Source of the DNA: Candidatus Fermentibacterota bacterium | GTDB lineage: Bacteria; Fermentibacterota; Fermentibacteria; Fermentibacterales; JCC-6 | Assembly (NCBI GenBank): GCA_963845085.1 | Contig: CAWJQI010000005.1 | Span: 192,001 to 256,000, forward strand | DNA: 64,000 bases | Direction: 5' to 3' | Shown: in pieces, positions 1 through 64,000 of the stretch | Position numbering within the stretch: position 1 is the stretch's first letter | Layout of the letters: each line of letters starts with the position of its first letter | Position numbers and translations under genes: made by a program | Notes under the pieces: generated by a model | The model's input: only the letters and a program-made list of their open reading frames with translations | What the model was told of the DNA's origin: nothing | The model's database searches: none

Positions 1-1308
1 ACCCTCATCAACACTCTCGGCTTCTGGGCGCCGCCTTCCGACCTCGGTCTTGGCGGCTGCGACCGCTACGATGTCTACATCATGAGCCTCGACGCCGGAA
101 CACTCGGCTACTGCAGCACCGGCGGGGAGGTCCCCAATCCCATAACACCCAACAACGACTGGTCCAGCCACATCGCCATGAGCAACAATGAGGGTTACGG
201 TCAGAACCAGATGATCGAAACCTCTGCGCACGAGTTCATGCACGCGATCCAGAACGCCTACGACGCGGCCGAACCCACATGGTTCAAGGAGAACTGCACG
301 GTCTGGACCCAGAACATCGTCTTTGAAACGAACCTCTACACAGACTACCTCAAGAGCGGCGAAAACTGCCTCCGCCGTCCCTGGTACGATATCCGCAGCG
401 GTGCCATGTACCACTACGGCGCATCCCCCTGGCCCATGTACATGCAGTTCCGCACGGGCGGCTCGGTCGAGGTCATCCAGCGCATCTGGGAGCTGACGGC
501 GGACGTTTACGGCGCCAACCTCATGGAGTCCATTGTTGCAGCTGCCGAGGAATACGGGATGAGCTTCAACCAGTGGCTCGCGGAGTACACCTGCTGGCGC
601 TGGTTCACCGGGACAAGCAGAGCCGACGACGAGCACTACCCCTACGAGGAGAGCTCTCTCTGGGGCCCCGGCGCATACGTGTTCAGCTTCCACAACGTAA
701 CCAGCCTTCCCGCCTCGCTCGACAACGGCGTCTACCCGCCCAAGACATACGGCAACCACTGGATCCAGATCAACGTGGAACCCTACCAGGGCTGGATCAA
801 GATCGAGTTCGACGGCCGTGACTACTTCGACTGGATCCTCGGCGTCATCAGAACGAGGGACGACGGCACGGACGACTTCTACTGGACCATCGTCGACAAC
901 GACACGGCCACCCGCGAGTGGGGCATCGAGACCGCCGGCTGGGACAAGGTAATCGTCTTCCCCCAGCCCATTACCGAAACCACGCTCGATCTGCTCTACG
1001 AGATGGACATCTCATACCAGACAGGCATCGAGGAAGGTTCACAGTCACAATCATTCCTCCTCGAAGCCGACAGTAACCCGTTCACCGGCTCCGGTTTCCT
1101 CCGGGTGACAATGCCCGAGGCCGGAATCACCACCATCAACGTCTACAACGCTGCCGGGAGAATGGTGCAGACCATCTCATCGGGAGAACTTCCCGCAGGG
1201 CAGAGCCAGGTCGACTGGAATGCATCCGGGCTTGAGAACGGAACCTACTTCGTCAGGCTCACCGGCCCGGGCGGCGGCGTCACGGCCAGGGTCACAGTAC
1301 TTAACTGA
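1..1308 (+). CDS. Secreted zinc metalloprotease (HEFxH, MXAN_6640-like) with T9SS/FlgD-type C-terminal domain; 5'-truncated by the window
   Basis: Frame is open from base 1 (TLINTLGFWAPPSDLGLGGCDRYDVYIM). AHEFMHAIQ zinc motif and WFKENC. C-terminus INVYNAAGRMV...LENGTYFVRL. Clear paralogue of 1357..3075. Confidence 0.8.
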   Translation, partial: TLINTLGFWAPPSDLGLGGCDRYDVYIMSLDAGTLGYCSTGGEVPNPITPNNDWSSHIAMSNNEGYGQNQMIETSAHEFMHAIQNAYDAAEPTWFKENCTVWTQNIVFETNLYTDYLKSGENCLRRPWYDIRSGAMYHYGASPWPMYMQFRTGGSVEVIQRIWELTADVYGANLMESIVAAAEEYGMSFNQWLAEYTCWRWFTGTSRADDEHYPYEESSLWGPGAYVFSFHNVTSLPASLDNGVYPPKTYGNHWIQINVEPYQGWIKIEFDGRDYFDWILGVIRTRDDGTDDFYWTIVDNDTATREWGIETAGWDKVIVFPQPITETTLDLLYEMDISYQTGIEEGSQSQSFLLEADSNPFTGSGFLRVTMPEAGITTINVYNAAGRMVQTISSGELPAGQSQVDWNASGLENGTYFVRLTGPGGGVTARVTVLN

Positions 1309-1316
1309 TCCCAAAC

Positions 1317-1336
1317 GGGGGGGCTTCGGCCCCCCC
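1317..1336 (+). terminator. GC hairpin with C(UUCG)G tetraloop after the first protease
   Basis: GGGGGGGC-TTCG-GCCCCCCC immediately after the stop. The U-tail is weak, so it may be a stabiliser or partial terminator. Confidence 0.6.
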
Positions 1337-1356
1337 TTCACGAAGGGAGCCATGAT

Positions 1357-3075
1357 TTGAGATTAGCCCTTCTGATTCTTCCGGTGATGTTCGCCCTGTC
1401 GCTTGCGGACACCACGCTGGACCGAATCATGAACGCCGCTTCAGCGGGTGAGATCACTCCCGATGAGGCAGCCCTCTACCTGGTCATGAGCGTCCGCGAG
1501 CGGGAGCTTTTGCCCGTTGAATTCACCGACGGCGCAGCCAGCGAGCCCTGCGGCACCCCCGCACTGCTCGAGGCGCTGCGCATCATCGAACAGGGCTCTA
1601 TCCCCGTCCCGGGCGAGCCGGCCTTCCTGCTCGCAAGGCCCGGTCTCAGCGGCCCCGAGATAACCTTCGTCTCCCCCTCTGATCACTTCCGCATCCACTA
1701 CACAACCGAGGGTGGCGATGCCGTCACTGAGACCTACGCCATGTCCGTTGCCCTCGCGGCCGATCACTCCTGGCAGGTCGAGTGCGACGAGATGGACTAC
1801 TTCACACCCCCGCCCGATGCGGGGATGGGCGGCTGCAACCGCTACGACATATACATCATGCAGATCGATGCGCTCGGCTACACTTCTTCAGGCGGGGAGT
1901 TCAAGCCGCCCGATTCGACCCACAACGCATCGGCAAGCCACATCGTCATTCACAAGAACCTTGGCGAGAACCTCATCAAGGTGACCGTGGCCCACGAATT
2001 CCAGCACGCGATCCAGATGACCTACGACTACACCGAACCCACCTGGTTCATGGAGAACTGCGCCGTATTCATGGAGGAAATGGTCTACCCCGAGGTCAAT
2101 GACTACATGGGATACCTTGGCGGCGGCGACAACCCCATCCGCAAACCCTGGTACGATATCCGTTCCGGCGGCGGCTCCAACCTCTACTGGTACGGCGGCG
2201 TCACCTGGGCCTTCTACATCTGGCAGCGCACCGAGGTCGAGTCGGTAAGGCTCGTATGGGAATACTGCGCGGACGAGCGCGGCGCGAACATGCTTGAATC
2301 CCTTGAGGCAGCCTTCAACGACAACGCCATGACCTTCGAACAGGGCTTCATGGAGTACGGCTACTGGCGCTGGTTCGTCGCGAACAACTACTACGAGGGC
2401 GACATGTACTTCCCGGAAGCCGGAGAATGGGGCGGAAACCCCTACGTATTCGCCTTCCACAACTTCAGCACGCTTCCCGCATCGGGCGACAACGGGGTAT
2501 ACCCTCCCGAATCCTTCGGCATCCACTGGATCAAGGTCGACCTTGCCGACTACCAGGACGGATGGGTAAACTTCAGCTTCGACGGTCGGGACAGCTTCGA
2601 GTGGAATCTCGGAGTGATTCTGTGGGACACCGACGGCGCATCACAGTGCACCTGGTACAACACGGCCTACCCGGCCGGTACGGCCTCGGTCGCCGTCGAA
2701 ACAGCCGGCTGGGACTACGCGATCTTTTACCCGGCCATGTTCTCCGTGACCACGCTCGACATGACCTACACCTTTGACATAACCTTCGCCACGGGCATCG
2801 AGGGTGGAGCCGTAACTCCCGAACGCGCTCTCTCCGTACAGGGCAACCCCCTCGCTCCGGGCGGAACAGTGTCGTTCAGCCTCTCCGAGGCAGGCAACAC
2901 GAGGCTCGCCCTCTACGACCTCTCGGGCAGAACGGTTGAAACCCTCGTGCAGGGGCCGATGGAAGCGGGAGTCCACTCCGTTGCCGTGAGCGGTGACCTT
3001 GCCACCGGCACCTACTTCCTCATGCTGAACCATCCCGGCGGTGTTGAATCGATGAAGATCCTCGTCGCCAGGTAG
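1357..3075 (+). CDS. Secreted zinc metalloprotease (HEFxH, MXAN_6640-like) with T9SS/FlgD-type CTD
   Basis: TTG start after AGGGAG. Signal peptide, PCGT pro-region motif, HFRIHYT, AHEFQHAIQ, WFMENCA. CTD LALYDLSGRTV...LATGTYFLML. Confidence 0.82.
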   Translation: MRLALLILPVMFALSLADTTLDRIMNAASAGEITPDEAALYLVMSVRERELLPVEFTDGAASEPCGTPALLEALRIIEQGSIPVPGEPAFLLARPGLSGPEITFVSPSDHFRIHYTTEGGDAVTETYAMSVALAADHSWQVECDEMDYFTPPPDAGMGGCNRYDIYIMQIDALGYTSSGGEFKPPDSTHNASASHIVIHKNLGENLIKVTVAHEFQHAIQMTYDYTEPTWFMENCAVFMEEMVYPEVNDYMGYLGGGDNPIRKPWYDIRSGGGSNLYWYGGVTWAFYIWQRTEVESVRLVWEYCADERGANMLESLEAAFNDNAMTFEQGFMEYGYWRWFVANNYYEGDMYFPEAGEWGGNPYVFAFHNFSTLPASGDNGVYPPESFGIHWIKVDLADYQDGWVNFSFDGRDSFEWNLGVILWDTDGASQCTWYNTAYPAGTASVAVETAGWDYAIFYPAMFSVTTLDMTYTFDITFATGIEGGAVTPERALSVQGNPLAPGGTVSFSLSEAGNTRLALYDLSGRTVETLVQGPMEAGVHSVAVSGDLATGTYFLMLNHPGGVESMKILVAR

Positions 3076-3091
3076 AACGCCTCTTTCTTCC

Positions 3092-3120
3092 GGGAATGCG
3101 CCCCCAGCGGGCGCATTCCC
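3092..3120 (+). terminator. 12-bp hairpin downstream of the protease pair
   Basis: GGGAATGCGCCC-CCAGC-GGGCGCATTCCC perfect inverted repeat. Confidence 0.55.
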
Positions 3121-3132
3121 TATATTCACGCC

Positions 3133-3867
3133 ATGAAAACCGGGTTGTTCACCCTTTTTCTCGTTCTGACCGTCGGATGCGGGGGCTCTCCGGGTGTTCC
3201 CGAAGCCCCTCTGTTCACTCCTTCGGCCAAACCGATGGTCATCCTTGAGATCAGGGATGCAGCCGCCCCTCCGCCCCTCGAGGGCTTTGCATGGTGTTTC
3301 TTTACGCGCAGCGAGCTTCAGGACGCGCCTTCACTCGAATCCCTTCTCACTTCCGCTGATTCCGAAGGCAGGCTTCTGATGCTTGTCGAACAGGAACCCG
3401 GGACTGAGCTCGAAGGCATGCGTCAGCACATGTTCGTACTGCTTGACCAGTTCCTCGTACCGGTAAGCATCTCACCGGAAGGCCTCGCAGCGGAGCTTGA
3501 GGGTTTCACCCTGACCCCCGACGCCCAGGGGCATGGCGTGATCCTTGACCTGTTTTCCAAGTACAGGCCTGACCTATTGTTCATCTCGATCGGCTGCAAT
3601 GATTTGGACGCACTGGCAGGCATTGTGGGTTTCTGGAGGGAAGGCTCCTTCACGAAGGACTTCAGGCTCTTTGTCTATTCTCCACCCTCCTTGGGCTCGA
3701 GGGGCTGGTGCGCCATGAGCTGGAGGGATGTCCCGGTCGGATGCATCCCGGGCCTGTCATTCGGTGGGTTCACAAAAACACTCGGGATTTTCGCCGGCCT
3801 TCCCTGGGACCCCTCGGTCTTCACTGGAGTTCCGGCTGTTCACGTCCTTCAGGAGCAGACGCAATGA
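3133..3867 (+). CDS. Hypothetical lipoprotein
   Basis: Signal peptide with lipobox-like TVGC. Stop overlaps the next start (ATGA). Confidence 0.65.
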   Translation: MKTGLFTLFLVLTVGCGGSPGVPEAPLFTPSAKPMVILEIRDAAAPPPLEGFAWCFFTRSELQDAPSLESLLTSADSEGRLLMLVEQEPGTELEGMRQHMFVLLDQFLVPVSISPEGLAAELEGFTLTPDAQGHGVILDLFSKYRPDLLFISIGCNDLDALAGIVGFWREGSFTKDFRLFVYSPPSLGSRGWCAMSWRDVPVGCIPGLSFGGFTKTLGIFAGLPWDPSVFTGVPAVHVLQEQTQ

Positions 3868-6008
3868 GAACAAGGGAACATGTCGGGAGAATTGTGGAGT
3901 GGGGTGCTTCACTCAGAGCCACTCCGATGCAGCTGGGGGGGCTCTTCGCAGCCACGGTGATTCTGCGCAATCTTCTCGAGGCCGCAACGCTGGGAATCCT
4001 GTTCGAGGCCCCAGCCTTCTTCCTGCACTTCCCGGTGGCGTATGTGTTCCCGATGCTTGGCCTTTCCGCACTCATGCACATCTCGAGCGGCTATCCACTC
4101 TGGAAGCTCATGAAGATAATGGTCATGGCCTGGACGCTGACCCTCCTTCCCCCGGTGATAGACTTTCTGGCCGGCGTCACAGGCGACATCGGCTACTTCC
4201 CGCTTCGGAGCGACAATGCGGGATGGTTTCTGATCAACTTCTACAATCCGGCCGCCCTGCTGCCCGGAACGACCCCCGGAATAAGGATAGAGGCCTTCCT
4301 GGGATGTGTTCTCGCCGGGGTGTTCTCGTGGTGCGTCACCCCGGGAAGAAAGCGAGCCCTGCGGGGTGTGCTGACGACCCTGGTCTTCATGCCGATCTTC
4401 CTGGTGTTCTTCACATGGCCGTACCTGGTCCAGATAATCGCGGAACGTTTCTTCCCTGTTCAGGAGTCAGCCCAGAGGTTCATGCAGTGGCACTCCTTCA
4501 CCGAGCTTCCCCTCCATGGATCCGCACATTTCACCATTTTTACATTCGACATGCTGCCGGTAACCCTTCTGGCGGGATGGATGCTCGCAAAGCTTGCCCC
4601 ACTGCAATTTGCGTCATTGCGAAGGAACATGGCCGACCTGCTCCCGGGGATCCTGATCGCCGCTGTCGGAACCGTTGCAGCATTTTCAGGAGCGCCTTCC
4701 GGAGGCCTGACCTTTGCCGATGCGGTAAGCCTTGTCGGCGCACTGCTGGCAGTGACATGGCTGCTTGGATCGGTCCATCTTGAAGGCGCGTTCCGCACCA
4801 CGGCATTCGCAGTGTCGCTTCTGCTTGCATGGGCGTCGGGTTGGAATACTGTAGTGGCGATAGCACTGACAGCTGCGCTTCTAAATCTTCCGGGGGGGAA
4901 GCGGCTGTCACGGGCTGCCGCCGCTCCCGTGGTTCTGTTTGCAGCCCTCTCCCCTGCCGGCTTTCCCGCGCCTTCCCTGCCGCTGTTTCTGCTCGCCGCC
5001 GCCTCGTGCATCATGTGGCTGCTTCAGCGCAGCTGGAAGGCGACGGTGCCGATCGCTCTGGCAATGATGCTCCTCGGCCGTCTGCTGCCCCCCGAAGGCC
5101 TCGACAGCGGCAGGCTTCAGGGAATCGAACGGCAGGCCGACTCGTTCTTCCGAAGCGGCATGGTGGCCCACGGCAATGCGTCGGCGATGAGGGTGGCCGC
5201 GTCGGGTGGAGGCTTCAGAACGCTCGCCGAGGGGGCTCACCTGCTGGGCATGCAGAACAGGGCCGAATGGGCTTACGAGGTGGGCACCGCCCTGGGCGAC
5301 ACCTCGGTCGAGATGATGAAGGTCGGGGTCAACCTCGCTTCCACGATGGGGGACAGCCTTCTTCTCTGGACAAGGGCTCTCGCCTACATGGATGCCGCAG
5401 GCGAGCGGGGAGCCGATGCCGCTGAGCTGCTCCTCGGCTTCGCCGCCGCCAGGGGCGACACGGCATTCCTCGGGCGCGCCCACGCGGGCGGAGGCCTTTC
5501 CGAACACCTCCTTGTGCTCTACTCCAGAGCCCACATGACCCTTGGCGACACACTCCGGGCTGAATCATTCTCGCGGGCGGCGCTCTCCCATCCCTCGGCG
5601 GGGCAGGCCTCATGGGCGTACGCCATCGAACTTGCCGGAATGACAGGGGGAAACTCCGACTCGCTCTACCGCCGGAGCGTTGAGCGTTTCGGTTTTTCAC
5701 TCGATATCGCCCTTTCCAGGTTGAGGGTGGGGATCAGTGATGATGAAGGCGGGCAGGAGCTTGAGGCGCTGTTGAACCGTTGCCTGGTATTGAACCCTGA
5801 AAACCCCGCAGTCCTTGAAACGGCTGCAACATGGCATCTTGCGAAAGGCGAGCCACAGAAGGCCATGGAATTCGCCCTGAGGGCGCTCGCAACCCAGATG
5901 GTCCCTTCCCCGGGTGCCTTCACGCTTGCGATCCGGGCAGCTGAAGCCGCAGGCAGAAACGACATAGCCGCCTCATGCCGCAGGTACGCCGGAAGCCGTT
6001 ACAGGTGA
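3864..6008 (+). CDS. Polytopic membrane protein with C-terminal TPR-like helical domain
   Basis: Start chosen at the ATG overlapping the upstream stop. Many hydrophobic segments are followed by Ala-rich helical repeats. Confidence 0.7.
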   Translation: MRTREHVGRIVEWGASLRATPMQLGGLFAATVILRNLLEAATLGILFEAPAFFLHFPVAYVFPMLGLSALMHISSGYPLWKLMKIMVMAWTLTLLPPVIDFLAGVTGDIGYFPLRSDNAGWFLINFYNPAALLPGTTPGIRIEAFLGCVLAGVFSWCVTPGRKRALRGVLTTLVFMPIFLVFFTWPYLVQIIAERFFPVQESAQRFMQWHSFTELPLHGSAHFTIFTFDMLPVTLLAGWMLAKLAPLQFASLRRNMADLLPGILIAAVGTVAAFSGAPSGGLTFADAVSLVGALLAVTWLLGSVHLEGAFRTTAFAVSLLLAWASGWNTVVAIALTAALLNLPGGKRLSRAAAAPVVLFAALSPAGFPAPSLPLFLLAAASCIMWLLQRSWKATVPIALAMMLLGRLLPPEGLDSGRLQGIERQADSFFRSGMVAHGNASAMRVAASGGGFRTLAEGAHLLGMQNRAEWAYEVGTALGDTSVEMMKVGVNLASTMGDSLLLWTRALAYMDAAGERGADAAELLLGFAAARGDTAFLGRAHAGGGLSEHLLVLYSRAHMTLGDTLRAESFSRAALSHPSAGQASWAYAIELAGMTGGNSDSLYRRSVERFGFSLDIALSRLRVGISDDEGGQELEALLNRCLVLNPENPAVLETAATWHLAKGEPQKAMEFALRALATQMVPSPGAFTLAIRAAEAAGRNDIAASCRRYAGSRYR

Positions 6009-7480
6009 GGATCCGTTTCAGCGTCCTTTTGCTTCTGGCTTCCCTTTCGTTTGCCGCCCTTGCCTGGATAAGCGGACCGCCATCATTCGATGCCGTGGAT
6101 GGAGCGGAGTTCGCCGTAGCCGGCCGGCGGCTCGAGATAGCCCATTCACCGGGTTATCCTCTGTTCATCATCCTTCTCAGGGTGTTCTCCCTGCTCAGCG
6201 GCCCGCTCTACGGTCACATGCGGATCATCACCTGCCTCCTTGCGGGCGCCTGCCTTCCCGCAGCAGTCGCTGCGCTGAAAAGCCACGGTATCCCGCAGAC
6301 CGCTGCAATGGTCGCCTCCTGTATCCTCCTGCTCCTTCCACCAGTCCTCTCGCAGCTCAACGTGATCGAGATCCACGGAACGGCCATCCTGCTCGTACTT
6401 CTGGCCATATCCCAGAGAAACCGCAGGGCAGGACCCTTCCTGGCCTCACTGGCGGTCTTCGGAGGGCACCCGGTCTCGGTGCTCCTCTTTCCACTCGCCC
6501 TTTCCCGGCAATGGTTCTCCCGATGGGCAGCCCTCGCCGTCATCCCTGCGAGCCTTCTTCTCTACCTTCCACTCAGGGCCGGGGCATCGACCGTCATGCA
6601 CTACACGAAACCGGCGAGTCTCCCCCACGCGGCCGCGTACTACACGATGTACTCGGGAAGGCTTCAGGCACCTTCCACTGAAGGTGTCGCCAGGGTGGCG
6701 GCATCCGTCGGAATAGCAGGCGCCGGGGCGCTTCTGGTGCTCGCAGCCGCCGGCGGCAGACCGGCTCATGCCGCCGTGGCCTCGACTCTTCTCGGGCTGC
6801 TGTTCATTTCGACATACCGTGTGCCCGACCATGAAAGCTTCGCCTGGATAGCCCTGCTTCCCCTTTCACTGCCGGTCGCCGCAGGTGTGCAGCGTTTCCT
6901 TCGCGGAGGAGGGAGGGGCATACTCGCCCTTTCCTGCATCGCTCTCTCCTCTGGACTCCACGGGATCACCGGGGCCTGGCGGGCCTCCGACGACGCTGCT
7001 CCGAGATACACCCGCGACGTCCTCTCCTCACTGCCCGCCGGCGCAGTCCTCCACACGGAAGGCCACACAGCCTTCTACATCGCCTACATGCTCTTCAACG
7101 AGGGCTACAGGCCGGACATCATCCCATGCGACGAGGTTGGCAACTCGTTCTTCCTGAGGCTTTACGGTACACTTCCCGACAGCCTCGGCGGGCGCCCCGT
7201 CCTGTCCACCCGTGCCTGGGGAGATTCCACCCTTGCACTCTCCGGCCTGCTTTTCGCTCCGGAGCCTTTGCACCTGAACTGGAGCGATCTCGAGATCTAC
7301 GGATACGACGGGCGTTCGCCCGACGCAATGGCCGGGGATGTCGCCGCGGAAGCGTGGGCTCTCCGCATGGTGCAGTCCGCCGGTGCGGACAGGGCGACCG
7401 CCCTTGAAAAAGCGCTCGAGCATGCAGGAACCAGAGTCACCCGGGAGAGGGTATTGCAGCTCGCCCGCATGTATCCCTGA
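6005..7480 (+). CDS. DUF2723 / TMEM260-like GT-C family glycosyltransferase (putative protein O-mannosyltransferase)
   Basis: GTGA overlap with the upstream stop. DGAEF...IAHSPGYPLF signature followed by multiple TM segments. Confidence 0.7.
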   Translation: MRIRFSVLLLLASLSFAALAWISGPPSFDAVDGAEFAVAGRRLEIAHSPGYPLFIILLRVFSLLSGPLYGHMRIITCLLAGACLPAAVAALKSHGIPQTAAMVASCILLLLPPVLSQLNVIEIHGTAILLVLLAISQRNRRAGPFLASLAVFGGHPVSVLLFPLALSRQWFSRWAALAVIPASLLLYLPLRAGASTVMHYTKPASLPHAAAYYTMYSGRLQAPSTEGVARVAASVGIAGAGALLVLAAAGGRPAHAAVASTLLGLLFISTYRVPDHESFAWIALLPLSLPVAAGVQRFLRGGGRGILALSCIALSSGLHGITGAWRASDDAAPRYTRDVLSSLPAGAVLHTEGHTAFYIAYMLFNEGYRPDIIPCDEVGNSFFLRLYGTLPDSLGGRPVLSTRAWGDSTLALSGLLFAPEPLHLNWSDLEIYGYDGRSPDAMAGDVAAEAWALRMVQSAGADRATALEKALEHAGTRVTRERVLQLARMYP

Positions 7481-7578
7481 TCCCGCCATTCCCCACCCGC
7501 TCCTCAAAACCTATATTTGGCCCGACACCGTTGCTGTATAAATGCGGATCAGTTGTCAGCGCGAGAAACGGAGAACCG

Positions 7579-9120
7579 ATGTCCATATTTTCATCGATCA
7601 AGGATTTCCTCGGCAGAGTTGCCGTGCTGGTCAAGGGCGGGGGGGACGAGGCCCTTGAAAAACAGAAGAAACAAGGCAAGCTTTCCGCGAGGGAACGGCT
7701 CGACGGAATCCTCGACAAGGGAAGCTTCTTCGAAACCGACCTGTTCGTTGAACACTCAGCCACCGATTTTGGAATGGACACCAAGAAACTCGCCGGCGAC
7801 GGCGTTGTTACAGGCTTCGGCAAGGTCGACGGCAGACCGGTTACCATCTTCGCCCAGGACTTCACGGTTGCCGGCGGCTCGCTGGGAAGGGCGCATGCCG
7901 GCAAGATCGTCAAGATCATGGATGCCTCGATGGATCGAAGGATCCCGCTCATCGGGATCAACGACTCCGGAGGCGCAAGAATCCAGGAAGGTGTTGATTC
8001 GCTTTGCGGTTACGGCGACATCTTCTACCGCAATACAAGGCTCAGCGGCGTTGTTCCCCAGCTTTCGCTGATACTCGGACCATGCGCCGGCGGGGCAGTT
8101 TACTCACCGGCCCTCACCGATTTCGTTTTCGTCGTCAACAAGGTGTCCAACATGTTCATCACGGGTCCGCAGGTCATCAAGGCTGTGCTGGGCGAGGAGA
8201 TCAGCCAGGAGGAGCTCGGGGGCGCGATGACCCAGGCTTCCATCACCGGCAATGCCCATTTCTACGCCGAGAGCGAGTACGAGGCATTCGATCAGATCCG
8301 TAAACTCATCTCCTTCATCCCGTCAAACTGTGAGGAAAAGGCCCCTGCAATGAAGCCTGTCGAACCCTCGAAACCCCTCAGAGAGGGTGTCATTCCCGAG
8401 GACAGGCGCAAGGCCTTCGATGTGACCGATGTTATCAGGGGAATTGTTGACGGGTCCGATTTCCTCGAGGTCCACAGGTACTACGCGGGAAACATCGTTG
8501 TGGGATTTGGAAGGCTGAACGGAAGGACCGTCGGCATCATCGCCAACCAGCCCAGGGTCCTGGCCGGGGTTCTGGATGTGAACGCCTCTGACAAGGCGGC
8601 CCGGTTCATCCGCTTCTGCGATTCCTTCGGCATACCCCTCCTCACCTTCGTCGACACGCCAGGGTACCTTCCCGGCATCGACCAGGAGCATTCCGGTGTG
8701 ATCAGACACGGAGCCAAGCTCCTCTACGCCTACAGCGAGGCCAGGGTTCCGAAGCTGACCGTGATCATGCGCAAGGCGTACGGAGGGGCCTACATTGCAA
8801 TGTGCAGCAGGCATCTCGGAGCGGATTGCGTCATTGCCTGGCCCACCGCCGAAATAGCCGTGATGGGTTCTGAAGGCGCAGCAAACATCATTTTCCGCAA
8901 GGAGATAATGGAGAGCCCCGATCCCGAGGCCACGAGGGCCGAGAAGGTGAAGGAATACGAGGCCAAGTTCGCAAACCCGTACGTTGCGGCATCCAGGGGT
9001 TATGTCGATGTGATCGCGCTTCCCTCTGAAACACGGAAGAGCCTCATCAGCGCGATGGAGTATGCGGGCGGCAGCGATCCCGGCAACTCATTCCGCCGTC
9101 ACGGCAACATTCCCCTGTAA
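7579..9120 (+). CDS. Acyl-CoA carboxylase/decarboxylase carboxyltransferase subunit (PccB/MmdA-like)
   Basis: GKLSARER, GDGVVTGFG, DSGGARIQEG, GPCAGGAVYSPALTD, RKAYGGAY, RHGNIPL. Confidence 0.93.
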   Translation: MSIFSSIKDFLGRVAVLVKGGGDEALEKQKKQGKLSARERLDGILDKGSFFETDLFVEHSATDFGMDTKKLAGDGVVTGFGKVDGRPVTIFAQDFTVAGGSLGRAHAGKIVKIMDASMDRRIPLIGINDSGGARIQEGVDSLCGYGDIFYRNTRLSGVVPQLSLILGPCAGGAVYSPALTDFVFVVNKVSNMFITGPQVIKAVLGEEISQEELGGAMTQASITGNAHFYAESEYEAFDQIRKLISFIPSNCEEKAPAMKPVEPSKPLREGVIPEDRRKAFDVTDVIRGIVDGSDFLEVHRYYAGNIVVGFGRLNGRTVGIIANQPRVLAGVLDVNASDKAARFIRFCDSFGIPLLTFVDTPGYLPGIDQEHSGVIRHGAKLLYAYSEARVPKLTVIMRKAYGGAYIAMCSRHLGADCVIAWPTAEIAVMGSEGAANIIFRKEIMESPDPEATRAEKVKEYEAKFANPYVAASRGYVDVIALPSETRKSLISAMEYAGGSDPGNSFRRHGNIPL

Positions 9121-9132
9121 CGGAGGCGTCAC

Positions 9133-9438
9133 ATGGCCGGCAGGCTTGTAATCGACGACACCGCATACGAAACCGAGATCCCCGAAAACTCCCTGAAGAG
9201 GGGGCGTACATCGCCCGACCTTGAAACGGTCAAGGCCATCATTCCGGGCACCATCGTTGACGTCAGGGTAAAGGCCGGCGACAGGGTCAGGGCGGGAGAC
9301 ACCCTTCTGCTGCTTGATGCCATGAAGATGCACAACGAGGTCTGCTCACCCCTGAACGGTATCGTGAGGGAACTGGCCGTGACCCGGGGCGAAAGGGTCG
9401 AAAAGGGGCAGCTTCTTGTAAGGCTGATGAAGGACTGA
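9133..9438 (+). CDS. Biotin carboxyl carrier protein
   Basis: DAMKMHNE biotinylation motif, PGTIVDVRVKAGDRV. Confidence 0.9.
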   Translation: MAGRLVIDDTAYETEIPENSLKRGRTSPDLETVKAIIPGTIVDVRVKAGDRVRAGDTLLLLDAMKMHNEVCSPLNGIVRELAVTRGERVEKGQLLVRLMKD

Positions 9439-9443
9439 TACGC

Positions 9444-9470
9444 AGGGGGGGCGGCATGTGCCGCCCCCCT
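9444..9470. terminator. Hairpin between convergent genes (probable bidirectional terminator)
   Basis: GGGGGGCGGCA..TGCCGCCCCCC inverted repeat. Confidence 0.6.
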
Positions 9471-9487
9471 CTCAGTCAACGGGCCGG

Positions 9488-10774
9488 TTACTCCTGGGCG
9501 CGGAGTTCCTCGGCCTTTTCCATTGCCTCGATCGCCTGCTGTCTGCGTCCAAGACGGCTGTAGGTCGATGCGAGGTAATCGTAGTACATCGCGTTGTCCG
9601 GATCGAACGAAATTGCCAGAAGCAAGGCTTCAAGGGAAGCCTCGTCGCGTTCGAGCCTGCTGTTGTTGACGAAAACCATGTAGTGCAGGTTGGCCATCTC
9701 ATCCTCGGAAAGGCCGGAGAGGGCCTGCGCCTGCCGAACAACTTCCAGGGACTCCTCATAGCGCTCGAGAAGCACATTTGCATGCGCGATGGTGGCGAGA
9801 ACGTCGTAGCTGTCGCCGATGAGGTCTCTGCTGGCCTGGAGCTGCGCAAGGGCTTCATCGCTGCGCTCCATCTCAAGCAGCGCGAAGCCGCGGGTCAACA
9901 TGAGCGCACCCCTCATCGAGGTTGATTCTTCGGGCGTGATCCATCCGTCGGCCTCGCCCTGAAGGATCGACTGCTCGGCGTTGTCGTACACCGCGAGCGC
10001 CTCGTCGTACTTGCCCTGAATCAGCAGTATCTCGGCCTTCGTTTCGAGAAGATCCGGGTTCATGGGATCGAGAAGGAGGCCGGCATCGAGAATAGTGCCG
10101 GCGCGCAGGGCGTGAGCTTCCTTCTCGGCCGGGTCTTCGGTGCTGAGGTAAAGGTTTTCAAGAATGCGCGCGGAGTTGTAGCTCGAAAGGACGGCGCCGG
10201 AAAGAACCCTGTAGTACTCGTTATCAAGGAACTCAAGCCTTGCAGGGTCGGTCTCAACGGCCTTCTGCGCCTCAAGATCGCTCAGGAGGGCGTTTCCGAG
10301 TGCGAACGACTCGTCGAAGCGGTCAAGGGCTTCCATGGTGTTGCCCTGATTCAGCGTGATGTCGCCGAGCATCTGAGGGAACTCGGGCCTGTCCGGTGCG
10401 ATGGAGGACCCGACGGAGAGTACCTCGACTGCTCCGGGGATGTCGCCGGCGCTGAAACGGCTGTTCGCGGTGTTGTAGAAGACCGACCAGAAATCGGCGA
10501 TGGCTGCCTGGCGTGTCGGGTCGAGCCTGTAGGCTTCACTGAACGCCTCGGCGGAATTTTCCCAGTCATGGATGAAGCTGTGGGCTCTTGCCTTCCAGTA
10601 CCAGATCTCGGCGTTTGCGGCTTCGGGGCCGGCGAGAACGCTGTCGGCCAACTCGATGGCACGTTCGTAATCACCGTTCTGAATGTGAACCTTGATACCT
10701 GTGATGGAAGGGGAAGAGCACCCGGTTATTAACAGTGAAGCAGCAATGGCTGTCACTATCAGACCCTTTACCAA
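9488..10774 (-). CDS. Tetratricopeptide-repeat lipoprotein
   Basis: TTG start with GGAGG RBS, lipobox ITGC, several TPR-like units (AYRLDP, ISFDPDNAMYYDYLA). Confidence 0.8.
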   Translation of the reverse strand: MVKGLIVTAIAASLLITGCSSPSITGIKVHIQNGDYERAIELADSVLAGPEAANAEIWYWKARAHSFIHDWENSAEAFSEAYRLDPTRQAAIADFWSVFYNTANSRFSAGDIPGAVEVLSVGSSIAPDRPEFPQMLGDITLNQGNTMEALDRFDESFALGNALLSDLEAQKAVETDPARLEFLDNEYYRVLSGAVLSSYNSARILENLYLSTEDPAEKEAHALRAGTILDAGLLLDPMNPDLLETKAEILLIQGKYDEALAVYDNAEQSILQGEADGWITPEESTSMRGALMLTRGFALLEMERSDEALAQLQASRDLIGDSYDVLATIAHANVLLERYEESLEVVRQAQALSGLSEDEMANLHYMVFVNNSRLERDEASLEALLLAISFDPDNAMYYDYLASTYSRLGRRQQAIEAMEKAEELRAQE

Positions 10775-10933
10775 TTCAATCCTCCGTTTCAGGAAAGTTC
10801 TGGATCGCTGTTGTGAACGGGTATTTTTGAAAAGACAACGTAATCTCGCCGATTCGGCTCATCAAGTCAACAGAGGGGGGCTTGACCGGAAGCACCTCCC
10901 GTTGCAGTATTCAACCTCCACGGAGGTTTATAT

Positions 10934-11383
10934 ATGGCTGTTTTTACCGGTACCGCCGCCTGGATCCTGTCCTCTCTCATCTATGCGTCCACCGGCACGG
11001 GGATGATCCCCATGCAGGACGCCAGTCCCGAGAGAAGGGCGACAGTGAGCGTGACGAACCAGTTCATCCTCTTCCAGGAAGGCGATCGTGAAGCCAATCT
11101 TGCACTTGTCTCGACCGGAAGGCCGCCGGCCTTTCTAACTCCGACCGGAGACTTCAGGGTGCTTTACCGTCTGCGCAACCCCATGTCGAGCACCTACCAT
11201 GTACGAATGCCGTACTGGCTCTGCATCGTGCCCAGCGGCGCCATCGGCCTTCATCAGGCCGGAAGCGGCGCTGAAGCCCGCCTGGGTGAACCGCTCTCTC
11301 ACGGATGCATCAGGCTGGGAAGATACACCGCCGAGTGGGCCTACACCTGGATGCCCATCGGGGCAGCGGTCAGCATTCACTGA
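10934..11383 (+). CDS. L,D-transpeptidase (YkuD) family protein
   Basis: VSTG...TPTGDF, MPYW, GLH...LGEPLSHGCIRL catalytic motif. Confidence 0.82.
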   Translation: MAVFTGTAAWILSSLIYASTGTGMIPMQDASPERRATVSVTNQFILFQEGDREANLALVSTGRPPAFLTPTGDFRVLYRLRNPMSSTYHVRMPYWLCIVPSGAIGLHQAGSGAEARLGEPLSHGCIRLGRYTAEWAYTWMPIGAAVSIH

Positions 11384-12392
11384 GTTTTTCCGTCACCCCG
11401 CGCAGTTTCTGCGCGCAGGAATCAGCCATCACAAGCGTTGCCTCTTCGGTGCAGACCACCGAGACGTTGCTGAGCCCCATCACCACCGTGAGCCTTCCCG
11501 TAGAGTCGTACACCAGCACCTTGTCGGAGTCCACCAGCAGGGTCTCCCCCATGCATACACCCGCAGCCCGTGCGCCCGGCCAGTCGCCGATGTCGCTCCA
11601 ATCGAAGGATGCGGGGACCACAACAACATTGTCCGCCTTCTCCATAACGCCGACATCGATCGAGACCGCTGGAAGCCCGGCGAACGACACGCTGTCCGGG
11701 CGCGTGCTTCCATCGATGGCGTCAAGCCCCGTGTAAAGGGCCGGCATGTGCTTCCTTAAGGCTTCGATGATCCCGTCCACGCTCCAGGCGAACATCCCTG
11801 AGTTCCAAAGGTAACGGCCCGTCTCCAGATACCTTCCGGCTGTCGCGGCGTCGGGTTTTTCCCTGAAGGAGGCGACCCTGTAAACACCGGGCATCACTTC
11901 TGCACCCTTTTCCATGTAGCCGTACCCGGTTGCCGCATGAACCGGGCTGATGCCCATTGTTACGAGAAATCCGGCATCCGCGGCTCCGACGGCGAGCAGG
12001 GCAGTTTTTACGAATTCATCAAGCGGGTGGATCCGGTGATCGCTTGCCACGACGAGCATCGATCTCCGGCCATGCCCCCTCCGTGCAAGTATCGATGCCG
12101 CCCATCCAATGCAGGGGGCGGTGTTCCTTCCCTCCGGCTCAATGAGAAGATTGTCTTCCGGAAGCCACGGAAGCTGTTCCATGACCAGTCCGGCATGGTC
12201 CCTTCCGGTGGCCACCAGGATGTTCCCGCGGCCGCACACTGCGGAGAGCCTCTCGGCAGTGAGTTCGAGCATCGTGCCTCCGGGAAGAAGGTTCAGGAAC
12301 TGCTTGGGTTTCAGAGGGGTGGACAACGGCCAGAATCTGGTCCCCCTTCCTCCTGCCATGATCAGACCGAATGGTTTCGTCGTCCCGGTCAT
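11370..12392 (-). CDS. manC: Mannose-1-phosphate guanylyltransferase
   Basis: IMAGGRGTRFWPLS, PKQFL, EPEGRNTAP, FREKPD, WNSGMF, WSDIGDW. Confidence 0.9.
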   Translation of the reverse strand: MTGTTKPFGLIMAGGRGTRFWPLSTPLKPKQFLNLLPGGTMLELTAERLSAVCGRGNILVATGRDHAGLVMEQLPWLPEDNLLIEPEGRNTAPCIGWAASILARRGHGRRSMLVVASDHRIHPLDEFVKTALLAVGAADAGFLVTMGISPVHAATGYGYMEKGAEVMPGVYRVASFREKPDAATAGRYLETGRYLWNSGMFAWSVDGIIEALRKHMPALYTGLDAIDGSTRPDSVSFAGLPAVSIDVGVMEKADNVVVVPASFDWSDIGDWPGARAAGVCMGETLLVDSDKVLVYDSTGRLTVVMGLSNVSVVCTEEATLVMADSCAQKLRGVTEKLSEC

Positions 12393-13162
12393 CGCTTCAT
12401 CACCACCTTCCACGAACCCGGCGAGGCATGTACCCGGCCTCCGAGAGAATCAGCGAGGAGGCAGGAATCCTTGCCGGGCATGAACAGAATCTCCCAGGCG
12501 GAAAGTACAAGCGGTCCCCCGGCTTTCTCCAGAGTGTATTCGCCGCCGTCTATCAGTCCGTTCGGGGGAAGAACGGGCTTTCCGCTTCTGCCCCAGTCGA
12601 TTGCATCAAGGGCCTGCCGAACATGGAGGGCCCTTGGTCTGCCCGCAGGATCCGTCCTGTCCCAGTCCCAGAGCCGATATGTCACATCGCAGTTGAGCTG
12701 GACCTCGAGAACGCTCATCCCGGCACCGAGCGAATGCACCGTTCCGGCAGGCAGGTGCATTGTCATTCCAGGCGCGGCTTCGAAGGATGTGAGCACGTTC
12801 AGTGCGCTTCCGTCTGAAAGCGCTTTCATGAGCTTCCCACCATCCATCCCCGGGGTGATCCCGGCAAGGATGCGGCCATGCCCGGACAGCACGACCCATG
12901 TTTCATCCTTCCTCGGGTAACCTCCCCCGCAACCGGGGTGGACCTGTACGGACAGATCCTGAGAGGTGTGCAGGGTTTTAATGAGCAGGGGAAAACGGCT
13001 GTTCTGCCAGATCTCGGCAAGCTCGATCCTCTCGCCCCCGTTGATCGGTTCAAGGCTCGTGGAGCCTTCAGGGTCGTCGAACAGCCACCAGACCTCTCCG
13101 ATACCGCCCGGAAGAGAGCCCCAGACCCTCTCGACCATTCTGGGCATGCACCTGTAGATCAT
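12389..13162 (-). CDS. manA: Class I mannose-6-phosphate isomerase (cupin)
   Basis: FPLLIK, LSVQVHP, KDETW, LPAGTVHS, EVQLNCDVTYRLWDWDR, RALH. Confidence 0.85.
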   Translation of the reverse strand: MIYRCMPRMVERVWGSLPGGIGEVWWLFDDPEGSTSLEPINGGERIELAEIWQNSRFPLLIKTLHTSQDLSVQVHPGCGGGYPRKDETWVVLSGHGRILAGITPGMDGGKLMKALSDGSALNVLTSFEAAPGMTMHLPAGTVHSLGAGMSVLEVQLNCDVTYRLWDWDRTDPAGRPRALHVRQALDAIDWGRSGKPVLPPNGLIDGGEYTLEKAGGPLVLSAWEILFMPGKDSCLLADSLGGRVHASPGSWKVVMKR

Positions 13163-13851
13163 GACATCTCCCTTGCGGTCCTTGCGAATTCGGCTGCGAT
13201 GACCGGGCCGGTGGCATCCCTCTCCGGGTGCCACTGAACGGCTGTCACCAGGCCGTCATCGGACTCCATCGCCTCAATGATCCCGTCCGGGCTTCTCCCG
13301 GCTTCAATGAATCCTGCCGGAACACTTTCCACGGCCTGATGATGGGAACTCCAGACGCTTGCACGGGCCCCGAGCAGCCTGGAGAGACCGGAACCCTCCC
13401 TCAGGTGCACAGCGTGCAGCCCGGCGCCGTGATCGAGAGCTCCGGGGACGGAAGAGGGGATGTCCTGGATCAGTGCCCCTCCCTCGGAGATCGCCGCCAG
13501 CTGCATGCCAAGACATATGGCCAGCACAGGTATGCCCGCGGCCCTGGCCTCCCGGTACAGGCAGAGATCCCACATTGGGCGGTCGGTTTCGGGATTCCTG
13601 CTTCCCCGGTCGGCTCTGCCGTACATAACCGGAGCGGGGTCTCCGCCACCAGTCAGTACGAGTCCGTCGAGCTCCCTGATCCTCTCGGAGGGTGTGCAGG
13701 CGCCGCCCGGCAGGAGACCGAGCGGAACAACGCCAAGCCCCTCGAAGAGCTTCATGTAACACTGGTTGAGAGAAAACTTCCAGGGGCCGTAGATCTCCGC
13801 CCGATCATCGGGGTTCGCATCCCAGTAGAGAGTCAGGCCGATCCGGAGCAT
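13159..13851 (-). CDS. Peptidase C26 / class I glutamine amidotransferase (PuuD-like)
   Basis: DGLVLTGGGD, AICLGMQL, SHHQAV, VQWHPE. The start at 13851 forms a TGATG overlap with nadA. Confidence 0.85.
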   Translation of the reverse strand: MLRIGLTLYWDANPDDRAEIYGPWKFSLNQCYMKLFEGLGVVPLGLLPGGACTPSERIRELDGLVLTGGGDPAPVMYGRADRGSRNPETDRPMWDLCLYREARAAGIPVLAICLGMQLAAISEGGALIQDIPSSVPGALDHGAGLHAVHLREGSGLSRLLGARASVWSSHHQAVESVPAGFIEAGRSPDGIIEAMESDDGLVTAVQWHPERDATGPVIAAEFARTAREMS

Positions 13852-14750
13852 CAGATCTCCGTCATTCTTTCCAGTGCACGGCGGGCGGGTTCCATCTGCT
13901 CCTCCGGGATCAGGATGCCCCGGTCGTCCGACTCGAGAGCATCGATGACCATCGCAAGCGTCGAGTTTCGCATGTCCGGGCATGTGATGCCGCCTGCAGC
14001 CATGAACTCCCGATCGGGGAAAAGCGATGTAAGCCGGTGAACCATTCCCTCCTCGGTGCCGATAATGAATCTGCGCAATGGCGAGCCGGCCACAAAACTG
14101 ATCATCCCCCCCGTTCCCAGAACCTGGTCTGCCTCGCGCCAGAAAACGGGAGGCGTTTCGGGATGAACGAGAACAGCAGCATCGGGCCACTGCGCCCGGG
14201 CACGCCTGAGGTCCCTTATGTCGGCGCCTGCGTGGGCGTGGCATCCGCCGGGCCAGGGAACCACGTTGCGACCGGAATGCAGTGCCGCAAACGCAGCAAG
14301 ATTCCTGTCCGGACCAAACAGCACATCCCCAGCGGGAGCCGCCTTGACCACCGCCACAGCGTTTGCGCTCGTGCAGCATGCCCAGCTCTCGGCCTTCACC
14401 GCAACGGAGGAGTTCACATAGGTGACCAGCGCCGCTCCGGGATAACCCGCCTTCCAGTCCCGCGCGTCGTCCGCGTTCATGCATGCCGCGAGGGAGCAGT
14501 CCGCACCCGGTGCGACAAGCCTGACCACACTGTGCGGTGAGAGTATTTTGGCGGTTTCCGCCATGAACCGGACACCGCAGAATATGATAAGTTCAGCCTT
14601 TGAATTTCTTGCGAAGCGAGACAGCTCGAGGCTGTCACCGACCTGGTCTGCAATGTCCTGAATCGCCGGGGGCTGGTAGCTGTGCGCGAGCACGACTGCG
14701 CCGGTCATTCTTTTCAACCCCTCGATCTTCCGGTTCTCGTGATTCATCAC
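13851..14750 (-). CDS. nadA: Quinolinate synthase
   Basis: LAHSYQ, GDSLELS, FCGVRFMAETA, YVNSS, CCTSAN, VHPE, TEEGM, CPDM. Confidence 0.92.
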   Translation of the reverse strand: MMNHENRKIEGLKRMTGAVVLAHSYQPPAIQDIADQVGDSLELSRFARNSKAELIIFCGVRFMAETAKILSPHSVVRLVAPGADCSLAACMNADDARDWKAGYPGAALVTYVNSSVAVKAESWACCTSANAVAVVKAAPAGDVLFGPDRNLAAFAALHSGRNVVPWPGGCHAHAGADIRDLRRARAQWPDAAVLVHPETPPVFWREADQVLGTGGMISFVAGSPLRRFIIGTEEGMVHRLTSLFPDREFMAAGGITCPDMRNSTLAMVIDALESDDRGILIPEEQMEPARRALERMTEI

Positions 14751-15715
14751 CCCTCCGTCCGCATGATGACCCCTGCACCTGCGACTTTGGAACCCATGTA
14801 GAAAGCGGCGGTCTGCCCTGGAGCCACGGCCTTCTGCGGAGTTTCAAACTCAACCGAATACCCCTCCGCAACCGGTCTGACGACCGAGTGAACAGCCCTG
14901 TGCCTTGAGCGGACCTGAACCATTGCCTCAAACCGCCCGTCCGCCGGAAGGCAAAGATCGTTGACCCCGGCCACCATGCAGCGAGTCGAACGCAGGTGTT
15001 CTGCAGTGCCGACCACAACGCGGTTGACAGAGGGTTCAAGGCGCACCACGTACATCCTGGCGCCGTGCGCACCGATCCCCTTCCGCTGTCCGATCGTGAA
15101 ACCACCGAGCCCCTGGTGCCTGCCGACTGCCTCCCCCTCGACGGTGACAACATCGCCAGGCTCGCCGAGCCGCTTCAGGCTGGCGCACAGGTCCTGGCTT
15201 TCCCTTGAAAGGAAGGGAAGGCCGGCTTGGGAAACCATTGCCCTCACCTCTGTCTTGCACAGCCTTCCAAGCGGAAAGGAGCATCGGGACAGGATTCGAA
15301 TCGGCACCATCGAGAGGAAGTAGCTCTGATCCTTGAGCGGATCGGCGCCCCTGCTGAGGCAGGAATCTGCAATGTTCGCGTAGTGGCCCGTAACCAGATC
15401 CTCATCCCGACCGAGAATCGAGAAGGCGAGCGCAAGCTTCACCCGGGCGTTGCACAGGATGCACGGATTTGGTGTAAGCCCCTTCCCGTAGGCAACCTCC
15501 GAGCTTTGCAGGACCGTCTCCCTGAAGGCTTTGCGGGCATCCTCAACAAGGATGGGAACACCCAGCCGTTCCGCCGCCTCAACGGCTTCCCGGGGAGGGC
15601 CGTCGCCCCTCATGTCGATGAACAGGGCCCTTGCCGAACCGTGTGACCGCAGGCTCAGCAGCATGGCGGCCGTGGAATCCACACCCCCCGACAGACAGAC
15701 CAGCGCATCACGCAC
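14747..15715 (-). CDS. mnmA: tRNA 2-thiouridine(34) synthase
   Basis: SGGVDS, TPNPCILCN, TGHYA, KDQSYFL, ESQDLC, TIGQRKG, APGQ. Confidence 0.88.
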   Translation of the reverse strand: MRDALVCLSGGVDSTAAMLLSLRSHGSARALFIDMRGDGPPREAVEAAERLGVPILVEDARKAFRETVLQSSEVAYGKGLTPNPCILCNARVKLALAFSILGRDEDLVTGHYANIADSCLSRGADPLKDQSYFLSMVPIRILSRCSFPLGRLCKTEVRAMVSQAGLPFLSRESQDLCASLKRLGEPGDVVTVEGEAVGRHQGLGGFTIGQRKGIGAHGARMYVVRLEPSVNRVVVGTAEHLRSTRCMVAGVNDLCLPADGRFEAMVQVRSRHRAVHSVVRPVAEGYSVEFETPQKAVAPGQTAAFYMGSKVAGAGVIMRTEG

Positions 15716-16925
15716 CGAATTTTTCCAGCCTTCCCGCCGATGCAAGCATCAGGGGCAGAAGGTCGAGCGAGTTGATTGTTCCCAGGGAGCCCGCAGCCGC
15801 CTGCCGCTCGGAAAAGCAGTCGCTCCAGCCGACTCGCTGGCTTCCGCCGTAAAGCAGCAGGGGAACAGGGTGCCAGCTGTGCTGCTTCATGGGGCAGGGG
15901 GTGCAGTGGTCGCCAGTGACCGCTATAACGTCGAACCCGGCTGCCATGAAGCCGGGAAGGGCCATGTCGAAATCCTCGACAGCAGCGATCTTCCTTTTCC
16001 AGTCGCCGTCCTCGCCCGCGCTGTCGGTGTACTTGTGATGCAGGAAAACGAAATCGTACCCATGGGCCATGGCTTCCGAAACGGCTCTGACCTGTCCGGA
16101 GAGGTCCGCGGGGCTCGATTCGAGAACCGTCATCCCAAGAAGTGAGGCCAGCCCCCTGTACATCGGGTAAATCGCCACGGCCGCAGGTCTGAGTTTGAAT
16201 GTGGCGCCGAAGGCGGGATAGCTTCGGTTGACAGCGATCCCCCTCAGAAGCAAGCCGTTCGCCCGGGGCTCGTCATTGAGAAGCTCCTGCGAGCGCCGGA
16301 TGAACTCGGAAACGACCCCGGCGCTGCGCAGGCATTCATCGGAAGGAGAAACCATGGGCAGGGGTTTCAGCCCGACCGAACCGGGGTCGGTGTCGGGCAG
16401 CCCGTCATGAAACCCTTCGCCCCTGAAGACAACACAGGCGCGATGCTCCTTGACCGGCCTGACAAGCACCTCGACCCCCGGTATCCGGATGGAGTCAAGG
16501 ATGCCGGCCAGACGGGCGCACTCCCCGGAGGATATCCTGCCCGCCCTGCGGTCGGTGATCACTCCGTCACGGTCGAGGGTGCAGAAGTTGATCCGTGCCG
16601 CAAGGTCGCCCTTCTGAAGCGGGAAGCCGATCCCCAGAACCTCCAGCACGCCCCGGCCTATCAGGTTGTCGACAGGGTCGAACCCGAACAGGGCCATGTG
16701 GGCCGGACCGCTTCCGGGAGTGATGCCCTGGGCGACCGGAATGTGCTGACCCAGTGCGCTCCGCTGTGCAAGCAAGTCGAGATTCGGCGTGGCCGCTGCC
16801 TCAAGCGGTGTTCTCCCGTCGAGCTCGGGCACGCTCACATCCCCGAGACCGTCAAGCACGGAAAGGAGCATCCTGCCCCCTCTTGGAACGGAGAGGCTGG
16901 CTGCCAGTTCCACCGACCTGCTCAT
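15708..16925 (-). CDS. apgM: 2,3-bisphosphoglycerate-independent phosphoglycerate mutase (archaeal-type)
   Basis: DGLGD, TPLEAAATPNLD, PGSGPAH, GRGVLE, DRRAGRI, TGDHCTP, HSWHPVP. Confidence 0.9.
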   Translation of the reverse strand: MSRSVELAASLSVPRGGRMLLSVLDGLGDVSVPELDGRTPLEAAATPNLDLLAQRSALGQHIPVAQGITPGSGPAHMALFGFDPVDNLIGRGVLEVLGIGFPLQKGDLAARINFCTLDRDGVITDRRAGRISSGECARLAGILDSIRIPGVEVLVRPVKEHRACVVFRGEGFHDGLPDTDPGSVGLKPLPMVSPSDECLRSAGVVSEFIRRSQELLNDEPRANGLLLRGIAVNRSYPAFGATFKLRPAAVAIYPMYRGLASLLGMTVLESSPADLSGQVRAVSEAMAHGYDFVFLHHKYTDSAGEDGDWKRKIAAVEDFDMALPGFMAAGFDVIAVTGDHCTPCPMKQHSWHPVPLLLYGGSQRVGWSDCFSERQAAAGSLGTINSLDLLPLMLASAGRLEKFGA

Positions 16926-17959
16926 GCCGTAACCTCCTTGAACGCCACACCGTTGCCCGGGACTATCTCCCCGGCCATGAAGGGCTTTTCACCCTGCTCC
17001 CGTAGAATTTCCATCACCGTGAGCGGTTCCGGCGTTACCATAAGGAATCCCGCCCCCATGTTGAAGGCAAGACGCATTTCGGTGGTGGCGATTCGTCCGA
17101 CACGGGCAATGAGCCCGAAGATCGGGGGTTCGGGCCAGTGTGCGTTGATCACCGCTCCAAGCCCTTCCGGAAGTATCCTCACCAGGTTGCCCGGGATACC
17201 CCCCCCGGTGATGTGTGCCATTCCGGACAGGAGCCTTCGGGACAGAAGGGGCAGAACGGGATCGAGGTAGCTCCTGTGAACCGCGAGCAGGGCTTCCCCA
17301 ACAGTGGCGCCCCGCAGCTCCCGGGGGGCGGATTCGAGCGAGAACCCCCCGACCTCGAGAAGAACCTTCCTTGCCAGGGAGAAGCCATTGGTGTGAAGAC
17401 CTGTCGACGGGAGACCGACTACGCCGTGTCCAGCCCTGACAGCGCTGCCGTCGACAATGTTCTCCCTCTCCACGATGCCCACGATCGTGCCGGCAACGTC
17501 GTAATCACCCGGGCTGTAGAAGCCGGGCATTTCCGCAGTCTCACCACCGAGGAGCGCACAGCCGTTCTTCCTGCAGGCCCTTGCCATGCCGGTGACTATC
17601 CCGGCTGCGACAGGTGCCGAGAGCGCTCCGCAGGCGATGTAGTCAAGAAAGAACAGGGGGGACGCCCCCTGCACAAGGATATCGTTGACACAGTGGTTGA
17701 CGAGATCGGCCCCGACCGTTGAGTAATCTCCCAGCATCGAGGCGACCCTGAGCTTCGTTCCAACCCCGTCGGTGCTGGCAACGAGAACGGGGCTTTTCAT
17801 GGCGGGGAAATCGGCCCTGAAAAGACCTCCGAAATGACCAAGATCGGAAAGGACCCTGTCATTGAAGGTTTTTTTGACTTCATCCTTCATCAGGGCCACT
17901 GCCCTGTTCCCCTCCTCGATGTCAACACCGCTCTTCCTGTAGTCGAGGGGAGCCATCAT
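16922..17959 (-). CDS. purM: Phosphoribosylformylglycinamidine cyclo-ligase
   Basis: YRKSGVDI, STDGVGTK, VNDILVQGA, FFLDY, GGETAEMPG, GLHTNGFSL, HITGGG, FNMG. Confidence 0.94.
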   Translation of the reverse strand: MMAPLDYRKSGVDIEEGNRAVALMKDEVKKTFNDRVLSDLGHFGGLFRADFPAMKSPVLVASTDGVGTKLRVASMLGDYSTVGADLVNHCVNDILVQGASPLFFLDYIACGALSAPVAAGIVTGMARACRKNGCALLGGETAEMPGFYSPGDYDVAGTIVGIVERENIVDGSAVRAGHGVVGLPSTGLHTNGFSLARKVLLEVGGFSLESAPRELRGATVGEALLAVHRSYLDPVLPLLSRRLLSGMAHITGGGIPGNLVRILPEGLGAVINAHWPEPPIFGLIARVGRIATTEMRLAFNMGAGFLMVTPEPLTVMEILREQGEKPFMAGEIVPGNGVAFKEVTA

Positions 17960-18870
17960 TCGATCCTGTCCAGCTGGTTTGTCGAAAGATAGTAGGACAG
18001 CCTTCGGGATATGGCGTCTGAGTCGATCCCCCGCAATCCGTCCACCCCGAATCCCTCTATCGCGAAGCTTGCCGTGACCGAACCGTAGCAGAGGGCCCTG
18101 GTGATGTTCGTAAGGGTGAGTTCCCCATCCGAACCGGAGAGGCATCCAAGCATCCCGGCAGCGAAGCTGTCGCCCGCACCCGTCGGATCAATGACCTTTT
18201 CCACAGGCACTGCGGGCATTATGAAGGGGGCCTTCCCGCCAAGGACCATGGCGCCCTGTGCACCCATCTTCACGACGACGAAACGGGGTCCCGCCTCGAG
18301 GATGAAGCGCCCCGCCTCGAAGAGGTTGCGCGAACCCGATATCTGCCTCGCCTCGGAGGCGTTCACGAACACCATGTCCACACGGCTGATGGCTTCGAGC
18401 ACCAGTTCTTTCCTTCTGTCGATCCACAGGTTCATCGTGTCCAGTGCGACCCACCGGGGAGAGACCATCTGGTCCATCACACGGAGCTGCAGTTCGGGGT
18501 CGATGTTGGCGAGAAAGACGCAGGGGGTCTCCCGATAGGATTCGGGAAGCTTCGGCTCGAACCCCGCAAAGACGCCGAGTTCGGTTCTCAGCGTCTGGGC
18601 ATCGCCAAAGTCCGGACCGTACACCCCCTCCCAGCGGAAGGTGGGACCCTGGCCGGTCACAAGCCCCTCAAGATCAATATTCCTTGAAGCGAGGAAATCC
18701 ATTTCCCTCCTGGGGAAATCGGGACCGACCACCCCGACGACCCTCACCGAGTCGAGGGAACAGGCAGCGAGGCCGAAATAGACAGCAGATCCGCCGAGAG
18801 CATCCTCGACCTTCCCCGCAGGCGTGGTAAGGGTGTCAAGGGCTACGGAACCCACAACAAGAATCGACAT
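17956..18870 (-). CDS. PfkB-family carbohydrate kinase
   Basis: VVGSVALD, LGGSA, DTMNLWI, DPTGAGDSFAAG. Confidence 0.9.
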   Translation of the reverse strand: MSILVVGSVALDTLTTPAGKVEDALGGSAVYFGLAACSLDSVRVVGVVGPDFPRREMDFLASRNIDLEGLVTGQGPTFRWEGVYGPDFGDAQTLRTELGVFAGFEPKLPESYRETPCVFLANIDPELQLRVMDQMVSPRWVALDTMNLWIDRRKELVLEAISRVDMVFVNASEARQISGSRNLFEAGRFILEAGPRFVVVKMGAQGAMVLGGKAPFIMPAVPVEKVIDPTGAGDSFAAGMLGCLSGSDGELTLTNITRALCYGSVTASFAIEGFGVDGLRGIDSDAISRRLSYYLSTNQLDRIE

Positions 18871-18879
18871 TGAGCACCT

Positions 18880-20544
18880 CTACATTCTTTCCGGGGCGGA
18901 CACGCCCAGCACCTCCAGAAGGCCCTTCAGTCCCTCCCTGCACGCCAGGCACAGAAGCATCCGGGCCCGTGTGAGGGGGACATTGCCCTCATCCATTACT
19001 TTGTGATGTGAATAAAACCCGTGGAATGCCGTGGCGAGTTCCGAAGCGGTTTCGGTTATCCGGTGGGGCGACAGTTCAGCGGCGGCCTCGGCCACTCTGA
19101 CCGGCAGGGCTTCGAGAAGCCGGAGCAACTCCCGCTCCCTTGGAGCGCAGAGCAGGGTCCCGGCCTCGGCGGCATCGGTATCACGGAACCTGTCACCTGT
19201 CATTCGAAGAATCCCTGCAATCCTTGCGAAAGCATACTGTATGTAGTAGACAGGGTTGTCTTCGGAATCCCTCCGGGCCGCCTCGATGTCGAAATCCATG
19301 TGGGCCTCGGCACGCCTGGTAAGGAAAAGGTAACGCGTCACGTCGGGACTGCCGACCTCGGTCACCAGGTCCCTCAGAGTCACGAACTCGCCGGACCGCG
19401 TTGACATCTTGACGGTCTCGCCACCCCTTGAAAGGGTGACGAACTGGTGGATGACGGTGCGGAGCCTTCGTTTGACCTCCGCCTCGCCCAGGAGTACCGA
19501 AACAGCCGCCTCGACATCCCGGCAGGTATCGATGTGATCGCTGCCGAACACGTCAACCAATAGGTCGAACCCCCGTGAGAACTTGTCAAGATGATATGCG
19601 ATGTCGGGCATCCGGTAGGTATAACCGCCCTCCGCCCTGCGCACGACCCTGTCCTCGGGACGTCCGAGTGATGTCAGTTTCAACCAGACCTTGCCCGATC
19701 CGTCAGGGTCGGTGAATGCGACACCCGCTTCTTCCAGCCTTGCCAGGGCCCTTTCCACGGCATCGGGAATCAGCTCGCTCTCGGCAAAGTACCGGTCAAA
19801 CCTGATGTCAAGGAGTGCAAGGTCGTCTCTGATGAGGTCGAAGGCATTCTTCACGGCGACAGCCCTGAAACGATCACGGTCTCCCGGCCAGCCAAGAGTC
19901 GGCTCGCACTGCAGCAGTTCCCTTGCCCAATCCTGAATGTAACCGCCCCGGTAGCCGCCTTCGGGAACCGGCATGTCGCCCCCCCGAAGCTGGTCATAGC
20001 GGGCGGCGAGGGACTCGGCAAGCCTGTCCATCTGTCTGCCGGCATCGTTGAAGTAGTACTCGCGTGAGACCGTCCACCCCACTGCTGTCAAAAGGCGGCT
20101 GATGGCCTCGCCGAGAACGGCCTGCCTGCAATGGCCCACAGTCAGCGGGCCGGTGGGGTTCGAACTGACGAACTCCACAAGGGCTGTTCCACGCGGTTCC
20201 CCCTCGCGGAGCATTCCGGAGAGGCCCTCGAGGGCAAGCCTTGACGCGACTGACGCAAGGTATCCGCTGTCAAGCCTGATATTGACAAACCCGGGGCCAT
20301 CCACGCTGACCGTTGAGATAAATGGAAGCCCTGAAATGCCTTCCCTCATCACCGAGGCGATTTTAGCAGGCGAAAGTCTGAGTGTTTTTGCCAGCCCCAT
20401 GGCCGAATTGCAGGCAAGGTCTCCGAACGCCTGTTCACCCGACTCGACGATCTGAAGCGGTGCGTCGGGACAGCCCAGTTCCCGCGACAGGGCGTCCTGC
20501 ATCCCCCGGGATATTCTACTCCTGGTTGAGAACGGGGAATTCAT
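18880..20544 (-). CDS. argS: Arginine--tRNA ligase
   Basis: GPGFVN, VEFVSSNPTGPLTVGH, EYYFNDAGRQ, DIAYH, KMSTRSG, YYIQYAFARI, SAPERM. Start is uncertain (20544 or 20502). Confidence 0.93.
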   Translation of the reverse strand: MNSPFSTRSRISRGMQDALSRELGCPDAPLQIVESGEQAFGDLACNSAMGLAKTLRLSPAKIASVMREGISGLPFISTVSVDGPGFVNIRLDSGYLASVASRLALEGLSGMLREGEPRGTALVEFVSSNPTGPLTVGHCRQAVLGEAISRLLTAVGWTVSREYYFNDAGRQMDRLAESLAARYDQLRGGDMPVPEGGYRGGYIQDWARELLQCEPTLGWPGDRDRFRAVAVKNAFDLIRDDLALLDIRFDRYFAESELIPDAVERALARLEEAGVAFTDPDGSGKVWLKLTSLGRPEDRVVRRAEGGYTYRMPDIAYHLDKFSRGFDLLVDVFGSDHIDTCRDVEAAVSVLLGEAEVKRRLRTVIHQFVTLSRGGETVKMSTRSGEFVTLRDLVTEVGSPDVTRYLFLTRRAEAHMDFDIEAARRDSEDNPVYYIQYAFARIAGILRMTGDRFRDTDAAEAGTLLCAPRERELLRLLEALPVRVAEAAAELSPHRITETASELATAFHGFYSHHKVMDEGNVPLTRARMLLCLACREGLKGLLEVLGVSAPERM

Positions 20545-20917
20545 CTCCCGCCGCCGTCCCGGTGTCCTCATAGTCTTTGCCTGGTGCATCGCTCCACAGA
20601 GTTTCGAGGGAATAGTAAGCCCTCGTCTCGGGAAGAAAGACATGAACGACGAAATCGACGAAATCCAGAAGGATCCAGCTGCCCTCGTCGTAACCCTCGC
20701 AGTGATGAAGCTTTCTTCCCAGCCTTCTCGCTTCCCTCTCAACATGGTCCGCGATGGACCTGGCCTGGATCCTGGTATCGGCTGTGGCAAGGACGAACAC
20801 GTCCATTGTCAGGGGAAACTCGGACATGTCCATTGCCCTCACTCCATGGCCGTGGCGCTGATGTATGGCTTCCACCACGGTCTGGAGGATGTCAGGGCTT
20901 TCGGTTTGCTCCGTCAA
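20516..20917 (-). CDS. rsfS: Ribosome silencing factor
   Basis: TTG start with GGAGG RBS. DVFVLAT, EGYDEGSWILLDFVDFVVHVF, YYSLETLW. Confidence 0.88.
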   Translation of the reverse strand: MTEQTESPDILQTVVEAIHQRHGHGVRAMDMSEFPLTMDVFVLATADTRIQARSIADHVEREARRLGRKLHHCEGYDEGSWILLDFVDFVVHVFLPETRAYYSLETLWSDAPGKDYEDTGTAAGDEFPVLNQE

Positions 20918-20930
20918 TCGTTCCTCCGGT

Positions 20931-21446
20931 TCAGTTGGGGGTGACAGGCATGAACGTTCTGTTCGCAAGATCACGCCCGAGGTATATGGAAACATCGACC
21001 TCAGGTGCCCCGTCGCAGGGGAGGCACCAGACAATGCAGCTGTCGGGGATTCCCAGCCTTTCGGCAACGGCAACCGCTGCCGCGGGCCCGGGAACATGTG
21101 AAACGATGACCGTTTCGAGGTAGTCGAGCCTGTCGGCGTTGCCTGCACTCACGGGTGCCATGAAGCACACACCGCCGCTTCTGCCCTCGAGGTGCCGCTG
21201 CACCTCCCTGCCCTTCCCGTTTATGCTCGTTCCGTTGTAGACGATCACACGAACCGTGTCGGGCGAGGGGCCCTCGTAAAGCGGCCGGACCGGAACGACT
21301 GCTGTCGCAGGCGGCGGCGGGGGCTCGGGGCTGTACACTATGGCGAGGGTGACGGCACAGGCGGCGAGGATACCCAGAACAACCTGCCAGATGATACCCG
21401 TGCCTCCTCCTGCCCTGCCTCTGCGAGCGTTTCCCCTGCGGGTCAC
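20931..21446 (-). CDS. Membrane-anchored LytR C-terminal domain protein
   Basis: N-terminal TM and Pro-rich linker. VIVYNGTSINGKG, GNAD, DVSIYLGRD. Confidence 0.75.
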   Translation of the reverse strand: MTRRGNARRGRAGGGTGIIWQVVLGILAACAVTLAIVYSPEPPPPPATAVVPVRPLYEGPSPDTVRVIVYNGTSINGKGREVQRHLEGRSGGVCFMAPVSAGNADRLDYLETVIVSHVPGPAAAVAVAERLGIPDSCIVWCLPCDGAPEVDVSIYLGRDLANRTFMPVTPN

Positions 21447-21934
21447 TTCTCACCCCGAAGCAGTGGAGCAAGCGTTTCCCAGGTCTGTTCAAGCGACTGG
21501 GAAAGCACCCTCACGCCGCCAACCGAACTCATGAAGCTGGTGTCGCCGTTCCAGCGCGGCAGCACATGGATGTGAAGATGCCCTGGCACTCCGGCCCCGG
21601 CTGCACTGCCAAGATTCCATCCGCCGTTGATCCCATGGCAATTCATCACATCTCTAAGAGCGCCTTCGGCCCTGCGCACCAGATCCATCATCTGTGAGAT
21701 CTCGTGGGATGAGGCAGAGGTGAAATCCGGAACATGGCGATACGGAACGATCATCAGGTGCCCGTTTATGTACGGATAGCGGTTCAGCACCGCGAAGCAC
21801 GACTCGCTCCGGGCAAGGACAAGGTTTTCCCGGTCGTTCCCGGACGGGTCGGTCGCCATGGCGCAGAAGATGCACCCGGAAGAGGGGGCTGATGTCACAT
21901 AACCGTACCGCCAGGGCGCCCAGAGGCGTTTCAT
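21443..21934 (-). CDS. HIT family hydrolase (Ap4A phosphorylase-like)
   Basis: LWAPWR, CIFC, NRYPYINGHLM, AAGAGVPGHLHIHVLPRW. Confidence 0.9.
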   Translation of the reverse strand: MKRLWAPWRYGYVTSAPSSGCIFCAMATDPSGNDRENLVLARSESCFAVLNRYPYINGHLMIVPYRHVPDFTSASSHEISQMMDLVRRAEGALRDVMNCHGINGGWNLGSAAGAGVPGHLHIHVLPRWNGDTSFMSSVGGVRVLSQSLEQTWETLAPLLRGEK

Positions 21935-22878
21935 GCACCGCTCCTGACCGAGCCTTCGGGCATCATGCAGTCCACGAAGGCGTTTTCCACAACACAGAAG
22001 TCCATCAGCCTCGCAGTCGAGGTGACGACCGAACTCCCGGAAACCCTGCAGTGCCTTCCGATGAAGGCTCCCGGCTCGACAACGGCGCTGTCTTCGATCC
22101 AGACACCGTCGGGATCGGGAATCGTTACACCCGAGAGCAGGAGCGACTCAACAACCCGGCGCTTCATGGCCCTTGTACACTCGGCCAGATGAAGCGGGTC
22201 GTTCACCCCCCTCACGGACAGCCAGTCCGGGGAGGAGGCGGCCGCCACCCTGCGCCCGGAGGCCAGGGCCACTGTCACCGCGTCGGTGAGATAATACTCC
22301 CCCTGCGCGTTCCCGTTGCCGATCCCGGAGAGAAGCCCGGGGAGGGATGCGGCGTCGAACACCATGATCCCCGTGTTGACCTCGGTGCACGAGAGCTCAG
22401 CCGGAGTGGCGTCACGGTGCTCCACAATTCTTGTCACTGCGCCGTCACCGCTTCTGATGACCCTGCCGTAACCGGCGGGGTTTGGAGGAACCGCTGAAAG
22501 GATAGCCATTGCGGCGCCGGTTTCCCTTCTTGCGGCGAGAAGCGCAGAAATTGTGTCAACACCCAGCAGGGGCACGTCGCCCAGCAGCACGAGCACTTCC
22601 GAAGCACTGCCGAGGAATGGCATGGCGCACTGAAGCGCGTGCGCCGTACCCATCTGGGGCTCCTGCACAACCCACCGCAGTTCTGCGCCTTCAAGTACGG
22701 GCGTCACCAGCTCGCGTCCGTAACCGACAACAACAGTGACCCCGTCGCAACCGGCTTTCACGGCGGTCTCGGCCACCCTGAGGATCATGGGCCGGCCGAG
22801 CACCGGGTGGAGCACTTTCGGCAGGGCTGACTTCATCCTCGTTCCTTTTCCCGCGGCAAGGATTACTGCATGCAGCAT
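21931..22878 (-). CDS. glmU: GlmU-like N-acetylglucosamine-1-phosphate uridyltransferase with short C-terminus
   Basis: LAAGKGTRMKS, PKVLH, GTAHA, GDVP, GYGRVIR, EVNTG, QGEYYLTD, GVN. Only 315 aa. Confidence 0.8.
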   Translation of the reverse strand: MLHAVILAAGKGTRMKSALPKVLHPVLGRPMILRVAETAVKAGCDGVTVVVGYGRELVTPVLEGAELRWVVQEPQMGTAHALQCAMPFLGSASEVLVLLGDVPLLGVDTISALLAARRETGAAMAILSAVPPNPAGYGRVIRSGDGAVTRIVEHRDATPAELSCTEVNTGIMVFDAASLPGLLSGIGNGNAQGEYYLTDAVTVALASGRRVAAASSPDWLSVRGVNDPLHLAECTRAMKRRVVESLLLSGVTIPDPDGVWIEDSAVVEPGAFIGRHCRVSGSSVVTSTARLMDFCVVENAFVDCMMPEGSVRSGA

Positions 22879-23235
22879 TCAGATCACCCCGGGAAACATG
22901 TTATTCTCGTCGGCCACTACCACAACGGGAGTTGGAGGGTTCTCGCGCTCGGTATCGACCAGGACGTACTGAAGAACGATGACCAGGTCCCCCGGAGCAC
23001 ACAGTCTTGCAGCGGCGCCATTGATGCAGATCGTTCCGCTTCCGGGGGATCCCTCGACAACGTAGGTCTCGAACCTCGCCCCGGTGTTGATGCACGCCAC
23101 CTGCACTCGTTCGCCGGGCATGATCCCGGAGAGATCGAGAAGGTCGCAGTCGATTGTTATCGAACCCACATAGTTGAGGTTTGCTTCGGTCACCTTCATC
23201 CTGTGAAGCTTCGCCCCAAGAAATGTTCTCAGCAT
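22879..23235 (-). CDS. panD: Aspartate 1-decarboxylase
   Basis: KLHR, YVGSITID, RFETY, INGAAARL. Confidence 0.95.
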   Translation of the reverse strand: MLRTFLGAKLHRMKVTEANLNYVGSITIDCDLLDLSGIMPGERVQVACINTGARFETYVVEGSPGSGTICINGAAARLCAPGDLVIVLQYVLVDTERENPPTPVVVVADENNMFPGVI

Positions 23236-24104
23236 CAGGTCCTCCGTGAAAAATGTGGGGGTTCCAGGTGGATGTTGTCGATCAGCCTCGTTCCACCGGA
23301 ATAAACGGCTGTGATCAGCCTCATGGGGTTTTCAAGGCGGGTGCCAGGCAGAAGGGTTTCGGCGTCAACGGCCTCAAGGTACGAGACTTTCAGAAGGCTG
23401 GCTCCCGAGAGCTCGTTGAAGAAACTCGCCTTGATCTCCCCAATGTCAGATTCGCCCCGGGCGGCAGCCATCGCAGAAGCTCTCAGGCCTCTGTGGATGA
23501 GTGCGGCCTGGCTGCGCTCGTCTTTCGAGAGGTATGCGTTCCTGCTGCTCATCGCAAGGCCGTCAGCCTCCCTCACCGTCGGGCATGCCACTATTTCAAG
23601 GCCCATTCGCAGGTCGCGCGCCATCCTGCGGATGACGACAAGCTGCTGATAGTCCTTCTCGCCGAAAAAGGCGAGGTCAGGCTTCACCATGTTGAAAAGG
23701 ATGCAGCAGACCGTTGTGACCCCCCTGAAATGCCCGGGACGGCTGGCACCGCAAAGACCTGACGTCAGCCCCTCCACGTCGACGTGGGTTGCATAGCCCG
23801 GGGGATAGATCATCGATGCGTCGGGAGCGAAAACGGCATCGGCACCCTCGCTCTGCAAAAGGGAGCAGTCAGCGTCGAGCCTCCGGGGGTACTTCAGCAG
23901 GTCTTCGGAGGGTCCGAACTGGATGGGATTCACAAAGATGGATACGACCACCCGCCGGCATCTCGCCCGGGCTTCGCGAACCAGGCTGAGATGGCCCTCG
24001 TGCAGTGCACCCATCGTGGGAACAAAGCCGATACTGTCGCCCGTTGAGTGCCAATCGTCGGTCAGTCCCGCGATCCGGGCCTCATCGTGCAGAAGTTCCA
24101 TCAT
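23235..24104 (-). CDS. panC: Pantoate--beta-alanine ligase
   Basis: FVPTMGALHEGH, SIFVNPIQF, RPGHFRGV, FGEKDYQQ, DGLAMSSRN, RLIDN. Confidence 0.95.
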   Translation of the reverse strand: MMELLHDEARIAGLTDDWHSTGDSIGFVPTMGALHEGHLSLVREARARCRRVVVSIFVNPIQFGPSEDLLKYPRRLDADCSLLQSEGADAVFAPDASMIYPPGYATHVDVEGLTSGLCGASRPGHFRGVTTVCCILFNMVKPDLAFFGEKDYQQLVVIRRMARDLRMGLEIVACPTVREADGLAMSSRNAYLSKDERSQAALIHRGLRASAMAAARGESDIGEIKASFFNELSGASLLKVSYLEAVDAETLLPGTRLENPMRLITAVYSGGTRLIDNIHLEPPHFSRRT

Positions 24105-24787
24105 AAGAACCTTTCGAACACCGGGGAGAAACTCGAAACTCCGCCCCGGTGGTTCCCTATTGATTCAACAAGCGCCGCAAGCGCCCTGGGTTCGTTCAAG
24201 GGCCTCTCCGCACTTACCACAAGCGTGGGAAGGTGGCTTTCACGAAGGAAAAAGCTGTTGTAGGAGTCAACGAGCTTCTCGACCCAGCCCCTGCTTACAT
24301 CCCTTTCGTAGGGTCTTCCGTTTCTGAACAGCCGCTCCATCAGACAGCCCGGAGATGCCTGAAGGTAGACGACGAGGTCAGGGCCGTCCGCTGCAGGTGC
24401 AAGAGCGCCCGACAGTTTCATGTATAGCTCCATCTCCCGATCGGACAGCGTAGCCCGGGCAAACACCCTGTCCCTCTCGAAACAGAAGTCGCTGACGGTC
24501 AGGCCGTGGAAAAGGTCGGTCCGGTTCAACTCTTCAAGGCGTTCGTACCTTTGAAGAAGGAAGGCTATCTGCGTTTGAAAGGCCCACTTCCCCATATCCC
24601 GGTGGAACAGGGGCAGGAACGGGTTGTCTTCCGGTTTCTCCAGAACAAGCCGCCCGTTCATTCTCTCGGCCAGAAGCGCGGCCAGGGACGACTTTCCCGC
24701 GCCCGGAGGCCCCTCCACCACCAGGATGGCCGGCACCCGGCGGTCAGACAAACCAAAAGCCTTCACATGGTGTAATATGCGATTCAT
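24101..24787 (-). CDS. Deoxynucleoside kinase
   Basis: EGPPGAGKSS P-loop, NPFL..F, FQTQIAFL, PDLVVYLQAS, RPYE. Confidence 0.85.
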   Translation of the reverse strand: MNRILHHVKAFGLSDRRVPAILVVEGPPGAGKSSLAALLAERMNGRLVLEKPEDNPFLPLFHRDMGKWAFQTQIAFLLQRYERLEELNRTDLFHGLTVSDFCFERDRVFARATLSDREMELYMKLSGALAPAADGPDLVVYLQASPGCLMERLFRNGRPYERDVSRGWVEKLVDSYNSFFLRESHLPTLVVSAERPLNEPRALAALVESIGNHRGGVSSFSPVFERFL

Positions 24788-25259
24788 CAGTGGTTTGTGC
24801 CAGCATTTCCGCGGCGCTAGCACTGCAGCCCGGTACCTGTCCGTCGAAAACCTCGGCGAGCGGCACCAGGACAAAGCGCCTCAGGTGCATCCTGGGATGG
24901 GGGAGAATGAGTTCACTGCTGCTCGAACCTCCCTCGAGGAACAGGATGTCGGCATCGAGATCGCGGGCGCGACCAAGTTTTCGCACGGGCGAACCGCAGA
25001 GCGCCTCGATCTCCCTTGTGACCGCCAGCAGCCCGATGTCCGATCCCAGCCAGCCGCCGACCGCAACGCAGTTGAGGAACGCCCCCCCCTCCACCGCTCC
25101 CCAGGGTGGGGTGCGGTAAACCGACGAGAGCTTCGCTCCCGCGATTCCGGAGGAATCCCTCAGGTAAGCGGCAGCACATCGCAGGCAGTGGGGCGTATTC
25201 TGTGTATTGCCCCCGAGACCGAGACCGAAGAACCTAGCCTTCAACTGTGTACTCGGCAC
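24744..25259 (-). CDS. folK: 2-amino-4-hydroxy-6-hydroxymethyldihydropteridine diphosphokinase
   Basis: GLGGN, SSVYRTPPWG, FLNCV, RDLDADIL, LPHPRMHLRRFVLVPL. Confidence 0.85.
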   Translation of the reverse strand: MPSTQLKARFFGLGLGGNTQNTPHCLRCAAAYLRDSSGIAGAKLSSVYRTPPWGAVEGGAFLNCVAVGGWLGSDIGLLAVTREIEALCGSPVRKLGRARDLDADILFLEGGSSSSELILPHPRMHLRRFVLVPLAEVFDGQVPGCSASAAEMLAQTTDESHITPCEGFWFV

Positions 25260-25560
25260 TTTCCATGGAAAGGCATACAGGCGGGAAGGGCTTTTTTACG
25301 GTCACTCTCCATGCTCCGGGCCAGCGCTGCCCAAGCATTTTGACGACGCTCTCCGCGAGCTGCTCAAGATATTCGAAACGCGAGCCCGCCAATACAGCAA
25401 TGCACGAACAGACTTCGCTGTAATCGGCTGCCGGTACTGCCGTGGCCGTGCCCGCAAATGACAGGTCAAGGGTAACGGTCCTCGGGAAAAGCTTTTCCTC
25501 AGGAAGGGCGCCGAGAACCACCGGGAGGGATATGCCCCTCAAAAAAAGGGTTCCCTTCAC
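25234..25560 (-). CDS. folB: Dihydroneopterin aldolase (divergent)
   Basis: GALPEE, DYSEV, LEQLAE, VKKP. Positioned directly before folK with a GTGA overlap. Confidence 0.7.
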   Translation of the reverse strand: MKGTLFLRGISLPVVLGALPEEKLFPRTVTLDLSFAGTATAVPAADYSEVCSCIAVLAGSRFEYLEQLAESVVKMLGQRWPGAWRVTVKKPFPPVCLSMESAEYTVEG

Positions 25561-26771
25561 TCTTCCTTCTTCCTGAGCCACTGAAGCAGCCTGTTCCGGT
25601 AGAGCTCCATCTCTTCAAGCCTTCCGACAGCCTGATGGATCCTGGCTTCGGGAACGGTGAGGGCAAAACGGATGAACCCCTCGCCCCACGATCCGAAGCC
25701 GCTTCCGGGTGTCACCATGATGCCGGCACGGTTGACCAGCTTGCCGGCGAAAGCCATGGAGTCCGCCCCACGGGGCAGCCTGACCCAGAGGTAGAATGTG
25801 CCGGGAGAATCGAATACTTCCCAGCCAAGCCTTTCCAGGCCGGCAAGAAGCACTTCTCTTCGACCCCGGTACAGGGACAGCAGATCGGAGATGTGTTCAG
25901 GCGGAAGCGCCATGGCGGTCGCTGCAGCAGCCTGAAGCGCGGTGAACACCCCTGAGTCGATGTTCTCCTTGGCGCCCATGAAAGTCTGGACGAGCCGCTT
26001 CGAACCTGCAAGAAACCCGACGCGCCACCCCGTCATGCTGAAGGTCTTTGAAAGGCTGTGGAATTCCAGCACGACGTCCTGTGCTCCCGGCACCTGAAGG
26101 AACGACAGGGGTGGTGACCCGTCGAAACGTATGTGACTGTACGAATTGTCGCTGACCAGAAGGATGTTGTGCTCGCGGGCAAAACAAACATACTCCTCCA
26201 TCTGCCCTCTTGAGGCCACTGCACCGGTGGGGTTGTTGGGGTAGTTGAGGAAGAGCACCTTGGCCTGTCTGAGCACCTCGCAGGGTATCCTGTCAAGTGC
26301 GGGCATGAAACCGTTCTCCCAGAGGAGCGGGACCTCGACAGGAATCGCGTCCGCCAGAATGGCCGACGCCCTGTAGACGGGATACCCCGGGTTGGGCACC
26401 AGAACGATGTCGCCACGGTTGCAGAAAACCATCGGCACATGGGCGATCCCTTCCTTCGAGCCGATCAGCGCCGCCACCTGAACATCGTCGGAAACACCGA
26501 AATCACGCCTCAGGAACTCCCCGGCGGCTTTGAGGAAGAAGTCGCTGCCCCTGTTCCGAGGGTACCTGTGGAAAGATGGATCGAGCAGAGCCGTGCGCCC
26601 CGCCTCGACGACCGGGGCCGGTGTGGGCGTGTCCGGGTCGCCGATGCCGAAGTCGATGATGTCAAGCCCCCGCTTCATGGCGGCGGCCCTTTTCCTGTCA
26701 AGCTCGGCAAACAGGTACGGAGGAAGCTTGCTGAGCCTTTCCGATGCGCTTATGAGAGCCCTTCTCTCCAA
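25557..26771 (-). CDS. PLP aminotransferase class I/II, LL-diaminopimelate aminotransferase-like
   Basis: TTG after AAAGGAG. LPPYLFA, GIGDPD, IGSKEGI, NYPNNPTG, SLSKTFSMTGWRVG. Confidence 0.85.
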   Translation of the reverse strand: MERRALISASERLSKLPPYLFAELDRKRAAAMKRGLDIIDFGIGDPDTPTPAPVVEAGRTALLDPSFHRYPRNRGSDFFLKAAGEFLRRDFGVSDDVQVAALIGSKEGIAHVPMVFCNRGDIVLVPNPGYPVYRASAILADAIPVEVPLLWENGFMPALDRIPCEVLRQAKVLFLNYPNNPTGAVASRGQMEEYVCFAREHNILLVSDNSYSHIRFDGSPPLSFLQVPGAQDVVLEFHSLSKTFSMTGWRVGFLAGSKRLVQTFMGAKENIDSGVFTALQAAAATAMALPPEHISDLLSLYRGRREVLLAGLERLGWEVFDSPGTFYLWVRLPRGADSMAFAGKLVNRAGIMVTPGSGFGSWGEGFIRFALTVPEARIHQAVGRLEEMELYRNRLLQWLRKKEE

Positions 26772-26843
26772 GGCTTCTCCTTTCTTGAATTCGTCGGTAA
26801 TATACAAGGGTCGGATATCCCGCGAACTCCAGGGGGCCATGCT

Positions 26844-29147
26844 TTGATCCTACCGTTCGACCCGAAGACCCGCACCGTAACATGCGCCATCGGAACTCTT
26901 CTCGAGCTGTGTCTGCTGCCTGAAACACTTCGCGGCGGTGACGATCTCATCGACCAGAAGACCCGGATGAAACTCCACAACGAGGCTCAGAGGAGGAAGG
27001 CGGCCGAAACGGGCGGTGCCACCGAGGTAAAGACGCAGATGCGCTCGAGTGTGAACGGCATCCGCTTTGTCCTTTCAGGGAGGGCTGATGTGGCCTCCCC
27101 GGACGGGATATGGGAGGTCAAGACCTGCTCTGCCCTGCGGGAATCACCGATGAAGAGCCACAGGCTTCAGCTCTTCTTCTACATGAAAGCCCTGAAGGCC
27201 ACCGCGGGGACACTCCTTTACGTCGACGTTGAAACGGCCGAGGAACGGGTCCTCCCGCAGGACAGGAAGGTGCTGGCCCGTCTCTGGAAGGAATTCCTTC
27301 GTGATGCCTCCCTGCTCGTACGCGACGAGTGGATGCACCACGAATCACTCAGGGAGAGCCTCGACGGTTTCGCCTTCCCTTTCCCGCACTGGCGTCCGGG
27401 GCAGAAGGAACTGTCGGACTCAACAGGGCTGGCCGTGGAATCATCCCGGGAAACCATGATCCAGGCGCCCACCGGAACCGGCAAGACAGCAGCGATAATC
27501 TTCGGAGCCATTACTCCGGCGGTGAGTTCCTGGAACACGCTCTTCTTCCTTACAGCGAAGAACACGCAGAAGAAGCTGGCCCTTGAAACAGGCGTTCTCT
27601 TCAGAATGAACGGTCTCCCACTGAGGGTTTGCGCACTTTCATCCCGCCAGGCCACCTGCCCTCTGGACAGCGACCGCTGCTCTCCCGAGACATGTCCCCT
27701 CGCCGAGGTCTTCGAGGAGAGGGTGAAGGGCGCCGCCCTGCTGGAAGAGCTGCTCGCGATTGGTGCGATCGGCACCGAAATCCTTGTGGAGAAAAGCCTT
27801 GCGGCAGGCGTGTGCCCGTTTGAAACCGGCCTGTGCCTGGCCCAGCGCTGTGACCTTGTGATCTGCGACTACAACCATGTCTTCGACCCGTCGGCAAGCC
27901 TGAAAAGGTTCTTCGCCATTGAGGAAACCGCTTCAAGGATAGATCTGCTCGTCGACGAGGCAGGCAATCTTCCCGACCGGGTCATGAAGATATGGTCACC
28001 CGAGCTGAGGGCCTCATGGCTTGCAAAAACAGCGGCTTTTGCCGGAAAACAGAAAAACCGGAAGCTGTCGAGACTGGTCCGCCCCTGGAAAAGGCTTGTG
28101 GAGAACGCCGGGGCGTTCGTTCCGGAGAACTCCGCTGACGATGTGGTTCTTCCTTCCGAAACATCGCCCCCGCGAGTAGACACCCTGCGCTGGAGAAAAG
28201 CTCTCGGCACATCACCGGAGCTTCCCCTCGAAACGCTCGAACTCTCACGTGCCGTTGCCCGCTTCTCCCTGGTGGCGGAACGGCTTGACGAGAGGTTCCA
28301 CCTCCTTGCCCGGACTGAGCAGGGCGACACCGTTCTTCAGTGGTTCTGCACTGATCCGGGTGAACTCACGGCCGAAGTCCACAGGCGGTGCAGATCAGTG
28401 ACGGCCTTCAGCGCAACCCTCTCCCCCCCGCCTCACTTCCGCCGGCTGCTCGGTTTCGCCGACGACGCCGGCTGGACCGAGACGGAGTGGCCCTTTCCGC
28501 CTGAAAACCTGAGGGTGTGGATCGATTCGACCGTCGACACCCGCTGGCGGTCAAGAAAGAACGCCACAGTCCATATCGCGAAGAGGGTCGGAAGCGCCTG
28601 GAACAAGACACCGGGCACATGGCTGGTGTGGTTCCCGTCCTTCAGCTGGATGGAGGAGGTCGCTGCACTGCTTGGAGAACTCGAGCCCCTGGTGCAACCC
28701 AGGTCATCGACTCAGGGTGAACGCGAAGTCTTTCTGACAAAAGCCTGCGCGGGGAGACAGCTGGTCATGACGGTGGCCGGCGGTGTGTTCTCGGAAGGGG
28801 TGGACATGAGCTTCCCCGACCTGAGGGGCGGCTTCGTTGCAGGGCCGTCACTTCCGGCTGTGAACACAAGACAGGAGCTTGTCAGGGCAAGGCATGAAAA
28901 GGTGTACGGAGACGGTTTCCTTCATGCATACGTTGTTCCGGGCATGAACAGGGTTATCCAGGCGGCGGGCAGGCTTGTGAGAAACCCGGAACAGAGGGCT
29001 GAACTGATCCTTCTGGGTGGCAGGTTCATTCAAAGCCCATACGTGGAACTTCTTCCTGCACATTGGCTTCCGGCAAGAGTCATCACAAGGGACGGTATCA
29101 GAATGCTGAAGGGGGGAGGTCGAAACCTCCCCCCTGAAACCCGGTGA
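26844..29147 (+). CDS. DinG/XPD-family Fe-S helicase fused to an N-terminal PD-(D/E)XK nuclease domain
   Basis: GRAD...WEVKT and LQLFFY nuclease motifs. Helicase motifs RPGQ, APTGTGKT, 4 Cys, VDEAGNL, SATL, FPSF, FSEGVD, QAAGRLVR. TTG start after AGGGGG. Confidence 0.85.
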   Translation: MILPFDPKTRTVTCAIGTLLELCLLPETLRGGDDLIDQKTRMKLHNEAQRRKAAETGGATEVKTQMRSSVNGIRFVLSGRADVASPDGIWEVKTCSALRESPMKSHRLQLFFYMKALKATAGTLLYVDVETAEERVLPQDRKVLARLWKEFLRDASLLVRDEWMHHESLRESLDGFAFPFPHWRPGQKELSDSTGLAVESSRETMIQAPTGTGKTAAIIFGAITPAVSSWNTLFFLTAKNTQKKLALETGVLFRMNGLPLRVCALSSRQATCPLDSDRCSPETCPLAEVFEERVKGAALLEELLAIGAIGTEILVEKSLAAGVCPFETGLCLAQRCDLVICDYNHVFDPSASLKRFFAIEETASRIDLLVDEAGNLPDRVMKIWSPELRASWLAKTAAFAGKQKNRKLSRLVRPWKRLVENAGAFVPENSADDVVLPSETSPPRVDTLRWRKALGTSPELPLETLELSRAVARFSLVAERLDERFHLLARTEQGDTVLQWFCTDPGELTAEVHRRCRSVTAFSATLSPPPHFRRLLGFADDAGWTETEWPFPPENLRVWIDSTVDTRWRSRKNATVHIAKRVGSAWNKTPGTWLVWFPSFSWMEEVAALLGELEPLVQPRSSTQGEREVFLTKACAGRQLVMTVAGGVFSEGVDMSFPDLRGGFVAGPSLPAVNTRQELVRARHEKVYGDGFLHAYVVPGMNRVIQAAGRLVRNPEQRAELILLGGRFIQSPYVELLPAHWLPARVITRDGIRMLKGGGRNLPPETR
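29111..29134 (-). terminator. Hairpin inside the helicase 3' end, probable terminator of the convergent lipoprotein gene
   Basis: GGGGGGAGGT-CGAA-ACCTCCCCCC, which reads as a TTCG loop on the minus strand. Confidence 0.5.
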
Positions 29148-29179
29148 GGAAAAACTACTGGGTGACGGGCTGCTCGCCC

Positions 29180-29407
29180 TCAACCATCCTCAGCGCCTTC
29201 GACGACTTCCTCGACGACCTCTTCACCCTCGACGATTGTCGAATCGGTGACGACTTCCTCGATGACCTCTTCGGTCACGACTTCCTCGACGACCTCGACG
29301 CTGTCGGTGGCAACGGTCTCATCGGTCTCTTCGGTGGCGGGCTCGTCGCAGCCGATGCTGGCGAAAGCCATGAAGACGGTAAGAACGGTTATTACGAGGT
29401 ACTTCAT
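29180..29407 (-). CDS. Small acidic low-complexity lipoprotein
   Basis: AGGAGG RBS, MKYLVITVLTVFMAFASIGC signal/lipobox, E/V/T-rich tail. Confidence 0.75.
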   Translation of the reverse strand: MKYLVITVLTVFMAFASIGCDEPATEETDETVATDSVEVVEEVVTEEVIEEVVTDSTIVEGEEVVEEVVEGAEDG

Positions 29408-29543
29408 TTCCAAATCCTCCTGTAGCAAACTCTGCAAAAGTTTTCCTGATGCTGAGATTTTCAGCTCAGAGATTCGGTCCTGATGTTTTTTGAGCTTTCA
29501 GGGCCTTATGGGAAGGTAATATTCACTCCCGGGAAACCTGATG

Positions 29544-30446
29544 TCAAGGTGTGAGTGCTCTTGCGTAATTACCGAAGTGCACCTTTGCATAACTGTATAA
29601 CACGTCATTTCCAAGGGCTCTGACCAGCTCTCTGCCCAGGGCGTCAGCGGGGGCTCCAGCCCCGGGTGTGAGCCTGACCGGAATATCCCGTGAAAGCCTG
29701 TCAAGTTCCCTCAGGTAGAGCCCCCTTGCGATAACCGAGGCGGCGGCCACGACGGGATCGTCCTCGGCACGGCATCGAAGCATCAGCTCATAGTCGCCCC
29801 TTGGAAGCCATTGCGAAAGCCTTTGCCCGGAACAGAACCTGTCCACCACGACCGTGCCGGCCCGGGTTCTCGCATACAGGTCGGTTATCACCTCACCGTG
29901 GGCCATTGCCTGAATATCGAGGCTGTTCATCCCCCTTCTCTTGAAATCGCTGAAAAGGCTGTTGTATTCCGGCGGCGGCACGATCCGGGAAGCCCAGGCA
30001 AGGTCGCCCATGCCAGTCAGGGTGTCGAGAAGCCTGAGGACACGCTCGTTGGTCAGGGTCTTTGAATCCGCCACTCCGAGTGAGACAAACAGCTTCGCCA
30101 TGCTGTCGTCACAGGCCACGCCGGCAGCCACGAGCGGTCCGAACCAGTCCCCCTTGCCGGCTTCATCCGTTCCTATCCGGAGGCCGGATGCGGGATGGGG
30201 AAGAGGCTTTCCGCCAAGGAGACAGGCAGCCGTGGCCAGCAGTCCGGAGTCGCCGCCGGCGGGAACGAAGGAAAAGCCTTTCTTCGCCGACCAGTAATAG
30301 TTCATCCCGCATGACACACCATCGAGGGAAAGGTTTACCTGAATGCCGTTTACCAGCTTCTTCTCAGACACCGTGGAAATGCCCTTTGCGGCAAGCAGCC
30401 GCCTGGCGAGTGCCGTGCATTCGGGCAACCCTGAACCGAGCGTCAT
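29544..30446 (-). CDS. rnhC: Ribonuclease HIII
   Basis: IGTDEAGKGDWFGPLV, GVADSKTL, YNSL, VVDRF, VAAASVIAR, AKVHF. Confidence 0.85.
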   Translation of the reverse strand: MTLGSGLPECTALARRLLAAKGISTVSEKKLVNGIQVNLSLDGVSCGMNYYWSAKKGFSFVPAGGDSGLLATAACLLGGKPLPHPASGLRIGTDEAGKGDWFGPLVAAGVACDDSMAKLFVSLGVADSKTLTNERVLRLLDTLTGMGDLAWASRIVPPPEYNSLFSDFKRRGMNSLDIQAMAHGEVITDLYARTRAGTVVVDRFCSGQRLSQWLPRGDYELMLRCRAEDDPVVAAASVIARGLYLRELDRLSRDIPVRLTPGAGAPADALGRELVRALGNDVLYSYAKVHFGNYARALTP

Positions 30447-31243
30447 TCGAAGGGGTTTTCTATCTCCAGAATCGTTCCGGCGGTGTAGGATTCAAGCAGG
30501 CAGGAGATCTCACCGATCACCATCGATGCGGTCATGAGAACCGGCATGTGTCTGCTGTCATCCGTGACCCAGATGAATATCTCGCCCTGCTGCTTGAATA
30601 TCCCGTCGCCGCGCAGCTCGGGTTTCAAAAGGACGCACTGGAAGGTTCCGGCGGGAGTTCTGATCGTGTTGCGCTCCAGCACGTTCACCCAGAGCGGGTA
30701 GTTGTCGTTGTCCACGTGCACGTCAATGCTGAACCTGTCGCCCACGCTGAAGGAAAGGGTTCGTGCGTAATAGAAGGCTCCCAGCACATCGAGTGCATGG
30801 GGCGGGATCAGATCCTCCATCTTCTCAGGATCGGTCTCGCCCGGATAAAGGGCAATCCCCTCCTCCTGCTCAAAAAGGGTTTCCTCAGCCCTGCTGTACT
30901 CCCCCTCGCGGATGTCCTTGAAATATCGAAGGGTGTGAAGCTGGACGATGTCGAGGTGGGAACGGTTGACGTCTCTCACCGAGAAGAAATTGTCGAAGAC
31001 AGGGTTGCTGCGCGCCTCGGCAGTGATGTTGTAAGCCAGCAGGCCGTTCATATCCTCGGGGCCCGTGACTGCAAGCGATGCCGTACCGGCCCTCATGATT
31101 CCGTATTGAACGCTGAAGACAAACCTCTCGCCCGGCCCCCAGGAATCGTTCGGGACAAACCTTCTTGTGAACTCGCCCCAGTCCCAGACGGTTTCAGCCT
31201 GGAGCGAGGAAACAACAAGCATGGCGCACAGGATGAACTTCAT
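30443..31243 (-). CDS. DUF3108 family exported protein
   Basis: Signal peptide, GERFVFSVQYG..AG, DVLGAFYYAR, TPAGTFQC, IWVTDDSRHMPV. Confidence 0.75.
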   Translation of the reverse strand: MKFILCAMLVVSSLQAETVWDWGEFTRRFVPNDSWGPGERFVFSVQYGIMRAGTASLAVTGPEDMNGLLAYNITAEARSNPVFDNFFSVRDVNRSHLDIVQLHTLRYFKDIREGEYSRAEETLFEQEEGIALYPGETDPEKMEDLIPPHALDVLGAFYYARTLSFSVGDRFSIDVHVDNDNYPLWVNVLERNTIRTPAGTFQCVLLKPELRGDGIFKQQGEIFIWVTDDSRHMPVLMTASMVIGEISCLLESYTAGTILEIENPFE

Positions 31244-32289
31244 TTCTCCGCCTTTCGGATTACGCTACCGGGTGTGATACACACCCCGGCGAGGGCATGT
31301 TCCCATTTCCGCCCAACGGCGGCAAGCGAGAACTCCGTGCAAACATATTCCCTGGCGGCCCTTCCCAGGTACTCCGCAACTTCCGGCTGCTCTGCGAGGT
31401 GGTTCAGCTGGGCGGAAAGCTGAACATGATTGCCCGGCGAATGCAGAAGTCCGGTTACGCCGTCGCGCACAATGTCGCAAAGCCCGTTGGTCGCCGCCGC
31501 AAGCACGGGCAGCCCGGAACTCATCATCTCCAGACCGGCCCTGCTTACAACCTCGCTGCCGAGACTGGTGACAACGCCGATTGAAGCCCTTGCGAGCAGC
31601 GGTCGAACGTCTTCGAGACGGCCGGCAAAAACGATCCTGTCCCGCACCCCGTTCGCCTCAGCATACTCGCCCAGCTCCCCGGCATTCTGCTGGTCATCCC
31701 CGCCCGCTATCACTGCGCTCCAATCCGGCGGCATGCCGGCAATCGCCCTGATAAGTGTCCTGTGCCCCTTGACAGGGCTCAGCCGCCCGAGGGACACAAC
31801 GATCTTCTCCCGGCGCCCGGTGGAAGGTGTGAACCGGCTGGTATCGACGGGAAACGGAACGACCCCGACCGGCCCTGTCCTTCTGCCCTGGTACCCGCGC
31901 GCGACCATGAAAGGCGAGGGGAAGACAACAAGGGAGGTACGGCGGTCGACCAGATCCCAGAGGAACCCACGTGATGCTTTTCGCTGATCGTTCCTCACCC
32001 TGACCAGTGGAACGAAGGGCGAAAACAGGGCAGCGGCCGACTGACCCTCCCCGCAGTGGGCGCAGATAACGTCCGGATGAGTTTTCCGCAGCCGAAGCAT
32101 GAATCCCCAGACACTGCAGGGGATAACACTATCAACACCAGCGGAAACAGCCATTTCCGCGACAGACCCAACTGCGGGAACCTGCAGCAATACCCTGTGA
32201 CCGAGCTTCTGCAGCACGAGTGCCTGCATCGCAGCTCCCTGGGCCAGCGCGTTCCACCATTTGCAGTTCGCAGTGACGATCACCCTCAA
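31240..32289 (-). CDS. Glycosyltransferase family 4 (GT-B)
   Basis: VDTSRF, GRLSPVKG, SEVVSRAGLEMMSSGLPV, DGVTGLL. Confidence 0.85.
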   Translation of the reverse strand: MRVIVTANCKWWNALAQGAAMQALVLQKLGHRVLLQVPAVGSVAEMAVSAGVDSVIPCSVWGFMLRLRKTHPDVICAHCGEGQSAAALFSPFVPLVRVRNDQRKASRGFLWDLVDRRTSLVVFPSPFMVARGYQGRRTGPVGVVPFPVDTSRFTPSTGRREKIVVSLGRLSPVKGHRTLIRAIAGMPPDWSAVIAGGDDQQNAGELGEYAEANGVRDRIVFAGRLEDVRPLLARASIGVVTSLGSEVVSRAGLEMMSSGLPVLAAATNGLCDIVRDGVTGLLHSPGNHVQLSAQLNHLAEQPEVAEYLGRAAREYVCTEFSLAAVGRKWEHALAGVCITPGSVIRKAEK

Positions 32290-32355
32290 GGCTTGCCCTC
32301 CTTCAGAACGGTTTTATACTGCACCCAGCGGGGGATGAAAACACCGGGAGGACGG

Positions 32356-33507
32356 ATGAGGGCTTCAAACAGGATGAACGCGGTGCACATGCCGCCTATC
32401 CACCCCATGATGAACAGAATCCGCGAGATGCGCAGGCATGGCGAGAAAGTGTTCTCGATGGCTCAGGCCGTTCCCTGGTTCGGGCCTCCCGAGCGGGCGC
32501 TTCAGGCCCTCATGCAGCGGGCAGGGGAACCGTTCACCCATCTCTACAGCCCCGACCCGGGCCTTGATTCCACCCGCCGTGCGCTGGCTGACGATCTTGC
32601 CCGGCGACGCGGCATCGAAGTCGATCCGGATACTGAGCTTCATCTCACCTGCGGAGCCAGTCAGGCATTTCTGGGCGCTCTGCTCTCGGTCGCGGACCAG
32701 GGTGACAGGGTCATCGTCATTGAACCCTATTACTTCGACCACATGTTCGCCATTCAGTTTTCCGGCATCCAGCCCGACATTGTGTCAATGCGCGAGACCG
32801 GGGGCTGGGAGTTTCCCTGGGAGCAGGTCTCCCGGAGGATCCCGGGGGCAAAAGCACTGGTCCTGGTCAATCCCGGCAACCCGACGGGTGCAGTGCTTTC
32901 CGAGGGCGAGCTGAAGGAACTTGCGGCGGCCACTGAGAATCACGGGTGCGCGCTTCTTATCGATGAGACCTACGAACGTTTCAATTTCTCGGGAAGCAGC
33001 TGGCACCCCTGGAAGGAGGAAAAGGTCGGGCACGTTCTCACCCTGGGCAGCTTCTCCAAAAGCTTCGGCATCTCCGGCTGGAGGCTCGGATACCTGTTCG
33101 GCCCCGGCAACCTTCTTGGCGAGGCCCTGAAGGTGCAGGATTCGGTGGTCATCTGCCCGCCGACACCGGCACAGATCCTGCTCGAGGAGTGCCTGAGGAT
33201 AGATGGCTTCTCCGAGCTGAAGGCCGCAGGCGTACTGGCTCGGCTGAATTCTTGCAGGAAGGCGCTGGAGCATGCCGAAGGTCTTGCGTGGCGCGAAGCC
33301 GGAGGCGGTTTCTTCACACTAGCCGCGTGCCCGGGCAGGAACAGCTACGAGGTTTCCGAGCAGCTTCTGTCGCAATACAGGATCGGCACAATTCCGGGTG
33401 GGGCGTTCGGGGCTGCAGGCGAGGGACACGTTCGGATCAGCTTCGGCTGTCTGCCGGACCACCTGCTGTCGGAAGCCATGGATGCCCTGGCATCGGTGAG
33501 GCTTTGA
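32356..33507 (+). CDS. PLP-dependent aminotransferase class I/II
   Basis: ATG after GGAGG. VNPGNPTG, IDETYE, SFSKSFGISGWRLG, IPGGAFG, VRISFG. Confidence 0.88.
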   Translation: MRASNRMNAVHMPPIHPMMNRIREMRRHGEKVFSMAQAVPWFGPPERALQALMQRAGEPFTHLYSPDPGLDSTRRALADDLARRRGIEVDPDTELHLTCGASQAFLGALLSVADQGDRVIVIEPYYFDHMFAIQFSGIQPDIVSMRETGGWEFPWEQVSRRIPGAKALVLVNPGNPTGAVLSEGELKELAAATENHGCALLIDETYERFNFSGSSWHPWKEEKVGHVLTLGSFSKSFGISGWRLGYLFGPGNLLGEALKVQDSVVICPPTPAQILLEECLRIDGFSELKAAGVLARLNSCRKALEHAEGLAWREAGGGFFTLAACPGRNSYEVSEQLLSQYRIGTIPGGAFGAAGEGHVRISFGCLPDHLLSEAMDALASVRL

Positions 33508-33547
33508 TCAGGATGCAGTCAATACACCAATGAGGAAAGGGGGAAGC

Positions 33548-35020
33548 ATGAAGCTTTCCATCGCCCTGATGATCTTCGTTTCAGTCATTTCAACTCTCGC
33601 AGCCGAGCCGGTTTCAGTCTCGACCGCCCGGCAGGCGGCTGAAGGCAGGGTCGCCCGGGACGGACACACCGGCACCCACACAATATCCGCGGTCATCCCA
33701 GTCGAAAATGCCGCCTCGCAGCCTCTCGCCTACCTGTTCGAACTCAGCCCGACCGGATATGTCGTGACCTCTGCCGATGGCGACCTGCCTCCCGTGATAG
33801 CCTACTCATATGAGAACGGCTGCGCCGTTGATGAATCCGGGAGCAACCCCCTCCTTGAAATGGTCATCACCGACATGGGGCTTCGCCTGTCGGTGATTGA
33901 CCAGGCACCCGAGGGGCTGATCCGCCTTCACCGGGCAATGTGGGATGAGTACCTGTCCGGCAGGTTGGGTGTCTCCTCTCCTGCGCTGTTTGAGCAATGG
34001 CCACCCGAGGGCAGCACCCCGACAGGCGGATGGCTCATGGAGAACTGGCACCAGGGCGCGCCCTTCAACCAGTACTGCCCGATGGACCTGATCGCGGGCG
34101 CCAGAAGCGTGGCGGGCTGCCCGGCCGTCGCCATGGGCATGATCGTGAACCTCGGCGAGACCACGAACGGCACAAGGTTCGACGATGACGATGACTATTA
34201 CCACAACTACCACGAGTACTACTGGATCGACGACGACTTCGTTGCCCATGATTTCCCGTCCTGGACCGAACTGAACGGCTACATGGACATCATCGACTCC
34301 CACTACGCTGCTCAGACACCGCTCGCAGACTCGGACAAGGCAGCTCTCGTCTACGCGTGCGGTGCTGCATGCAGGCAGGTCTACACGGCATCTGTCTCCG
34401 GCACCTTCGGTGTGGATCAGGCCTACGAAGCATACCTCAGGTTCGACTTCGACGAGTGTCTCCTGATGTACGCATCCTCCGACAGCCTCTATGAAAAACT
34501 CTCACAGAACATGATGGATGCGATGCCGGCTCACCTCGCCATTGTGGATGCAGGGCCGACCTACGGCCACAACGTCGTTCTCGACGGTTACAATACCGAC
34601 GAATTCTACCACATCAACTTCGGCTGGAACGGCCCCTACAACGGCTGGTACCAGTTCCCCCTCACTGAAATGCCGTATGAAATGAACATCATCGAGGGGA
34701 TCATTCTGGACATCGGCGACGGTCAGCTTTCTGCAGATGAGGGTGCTGCCGGGGGTCTTCCCATGATCTCACTTGCGCCGGGATCGAATCCCGCTGCAAC
34801 GCCGGTTCAGCTGAGAATGACTCTGAGCCAGGAATCACAGGTCACGATCAGGGTCTACGACATCTCAGGGCACCTCGTCGACACCGTTGCGGGGGCTGCC
34901 TTCAGCGCGGGAACCCATGATCTGGCATGGAACGCGTCGAACGCATCGAGCGGGGTCTACTTCCTCGTTGCCTCCGGACCCTGGGGCGCAAGCACCCTCC
35001 GCTTCACACTGTTGCCGTAG
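33548..35020 (+). CDS. Peptidase C10 (streptopain-like) with propeptide and T9SS/FlgD-type CTD
   Basis: Signal peptide, WHQGAPFNQYCP, AGCPAVAMG (Cys), GHNVVLDGY (His), HINFGWNG, CTD VYDISGHLV...SGVYFL. Confidence 0.88.
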   Translation: MKLSIALMIFVSVISTLAAEPVSVSTARQAAEGRVARDGHTGTHTISAVIPVENAASQPLAYLFELSPTGYVVTSADGDLPPVIAYSYENGCAVDESGSNPLLEMVITDMGLRLSVIDQAPEGLIRLHRAMWDEYLSGRLGVSSPALFEQWPPEGSTPTGGWLMENWHQGAPFNQYCPMDLIAGARSVAGCPAVAMGMIVNLGETTNGTRFDDDDDYYHNYHEYYWIDDDFVAHDFPSWTELNGYMDIIDSHYAAQTPLADSDKAALVYACGAACRQVYTASVSGTFGVDQAYEAYLRFDFDECLLMYASSDSLYEKLSQNMMDAMPAHLAIVDAGPTYGHNVVLDGYNTDEFYHINFGWNGPYNGWYQFPLTEMPYEMNIIEGIILDIGDGQLSADEGAAGGLPMISLAPGSNPAATPVQLRMTLSQESQVTIRVYDISGHLVDTVAGAAFSAGTHDLAWNASNASSGVYFLVASGPWGASTLRFTLLP

Positions 35021-35029
35021 TGCTGCGGG

Positions 35030-35872
35030 ATGGGCGGGTCGAAGGGAGCCTCAAACCTAAGGCTGCTTCTTGGAAAGGTGTATCACATTCTGAGGAGGAC
35101 CGGATACTGGTACCTCTCCGGAACCGATTTCGCCTCTGAACGACCCGCCCATCACCTGCCCCATACCGTTTTTTCGCATCGCACCCCGCTTCTGAGAGAT
35201 TTGCGCTCAGTTGACATGTGGTTGCAATACAATAAGATAACTAACCTCAGGATTGCGGTCGAACAACTTGACGGGCTCGTTGTCAGATCAGGCCAGGTAT
35301 TCTCATTCTGGCGGCAGGTCGGAAAACCAACCGCTGGAAGGGGGTTTCTGCCGGGCATGGTCCTGTGCCGCGGCAGGGTCATTCCGGGAACCGGCGGGGG
35401 ACTCTGCCAGCTGTCCAACCTGATCTACTGGATGACCCTGCACACCCCGATGACCGTCCTCGAGCGCTGGCGGCACGGGTACGACGTCTTTCCCGACGCG
35501 GACAGGGAACAGCCTTTTGGAAGCGGCGCCACCTGCGCATATCCCGCCATAGATCTGAGGATGAGGAATGGAACGTGCTCAACCTTCCAGCTGCAGCTTG
35601 AGGTGACAAAAACGCACCTTTGCGGAAGCTGGGTGAGCGATCAAAAGCCAGCGGTGGTCTACAGGGTCATTGAGGCGGATCACAGGTTCACGCAGGAAAG
35701 CTGGGGCGGTTATACACGCCACAACAGACTCTACCGGCAGGTGCTCGATCCACTGACCGGTGAAAAGCTTGGCGAAGAGTTCATAACGGAAAACCATGCA
35801 CTCATGATGTACAGCCCCCTGATCGCAGCGCCACGGGAACAGGGATGCAGTGAGCCGCTGGCGGTACATTGA
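35030..35872 (+). CDS. VanW family protein
   Basis: NKITNL, FSFWRQVG, GGGLCQLSN, ERWRH, PFGSGAT. Confidence 0.85.
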   Translation: MGGSKGASNLRLLLGKVYHILRRTGYWYLSGTDFASERPAHHLPHTVFSHRTPLLRDLRSVDMWLQYNKITNLRIAVEQLDGLVVRSGQVFSFWRQVGKPTAGRGFLPGMVLCRGRVIPGTGGGLCQLSNLIYWMTLHTPMTVLERWRHGYDVFPDADREQPFGSGATCAYPAIDLRMRNGTCSTFQLQLEVTKTHLCGSWVSDQKPAVVYRVIEADHRFTQESWGGYTRHNRLYRQVLDPLTGEKLGEEFITENHALMMYSPLIAAPREQGCSEPLAVH

Positions 35873-35942
35873 CGCAATTGCCCACTTTGCACAGTATTGC
35901 GGCCATCACGCCACCGAACAGCACAACCGTTGGAGGATCAGG

Positions 35943-36182
35943 ATGCAGCATGTCATGGGAATTCTGCCGTTTCTCATCATGATGGGGGTTTATTCCGTTC
36001 TCTCGATCGTCTTCGCCTTCGTACGTCCCCCCCATTTCCTTGAGGGGATCTTCAAGGTTCCCGGAATCTTCTCCTTTCTGCCCGACAATCTTGTCATGCC
36101 GGTCGGCAGGATATTTGTCGGCCTCTGCGGCATTGCCGTGATAGTGATCCTGGTGGTGCAGCTCACATCAATTCCAGCCTGA
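35943..36182 (+). CDS. Small two-TM membrane protein
   Basis: GGAGG RBS and two hydrophobic segments. Confidence 0.65.
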   Translation: MQHVMGILPFLIMMGVYSVLSIVFAFVRPPHFLEGIFKVPGIFSFLPDNLVMPVGRIFVGLCGIAVIVILVVQLTSIPA

Positions 36183-36210
36183 ACAGGCCGTGCACTCCCC
36201 TCGCAGGGCT

Positions 36211-37242
36211 TTACCGAACTGTGGGTGCAGCCCCTCCGGGTGAAAGGGCGGGGAGCATTCTCATCAATGTCGCGTTGAGATGAAAATGGCATGTACCCTG
36301 AACCCCGGTACTCAGAGCGACCTCGACCTGTGATGCCGCCTCATCGGCTGACACATCCAGCGCGCCGATGCTCGATCCAAGTCCGCAGACCGTGAAAAAG
36401 CCCGGAGGCAGCAGCTGCATCTGTTCGGACAGCGCTGCTTCCAGTTCAGCGGTCGTGGCGAAGTAGTTCATAGGGTAAAGCCTGTCCAGCAGTCCGGTTC
36501 CGCACCATTGCACCCAGTCCTGACCGCAGGCCAGAGCATCGGAACGGTCCGGCAGAACGGCTGCCGACACGACAGGGAGACGTGACCGTACGAGACTGGA
36601 GAAGACAGTCACGGCATGTGTAATGCGTTCAGCCCTCCAAACGAGGTATTGGTCACGGAGGGGGCCGGCGGGTGAGACGTCTTCCGGCCAGGTTGCCACG
36701 GCAAGTCCGGTCTGTTCGGTGAATCGCTCCCGGCAGCCCTCACAGTAACAGGTGTTGCTGTTGGGGAACCTCACATAGTCGAGCTGCACACCATCAAGAG
36801 GAAAACGGTCCATCATTTCTCCGATGAGTGAGGCCTCGAGATCAAGGTTCCGTGGATCAGTGGGACACAGCCATGGCAATGTATCGCCATCGATGCTCAC
36901 CTGAAGCCTTCCTTCCCCGGCAAGGCGTTCGAGCAGCGCGCTGTCTGCGTTTGAGGCCTTCCAGAGCACGACCCATGCATGAACCTCCAGTCCGCGCTCC
37001 GTGCATTCCGTGAGAAGGTTGTCGACCCAGGCGGTGTCCGCGGGAAAAACGGGTGAGTCGGGCACCAGCTCCGAACGGTATGCAGGGGTGATGCCGTAGA
37101 GAAGACATGGAAGGACGTGGTCGACTCCCGCCTCCAGAAGGCTTGATGCGGTTGTTTCCCAGTCACCCGGGTATCCCTTCGCAACCCAGACTCCGAGAAC
37201 CGGATCACCCATGGCGCAAAGGGCAAGTGCAAGTTGGATCAA
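36211..37242 (-). CDS. Glycoside hydrolase-like family 10 (DUF187/YddW-like) protein
   Basis: GLEVHAWV, WLCPTDP, DGVQLDYVRFP, QDWVQW, PMNY. Confidence 0.8.
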   Translation of the reverse strand: MIQLALALCAMGDPVLGVWVAKGYPGDWETTASSLLEAGVDHVLPCLLYGITPAYRSELVPDSPVFPADTAWVDNLLTECTERGLEVHAWVVLWKASNADSALLERLAGEGRLQVSIDGDTLPWLCPTDPRNLDLEASLIGEMMDRFPLDGVQLDYVRFPNSNTCYCEGCRERFTEQTGLAVATWPEDVSPAGPLRDQYLVWRAERITHAVTVFSSLVRSRLPVVSAAVLPDRSDALACGQDWVQWCGTGLLDRLYPMNYFATTAELEAALSEQMQLLPPGFFTVCGLGSSIGALDVSADEAASQVEVALSTGVQGTCHFHLNATLMRMLPALSPGGAAPTVR

Positions 37243-37285
37243 ATCATCCTTTTCGGTCGGGGAAGCCGCAATGTAAAGCCCGACC

Positions 37286-37828
37286 TCAATCCGAGGCCTT
37301 GGCTGCTTCCTTCAACAACCTGCGATACAAGCTTTTCGCCTGTTTGAAGAACATGTTGAACCTGCCGTCAATGAAGTCGGGAAAGCTGTGATCGGGGCCG
37401 CAGAAATCTCCGAAACGGTACCTGAGGCACGTGTGGGCCCACACACCAGCACCCATGTAGATCTTGTCGGGCGCCTGTTTGAAGCTTGCAAGCACGAGTT
37501 TGCCGTGGTCAAGGTAACCCGGATCGAGGTTCACCGTTCTCCCCGCCCCGCGGGATCGGGAATTCTCCAGAACGTAACAGAAATTCTTCCAGTCAGGCAG
37601 TTCAGAGGCATCCCGGAGAATTTCAAAGCAAAGCCACACCCTTGCGAGCCCCCCACCCATCTCCGGCCCGTAGTAATCGCTCATGTCAAAGGCAAACGGT
37701 TCGCTGCGCAGCGCAATGTCCCCGAATCGGCGGCAAAGATCGGGTTCTACATCCCTGAGGGATTCCGGCGAACCTGTGAGGACACTTACCACCGGAAGCA
37801 CGGGAAGGACCTTCTCAGGACCCGACAT
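37286..37828 (-). CDS. DUF4416 family protein
   Basis: FDMSDYYGPEMG, RTVNLDPGYL, VLASFK, KIYMGAGVWA, FPDF. Confidence 0.8.
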   Translation of the reverse strand: MSGPEKVLPVLPVVSVLTGSPESLRDVEPDLCRRFGDIALRSEPFAFDMSDYYGPEMGGGLARVWLCFEILRDASELPDWKNFCYVLENSRSRGAGRTVNLDPGYLDHGKLVLASFKQAPDKIYMGAGVWAHTCLRYRFGDFCGPDHSFPDFIDGRFNMFFKQAKSLYRRLLKEAAKASD

Positions 37829-38609
37829 GATCCCTCCTCTCCCCCCTCAGCCTGGCGAGTTCCCGCCACGCCTCCACGGCTATGGCTGGATTCAGACCGA
37901 ATGCCTCCTCCACGCCTGTCCCGTAGTCCGATGAGAGCTTCCTGTTCATCTTCGCATTCCGTCCCGCGATCCTGAGGTTGCCGTTATGTGCGCTGAGCCG
38001 GCAATCCGGCAGAGAGATGTTTATGTGCAGGCTGTTCAGCCCCGGGGCGTTGAAGGAATTCCTCCAATACCCAAGAAACTCCTCTCTGGAAAGAATCCTT
38101 CCCTCAAGGTGATATCTCCACAGTCTGCCGCCGTCGTCCTCCTCACTGTGAAGGTCCCATCCATCACCGCTGCGTGTCCAGTAAAGTTTCCTCCCGTGAA
38201 GCTCAAGGGTGCCGCCCTCCGCTTTCAGTTGAACAGGCAGGGGAACGACAAAGCCCGGATCAAGCAGGAACACGCCGTCGCCACTTTCGGCAAGGAGCGC
38301 GCAGTGGATGTTCCTTCCATGCCTCATGTGTCCCGTCAGAGGGCGTACCTTCCAGCCGCAGTCGGCGAGTACGGAAGCCAGCGCTTCGGTGAGCGAGTAA
38401 CAGGTGCCGCCCGTGCCGTCTTCGGCAAAACCCCTGAATACCTCTCCCGGCAGTCTCAGTCTCTCCTCGCCGCGAACCTTCAGAAGGAACTTGGTGAGGT
38501 TCTCCCAGGGGATACGGCTGAATGCGGCAGCGATGTCATGGAGTTTCGCTGCCCCGGATGCGGGGCTAAGCCCGAAATGATCGAAGAATACATCGGCAGG
38601 TCGTTCCAT
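37815..38609 (-). CDS. Arylamine N-acetyltransferase family protein
   Basis: IPWENL, GGTCYSL (Cys), HCAL (His), LLDPGF (Asp) triad. Confidence 0.8.
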   Translation of the reverse strand: MERPADVFFDHFGLSPASGAAKLHDIAAAFSRIPWENLTKFLLKVRGEERLRLPGEVFRGFAEDGTGGTCYSLTEALASVLADCGWKVRPLTGHMRHGRNIHCALLAESGDGVFLLDPGFVVPLPVQLKAEGGTLELHGRKLYWTRSGDGWDLHSEEDDGGRLWRYHLEGRILSREEFLGYWRNSFNAPGLNSLHINISLPDCRLSAHNGNLRIAGRNAKMNRKLSSDYGTGVEEAFGLNPAIAVEAWRELARLRGERRDHVGS

Positions 38610-38751
38610 GATCCAATAATACCTTCACCAGGAGTCTCCGGCATCGTTACCGTAAATGAAGGAACGCGGGCAAGTATCTCATATTTTATTGCATTGCTTC
38701 AATTTACATCAACAATCTATTCTTTCTTAGTCCGTCCCCTATATTGCGGGG

Positions 38752-39699
38752 ATGGAGGAGCGGTACAGAAGCCTGAACGGCTTTCTGAGGGAGACATTCG
38801 GTACGAAGGTGTTCAAGGTCGGCCTGGTTGGCGGGTTCACCTGCCCCAACCGCGACGGAACACTCGGCACCGGCGGGTGCAGCTACTGCAACCCGGAGAG
38901 TTCCCTGCCGCTCGGCCGGATTCCCGGCAGGAGCATTCATGAACAGCTCGAGACGGGAACCGCCTATATCCGGAAGCGGCATGGATCGGGAGCCTTTCTG
39001 GCCTATTTTCAGGACTGCACCACAACCTACGGCGAGACGGGGCGCCTCGAGTCCATGTACCGGGAGGCGCTTGCCTTCCCGGGCGTTGTCGGTCTCTGCC
39101 TCTGCACAAGGCCGGACAGCCTTCCCGAACCGATGCTTGACCTGCTTGAGAGCCTCGCCGAAAAGCACTTCCTGTGGGTCGAGATAGGCGTTCAGAGCGG
39201 AAGCAACGCTACTCTCGAAAGAATGAACAGGGGCCACGACGCCGGGAGGTCACTGCAGGCGTTCCGGGCTCTTCATGGCCGCGGCATCCGCTCGGGAGCG
39301 CATGTGATACTCGGGTACCCCGGGGAAACACACGATGAGGCAATGGCCACGGCCGGGCTGGTCAACGAATCGGGAACATCGGGTGTAAAGGTTCAGAACC
39401 TGCACGTTGTGCGGAACACACCGCTCGAAAGGCAGTACCGGGAGGAAGGCTTCACCCTTCCGTCGCGGGAGGATTACGCTTCGCTTGCCGTGGATTTCCT
39501 TGAAAGGCTCAACCCTGAAACCGTCATCCTGCGCCTGACAGGCGAGGCCCCGGCCCACCTGACCGTGGCGCCCTACTGGAGCATCAATAAAATGGCGGTC
39601 CTGCAGGCTGTCAGAACGGAACTGGAGCACAGAAACACATTTCAGGGAAGGCTCTGCTCCGGTGCTGAGCAGGTCCGGCTTCAGTCGACCCTGCGGTAG
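38752..39699 (+). CDS. TIGR01212 family (YhcC-like) radical SAM protein
   Basis: GFTCPNRDGTLGTGGCSYC, AYFQ, TRPD, EIGVQS, MNRGH, HVILGYPGE. Confidence 0.9.
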   Translation: MEERYRSLNGFLRETFGTKVFKVGLVGGFTCPNRDGTLGTGGCSYCNPESSLPLGRIPGRSIHEQLETGTAYIRKRHGSGAFLAYFQDCTTTYGETGRLESMYREALAFPGVVGLCLCTRPDSLPEPMLDLLESLAEKHFLWVEIGVQSGSNATLERMNRGHDAGRSLQAFRALHGRGIRSGAHVILGYPGETHDEAMATAGLVNESGTSGVKVQNLHVVRNTPLERQYREEGFTLPSREDYASLAVDFLERLNPETVILRLTGEAPAHLTVAPYWSINKMAVLQAVRTELEHRNTFQGRLCSGAEQVRLQSTLR

Positions 39700-40181
39700 A
39701 GGCTTCCCTTCGTCCCGCACACAGGGCAGACTTCCGGGGCTTCCTTGCCCGCGGTATGGCCGCAGACGGGGCACACGAAGTATGAGTACAGGTCCGCCCC
39801 GGGTTCGTCCATGGTTTCAAGAAGACCCTTGTAGAGGTTGGCATGGATCTTCTCCACCGCGTTGGCGAACTCGAAGGAGCGAAGCGCCTGTTTGTCACCC
39901 TCGGCACGGGCGGTTTCGATCATCTCAGGGTACATGTGCTTGAACTCGTGGGTCTCTCCGGCAATGGCCTCTTCCAGGTTCTCACGTGTTCCATGAACGC
40001 CCCCCATGGCCCTGAGATGGGCGTGGGCGTGAACGGTTTCCGCTTCGGCGGCGGCCCGGAAAAGCCTTGCCACCTGGGGAAATCCTTCCTTGTCAGCCTT
40101 CTCGGCAAAGGCAAGGTATTTTCTGTTCGCCTGGGATTCCCCGGCAAAGGCTTCCAACAGGCGATCCAAGGTTTCGCTCAT
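39681..40181 (-). CDS. rbr: Rubrerythrin
   Basis: AFAGESQANRKYLAFA, AETVHA, GETHE, EKIH, C-terminal CPVCG...CPVCG. Confidence 0.92.
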   Translation of the reverse strand: MSETLDRLLEAFAGESQANRKYLAFAEKADKEGFPQVARLFRAAAEAETVHAHAHLRAMGGVHGTRENLEEAIAGETHEFKHMYPEMIETARAEGDKQALRSFEFANAVEKIHANLYKGLLETMDEPGADLYSYFVCPVCGHTAGKEAPEVCPVCGTKGSLYRRVD

Positions 40182-40290
40182 TGCGTCCTCCAGTGCTTGG
40201 CGTAGCGAAAAGCATGAAAAAAATCCGCAGGGAACACTGCAATATGCATCATTTCCATTTTCAAAAAACCCCCGGCGGGAATCCCCCCAC

Positions 40291-40749
40291 TCATGGGGGC
40301 GTTCCTGCCGGGTCGGGGTAGAACACCACCATCCACAGACGACCGGAGTTCCGGTCCAGCGCGCAGAGCCACGCGTTCGTCTCCCCCCTGCCGCTCCGGT
40401 ACAGAAGGCTTGCATTTCCCGGTATCTCGTTGTTTTCCGGTCTTAGAAACTCGATCCACGGTTCAACGGCCACGGTAGTATCACTGAACCCGTTCACCTC
40501 CGTGAACTCGTCCACCGATCGGTCGGGCAGCCGAATGTGTGCCGAGGTGTAGAACTCGCCGCCGTCGAATACATCTATTTCTGAACAACCCTGGGGCAGG
40601 TCGATGCCCGAGGCTTCGGTGATGAACGAAAGGGCAGCGGAACGCGAGATGTCGCGGCAGAGCAGTACGATCGCCATGAATACCGCACCTGCAAGCGCGG
40701 CTGCAAGCACCGGCACCCTGAGGTTCATTCGCACGTTCCCACGCTTCAT
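40291..40749 (-). CDS. Hypothetical protein with N-terminal TM/signal
   Basis: Hydrophobic N-terminus. Followed by a hairpin and T-run near 40261-40312. Start is uncertain (40749 or 40728). Confidence 0.6.
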   Translation of the reverse strand: MKRGNVRMNLRVPVLAAALAGAVFMAIVLLCRDISRSAALSFITEASGIDLPQGCSEIDVFDGGEFYTSAHIRLPDRSVDEFTEVNGFSDTTVAVEPWIEFLRPENNEIPGNASLLYRSGRGETNAWLCALDRNSGRLWMVVFYPDPAGTPP

Positions 40750-40792
40750 GGAAGCAACCTTCCAGTATCCGCCCTGTTCGAAAACGGAACTC

Positions 40793-41572
40793 CTAACAAA
40801 GCTGTACCCCCAGACTGCAAAGAAGGTCCGAAAGGGCTGGATAGTGGCTTCCCTTCCAGTAGACGGCCCCGCAGCCGGAGCATTGTCGAAACTCATGATA
40901 ATACAATCTCGTCAATGGTTGAAGCCTTTCAAGAACGCTCTCCCTGGAAACCTGTTCAAGCAGTCCGGAACATGACGCACAGCGGCCGAAGGGCCTTACA
41001 CGGCTTCTTATGTCAAATCTGTCAAGAACTTCGCGGGCCTGTTCCACAGGATTTCTGCTGCGGATGCAACAGCCGTGGACCACGATCCCCCTCTTCAGAA
41101 GCATTCTGTCACAGGTGAGAAGGATCCTGCCCTCCGATGCGGAAATACCGGCGAGCACACCGTCGTCGACATCCCCGGGAAAGAGTGCGTCGAAACCAAG
41201 CAGCCTGAGGATAACCGCGAGTTTTCCGAGGTGAACGTCGAGAACAAAACTTGTCCTGTCCGGCGGCTCGGGGCGCAGGCGGAATTCCCGTGGCAACTCG
41301 AGCGCCGCGAAAGCCGGATATATGCTTATCCTGTCGCCGGGGGCGACGTGCGTTTCGAAACCGGCGGAACTTCCGTTACGGATGATCAGATCTATCTCGG
41401 TGTGTGGTATGCCGGCGGATTCCACGAGATGCTTCAGGTTGTTTCCCCCGGTCATCGGGTACGGGAATTCCCTGTGTCGAAGAGCAGCGGGAAGAAAATC
41501 GTTCAGCCCGGCGTAAGCCCGGATCAGAACGGACCCCGGGGTTTCACCGGTCCCTGAAGGCTTTCCGGTCAT
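40793..41572 (-). CDS. Mut7-C RNase domain protein with N-terminal ubiquitin-like domain
   Basis: LNDFLP, GIPHTEID, DVHLGKLA..LRLLGFD, RILLT.D, RCASC, CSGCGAVYWKGSH. Confidence 0.88.
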   Translation of the reverse strand: MTGKPSGTGETPGSVLIRAYAGLNDFLPAALRHREFPYPMTGGNNLKHLVESAGIPHTEIDLIIRNGSSAGFETHVAPGDRISIYPAFAALELPREFRLRPEPPDRTSFVLDVHLGKLAVILRLLGFDALFPGDVDDGVLAGISASEGRILLTCDRMLLKRGIVVHGCCIRSRNPVEQAREVLDRFDIRSRVRPFGRCASCSGLLEQVSRESVLERLQPLTRLYYHEFRQCSGCGAVYWKGSHYPALSDLLCSLGVQLC

Positions 41573-42180
41573 GGAGCCAGTTCACCGCCCAACCCTTCCA
41601 CCGTCTCACGGGCAATCGTATGAAAGAGGCCGTCGAAGTATTCGCTCTGCGCCTCCCAGACGCAAAGCCATTCCGCTGCCGCTTCAGGGTTCACAAGCGC
41701 CTGGGCGCTGGATTCGAACCGTTCCATCCAGACCGGAAGCCCGGCAGTGCCGATACGTCCCTGCTCCCCGTCAACATAGAAGCCGTCCGACGCGATGGAA
41801 AAGAACAGGAAGGCTTCCGAACCCGGCTCGCTCCTTGTACGGAAATGTGCGACGTTCACGCCGGCATTGTCGGATTCCCCCATCAAAAGTACGGTGATGG
41901 CAGGGGCTGCCCTGTCTCTGTAAAGCAGCCGGGTTTCATCGCTCCCGATCACGAATGCATCGGTCCGCAGGTCCTCGAACTGGCTCTCAAACGCCGGGGA
42001 GAGCGCGATCTCCAGGGCTTCACCGAACAGTTCCTCAAGGCTTTCGGACTCCAGTTCCGCAGTGCCGGACAGGCGGCTGTTCAGTACGTCCACCCTCTCC
42101 CACAGCACCGCATCCTCGACGAAAACACCGGTGTAATAACATGTGAAGGCGGCAAGAAGTACTGAGGCAACGGCGCTCAT
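41569..42180 (-). CDS. Hypothetical exported protein
   Basis: Signal-like N-terminus and ATGA overlap with the downstream gene. Confidence 0.6.
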   Translation of the reverse strand: MSAVASVLLAAFTCYYTGVFVEDAVLWERVDVLNSRLSGTAELESESLEELFGEALEIALSPAFESQFEDLRTDAFVIGSDETRLLYRDRAAPAITVLLMGESDNAGVNVAHFRTRSEPGSEAFLFFSIASDGFYVDGEQGRIGTAGLPVWMERFESSAQALVNPEAAAEWLCVWEAQSEYFDGLFHTIARETVEGLGGELAP

Positions 42181-42192
42181 TTGTGTGACCTC

Positions 42193-42699
42193 CTAGATCA
42201 GACGGCTGTCGTAAGCCCAGTTCATGAGAGCCTGCCTCTGTCTCGGCCTGCAGCTCTGATCGCCGGTCCGGCAGTTCTTCCTGAGTTGCGCAATGTGTCT
42301 TGTCATGGCTTTCCACCGCCGTATCTGGCGCTCGTCGTCGGCTCCCCTCCGCCCCATGAAATACCTGCAGTACCACTGAAACCAGCCTCTCGGATCGTCG
42401 GGATTTATCCATCCCTTGGCCTCCCAGACGAAAAGTGGCTGGGATGCGTTGACGCCGAAGAAGTTCAGGGCGGGGTCGTGCCGCGTGTGGCAAAGCTTCG
42501 CCCCCTCGAACCAGTCCGGAGGAAACTCGCCCCTGCAGTCCGTCATGTACCTGCCCCCGAAAACACCGAGATGAAGCATCTGCTTCGGGGTGAGTTCAGG
42601 CAAGAAATCCCGGTGAAACTCCGTTCCCGCCGGAACCGTGAGGAAATAGGTGTAGCCCTGCTGCATCAGGTCGTTAACGACAACCTTCACGGGGATCAT
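42193..42699 (-). CDS. Conserved uncharacterised protein
   Basis: LTPKQML.LGVFGG.Y, NFFGV.AS, W..KGWI...DPRGWFQWYCRY..GRR..DDERQI.RW motif-rich sequence. GGAGG RBS. Confidence 0.75.
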   Translation of the reverse strand: MIPVKVVVNDLMQQGYTYFLTVPAGTEFHRDFLPELTPKQMLHLGVFGGRYMTDCRGEFPPDWFEGAKLCHTRHDPALNFFGVNASQPLFVWEAKGWINPDDPRGWFQWYCRYFMGRRGADDERQIRRWKAMTRHIAQLRKNCRTGDQSCRPRQRQALMNWAYDSRLI

Positions 42700-42771
42700 G
42701 ACACCACCTCCGGATCAGCCATTGCGACTCATCGAAGTTATTATACGGCGGTCACTGAAAAAGGGGGGGCG

Positions 42772-43827
42772 ATGGCACGGGTTGTGTTCGTACGGCAGGA
42801 GAATACCCTTCTCGCGGGAATTCGATTCGTTCTTCACCGGCGGGCGGAACTCACTCCCGCTCTCGGGCGTCTCAATGCTTGTGTGCCGGGTGCGATCATA
42901 ACGGGCCCGCCGGTGCTCGTGCTTCACTACATCAGCAGCGAGAGCAGCGGAACACTTGTTGAACTCGGCCTTCCCGTCAGCGAACCGTTCAGGGCCGACG
43001 ACATCCATACCTTCACTCTTCCCCGGGCGGAGTGCCTGGCCGTGACCCATTCGGGTCCCCTTTCCGGGCTGGGAGATGCCTACGGGGAACTCTACGGCTG
43101 GGCGGACGAGCGGGGCATAGTCTCCGATGAGTACGGGGTCGAGGTTCTGCACGACATGAACGATTTCGACAACTGCACCGTGGAGGCCCGACTCGTAATC
43201 CACAAGTGGGAGAAGCTTTTGCGGAAGAGCCTTTCTCGGGTTCTGGGCGACCCCGCGGCGGAACATGTGTTCGGAGGCTGCAGCGAGCTCGCGGAGGGAA
43301 CGGAACTTGGCACGCGGTTCGAGCTGGTGAAGGGCGCGATGGAACGGCTGGACAGGGTTGGGGATGAATTTGAAAAGTATGACTGCGTTTCAAGCTGCGC
43401 ACACGTGTTTCCGCAGGAACAGGTTGACAAGCTCAGGGCGGTGTTCCTGAAAGCCGGGGATGAAGGTCTGCCGCTGCTCGAGGCCGTGGACAGGGTGATT
43501 GCCTTCATGAAATCCGATCCCGGGTGGGGCGAGGCTGCCTCCCGCGACGGCTCAACCATCTTCACCGCCAAGGGCCCGCGTGACAGGAAGGCATACGAGG
43601 CTGCAGGCACCCCACGTGAAAAGGCCGCTGCAGCATGCTTCTGCCCGATAATCCGGAAGAAGCTCGACGAAGGAATGCCGGCTTGCTTCTGCTACTGCGG
43701 AGCAGGCTGGTACCGGCAGCAATGGGAGGGAGCCACGGGGCTTCCAGTCAGGGTCGAGGTACTCGCTTCGCTGTTGAAGGGAGATCCGGAGTGCCGTTTC
43801 GCGGTTCACCTCCCTGAGGCACCGTGA
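42772..43827 (+). CDS. GyrI-like effector-binding domain fused to a Cys-rich (DUF6144/V4R-like) domain
   Basis: HSGPLSGLGDAYGELYGW GyrI-like segment. C-terminal CVSSCAH, CFCP, CFCYCGAGW, CRF. Confidence 0.7.
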   Translation: MARVVFVRQENTLLAGIRFVLHRRAELTPALGRLNACVPGAIITGPPVLVLHYISSESSGTLVELGLPVSEPFRADDIHTFTLPRAECLAVTHSGPLSGLGDAYGELYGWADERGIVSDEYGVEVLHDMNDFDNCTVEARLVIHKWEKLLRKSLSRVLGDPAAEHVFGGCSELAEGTELGTRFELVKGAMERLDRVGDEFEKYDCVSSCAHVFPQEQVDKLRAVFLKAGDEGLPLLEAVDRVIAFMKSDPGWGEAASRDGSTIFTAKGPRDRKAYEAAGTPREKAAAACFCPIIRKKLDEGMPACFCYCGAGWYRQQWEGATGLPVRVEVLASLLKGDPECRFAVHLPEAP

Positions 43828-44033
43828 ATTGTTCCCGGCTTCCCTGCCGCGAAAGGCATCGCACTCCGAAATCCCGCTCTCCGCAGCCGTCGGTTCGAAC
43901 CAACCATCGGAAGACGGGGCTGCAGTAAAGCGGGCGCTTTGCTTGCTCTCGAAGTTCCTGTTATTTTAGGTTGTACAACCCGGAACAGCGATTTCACAGC
44001 CCGGGGCAAAATGGAAGGGGAAAAGGGGCCATC

Positions 44034-45152
44034 ATGAGAAGAAATCTGGTCTTGATAACAGCCTTGCTTGTGTTCCTTGCATTCGGGGGATGCGGCAAAC
44101 CGGCGGTTGAGATCACCGCTCCCGAATCAGCCAATGCCGGTTCGGAAATCTCCATCTCCTGGACCGGAACCGTGGCGGAAGGCGACAAGATAGTCGTCCG
44201 CGCCATCGGTGCAACCGAGGGTACCGAGGTCGAGGCGGTCGCCAATTCCGCAAGCGTAACCCTCCCGCTTGAAGACGGCGCCTTCGAGATCGTCTACATG
44301 AACGCAGAGGGTGAAGCCGTCGCCACGAAGGCTCTCACCATCAATGCGAACACCTACACCTTCGAATTCCCCGAGGAAGTCATTGCGGGTTCCTGGTTCG
44401 AAGTCGCATGGACCGGCCCCGACAACGCCAGCGATTACATCACCATTGTTCCCGAGGGCGCCGCCGAAGGCGAGTGGCTTAGCTATTCCTACACCGCAGA
44501 CGGCAGCCCCGTTCAGATTCAGGCTCCTCTTGAGCCGGGTGTGTACGAGGTCCGTTATTCGACCGAGCAGGTCTACCCCAACCCCACCCTTTTCAGCAAG
44601 ACAATCACAGTCATTTCAACCGATTACGCAGTGATGGCCCCCGCCGAGATCACTGCCGGATCTGACTTCCAGGTCGCCTGGCTCGGAGCCGACAACCCCG
44701 GCGATTACATCACGATCGTCCCGGTGGGCACCCCCGAGGGCGAATGGCTCGACTACGACTACACGGTTAACGGCAACCCCTGCACCATCACCGCTCCGGC
44801 CGAACCGGGCGAGTACGAGGTCAGGTATTCATCCGAGCAGGTCACACCGAATCCCACGCTTGCCACCACCCATGTGACCGTTATCCCGGCTGAGATAACG
44901 CTCACCGCTCCCGAATCGGTGCCTGCAGGCTCGGCATTCGAGGTCACATGGACCGGACCCAACGGCGCTGAAGACTACCTCACGATAGTGCCGGCCGGCT
45001 CTCCCGAAGGAACCTATACAAGCTACGCCTACACCTCCTCGGGCAGCCCCCTCTCGCTCGACGCCCCCGCGACACCGGGCGAATACGAGATCTGGTACGC
45101 CTCCGACAGGGTTGCGGGTACATTTGCCAGCATCCCCATTACGGTGGAGTAG
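44034..45152 (+). CDS. Lipoprotein with tandem Ig-like repeats
   Basis: Lipobox FGGC. Three to four ~95-aa repeats AG(S)xFxVxWxG...DY(I/L)TIVPxG..EG...AP..PGxYE. Confidence 0.8.
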   Translation: MRRNLVLITALLVFLAFGGCGKPAVEITAPESANAGSEISISWTGTVAEGDKIVVRAIGATEGTEVEAVANSASVTLPLEDGAFEIVYMNAEGEAVATKALTINANTYTFEFPEEVIAGSWFEVAWTGPDNASDYITIVPEGAAEGEWLSYSYTADGSPVQIQAPLEPGVYEVRYSTEQVYPNPTLFSKTITVISTDYAVMAPAEITAGSDFQVAWLGADNPGDYITIVPVGTPEGEWLDYDYTVNGNPCTITAPAEPGEYEVRYSSEQVTPNPTLATTHVTVIPAEITLTAPESVPAGSAFEVTWTGPNGAEDYLTIVPAGSPEGTYTSYAYTSSGSPLSLDAPATPGEYEIWYASDRVAGTFASIPITVE

Positions 45153-45164
45153 AGCTTTCGCATC

Positions 45165-45200
45165 AAACCCCCGGCGGGCAACCGCCGGGGGTTTTTGTTT
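45165..45200 (+). terminator. Rho-independent terminator (likely bidirectional)
   Basis: AAA-CCCCCGGCGG-GCAA-CCGCCGGGGG-TTTTT. Confidence 0.85.
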
Positions 45201-45218
45201 GGAACGAAACTGTGGCGG

Positions 45219-46335
45219 TCAGATCTCCCCACCCCCGCCCTGTGGGCTCACGCCGTCTGTCTCACCGTAGTAGATCACATTTTCCTCTTCGGGATTGAAC
45301 GGGGCGACCGCAATCGACCCGTGGCCCAGCGCAACGAGCCATCCATCCATCTCCTGTTCATTCCCGACAACTATCTCCAGTTCACGGGACGGTTCGTTCG
45401 CCGGTCCGTAGATGTCGAAACACATGCGCCGAACCGGGCCCCTGCGTACCCAAAGGTCTCCGTTGCTGCTGCAGTAAAGGGACTGGACGATGTTGTGAAG
45501 GGGGTCAGCCTCGAACTCGAACCCGGCCTCACTTCCGGTCCCGCGGATCCAGGCGTTCCTCAGCCTTAGTGTTTCGGATTCCATCTCTTCCTGCGTTTTC
45601 CCGACCGGTGTGGCATCCCCTGAAATTGTCGCCAGATGCTGGTTCTGGAGTGTTACCTGGTTGACCTCGTAAGACTCGGGGCTTATCTCGGAGATGAACA
45701 GGGCTTCCCCGTCGGGAAGGACCGAGAATGCTATCGCTGTCTCCTTGATGTAGACAATGGGATGAAAGCTGTCTCGCCAGTCTTGTGTGAAAGATCGTTT
45801 GCCTTGCCGGGTTTGATGGATCCGATACATCCCAGCTGCAGAGCCTTGTTCCACACCCCTCATCCTCGTCGAAGATGTAGTCGAGCCCTATGAGGCAGCT
45901 GTCAGAAATGGCGATCAGGCGGACAGGCGTGCCGGGACGCAGCGCGCACCCGTTGAAAAGCACCTCGCTGCTGCATTCATACCCGGCGTTATAGAAGAGC
46001 ATTTTCCTGTCGGCGGGGCAATTCAGAATGAAGCCCCCGCCGGGCCTTCCTGCCAGTTCTGTTGGCGCCGTGCATTCAAGGGGACCCTCGCCGATTGACG
46101 ATATCTGCATGAAATGCACACCATCCCTGTAAATGTGAACAGCCCCGGATATCTGATCAAGCACTGCCAGATCACCGTTCTCAAGGTAGCACAGGCTTGC
46201 GATGCCAGCCAGGCCATCTCTCTCGACATCGATTCTTGAGAAGAGCTCCACCGTGGAAAGCTGTTCTTCCGGGACGCGCGCTTTACCGCAACTGCAGGCG
46301 AAAAGCAGCGCAATGAAAAGAATTGGTTTGAGCAT
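45219..46335 (-). pseudogene. 6-bladed beta-propeller-type lipoprotein split by one frameshift near 45774 (decay or sequence error)
   Basis: Lipobox CSCG and GEGPLE in ORF 45529..46335. Protein-like sequence continues in ORF 45219..45863 (DSFHPIVYI...GDLWVRRG) after removing one base. Confidence 0.7.
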
Positions 46336-46361
46336 TGTTTCATCACCGTATCTTCAATTGA

Positions 46362-46396
46362 CCGGCGGACATCATCGAGACGACGATGTCCACCGG
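46362..46396 (-). promoter_or_regulatory. 16-bp RNA hairpin immediately downstream of the Cys-rich peptide gene
   Basis: CCGGUGGACAUCGUCG-UCU-CGAUGAUGUCCGCCGG. It is fully paired on the minus strand (two G-U pairs) but has two A-C mismatches on the plus strand. Confidence 0.7.
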
Positions 46397-46414
46397 CGCA
46401 GCGCCTGGTTTCGA

Positions 46415-46543
46415 TCAGAAGGGCCACATATCAAGGGTCTGGCAAACGCACTGCATGTAGAAGTGTTTGCACTGCTCATCGCACTGCTCGTTATCGAGCA
46501 TTCCTCCGAGGTCCGGCATGGCCGGGGGATTGACAAGAAGCAT
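46415..46543 (-). CDS. Putative Cys-rich RiPP precursor peptide, 42 aa (MLLVNPPAMPDLGGMLDNEQCDEQCKHFYMQCVCQTLDMWPF); not in the supplied ORF track
   Basis: AAAGGAGG RBS 6 nt upstream. Four Cys in the C-terminal half. Directly downstream of a radical SAM/SPASM gene. Confidence 0.65.
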   Translation of the reverse strand: MLLVNPPAMPDLGGMLDNEQCDEQCKHFYMQCVCQTLDMWPF

Positions 46544-47800
46544 TTTTCGCCTCCTTTCCATGTTTCAAGGGTTGCCTGCGAGCCCGATAGTTTTCGAAGA
46601 TGAAGCTCTCGAACCCTTCTTTTGTGAATCTGCATTTGGGGACTCCGCGCTTGAGCAGGGCATCGGGACAACCTCCGCCACATGCGGGCAGCATTCTGCA
46701 GTCTCTGCAGCCTGCCTCGCTGAAGGGGTTCCAACTTTCCCAGACCCTGTAGGATGAAATAAGGCCGCGAAGTGAAAGCTCATGGGTATCGGATGTGTCC
46801 TGCACCTGGTTCCAGCACCTTGCAAGCCTTCCTTCCGGCAGAATCACACAACTCATGAGCGTTGTTGCCGCACAGCCGGGAAACCTCGCATTGAGCCTGT
46901 CGGTGTACAACTCGGCCGTGCAGACCTCCTTTTCCATTTTCATGAGGTTGCTGATCCCTTCGGAAAAGCTTTTCCGATGTTCATAGGTTGTGGGGGCGCG
47001 GTACACGTGTATGTTCTCATCGGTCGCGATCCCACGCCTGAATTCTTCATAGTCGAACTCGTATCCCCCATCGATGTTAACCCTTACCAGAACCTTCATG
47101 TGACGGGCTGCCGTTTTGATGTTTTGGACGACCCTTTCGAAGGTTCCCCTGCCGTCTTTTGTGGTTCGCCTTGTGTCGTGCACATGCGCCGGCCCGTCAA
47201 GCGTGATCTGTGCTGCCGTCACGCCTGCTTCGTGAAGCGAGACCGAAAGCGGCTCGTCGAGCAGATAGCCGTTCGTGACAAGCATCGCATTCGCTTTCCG
47301 GTCAGCATTTCTCACCGCCGCCAGCACCGCAAGGCAAACCCCGGGGTAAAGCAGAGGCTCTCCGCCGTAAAGTGTGGTGTGAATGCCCGCGGGCCTTGCA
47401 GCATCAATCAATTCAACAATGCCGTTGATGACTTCGTCGCTGAGGACTGCGTCGTTCTTCTCGCCCTCGCTCTGTATGCAGTAGGAACAGCTGAAATTGC
47501 ATCTGCGTGTGATGACCGCTGGTCATCCGCATCTCTCCTGCGAACCTCGCCGACTTCATGAGTGTTTCGAGGTAGTACCTCTCATCGAAACCGTCGGGGA
47601 TCACAAATCCCGCTGATTCAAGGGCGTCAAGGGTTGCGCCGTCGCATAGCGGAGGCGTCGAATTCACCCCCGGGTTCGAGAAGCAGCGCTTCCAGGTACC
47701 CGTGATCGCCGTCGAGTTCGAACATGCCCCCGGTGAACCCGTTGAAGATCACGTGAACGCCGTTTCGGCGAACAGACCAGTTGTACCGCGAGTTTTTCAC
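46491..47800 (-). pseudogene. Radical SAM/SPASM peptide maturase split by two frameshifts (~47644-47670 and ~47520)
   Basis: GTG-KNSRYN...VIFNGFTG N-terminus, then LDALESAGFVI, then TRRCNFSCSYC, YGGEPLL, VTNGYLL, QITLDG, and SPASM C...CW...CRDCRMLPACGGGCP...C. Confidence 0.85.
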
Positions 47801-47949
47801 GTGTGATCCAGATAAATCATGGGCCGAATGTGGCGCATGAAACGTTTCGCAATACCAATGGTTTCATAGTCATTTACCCCAATTCTTTAGCAAGGGGCGC
47901 TCAGATGCCTGCTTCCGTATTCATAAGTACGGCCCGGACGGGCCGTTTT

Positions 47950-50900
47950 TCAAGAGGGTTCGTTCCCCGAATCCAGTGTCACCCTGACCATCCTGGCAAG
48001 CTCGGTACCGGAGAAGGGCTTCTGGATGAAGTTGACACCCTCGTTCAGAACTCCCTCGTTTGCTATGGCGTCTGCGGTATAGCCCGACATGAAAAGGCAG
48101 CGGATGCCCGGAAACAATTCCGATAGGCGCCCCGCAAGAACGGCGCCGTTCATGCCCGGCATGACCACGTCGGTGATGAGCATGTGAACCTGTCCGTCGT
48201 ATCTTCCGGCCAGTGCAATGGCCTGCTCGGGGCTGTCTGCTGTAAGGACGCTGTATCCCAGCCGCTCGAGCATTATCCGTGTCACGTCGAGTATCGCACC
48301 CTCATCTTCAACGACAAGGACGGTTTCATGGCCGTGAACGGTGGTCAGGGTGCGGGACCTTGCAGGGGGGGGAGGCGTCGTTCCATGACGGGGAAGACAG
48401 ACCCTGAACGTGCTGCCCTTGCCGGGTTCGCTGCGCACTTCAATGTAGCCCTTGTTCTGCTTCACGATCCCGTAGACCGTTGCAAGCCCGAGCCCGGTTC
48501 CCTTGCCCTGCTCCTTGGTCGTGAAGAACGGTTCGAAAAGATGCGAAAGCATGGCTGTGTCCATGCCGCACCCGTTGTCTCCCACCGAGAGCAGCGCGTA
48601 CTCGCCCGGGATCGAGCCCGGATGCGCCGAGCAGAAAACTTCGTCGAATGTCACGGCTCCCGTCTCTATCGTTATCCTGCCGGATTCTCCAACGGCATCC
48701 CGGGCGTTCACGCAAAGGTTCGTAAGGATCTGGTCAATCTGGGACGGGTCCATCCGTACGGGACCAAGGCCGGAGGCCGGGTTCCAGACCAGTTCGATGT
48801 TCTCGCCTATGAGACGGCGAAGCATCCGAAGCATGCCGTCCACCGTCTGGTTCAGATCAAGCACTTTGGGAGCGATGGTCTGTTTCCGGGCGAACGCCAG
48901 GAGCTGCCGGGTGAGATCGGCCGACCGTTCGGCCGCCTTTTTTATCTCCTCCAGATCGGATGCGAGGGGATGGTCGCGCTCCACGCGTTCAAGGGCGAAC
49001 TCGGCATGGCCGAGTATCGCTCCGAGCATGTTGTTGAAATCATGCGCAACGCCTCCAGCAAGTCTCCCGACTGAATCCATCTTCTGTGCCTGATAAAGCT
49101 GCTCCTGAAGAATCCCGCGTTCCTCCTCGGCCAACACCCTGTCCGTTATGTCGGTGGTGAGGATCACAACCCTTTCAACAACCCCTTCGTTGTTCGTGAT
49201 CCCGTTGAAGTGCTGGCTGATGATCCGGCGCTGTCCGGTGATGGGGTGCCTTGAATTGGTCTGCATCTCCGAGATGAAGAAATCCCCGCCCCTGGTGAAC
49301 ACCCGTCTCACATCCTCGTGAAAACGGTGGAAGTAGCTGTCCCGTTCATCGAAAGCCAGCATCTCCCGCGGGCGCATGTCATGTCTGATCCGTTCCTCCG
49401 TCATTCCCCAGAGGTTCTCCCAGGCCTTGTTGTAAAGCAGAAGCTGCCCGGTCGGCGACCGGACGGATATGCCGGTACGGGAGTTGTCGATGACCGTGCG
49501 GGCGAGGCTCTCGCTCTGTTGCAGAGCGTCTTCTGCCCTGCCACGCATTATGGCATGGATGATCATCGAACCGAGCAGGTTGAGTGAATCCATTTCAACC
49601 TCGGTCCAGACCCGCTCTGCCCTGATCGCATCGAACCCGAGGAACCCGACAAGGCTTCCTTCCAGCACCATGGGGATCACCATGAGGGATTTGACGCCCT
49701 GCCTCTGAAGGATCTCCTTCTCACAGGCAGCCTGCTCCGGAAGTTCGGAGACCGACGGGACATTGATGATCCTCCCCTCGACGAACCGCTCAATCCACCA
49801 TGGCAGTGGGCATTCCGGCATGTCCCTCGAACCCGGATCAAGGGGCTGGATTGATTCGGCGCACCATTCATGCGTCTTTTCCATCCTTGCGGAGTTGTTC
49901 CGGAACAGAAACACGTAGGCGCGGTCGGCGCCGACAAACGACCCGATGGAGTTGAGCGCCCTCTGAATGACCGCATCGGTGAGGGCGGGCGTCTCCCTTA
50001 TGAACTCGGAGGATGCAACAGAGATGAGCTTTTGCAGCTCGACATGCCGCGAGATTGTTTCCTGTGCCTTTCTGCGCTCAGTAATGTCATGCAGAACCAC
50101 CAGTGTTCCGATGTGCTTCCCTCCCGGTGTGACCAATGTCGTCCTGGAAGCGCTGAAAACGTTGTTTCCGAGAACAATGTCTCCCTTGTCGGAGCCGTCC
50201 GTGAAGAATTCGGAAGCCGGAACCGTGTGCACGGACATGACGCCTTCTGCGGAAACGCTGAATGCGCTCGAGGCGAGAAGCGTTTTGGCCCCCGGGTTGC
50301 TGCTGAGAAGCCTTGACCGCCTGTCGAGCACGAAAACGGCGTCGGGCAGGTTCTCGAACAACACATCCATCGCGAACGGCGTTATGTCGAAAAGCTTCAC
50401 GGTCATTATGCCGATGTAGAAGACCAGCCCGGTTCCCATGAAGGCGACCGGGGTAAGGTCGAGAAACCCGAAGGGCTTGTAGCCGAGGATGAATGCCAGG
50501 TGGGAGATGTAAGGAAGAAGGGCGCCCGCTATGATGAAGGCAACGCGTGCCCTGCTGGGCGACGTATTCCAGAGAAACATCCGGATCAGCAGCGCCAGCC
50601 CCATGGCGACCATCAGGTTGGAGTAGACGATGTGCTGCCACCAGAAAAAGCCGGGACGGTACGTCAGAAAGCTCTGCGTTCCCGACATTCCGAGCGATAC
50701 GGACGAGTAGAAGAGATGGTGCATGTCGTTGGTGGCCAGCATGATAACGGAGATGGCAGGAACGGTGAAGAACAGCGCGACGGCAAGTGGAGAGCGCCTT
50801 CGCACCGATCCTGAATACCTTGCTGCGAACATGAGCCAGAGGACGGGGGAAGCCGCGACCCCAAGGTAGGCCGGAACGAGAAGGGCTTTTTTGTCGGCAA

Positions 50901-51075
50901 GGTCGGGGGAAGAGAGCGAAAGGCCGTAGAAGAGCGACCACAGCGTGACAGCCGCAAGCAGGCGGGCCAGCGCAGAGGCCGCCGGGTTCTGTCTTCTTTT
51001 CCACGCATGGAAGCACAACAGCAGTGAGGCTATCGTGGATCCCAGCAGCAGCATGCCGGCCGGTTGCAGAGTCAT
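47950..51075 (-). CDS. Hybrid sensor histidine kinase/response regulator (7TM-PAS-GAF-PAS-HisKA-HATPase-REC)
   Basis: 7TM region with ATNDMHHLFY and DLTP. GRLAGGVAHDFNNML, NLCVNARDA, FEPFFTTK, GTGLGLA, LITDVVMP, FIQKPF. Confidence 0.93.
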   Translation of the reverse strand: MTLQPAGMLLLGSTIASLLLCFHAWKRRQNPAASALARLLAAVTLWSLFYGLSLSSPDLADKKALLVPAYLGVAASPVLWLMFAARYSGSVRRRSPLAVALFFTVPAISVIMLATNDMHHLFYSSVSLGMSGTQSFLTYRPGFFWWQHIVYSNLMVAMGLALLIRMFLWNTSPSRARVAFIIAGALLPYISHLAFILGYKPFGFLDLTPVAFMGTGLVFYIGIMTVKLFDITPFAMDVLFENLPDAVFVLDRRSRLLSSNPGAKTLLASSAFSVSAEGVMSVHTVPASEFFTDGSDKGDIVLGNNVFSASRTTLVTPGGKHIGTLVVLHDITERRKAQETISRHVELQKLISVASSEFIRETPALTDAVIQRALNSIGSFVGADRAYVFLFRNNSARMEKTHEWCAESIQPLDPGSRDMPECPLPWWIERFVEGRIINVPSVSELPEQAACEKEILQRQGVKSLMVIPMVLEGSLVGFLGFDAIRAERVWTEVEMDSLNLLGSMIIHAIMRGRAEDALQQSESLARTVIDNSRTGISVRSPTGQLLLYNKAWENLWGMTEERIRHDMRPREMLAFDERDSYFHRFHEDVRRVFTRGGDFFISEMQTNSRHPITGQRRIISQHFNGITNNEGVVERVVILTTDITDRVLAEEERGILQEQLYQAQKMDSVGRLAGGVAHDFNNMLGAILGHAEFALERVERDHPLASDLEEIKKAAERSADLTRQLLAFARKQTIAPKVLDLNQTVDGMLRMLRRLIGENIELVWNPASGLGPVRMDPSQIDQILTNLCVNARDAVGESGRITIETGAVTFDEVFCSAHPGSIPGEYALLSVGDNGCGMDTAMLSHLFEPFFTTKEQGKGTGLGLATVYGIVKQNKGYIEVRSEPGKGSTFRVCLPRHGTTPPPPARSRTLTTVHGHETVLVVEDEGAILDVTRIMLERLGYSVLTADSPEQAIALAGRYDGQVHMLITDVVMPGMNGAVLAGRLSELFPGIRCLFMSGYTADAIANEGVLNEGVNFIQKPFSGTELARMVRVTLDSGNEPS

Positions 51076-51295
51076 CAGGGATTGCCCTCCAGAAATTCCT
51101 GTGCCAGGACAGTAGCATACACTCTGCACCCGCGGCGTACAATCGGAGCTCCCGCCGGTGCAACAAGAGCATGGAGTGATGCAGGCATCCTGATCAGGGC
51201 TTTCAACAAGGTCTGAAGGACAGACCGTGGCCGTGCCGACAGCCGTATTGTCCTGGATCGCTTATTGACGGCCGGCTTGCGGGCGGCAGCCGGTT

Positions 51296-51790
51296 TCAGA
51301 CTTCCTGTCTGATCTCCACGGGAAGGAAAGTCACACCGGAAAGCCTCTCCATCTCCAGAGCCATCTCGACTGAGTTCTCAATCATCTGGGCGGGCACCAT
51401 GACAGGCAACCTTTTGCCCCGCATCTTCAAATAGAGAGGGCCCTTCAGCCCGGTCGTCCTGGCTTTCACAGCCGATGCCGCGGCAAGCCCGACGAGACCT
51501 CCGCCGAACTCGGCGCCGCTCATGGACGACAGTGTGACCGACTCGACATCCCCCCACCTTCCTGCGACGGTGGTAAGGTATCTGTATGCGAACCCCTCTT
51601 CCGTAATCCCGACGCCTGCTTTCCTGGCGCTGATGATAATCCAGACGCCAAGAGGGATCGTGATCACAAGGATGCAGCACAGAACGCCTGCGAAGACCTG
51701 CATCCCCCTCCAGGCGCCCTTCATGGGGAAGAATTTCCCGACCTGCTCAGCAGCCGCAAGCAGCGCCTTCTTGTCGATGGGCTCAGGCAT
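51296..51790 (-). CDS. Hypothetical membrane protein (PH-like domain possible)
   Basis: GGAAGG RBS and a TM hairpin followed by GITEEGF...W.DVESV. Confidence 0.6.
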   Translation of the reverse strand: MPEPIDKKALLAAAEQVGKFFPMKGAWRGMQVFAGVLCCILVITIPLGVWIIISARKAGVGITEEGFAYRYLTTVAGRWGDVESVTLSSMSGAEFGGGLVGLAAASAVKARTTGLKGPLYLKMRGKRLPVMVPAQMIENSVEMALEMERLSGVTFLPVEIRQEV

Positions 51791-51998
51791 ATCTCTCCCT
51801 TCCAACACATTGTATCGCTGACCACCACGAATTCACCGGCCGTCTCCCTGCGATGACGGCACCTCCCGTTTTCGGCAGTCTGCAGAATACATTCAGGAAT
51901 GCCTTGGTGCAATACCTGAGGAACCGCCCGACACGCGGCGGAAACAGTTCGGCCATGAGGTTCCCCTCATGGCCTGGCTGCGTCGGAAAGGTTCCGTG

Positions 51999-52604
51999 TT
52001 ACCTGTAGAGCGCCTTGATCCCCGCAAATGTTGTGTCTTCAAGGTCCATAAGAGTGTAGTCGACTTCGAGAAGGGGGTGGTTCCCCTGACCCGCCTCGCG
52101 GGAGCGGAAGTACTGGTAGGTCCCGCCATCCGAGGAAGTGCCGTAAAAGACGAGGCCGTAGTTCTCATAGGCGGCGTCGACCCAGGCCTGCACGAGAAGC
52201 TGGATGTCAAACTCGTACCAGCCCGTTCCCTCGATCACCGTCTGGGCGTAGGACATTGATTCGTCGTGCGCGACCGAGTCGGCCAGCACCGCCTCCACCC
52301 AGGGTTCGGTAACCCTGTACAGGTCGCAATCGAGTGAGCCGGTGGGATCACCGTCGTACCTGTACACTCTCAGAACTGCCGAGTTGATCAAGGAACCGGA
52401 GGGAATCGACGACAGGTCGAACCTGATCACTATCTCCTGATCAAAGGAGGTATGGATGTTGGTTCTGAGTTCCGGGCTCGTTCCATTCGGACCCTGGTCG
52501 ATCCAGACCCAGGTGTCGGCTGCCGGTTCAGCGCTGTAGGTTTCAGCGTATGCAACCGTTGCCGAGAGCAATGCGATGCTCGCCAAAATAAACGCGTTCC
52601 TCAT
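51999..52604 (-). CDS. Secreted DNRLRE-type domain protein with C-terminal TTFAGIKALYR motif
   Basis: GGAGG RBS and signal peptide. ADTWV, IRFDLSSIP...INSAVLRVY, VTEPW, DIQLLVQAW, NYGL, FRSRE, PLLEVDY. Confidence 0.75.
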   Translation of the reverse strand: MRNAFILASIALLSATVAYAETYSAEPAADTWVWIDQGPNGTSPELRTNIHTSFDQEIVIRFDLSSIPSGSLINSAVLRVYRYDGDPTGSLDCDLYRVTEPWVEAVLADSVAHDESMSYAQTVIEGTGWYEFDIQLLVQAWVDAAYENYGLVFYGTSSDGGTYQYFRSREAGQGNHPLLEVDYTLMDLEDTTFAGIKALYR

Positions 52605-53188
52605 GCCCTCCTCCAAACTGTCGGTTATCACAACCCTGATCCAGTTCACCCCTGTCATCCCGAACTGCATCATTCTTCATATCCCGGCATTCGCCCGGAT
52701 TGTTCCGGACAGCATAAAAGCAGAACCCCCGCAGGCACGCCAATCAAATCTCGCGGCTGGAACGCTTGTTCCATCGTCGGTGCGCACCCGTCCCGCAGAT
52801 ACAACGGCTTTAGCTACAAAGATATGATGGGACTGTCAAGTCGCAATAACGACAATAGATTTCATGAAACGACTTCACTCCACGGGCATTCCGGGCTTGG
52901 CAAATCAGCTGCGGGTCAATCGCGTCCGTGCCTTTCCAGTGGCTGAACCGGCGCGCCCGGGCTGCTCAACGGCAGCCCTTGAAAAACTGCGCTCCGGAGC
53001 CGTACTTACCTTTACCGACATCTGATGCGAAAGATTCACTTCCAACGCGAAGAACAGGTCTGTAAATGCATCATCATGAACCCGGGCAGAGGGTGCCGGA
53101 GCGCAGGCAGGATACCCCGTGACCGTCCGCGGCCGGGTCGCCGCATGGTGCGGTGCCCGAACCCGGACACAATAGGGAGGGATGTATC

Positions 53189-54317
53189 ATGTTGATTGGA
53201 AAAATGGAGTTCAGCGCCGGCTCGCTGAAGAAGCCGCTGATGATCAGCCCCGAGGGGAAGTTCATAACGGTCCAGCAGGTCGCGGAATCCCCCGCACTGG
53301 GCAGGGGATCCCTCTTCTCCCTCAGCGAGGACCTTCAAATGAAGCTCGCCATCGAGCGCTACTCCCACGAATCCGATTTTTCACTGGGAGTGATAGGGGT
53401 GGGCCTCTACACACGCGACGAGATCATCGAAAACATCCGCAAGCGTACCGAGTTCGGCATACTCGCAACAAAGGTCGAGATGGGTTACTGCAGCGAGCTG
53501 GCAGGCTCAATCACCCGCCGGACCATCCCCTCCTGGCCCAAGGTCCCCATCAAGCCGATCCAAGGAAATGGAATGGTGGAAACCGATCCAGAGGTGCATA
53601 CGCCTAAGGCTCAGAAACAGGGCGCTCTTCTGCGAAAACACCACTGACAGCGTTGCCGGCCCCATCGCAACATGGCGCATTGCAAACGTCCACCCCAGCT
53701 TCACTTCCCAGGGCTTCGTCGTTCTTGTCCTGTCCGGCAGCGACGACACCCGAAGCAACTTTGTCGACAAGGCGAAAAGCTCCCTCACCACCTACATCGG
53801 GGGTGTGGGGCACGGCAATTACGACCGTTACACCGGCCACTGGTCCGACATCATCCTCAAGGTGGGCTCCTACGATTCCGCAGAGGTGAGCGGGAAGTCC
53901 CTCCATTTCCTCAGCTGCAGGACCGCGAAGAACCTTGGCCCCGACACTGTGACCAAGGGCGCAAGGTCCTACTGCGGATACGACGAGAACTTCACGTTCG
54001 TGTGGGACGACTCGGCCACCCCGGTCAACGAGTTTGTCCTCTTCATGCAGGCAGACGGCACGTTCGACCAGTTCATGGCCAGTGGCTCGAAGGCCTCCGA
54101 GGCCTACAATGCGGCGATCCAGGCCTTCAATGCGGCCATTGCACAGGTTCCCAACACCGCCGCAGCCTCATGGCTGACGTACGACCGTGACCATCTTAGA
54201 TTGCACGGAGACGGCGACGCCACGATCAAACCCCACCGCTGGCTGAAGATTTGTTTCCCGATCCGCCACTTCATTCACGAAGACCGCCTTGTCGAAGCGG
54301 GTGAACTCGAGGACTGA
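53189..54317 (+). pseudogene. Caspase/gingipain-fold (clan CD) cysteine protease with an uncharacterised N-terminal domain; one frameshift near 53561
   Basis: AGGGAGG RBS. The N-domain ORF joins ORF 53568..54317 after removing one base. YIGGVGHGN (His) and LHFLSCRTA (Cys), YCGY, LHGD. No signal peptide. Confidence 0.65.
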
Positions 54318-54329
54318 AACACCGCAAAC

Positions 54330-54355
54330 GGGGCCTCCCCCACGCGGGAGGCCCC
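54330..54355 (+). promoter_or_regulatory. Intergenic 10-bp hairpin
   Basis: GGGGCCTCCC-CCACGC-GGGAGGCCCC with a short T-run. Confidence 0.55.
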
Positions 54356-54376
54356 TTCAGCGAAAGGAGAACCCGC

Positions 54377-54718
54377 ATGAGCCTTCCAGAAATCAGGGGC
54401 GAGGACAGGATGAAGCCGGTCTGCTACGACCCCGCACGCAGGCTCTTCATCACCATCGACGATCTGCTCTCCGGGCGGGAGAAAATCGTGCCGCTCTCGA
54501 CCCTCTCCGAAGAGGAACGCAGGCTCCTCGTCATAAGGCGCCAGGAACTCGGCCCCGACTACACGGTGCAGGCCGTCAGCGGCACCCCCATGTCACGCGA
54601 CGATGTGATCAGTGCGATCCGCCGGAACGACGGCTTCGGAGCCGCAGCGGTTGAGGCCGAGCTTTCATATCTCAAAGGTCTTCTCGAGCTTCTTGCCGGG
54701 GAGATCAAACCCGGGTGA
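54377..54718 (+). CDS. Small protein homologous to the N-terminal domain of the upstream protease
   Basis: AAAGGAG RBS. Colinear matches FIT, LSE, RD..I..IR, FG, E..Y. Confidence 0.75.
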   Translation: MSLPEIRGEDRMKPVCYDPARRLFITIDDLLSGREKIVPLSTLSEEERRLLVIRRQELGPDYTVQAVSGTPMSRDDVISAIRRNDGFGAAAVEAELSYLKGLLELLAGEIKPG

Positions 54719-54834
54719 TCCTGGCGGGGCAGCGGTCTCTCCGCTCTGTTCCGTGAGCTGTTCGATAAGGGTTCACGGGATTGACCTCAATAAAGGGGAA
54801 TGCCCCCCGCACAAAAAGCACGGGGGGCCATCGC

Positions 54835-57276
54835 TCAGTTGCCCAGAACCACCAGCCGTGTGACTGCCGACTGCCCGGCACTGTGGGCAACAACGGGGTA
54901 AACACCGGCAGGAAGCCTGTTCCCCGAGGAATCGGTGAGGCTGAACGGGATCGAAACGTCGCCCGCCGGTGCATTCCCGTTGAAGACCGTATTGATCATT
55001 CGGCCGGAAATGTCGTAGACCTGAAGGATCAGCTGACCTGCAGCGGGCAGTGAACACCTGAAGCTTGTGGATGCCAGTGCAGGGTTCACCCCCGAAATGC
55101 ACAGCCCGAGCACCGATGAAGGCTCGCCGGATTCCACCGAAACGGCCCCGAGCGCCCAAATCTCCACATCGTCGATGTTCCACCCGCAGTACTCCCAGTC
55201 CGGGTCACTGGCGCCCATCACCCACCTGAGATACACCTGCGGCTGGTCGTCGGCGAACGGCGAAATGTCGAAAACCATTTGGTTCCAGTCATTGTCGGCG
55301 GTTTCCCCGGGACCGTTCTCCCAGACCGTGTCCCAGTTCTGGAGGTCGGTTGAGACGAGGATGCAGGCGTTGTCGCTCTGGTTGCCCTCTACGCCGAGCC
55401 ACCTCTGGAAGCGCAGTTGAGTTCCGTAAAGGCCTGAGCAGTCCATCGCACCGGTTGTCAGGTTCTCCTCCCCCATGCCGGGAGAATAGTCACCGAGAAG
55501 GTTGTAACCGTATACGCACTGCCCCGTAAAACCGGCGGCGGGGTCGTGATTGCCGTGCGCGCCTCCGAACCCCTGTGGAATGCCCCATTCCCAGCCGCCA
55601 TCGTTCTCCCACTCAGGGTCGTCCTCCATGTTCCAGCCGTAGACCACACCGGTCTGGCCGACGACCAAAACGATCCTTCCCGTTGCGCCCCCGATCCCGC
55701 CCGAGGCGTTCACGAAGGAAACATCAGCGGTGTAGACACCCGTCGGAAGCGATGACGCCTCATTTGAAAGGGCTGCAGTGATCTGCACGGTCTGCCCCGG
55801 CGAGATGGTTCCCGAGAGCGGCCCGAGCAGGGTGAGCCATTCAACGGGATCGGCGCTCACCTGGTACTGGGCCGAGCCGGCACCAGTGTATTCAAGGGTC
55901 CACGCCCACGAGGAGGGGGCGAACGGGCCACCGACCTCCCCCTGGAAGAGAGCATCGCCCGCCGGTGAGACCCTGAGCCCTGCGTTAAAACCAAGCAGCT
56001 TGAGGCAGAAGTTGCCTGTCTCGGGGTACGGGTTGTCGGGGCAGCCATAGAAATCATGCCATGAGCCGTCGTAGTAGTAGCTCTCGCCCTCGGAGGCGGT
56101 GGATTCAACGATCACACGGGCGGATGAGCCCAGAAGAACCGGCACATCGGCGGTCCTGTCGTAAGGGAACCCCCCCTGTGAAAACTCCATGGCAAAGTAG
56201 ACACTGTCCCCCGGACCGACCTGGAAGGGTTCGTCAAGCTGGATCGTGTGAAAACCCCTGACCTGGCAGAACTCCTCCTGCAGCCCCAGAGGGACGGAAG
56301 GGGAACCTCCGGCGAAGCTGCCGTAGAGTGCTGCGCTGCAAGTGACCGAGTCATCCGATGTAAAAAAGGAACACGCAGTGATGTAGTGGTCGCCCGAGAC
56401 TTCGAATGCGTTCATCACCCGGTCGGCCCCGGTGAAAGTGTCCCGCCAGCCGTGATAGTCGTGGTAGTAGACCTGCTCGTACTCCATGAACTCGGCGTTG
56501 TTGAAGGACACCGCGCCCATGAAGGGTTCCCGTCCGCACCACTTGTCCCAATAGCTGATGTAGAAGTAACCCTCGAACCCCCAGCTCTCGCCCCAGCTGT
56601 TCTTGCAGATCCAGGCGCCGGGTTCGGGTGCCTGGGTAACCTTGTTGTCGTCCCAGCCGATGATCGCGACGGAGTGGTTGGGGAGCTCGTCGGTGAAGGG
56701 CGGCTGGTAGTGTATGTAATCCTGCATGTAGGATGAGCTTGCGTAGTAGCATGTGGCAATGGCGCCGTTCTCCATCAGGGCGGCCTTGATCCCGTTGAGC
56801 GAACCCAGGTCGTCGCCGGCGACAAACCACTCCACGTCATCGGGGTAGTAGTAATGGTAATCCGGAGAGTTGAGCGGCGGCGCCGTGCTGAAGGACTGCG
56901 CGTCGATGTCGCGGACCGTCCCGCTTCCCCTTGAAAGGTAGGCAGTTGTCACGAGGTAGTCGCCACCCTGATGGACAGTGAGCCCCCCGCTTCCATAAGG
57001 AGGGTACATGTCTGCGTTGTGCCAGTTGTTGAAACCGTTCCACCAGTCGAGGTGGTACTCGGCAAGGTTGGGTTCACCAGCCTCACCCTGGTTCTCCCAC
57101 TCCCCCGTGAGAAGCATGTTTGATTCGATGGATGCCATTGTTCCGTGTGTCCAGCAGGTTCCGCCCTGCTGGTTCTTTACGGAGGTTACATAGCTTTGCC
57201 CGCCCACGTCCCGAAGATCGAAGGTGGAAGGGTACTGAAGCTCAAGCACTGCAAGCAAACACACAGTGACGAACAT
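54835..57276 (-). CDS. Papain-like C1A cysteine peptidase with lectin-like/Ig accessory domains and FlgD/T9SS-type CTD
   Basis: FDLR, VKNQQGGTCW (Cys), NHSVAIIGWDD (His), WICKNSWGESWG, GWNIDDV, CTD VYDISGRMI...LPAGVY. Confidence 0.9.
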   Translation of the reverse strand: MFVTVCLLAVLELQYPSTFDLRDVGGQSYVTSVKNQQGGTCWTHGTMASIESNMLLTGEWENQGEAGEPNLAEYHLDWWNGFNNWHNADMYPPYGSGGLTVHQGGDYLVTTAYLSRGSGTVRDIDAQSFSTAPPLNSPDYHYYYPDDVEWFVAGDDLGSLNGIKAALMENGAIATCYYASSSYMQDYIHYQPPFTDELPNHSVAIIGWDDNKVTQAPEPGAWICKNSWGESWGFEGYFYISYWDKWCGREPFMGAVSFNNAEFMEYEQVYYHDYHGWRDTFTGADRVMNAFEVSGDHYITACSFFTSDDSVTCSAALYGSFAGGSPSVPLGLQEEFCQVRGFHTIQLDEPFQVGPGDSVYFAMEFSQGGFPYDRTADVPVLLGSSARVIVESTASEGESYYYDGSWHDFYGCPDNPYPETGNFCLKLLGFNAGLRVSPAGDALFQGEVGGPFAPSSWAWTLEYTGAGSAQYQVSADPVEWLTLLGPLSGTISPGQTVQITAALSNEASSLPTGVYTADVSFVNASGGIGGATGRIVLVVGQTGVVYGWNMEDDPEWENDGGWEWGIPQGFGGAHGNHDPAAGFTGQCVYGYNLLGDYSPGMGEENLTTGAMDCSGLYGTQLRFQRWLGVEGNQSDNACILVSTDLQNWDTVWENGPGETADNDWNQMVFDISPFADDQPQVYLRWVMGASDPDWEYCGWNIDDVEIWALGAVSVESGEPSSVLGLCISGVNPALASTSFRCSLPAAGQLILQVYDISGRMINTVFNGNAPAGDVSIPFSLTDSSGNRLPAGVYPVVAHSAGQSAVTRLVVLGN

Positions 57277-57461
57277 TGCTGCCTCCGTTTATTATGAACC
57301 GGGAAAACCTTTCCCCAACAATACAGAAAACAAAGCGCCATGACCCCCCGTGCCGGGGTGATCGGATCCTGCACTGAAATGCTTCACTGAAATAGATATA
57401 CCCTGCCGGGCACGATGTTCCGGGATGGTAACAGGGCGTTGAGTTCAGTCAGATGAATGAC

Positions 57462-57486
57462 GGTTCGAATCCTCTTCGGCGTACCA
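57462..57486 (+). other. tRNA 3'-end fragment (T-loop to CCA), possible att-site remnant
   Basis: GG-TTCGAAT-CCTCT-TCGGCGT-A-CCA has exact T-loop, 5-nt, 7-nt, discriminator and CCA spacing. No matching 5' half upstream. Confidence 0.6.
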
Positions 57487-57489
57487 CCA

Positions 57490-58911
57490 TCACCGGCCAA
57501 GCAGGGTCAACCGATGAACAAAGCCTGACTGCCCGACAACAGAGTAGATGCCCACGGGCAGTCTGACTCCCGAGAAGTCCATACCATGCCAGATGCCTGT
57601 TCCGTCAGAGACCTGAATACTCGACACCTCTCTCCCGGTGATGTCGTATACGCGAAGGGTCTGCGTCTCTGAACCGGTGTGAACGGTTACAGAGCCCGCC
57701 ACAGGGTTGCATGAAAAACTGAATCCATCGCCGGGAACGGCAGCGAACTGCTGCTCTGCTGTGCTGACGTAATCGTAGTCGAACCAGCCGAAGGTGGGGT
57801 AATTACCCAAGACCGGCTCGGTCTCAGCCTGTTCATAAGCGATGTAGAGATTGCCTTCTGCATCGGCTTCTCCACTAATGAAAGGCAGACCTTCAGGGTC
57901 CTCGTCCGCATAGTCGTATGCAATCGCCCAGTCAACTATTACATCTCCGTTGCCGTTCATCAGGAGAAAAAGTATCTGATTGTCCTGGCCATTGTCTGTC
58001 CACACAAGGTAGAACAAATCAGTTCCGGGTATGTTGCTAAGGACGAATTCGAGGCTGACATACATTTCCGGTGGTTCAGATGTGACAATGACCTTCTGGT
58101 TTATCAGGGTGAATCCGCTATACTTATCCAGCTTCCACAACACATAACCGTAGGTATCAACTGAAGTCTCATGAACTACCATGAGGTTACCGTTCTCGTC
58201 AACGGCAAGTTCAGGGAACCGATTGCAAATAATGTAGTCTGGAGTAAAGTCAGTGATTGGTACAACCGTATTCCCATTTAAATCGTATTGAAGGTAGGAA
58301 TAATTGTGATCCACCGGATCCTGCACCACGACATGAACCCGGTTCCCGTCAACGAGGAGAACTCCACCCGCGTCCGCGCCGTCTATCTTCCAGTCCCGTT
58401 CCACGGTGAAGCCCGATCCGGGCGCCGGTGTCCACACGGCATACCTGACATCATCTCCGTCATTGTAGAGCACATGCAGTCTGCCAAGACTGTCCGGGCA
58501 TGCCCTGATGTAGGGATAAAGAGTGGAGGTCGTGAACAGGTAGGTGGCTGGGGTATCAATATTTCCGTTTGTCAAGTTGCAGATGCAGTAGTATGCCTGT
58601 GAGTAAGCCCTCCAGAATACAAACAGGCTGTCGCCCATCGCTGCTGTTGAGACAAGAGAGCTGTGTGAGTCCAAAGAAATCATTGTGTCAGGGTAGATGG
58701 TGGTTCCGTCAAGCAGAAATGCCTTATAACCAATCCTGCTTTGGTCTTTGTAGCCTGACCAGACAAGATGGAATCTGCCCAGATCATCAGAATGCAGGTG
58801 CAGCTCAGGCCTTGCAGTATTCGCCTCCTCAGTCACCAGAACCGGCATGCTCCAGCCCGGACTCGGGGTAACCCCGGAGAGCCAGAGACAGAGAAGCCCG
58901 AGAACCGTCAT
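57490..58911 (-). CDS. Secreted beta-rich protein with T9SS/FlgD-type CTD
   Basis: Signal peptide, repeats D..GR.H.V/L, CTD LRVYDITGREV...WHGMDFSGVRLPVGIY. Confidence 0.75.
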   Translation of the reverse strand: MTVLGLLCLWLSGVTPSPGWSMPVLVTEEANTARPELHLHSDDLGRFHLVWSGYKDQSRIGYKAFLLDGTTIYPDTMISLDSHSSLVSTAAMGDSLFVFWRAYSQAYYCICNLTNGNIDTPATYLFTTSTLYPYIRACPDSLGRLHVLYNDGDDVRYAVWTPAPGSGFTVERDWKIDGADAGGVLLVDGNRVHVVVQDPVDHNYSYLQYDLNGNTVVPITDFTPDYIICNRFPELAVDENGNLMVVHETSVDTYGYVLWKLDKYSGFTLINQKVIVTSEPPEMYVSLEFVLSNIPGTDLFYLVWTDNGQDNQILFLLMNGNGDVIVDWAIAYDYADEDPEGLPFISGEADAEGNLYIAYEQAETEPVLGNYPTFGWFDYDYVSTAEQQFAAVPGDGFSFSCNPVAGSVTVHTGSETQTLRVYDITGREVSSIQVSDGTGIWHGMDFSGVRLPVGIYSVVGQSGFVHRLTLLGR

Positions 58912-61900
58912 TGCAGTACACCCGTTCTTCCCTCATCATGCTGGAACTGAGGCCAGGGGGCATAGCCGGATGTGCATGCACCAAGTTCCCAGCAGTGAAG
59001 GTATCCGTCGCTGGTGCCGAAGACCATCTCGACAACACCATCCCTGTCGATGTCTGCTATGCTGAAACCACCAAAGGAAGTGACATTGTCCGGAAGGGTT
59101 ATTGGGAAGTCGGAGTTGACGGGAGGGTTCGAACTGCTTTCATACGCAAGTAGGATACACTTTCCATCCAGGAGTGTTGAAAAAAGCACATCGGCATAAC
59201 CAGCATTGTCAATGTTCCCAAGCGCCGCAGGACTTATGGGAGAGCTAATACTGGCACCAGAAAACTCTCCTGTCGGCCAGTTACCGAAAGGTTCACCGTA
59301 CTTATCCCATGCCAAAGTTTCCATCTCTGAAGGAAGAACGAAGGTATCAGCTCCCTGTATGCCTGGATTCCAGTCCGCGAAAACACCGTACCTGAGGTTG
59401 TCGGCGTCACAAGTCCCGACTTCGCACTCTTCCTCAATGAGACCATCGGGTTCAACGATCAATGCCGGATTCTCGGATCTGTACCTGTATTTTCTGTACG
59501 GATACCCGACGAGATACTCACCGCCCAGTCTTCCCGCTGCCGGCGTAACAGGCAGTCCGGGTTCCGATCTTGATTGTACAAAAGGAGTTCCTCCTGTTTC
59601 CCAGTCGTACACAACAAGGGCATTATAGCCTGTAGCAGGTGGAGGCGCGGCAATGGAATAACCACAGCAATAGACCGCGTCAGCGTAGGAATTGTTGTCA
59701 AGATCCGCACAGGCCAGAGAGTACTCTATCGGTTCGTTTGGAAGGCTCAACTGCTTCGTTGAATTGGCGCTGAAGCTTTGAACAAGCGAATTCCATGTGT
59801 AGAGATAAAGTGTATTGCCCACTGCCGCGCAGAGTTCAAGTCCCTGTGTGCTTTCCATCTCTCCAACGCAGAATACGCCGGTCGCCAACTGAATGGTCTG
59901 GAGGACATCTCCATCAGCACTTACCACTTTGATGCCGTCATCCGAGGCCAGGATGAACTCGGTTTCACCGTCATTGCCAAGGTCTGAGGCAAGAATCTGA
60001 ATTGAGCTGGAAAAGCCTTCGCGGGCGACACTCCAGATCTCTCCGCCGTCCTCTTCGAAAGCGGTGAGCGTGTTGCCCACAAGAACAATCACCTCCAGAT
60101 CAGGGTCATTGTCGATGTTCGCCAGAACAGGTGTTGTGGAAACAACCTCATCCACGAGCTGAATCCAGCCGCCAAACACGGGATAGGTATCGTTGAAGCC
60201 GACGGTTACCGATGCATCGTTGTTGTGCCACCAACAGTCATCACATACTTCTTCATAGTCAACTGTAATTGAGACGGTCAGATCAATTGGCGGCTGGAAC
60301 CACGCGGAGCAATCCCATGTGTACTGGAAATCCTGATAACCGCCAGCGTCTATTGGATCGCACTCGATGTAATCTGTGAAGGTGTTTGCTCCGTTTCTGA
60401 ACGTTATCCGGATGTCGCACTCATCCGAATCCTGGGCGCCATTGTTTCTTACCCTGAATTGAAGTGGAAGATCCAAACCTGTTGATGTCTCTTCAGGGTA
60501 CTGTGACACAACAATCTCACCGCCATAGATAGAGAGGTCACACTTATCGGGGTACCGTACCCTGTCGCTGATATCGAGAGCAGGGTCTCCGAGAAGATTG
60601 AATTGACCGAGTGCAGGAAGCCCTGAGCCAGATTGGCTTATAAAGTAGTCAATGTGCTGGTTCCGAGCGGAAGCAATCGCGTCTCCCAGCCGTCCGTGCC
60701 CTCTTGCATAGATGGCTTCAAGAATCCCCTTCCCGTAGTATTCATAACAATCCATGTCGGATGGCCGGGATCCGCAGAATACACCTGCAACCGGAACAGC
60801 CGTGTTTTTAAGAATCCTCTCAGCCAGGCAGTCCGAACTGAAATTGAAGGGCATTGTATCAGATTCATCATCGAAACAGAAATAGGTGTGACTTTCACGA
60901 TTCTCGTGTTCGTAGAGTGTATGGTTGAATGTTCCCGCAGAGCAGCACAGGAGAAGAGAAAATGGGGCCGAGTAACCCTGAGCAGTGCCAGTGAGGTGCT
61001 GCTCAATCTGGTAGTTGTTGAAAGTACTGTCTCTGCAGCCCTTTGTATCATCACCGAACTCATAGAGCCACTCGCACCATTCAAGCCCGGCGCTGAACAT
61101 GTGAAGCTCGCCGTGGTTGCTGAAAAAAGCTACTCCGGCTCCCCTCCCGAATTCAGTGATGCAGTTTTGAACCCACTCGCTGCTTTTCATGGGACTCTGA
61201 TCGGACTCCTCGTCGGTAAACCATCTCCCGTCTCCACAGTAATGTGAGACATAGCCGTACGATGTCCAGTCGGCAAAGCCCGAAGCCCAGAGATCGAGAG
61301 GTTCATTGTCTATCCCGAAGTTCTGGTGAAAAACACCCTCGATTGGATCTCCGGTTCCGGCAAGCCTGAGGATTCGTCTCCTGTAGTCTGTTATCGGCTG
61401 ACTGGTAATGGGCTGTTCCAGATCGATCATGTTCTGGATCAGTGTGCTGAGTGTATCCGGGGCATGCTCACCGCCGTTTTTCACGGAAAGTCTTCCCACG
61501 AACATGCTCGGCACGGCGTTGTCAACGGACTGGAGTTCAGCGAAATAAACGTACCATTCATCGTTGCCGATCATGCCCGCACCAAAAGGCGCCAGGTATT
61601 CGTGAGTCGGCAGATACCATGGCTCATCAGAGTAATCAGATTCCTCGTGGTCACCGATCAGAAGAAGATAGCCGGGCTTTTTCCCCGAAGTCTGGGTCCA
61701 GTTGTTCCACATGTGTTCCGTGAACTCCCTGATCGTGTAATCGGTGAGCAGCAATTGACCCTGCCCGAAATCATCGAAGATGTCATCCGTTGTCACCAGG
61801 GCAACATCGAAGTCGTTAAGTTCAACCCTGTGTTCTGCCAGATCGTCAATGGCATCCTGACACTGGGCGTACAGACCGGAAGCACAGATTATCACATAGT

Positions 61901-62618
61901 CTGGCATTCTGAGCGGCCCTGTGTACGGGTCAACCTGACCGAAGTATGTCGGAACCGGCGCCACAGACCTGGGAATTCTGTGATAACCCACGATTGGAGA
62001 ATCGTCCACAAGATCCTGGAACGCACCGAGGCCGATGCTGCTCCATACCGCCTCCGTGCTGTCGAATGAAAGTGATGCGCTGATCGAGGAAACGGTCACA
62101 AGTGTACTGTCGGAAGCCCGGTACCTCGCCGGAAACAGCTGGACCTTCAACAACCGCTGACCGCAGATCCGCATCTCGCCGATGACCCGTGCCATTTCAC
62201 CTGGCCAAAATGAAGCTGAGACGTATGCTGTCGAATCCTGAACGAATGAATCAACAACAGCCGGGGTGTACTCATACGATATCACCTGTGCCGACGCCGG
62301 GTAGACCGGGTCTACATGCCACTCCTGCAGTCCGGCCCAGGCAAAATCGAGTTCCGGCGTCACGCTGTCAGGCAGTGCAATCATACAGGTGATCATGGGA
62401 AGTTCGGGGTAGCCTATACTGTCGGTTACCGGCGAACCGGTGAACCTGATGAACTCAAGGTTGTCGTGCTCCACGCGTTCCCAGAAGAGGGGAGTTTGGG
62501 CGATAAAGACCACCCTGGAACTGTCCGAGACTGTAGTCCTGATGAGGGGAGTATCTGCGAGAAGTACTGAAGAGATTACCAGAAGTGAAAAGCACTGAAG
62601 GAAGTGGTTTGATCTCAT
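58908..62618 (-). CDS. Peptidase C25 (gingipain-like) with propeptide, CARDB-like and FG-GAP/VCBS repeats
   Basis: Signal peptide, GYPELP propeptide, DYVII, YLLLIGD, VGRL, SNHG (His), LCCSAG (Cys), FNLLGDP, repeats DxDxDG.xE, terminal WPQFQHD. Confidence 0.85.
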   Translation of the reverse strand: MRSNHFLQCFSLLVISSVLLADTPLIRTTVSDSSRVVFIAQTPLFWERVEHDNLEFIRFTGSPVTDSIGYPELPMITCMIALPDSVTPELDFAWAGLQEWHVDPVYPASAQVISYEYTPAVVDSFVQDSTAYVSASFWPGEMARVIGEMRICGQRLLKVQLFPARYRASDSTLVTVSSISASLSFDSTEAVWSSIGLGAFQDLVDDSPIVGYHRIPRSVAPVPTYFGQVDPYTGPLRMPDYVIICASGLYAQCQDAIDDLAEHRVELNDFDVALVTTDDIFDDFGQGQLLLTDYTIREFTEHMWNNWTQTSGKKPGYLLLIGDHEESDYSDEPWYLPTHEYLAPFGAGMIGNDEWYVYFAELQSVDNAVPSMFVGRLSVKNGGEHAPDTLSTLIQNMIDLEQPITSQPITDYRRRILRLAGTGDPIEGVFHQNFGIDNEPLDLWASGFADWTSYGYVSHYCGDGRWFTDEESDQSPMKSSEWVQNCITEFGRGAGVAFFSNHGELHMFSAGLEWCEWLYEFGDDTKGCRDSTFNNYQIEQHLTGTAQGYSAPFSLLLCCSAGTFNHTLYEHENRESHTYFCFDDESDTMPFNFSSDCLAERILKNTAVPVAGVFCGSRPSDMDCYEYYGKGILEAIYARGHGRLGDAIASARNQHIDYFISQSGSGLPALGQFNLLGDPALDISDRVRYPDKCDLSIYGGEIVVSQYPEETSTGLDLPLQFRVRNNGAQDSDECDIRITFRNGANTFTDYIECDPIDAGGYQDFQYTWDCSAWFQPPIDLTVSITVDYEEVCDDCWWHNNDASVTVGFNDTYPVFGGWIQLVDEVVSTTPVLANIDNDPDLEVIVLVGNTLTAFEEDGGEIWSVAREGFSSSIQILASDLGNDGETEFILASDDGIKVVSADGDVLQTIQLATGVFCVGEMESTQGLELCAAVGNTLYLYTWNSLVQSFSANSTKQLSLPNEPIEYSLACADLDNNSYADAVYCCGYSIAAPPPATGYNALVVYDWETGGTPFVQSRSEPGLPVTPAAGRLGGEYLVGYPYRKYRYRSENPALIVEPDGLIEEECEVGTCDADNLRYGVFADWNPGIQGADTFVLPSEMETLAWDKYGEPFGNWPTGEFSGASISSPISPAALGNIDNAGYADVLFSTLLDGKCILLAYESSSNPPVNSDFPITLPDNVTSFGGFSIADIDRDGVVEMVFGTSDGYLHCWELGACTSGYAPWPQFQHDEGRTGVLQ

Positions 62619-63042
62619 GGAAACCAGCCCCTTTTACATCAAGTAAAATACTGTTGGTGTTATAAATGTTGGGATGAGCAAAAACTGTCAATGGGTCTTG
62701 CCTCTCACGGCATCATGAAAGCTGTTCAATCTGAGGAAATCTTCGCTGGAACAAGCCGTTGCGTTCTGAAGTGGAAGAGTTCAATTTTTAGTGCTTTTAT
62801 TACCGCCCTGCGCCATGCTGTTATTTCACAATACCAGCATCCCGAACAGGCTATCTCCATGCTTTCCAGTCGCTTTCAGCCTTGATGCGAAAGTTCTAAA
62901 AGCGTCCGCCGAGGCGTACCTTTCTGGCATCTGCTGTCCCGGTTCTCCGCCACTTCACGCTGCCCGCGTAAATCATCATTGTTGACTGCTCGATTGATAT
63001 CAAGCAAGGATTGCCGAACGATGGAGACACAGGAGGACCCTG

Positions 63043-63477
63043 ATGCGCTTTGCTACTCTAATTCTTCTCGTTATGGTCACTTCGGTTATGGCTTCCTACA
63101 GCCGGTTCCCGGAAGACCCACCGGGCGTTGATGTCATCGACAGGGCATTCTTCAGGGAAATTGTTGATGGAGAAGAATACGTCGTTTACCTCATCATGTA
63201 CAATCAGAACGATCTGGGCACTTTGGATGTGATAAGCGGAACGCTCTCGTCAGGAAGTTATCTCTGGGAGACTGTTTTTTCGTGGAAACCTCTCGGCATC
63301 CTTTCAGAGCCCGTCCGTTTCGATCCCGGAAGTGTGATAGACATGCAGCTGTCCGGTTCCTCGTTGATCATCACATGGCTGGACAAGTTCAACAGTACGT
63401 ATGTCGAGGGGGCAGCCTCCCTGTATCTTGAATACGACCTTCAAAGCGGGAGTGCCGAAGAGGTCTGGAGTGACTGA
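63043..63477 (+). CDS. Hypothetical exported protein
   Basis: AGGAGG RBS and signal peptide. Confidence 0.7.
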   Translation: MRFATLILLVMVTSVMASYSRFPEDPPGVDVIDRAFFREIVDGEEYVVYLIMYNQNDLGTLDVISGTLSSGSYLWETVFSWKPLGILSEPVRFDPGSVIDMQLSGSSLIITWLDKFNSTYVEGAASLYLEYDLQSGSAEEVWSD

Positions 63478-63569
63478 GGGAGCCTGACAAAACTCATTGA
63501 ACGGGTTCCGCGTTTTAAGGGATTTGCCTGAAAAACTTGGCACACGAATGTTCAGCGAACGGAGAATTC

Positions 63570-64000
63570 ATGATCCCGGCGCTTGTTCTGCTTCTCGCTT
63601 CACTTTCCGCCAGCCCCTGCGTTCCCCTCAAATCCATGGAGGACACGGACAGCCCTCTCATAAACCTCGACGACGGACCCCATGTGTACTGGCGCAATGA
63701 TTCAACCATCGTGGTGTTCAGTTTTATCGACGGAAGACTGGAACAGGAGACCCGCTCCGCCGCCGACACGACAATGCTCGAGTGTTCATTCCGTGAAGGC
63801 GGGGCGTTCATCATCCCGACTGCCGCTCCAGAACGTGTCTCCTGCGAGTTCGAGGATGTGCCGGGGATACTTGCAGTGAGTGACGTGCACGGAGAATACG
63901 AACATCTTCTCGGAATCCTGCATGCAGCGGGCGTTGTCGACGACAGTGGTTGCTGGTCATGGGGAGGCGGCCACCTCGTGATAGTCGGTGACGTTATGGA
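63570..64000 (+). CDS. Secreted calcineurin-like metallophosphoesterase (Shewanella-like phosphatase type); 3'-truncated by the window, not in the ORF track
   Basis: MIPALVLLLAS signal, DGPHV, ILAVSDVHGEY, WSWGGGHLVIVGDVM. Confidence 0.85.
   Translation, partial: MIPALVLLLASLSASPCVPLKSMEDTDSPLINLDDGPHVYWRNDSTIVVFSFIDGRLEQETRSAADTTMLECSFREGGAFIIPTAAPERVSCEFEDVPGILAVSDVHGEYEHLLGILHAAGVVDDSGCWSWGGGHLVIVGDVM

Follow-up and report, generated by a model that had tools for sequence, protein, structure and literature searches.

The nearest described family to the maturase analysed here is TIGR04463, whose characterised ranthisynthase, CrpC from Methanococcus voltae, installs ranthionines in Cys-x-x-acceptor motifs according to PMC13692751, where the enzyme is given a predicted RRE at residues 1–92, an AuxI site formed by C333/C352/C403 and an AuxII site formed by C390/C393/C399/C422. 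The substrates seen for this family are large repeat proteins (CrpA of about 29 kDa and the 680-aa CefA). Two further points of reference are the CteB/SCIFF system (PDB 5WGG, 5WHY) with its RRE-rSAM-SPASM architecture and short, highly conserved Cys-rich precursor, and the PapB/freyrasin system with its PapA-type CxxxD motifs. A literature search confined largely to non-subscription journals found no chemistry for the Clo7bot, CefB, FlmE/OhkG and geopeptide families; among the matches listed there was nothing relevant on CefB, geopeptide, FibroRumin or CcpM, and nothing joining FlmE with radical SAM. For the Fermentibacterota it produced passing mentions and no RiPP study.

The window, i.e., the whole stretch of 64,000 nucleotides that was analysed, carries on its minus strand a radical SAM/SPASM gene, a short peptide gene and a lipoprotein gene, with a hairpin following the peptide gene (Table 1). 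An earlier note on this DNA had read the locus as a radical SAM/SPASM maturase with an RRE, paired with a Cys-rich precursor encoded beside it, in a lineage that has been little studied, and this proposal was supported. The sequence features it listed were all located on the minus strand at the positions it gave: translation placed the start of the N-terminal region KNSRYN...IFNGFTG at the GTG codon 47800, CNFSCSYC lies at 47501–47478, the SPASM cysteines are encoded at 46874–46632, and the unannotated ORF behind the ribosome-binding site corresponds exactly to the 42-aa sequence quoted. It was also correct that no transporter is adjacent at this locus. Intact orthologous cassettes with identical gene order were found in two genomes of the same genus (G003, locus L031, and G005, locus L032), and the cassette is genuine. 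A hybrid histidine kinase encoded upstream (47950–51129) was considered as a further member and rejected, being missing beside both orthologous cassettes. The Rfam search of the window gave no matches, and the sigma-70 promoter scan gave no sites, compared with 1.2 in shuffled sequences.

Table 1. Positions of the cassette features in the window.
Feature	Position	Strand	Remarks
Maturase, piece 1	47651..47800	-	Starts with GTG; covers the three beta strands and first helix of the predicted RRE (its first half)
Maturase, piece 2	47521..47649	-	Remainder of the predicted RRE and linker
Maturase, piece 3	46491..47519	-	Radical SAM domain and seven-cysteine SPASM; final codons overlap the peptide gene
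Ribosome-binding site of the peptide gene, AAAGGAGG	46550..46557	-
Gene of the 42-aa precursor peptide	46415..46543	-
Stem-loop between the peptide and lipoprotein genes	46361..46397	-
Lipoprotein gene, split by one extra base	45219..46335	-	Two frames
13-bp GC-rich terminator hairpin	45165..45194		Separates the cassette from a convergent lipoprotein gene (43971-45152); z about -3.9
Extra bases in the maturase (47650, 47520) and lipoprotein (45773) genes	47650, 47520, 45773		One base each; shift the frame

The radical SAM domain of the maturase was recognised by PF04055 with 75 bits (cut-off 29.5, E 1e-20). Since the Pfam SPASM model gave no score at E ≤ 0.1 on the window maturase, its SPASM assignment comes from the fold and from seven cysteines kept in all 38 aligned relatives, the window enzyme included; a sister enzyme also exceeds the TIGR04085 cut-off (38.2 against 27). 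The window maturase is 55% identical to the G003 and G005 orthologues, and its first piece can be aligned to the N-terminal end of the unbroken L031 enzyme. The AF2 model of the intact orthologue predicts there, at pLDDT 81–93, a domain of three strands (residues 7–12, 15–20 and 26–29) and three helices (31–41, 54–62 and 73–85), and together with the full-length Foldseek match to CteB this bears out the RRE-like domain suggested by the earlier note, as a predicted fold; the N-terminal 87 aa alone gave no phmmer match in the PDB. The thioether synthase CteB was both the top structural match of the orthologue model (458 columns, TM 0.67, E 2e-15) and the top PDB sequence match (E 5e-31), followed in the latter search by the cyclopropane-forming TigE (E 7e-21). 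Despite the common architecture, the structural identity to CteB is 17%.

TIGR04463 was the best-scoring NCBIfam family for the window piece (157.6 bits) and for six of the seven other Fermentibacterota enzymes scanned. The intact orthologues scored 175.9 and 161.4 bits, and the scores as a whole, 145–203 bits, did not reach the cut-off of 525, compared with 589.6 bits for a control member of the family. The match is nearly full-length, including the N-terminal RRE region, and a Cys-rich substrate gene adjoins in both cases. The SPASM cysteines of the orthologue (C309/C328/C377 and C364/C367/C373/C389, spaced C-x18-C...CxxC-x5-C-x3-C) have the same 3+4 layout and spacing as in CrpC. The six catalytic-proximity residues, as defined in PMC10288494, are I/Y/V/T/W/N in the Fermentibacterota enzyme and F/Y/V/T/W/D in the control TIGR04463 member, four of them being identical, in contrast to none of six in CteB (F/F/T/S/H/Q). 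The next-best families scored far under their cut-offs with the intact orthologue: CefB NF038107 (132.8 bits against 600), Clo7bot TIGR04334 (129.7 against 600), FlmE/OhkG NF052473 (115.5 against 500) and the geopeptide TIGR04280 maturase (110.3 against 400), while CteB/SCIFF TIGR03974 gave 56 bits against 425 and the PapB model 88 against 340. As every family score lies far under its cut-off, function is transferred across about 26% identity. The system is to be regarded as a new subfamily within known chemistry, not as a new class, the reaction itself probably belonging to an established type.

A profile search of 70 genomes of the phylum identified 16 loci in 13 genomes, 13 of which loci were evaluable; of the other three, one (G008) is divergent and two are cut off by the end of a contig ahead of where the peptide would lie. 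The conserved peptide that the earlier note expected beside homologous maturases was present directly downstream at all 13, with 34–53 aa and 4–9 Cys, in contrast to the large substrates of TIGR04463. These precursors combine a common N-terminal motif with variable Cys-rich cores: all 17 listed have hydrophobic residues at positions 3 and 4, and Pro7 occurs in 12 of the 17, so that the leader signature "M..VNP" gives way to a family motif M-x-hydrophobic-hydrophobic-x-x-P. The cassette recurs with very different peptides within one phylum of uncultured bacteria. The 14 Fermentibacterota maturases form one clade, separate from TIGR04463 and distinguished from it by a propeller lipoprotein partner, in a quick-search tree with SH-aLRT support only, in which the row L117_r is a wrongly chosen long branch. 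NCBIfam precursor models, those of Clo7bot, CefB, FlmE/OhkG and geopeptide included, had no match among the 12 clade precursors scanned together, nor among those covered by the first NCBIfam scan. A metagenome scan with the close-orthologue alignment recovered only distant enzymes of 21–36% identity (80 kept of 369). Related enzymes of Collinsella, Lachnospiraceae and other Bacillota are accompanied by small Cys-rich peptides that also start with M-x-hydrophobic-hydrophobic-x-x-P.

The window peptide has this leader motif, the core cysteines Cys21, Cys25, Cys32 and Cys34, and invariant KHF and WPF motifs. Its four cysteines come without the SCIFF motif, and it contains one CxxxD only, unlike the PapA-type substrates. 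The explanation that we consider fairly probable as a whole is that the enzyme staples the leader-bound peptide with ranthionine-type thioethers and that the propeller lipoprotein handles the product. The predicted RRE would likely grip the N-terminal leader of the 42-residue peptide. By analogy with CrpC, cleavage of SAM would generate a 5'-deoxyadenosyl radical that abstracts hydrogen from an acceptor residue, and the predicted three-cysteine AuxI cluster with its open iron would hold the substrate thiol. The core cysteines would then likely be joined to nearby residues by sulfur-to-non-alpha-carbon (ranthionine-type) thioethers, each ring causing a loss of 2 Da. The most likely acceptors, again following CrpC, would be the Cys+3 residues (Cys21–Gln24, Cys25–Phe28, Cys32–Gln35 and/or Cys34–Leu37), with Cys34–Asp38 at the PapB spacing as an alternative pairing. 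These positions are guesses, since 14 non-redundant precursors show no excess of Asp/Glu at any of the positions –5 to +5 around Cys (9/67 at i+3, with a background of 11%, and 5/64 at i+4), which also disagrees with the Asp/Glu/Asn acceptors assumed by the earlier note. As the cassette locus has neither an exporter nor a peptidase, export and leader removal would be performed by genes elsewhere. The GG motif pointed out in the earlier note does occur in the window peptide, but is replaced by AD in the G005 orthologue and in four of eight variants; a GG-leader processing site was rejected, the motif being not conserved and the C39 peptidase (PF03412) not being found in this genome (88% complete). 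The C39 domain was likewise missing from the one sister ABC exporter scanned.

The third gene encodes a lipoprotein with a signal peptide, a lipobox-type Cys and a predicted six-bladed beta-propeller of the DUF5128 type. Its two frames gave 51% and 51% identity to the intact orthologue in tblastn, with a switch near 45770. The AF2 model of the orthologue (pLDDT 83.6) had six-bladed NHL propellers as top Foldseek matches, the Atlas score to PF17170 clusters was 0.96, and with the PF17170 model (cut-off 22.9) the orthologues of the window lipoprotein reached 13.8 and 15.7 bits and one sister lipoprotein 27.4 bits. In the proposed mechanism, this co-inherited protein would bind or otherwise handle the product outside the cytoplasmic membrane. 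We consider it possible, although somewhat unlikely, that the lipoprotein is instead a passenger which makes no contact with the peptide and belongs to an expanded family whose members group in these variable islands too. This would fit the presence of about 12 copies in this genome, most of them without a neighbouring peptide or maturase of this family, the tandem extra copies in G003 and G005, and the absence of the lipoprotein at G022 and G027. However, a propeller lipoprotein lies inside the fetched locus at 11 of the 13 evaluable loci, compared with roughly 4% expected per random 8-kb window (our own estimate from 12 genes in 2.45 Mb, the loci being not independent), it comes immediately after the hairpin and is read from the same strand, and its orthologues turn up with the enzyme at other places in the chromosome. 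The three enzyme pairs separated by the smallest distances correspond to the three closest among the 36 lipoprotein pairs, and over the nine loci compared the distances of the two proteins are uncorrelated (Spearman –0.04, Mantel p 0.57). The lipoprotein may be a receptor, immunity or display partner, as the earlier note suggested; it is linked genetically to the cassette, but its family numbers about 12 copies in this genome. The literature search, from which subscription journals were largely absent, found nothing naming DUF5128 and hence no function to transfer to the lipoprotein; neither did it find a radical SAM/SPASM precursor system with a six-bladed beta-propeller or a ranthipeptide with a beta-propeller lipoprotein.

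The thioether chemistry is likely by analogy: a characterised ranthisynthase with the same 3+4 cysteine layout belongs to the nearest family (PMC13692751), which makes a thioether the leading guess. Less likely, to a degree that makes it doubtful, the enzyme and its substrate would be correctly paired while the product is not a ranthionine: alpha-carbon thioethers of the sactipeptide type, or C-C, C-O or other radical chemistry on aromatics, for which His27, Phe28, Trp40 and Phe42 are the invariant candidates, leaving the cysteines for disulfides or metal binding. The conservation of KHF and WPF in 8/8 peptide variants speaks for such a product, as does the second rank of TigE among the PDB sequence matches. 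Aromatics are also the commonest class at Cys+3 (16/67) and Cys+4 (13/64) across the family, a post hoc count without a significance test, and some sactisynthases resemble ranthisynthases, as stated in PMC10288494. Against it, cysteine is the only residue class that is rich in every precursor of the clade, the arrangement seen here, seven SPASM cysteines and an open AuxI site, is that of thioether synthases (PMC13692751, PMC10352776), and cyclophane-synthase models score far lower (73 bits for YhhB versus 158).

A broader reading, which we offer tentatively and judge unlikely in its entirety, would make the cassette a polymorphic peptide-and-receptor system, in which a phylum-specific TIGR04463-like clade staples hypervariable Cys-rich cores, Cys-to-aromatic side-chain thioethers included, and recognition of the stapled peptide takes place at the cell envelope, through the cognate propeller lipoprotein carried by each mobile cassette. 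If true, this would suggest a role in kin signalling or immunity and provide the first function for DUF5128 propellers, as RiPP-binding proteins. Apart from this reading, the 14 enzymes of one clade, paired with 17 precursors that are short, accessible to synthesis and very unlike one another but have one leader motif, offer a test set for the TIGR04463/Clo7bot/CefB neighbourhood, where the chemistry found described concerns one member only, acting on a large protein; with such precursors, crosslink regiochemistry and substrate tolerance could be read by co-expression. The loci furthermore tie the uncharacterised, genome-expanded DUF5128 lipoproteins to loci of putatively modified peptides and would extend RiPP biosynthesis to the uncultured anaerobic phylum Fermentibacterota.

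To be read through, the maturase and lipoprotein genes of the window require three frame changes, each at a single extra base. Base 47650 was left out of related-strain contigs in three runs (X1, X2, X4), base 47520 in four (X1, X2, X4, X8) and base 45773 in two (X2, X5), the contigs coming from four studies in all. The extra bases are probably assembly errors, since every related-strain contig reported at those sites lacks them. It is quite improbable, in our estimate, that they are real mutations which recently inactivated, in this strain, a cassette genuine in its lineage. Three frameshifts in 2.6 kb do exceed the expected number of about 0.15 (assembly background of 12 in 209 kb, Poisson p about 5e-4), none of the extra bases extends a homopolymer, and the cassette is accessory, with a chromosomal position varying among relatives. 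On the other hand, frameshifts also affect 11 of 188 conserved genes of this assembly, including a 94%-identical gene of the purine-synthesis type, and a second lipoprotein gene carries two shifts. Moreover, the three reading segments have no in-frame stops, the 33 coding changes listed between the cassette and related strains are biased to synonymous ones (23 versus 10 non-synonymous), and the related-strain substitutions in maturase piece 2 are synonymous in that frame. Consensus errors of the assembly are the most likely cause of the three frameshifts. Inactivation in the strain would touch this copy only and could hold alongside the best explanation for the family.

The peptide is 81% and about 70% identical to its same-genus orthologues, with a synonymous bias in its changes: relative to a same-genus orthologue, 15 of the altered codons are synonymous and 8 non-synonymous, and third positions account for 19 of the 27 altered bases, a pattern that indicates purifying selection. 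AGGAGG is kept at both orthologous loci, and at least four Cys occur in only 3 of the 35 genome ORFs of 30–60 aa preceded by this motif, which marks the gene as more than chance. The peptide had no NCBIfam match, falls into only two 90% clusters among 5.8 billion proteins and had no usable Atlas match, which shows neither novelty nor absence. That the small ORF arose by chance, the enzyme acting on some other substrate, is hardly credible: no library recognises the peptide and its gene overlaps the enzyme 3' end in two of three orthologues, but the RBS, start and stop are conserved under synonymous-biased change, conservation is higher in the peptide (81%) than in the enzyme (55%), and a Cys-rich ORF with the shared leader motif is found at 13/13 evaluable loci. 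The conservation of the peptide and the family-wide leader motif have already largely refuted this alternative. Read-through of the peptide TGA as selenocysteine, for which the hairpin would serve as SECIS, was rejected, the G005 orthologue stopping with TAA there.

The hairpin behind the peptide gene has a fold z of –2.9, with 2/200 shuffles folding equally well, and stem-loops of unrelated sequence occupy the same place at G003 (z –2.2) and G005 (z –4.9). The stem-loop likely stabilises the precursor mRNA or attenuates read-through, by which the precursor mRNA would be kept in excess.

The 42-codon ORF beside the frame-split radical SAM gene of the window (see table), suspected in the earlier note to be a hidden Cys-rich peptide gene next to a maturase, is a real gene. 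Intact counterparts of the cassette were found in two genomes of the same genus, G003 and G005, whose enzymes are 55% identical to that of the window and whose peptides likewise have 42 aa. Compared with G003, the peptide was the most conserved element (81% identity against 55% for the enzyme and 51% for the lipoprotein), and its codon changes were biased to synonymous (15, against 8 non-synonymous; third positions took 19 of the 27 base changes); the respective counts against G005 were 10 and 13, and 21 of 40. The RBS, start and stop of the peptide gene were conserved across the orthologues, as was the structure, not the sequence, of the downstream hairpin. A profile search over 5.8 billion proteins returned only two peptide clusters with eight members, their best name being 'hypothetical protein'. 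Four Cys and the motifs NPP, EQC, KHF and WPF were invariant in all eight, while the GG motif, previously singled out, did not hold up, with AD in its place in four of them.

Features of the maturase cassette in the window
Feature	Position	Strand	Remark
Radical SAM gene	47800-46491	minus	GTG start; split by two frame changes
RBS of the 42-codon ORF	46557-46550	minus	AAAGGAGG
42-codon ORF	46543-46415	minus	behind the RBS
Stem-loop	46397-46361	minus	between peptide ORF and lipoprotein gene
Lipoprotein gene	46335-45219	minus	split by one frame change
Terminator hairpin	45165-45194		last element of the cassette order

The C-terminal piece of the enzyme matched Pfam Radical_SAM with 75 bits. The cassette, located in a 2.45 Mb genome (G000; 5 contigs, 88% complete; the window is C5:192001-256000), was unremarkable in its GC content (56.3% against 59.5%; 107 of 950 windows were equally low). 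Its terminator is shared with a convergent gene (43971-45152, plus strand) for a 393-aa lipoprotein with approximately four repeated Ig-like domains and only weak Pfam matches. The maturase is preceded, at a distance of 150 bp, by a hybrid histidine kinase gene (47950-51129, minus strand; HisKA_7TM, PAS, GAF and receiver domains). The paralogous cassette of G000 also has a kinase of this type in front of it; the G003 and G005 orthologues do not.

The frame is shifted by single extra bases at 47650 and 47520 in the enzyme and at 45773 in the lipoprotein. Contigs from eight public runs, representing related strains from four studies (mostly 95–99% alike) and not the source sample, were aligned over 45100-47950. 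The extra base was omitted in three, four and two runs, respectively, with no further indels against these contigs over the region. As a baseline for assembly errors, ORFs of a same-genus genome (420, taken from 400 kb) were compared, giving 188 collinear matches, 11 of which were frameshifted; the 12 shifts found in 209 kb were equally divided between insertions and deletions. With three shifts in 2.6 kb, the cassette exceeds the uniform-background expectation (p about 5e-4), so that the copy in the window may be truly inactivated. However, stops were absent from the reading segments and substitutions against the related strains were synonymous-biased (23 synonymous and 10 non-synonymous among the 33 coding-segment substitutions listed); clustered consensus error was therefore favored over inactivation, and the three extra bases are probably of this origin. 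Approximately 6% of the conserved genes in the whole G000 assembly (11/188) are frameshifted, and at this rate apparent pseudogenes in its other windows need checking against relatives.

A profile of 12 enzymes searched against 70 genomes of the phylum (E ≤ 1e-60) recovered 16 enzyme loci in 13 genomes; ten of the loci had been part of the alignment behind the profile. At two loci the contig stops ahead of the peptide position, so that they were not evaluable, and the divergent locus of genome G008 has a small Cys ORF upstream. All remaining 13 loci carried between one and three intact Cys-rich ORFs (34–53 aa) directly 3' of the enzyme. The 17 peptides are alike at the start only (positions 3 and 4 hydrophobic in 17/17, Pro7 in 12/17) and wholly dissimilar in their cores, a combination that matches the leader/core division of RiPP precursors. 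Remoter enzymes, in Collinsella, Lachnospiraceae and other Bacillota, also have peptides with this start beside them. All 14 Fermentibacterota rows of a 38-enzyme tree (quick maximum-likelihood search) fell into one clade (SH-aLRT 100), of which the literature search found no description, although subscription journals or rSAM compendia in supplementary datasets may list the loci. Since the flanks of both orthologous cassettes (G003 and G005) map to G000 contigs other than that of the window, the cassette is accessory and mobile as a unit.

The AF2 model of the intact orthologous enzyme (pLDDT 79.5, pTM 0.76) had an N-terminus of three strands and three helices (pLDDT 81–93), i.e., the RRE layout, in agreement with the RRE-like region proposed earlier. 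Its best Foldseek match, CteB (5WGG; 458 columns, TM 0.67), was also the best sequence match. Among the NCBIfam models, TIGR04463 ranked top for the window piece and 6/7 other phylum members, followed by Clo7bot, CefB, FlmE/OhkG and geopeptide, all scores being far under cut-off (145–203 against 525 for TIGR04463). CrpC of Methanococcus voltae, a characterised TIGR04463 member, is described in PMC13692751 as having a predicted RRE, three 4Fe-4S clusters and seven SPASM cysteines, which leave an iron of AuxI open, and as installing thioethers (-2 Da each) that were assigned as ranthionines; two crosslinks could be placed within the four-residue motifs CAGM and CPLV, and further ones at CAVD and PCAGD. 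The orthologous enzyme has the same C-x18-C...CxxC-x5-C-x3-C layout, and the full SPASM Cys set read from the window recurred as seven Cys in 38/38 aligned relatives. The six catalytic-proximity residues, as defined in PMC10288494, are F/F/T/S/H/Q in CteB, I/Y/V/T/W/N in this enzyme and F/Y/V/T/W/D in a Methylomagnum enzyme that is a genuine member of TIGR04463; judging from these six positions, the active site appears to resemble TIGR04463, represented by the Methylomagnum member and not by CrpC, more than CteB. The enzyme represents a new subfamily near TIGR04463/Clo7bot/CefB. What the earlier note had observed was thus confirmed, and its interpretation was supported in part. The precursors matched none of the curated models, and by analogy the cassette probably works like a ranthipeptide cluster while falling outside every curated family tried.

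Asp, Glu and Asn, named in the earlier note as thioether acceptors, did not emerge as family-wide acceptors: across 14 non-redundant precursors, D/E occupied 9/67 positions at Cys+3 and 5/64 at Cys+4, against a background of 11%. The commonest class at these offsets, in a post hoc count, was aromatic (16/67 and 13/64, respectively). By analogy with CrpC, the likely rings in the window peptide would be Cys21-Gln24, Cys25-Phe28, and Cys32-Gln35 and/or Cys34-Leu37; alternatively, Cys34 may be linked to Asp38, which fits the PapB spacing.

The lipoprotein orthologue was modeled as a propeller (pLDDT 83.6) with six-bladed NHL domains as best PDB matches, and the Atlas placed it with PF17170/DUF5128 clusters (0.96). 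Of the 13 evaluable loci, 11 had a family member and those of G022 and G027 lacked one; a further three are truncated by contig ends. Because nine proteins from eight of the loci went into the search profile, independent hits are limited to those in the window, G064, G070 and G008. The top three enzyme pairs by identity (68, 49, and 38%) coincided with the top three lipoprotein pairs (55, 38, and 31%), with no overall enzyme–lipoprotein correlation. Approximately 12 lipoprotein paralogues occur in G000, mostly without such a cassette. The lipoprotein is genetically coupled to the cassette. No DUF5128–RiPP link was found in the literature, searched mainly outside subscription journals, and a term search of PMC10352776 on Bacteroidales RiPP clusters gave neither propellers nor lipoproteins. 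Elsewhere in G000, a radical SAM/SPASM gene remnant missing its 5' part (L243:1015-5271; G000:C1:444017-448270, minus) is followed by a small ORF with a strong RBS (start MDWTNPELITL) and two propeller lipoproteins, and looks like a second, decayed peptide–maturase–propeller unit of a different enzyme family. Another propeller lipoprotein lies directly upstream of a further radical SAM/SPASM-like gene (L244:2411-4907; G000:C4:732392-734903), where no obvious precursor was found.

Neither transporter nor protease was present at the cassette locus of the window, as already remarked for the transporter, and an ABC exporter was found at three sister loci. Seven ABC_membrane matches lie elsewhere in G000; the one most similar to the sister-locus exporters shares approximately 34% identity with them. 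Because a C39 peptidase domain was absent from the one sister exporter scanned and Peptidase_C39 had no match in G000 (88% complete), a PCAT/double-glycine route seems unlikely.

The paralogous cassette of G000 (L037:3280-6058; G000:C5:858779-861557, minus) comprises an intact enzyme with 34% identity, a tandem pair of 5-Cys peptides and a propeller lipoprotein. With the G003 counterpart this enzyme shares only 49% identity, against 85–89% for ordinary genes nearby. In genome G007, a fourth precursor copy, apparently frameshifted (L040:5540-5660), precedes three intact Cys-rich peptides and has a strong RBS, the leader motif, an early stop and a Cys core in another frame. In a related-enzyme subclade (L055, L057, L060, L061, L089, and L101), a protein of 250–300 aa whose N-terminus is Tat-like ('RR'), directly upstream in place of a small precursor, suggests a protein substrate. 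At the Collinsella loci (within L068-L124), two Cys-rich precursors (starts MEYIQKP and MDWIQP) lie upstream of a related enzyme and a gene of ABC-exporter size lies downstream; this arrangement is very widespread in Collinsella and accounts for over half of the 80 loci listed.
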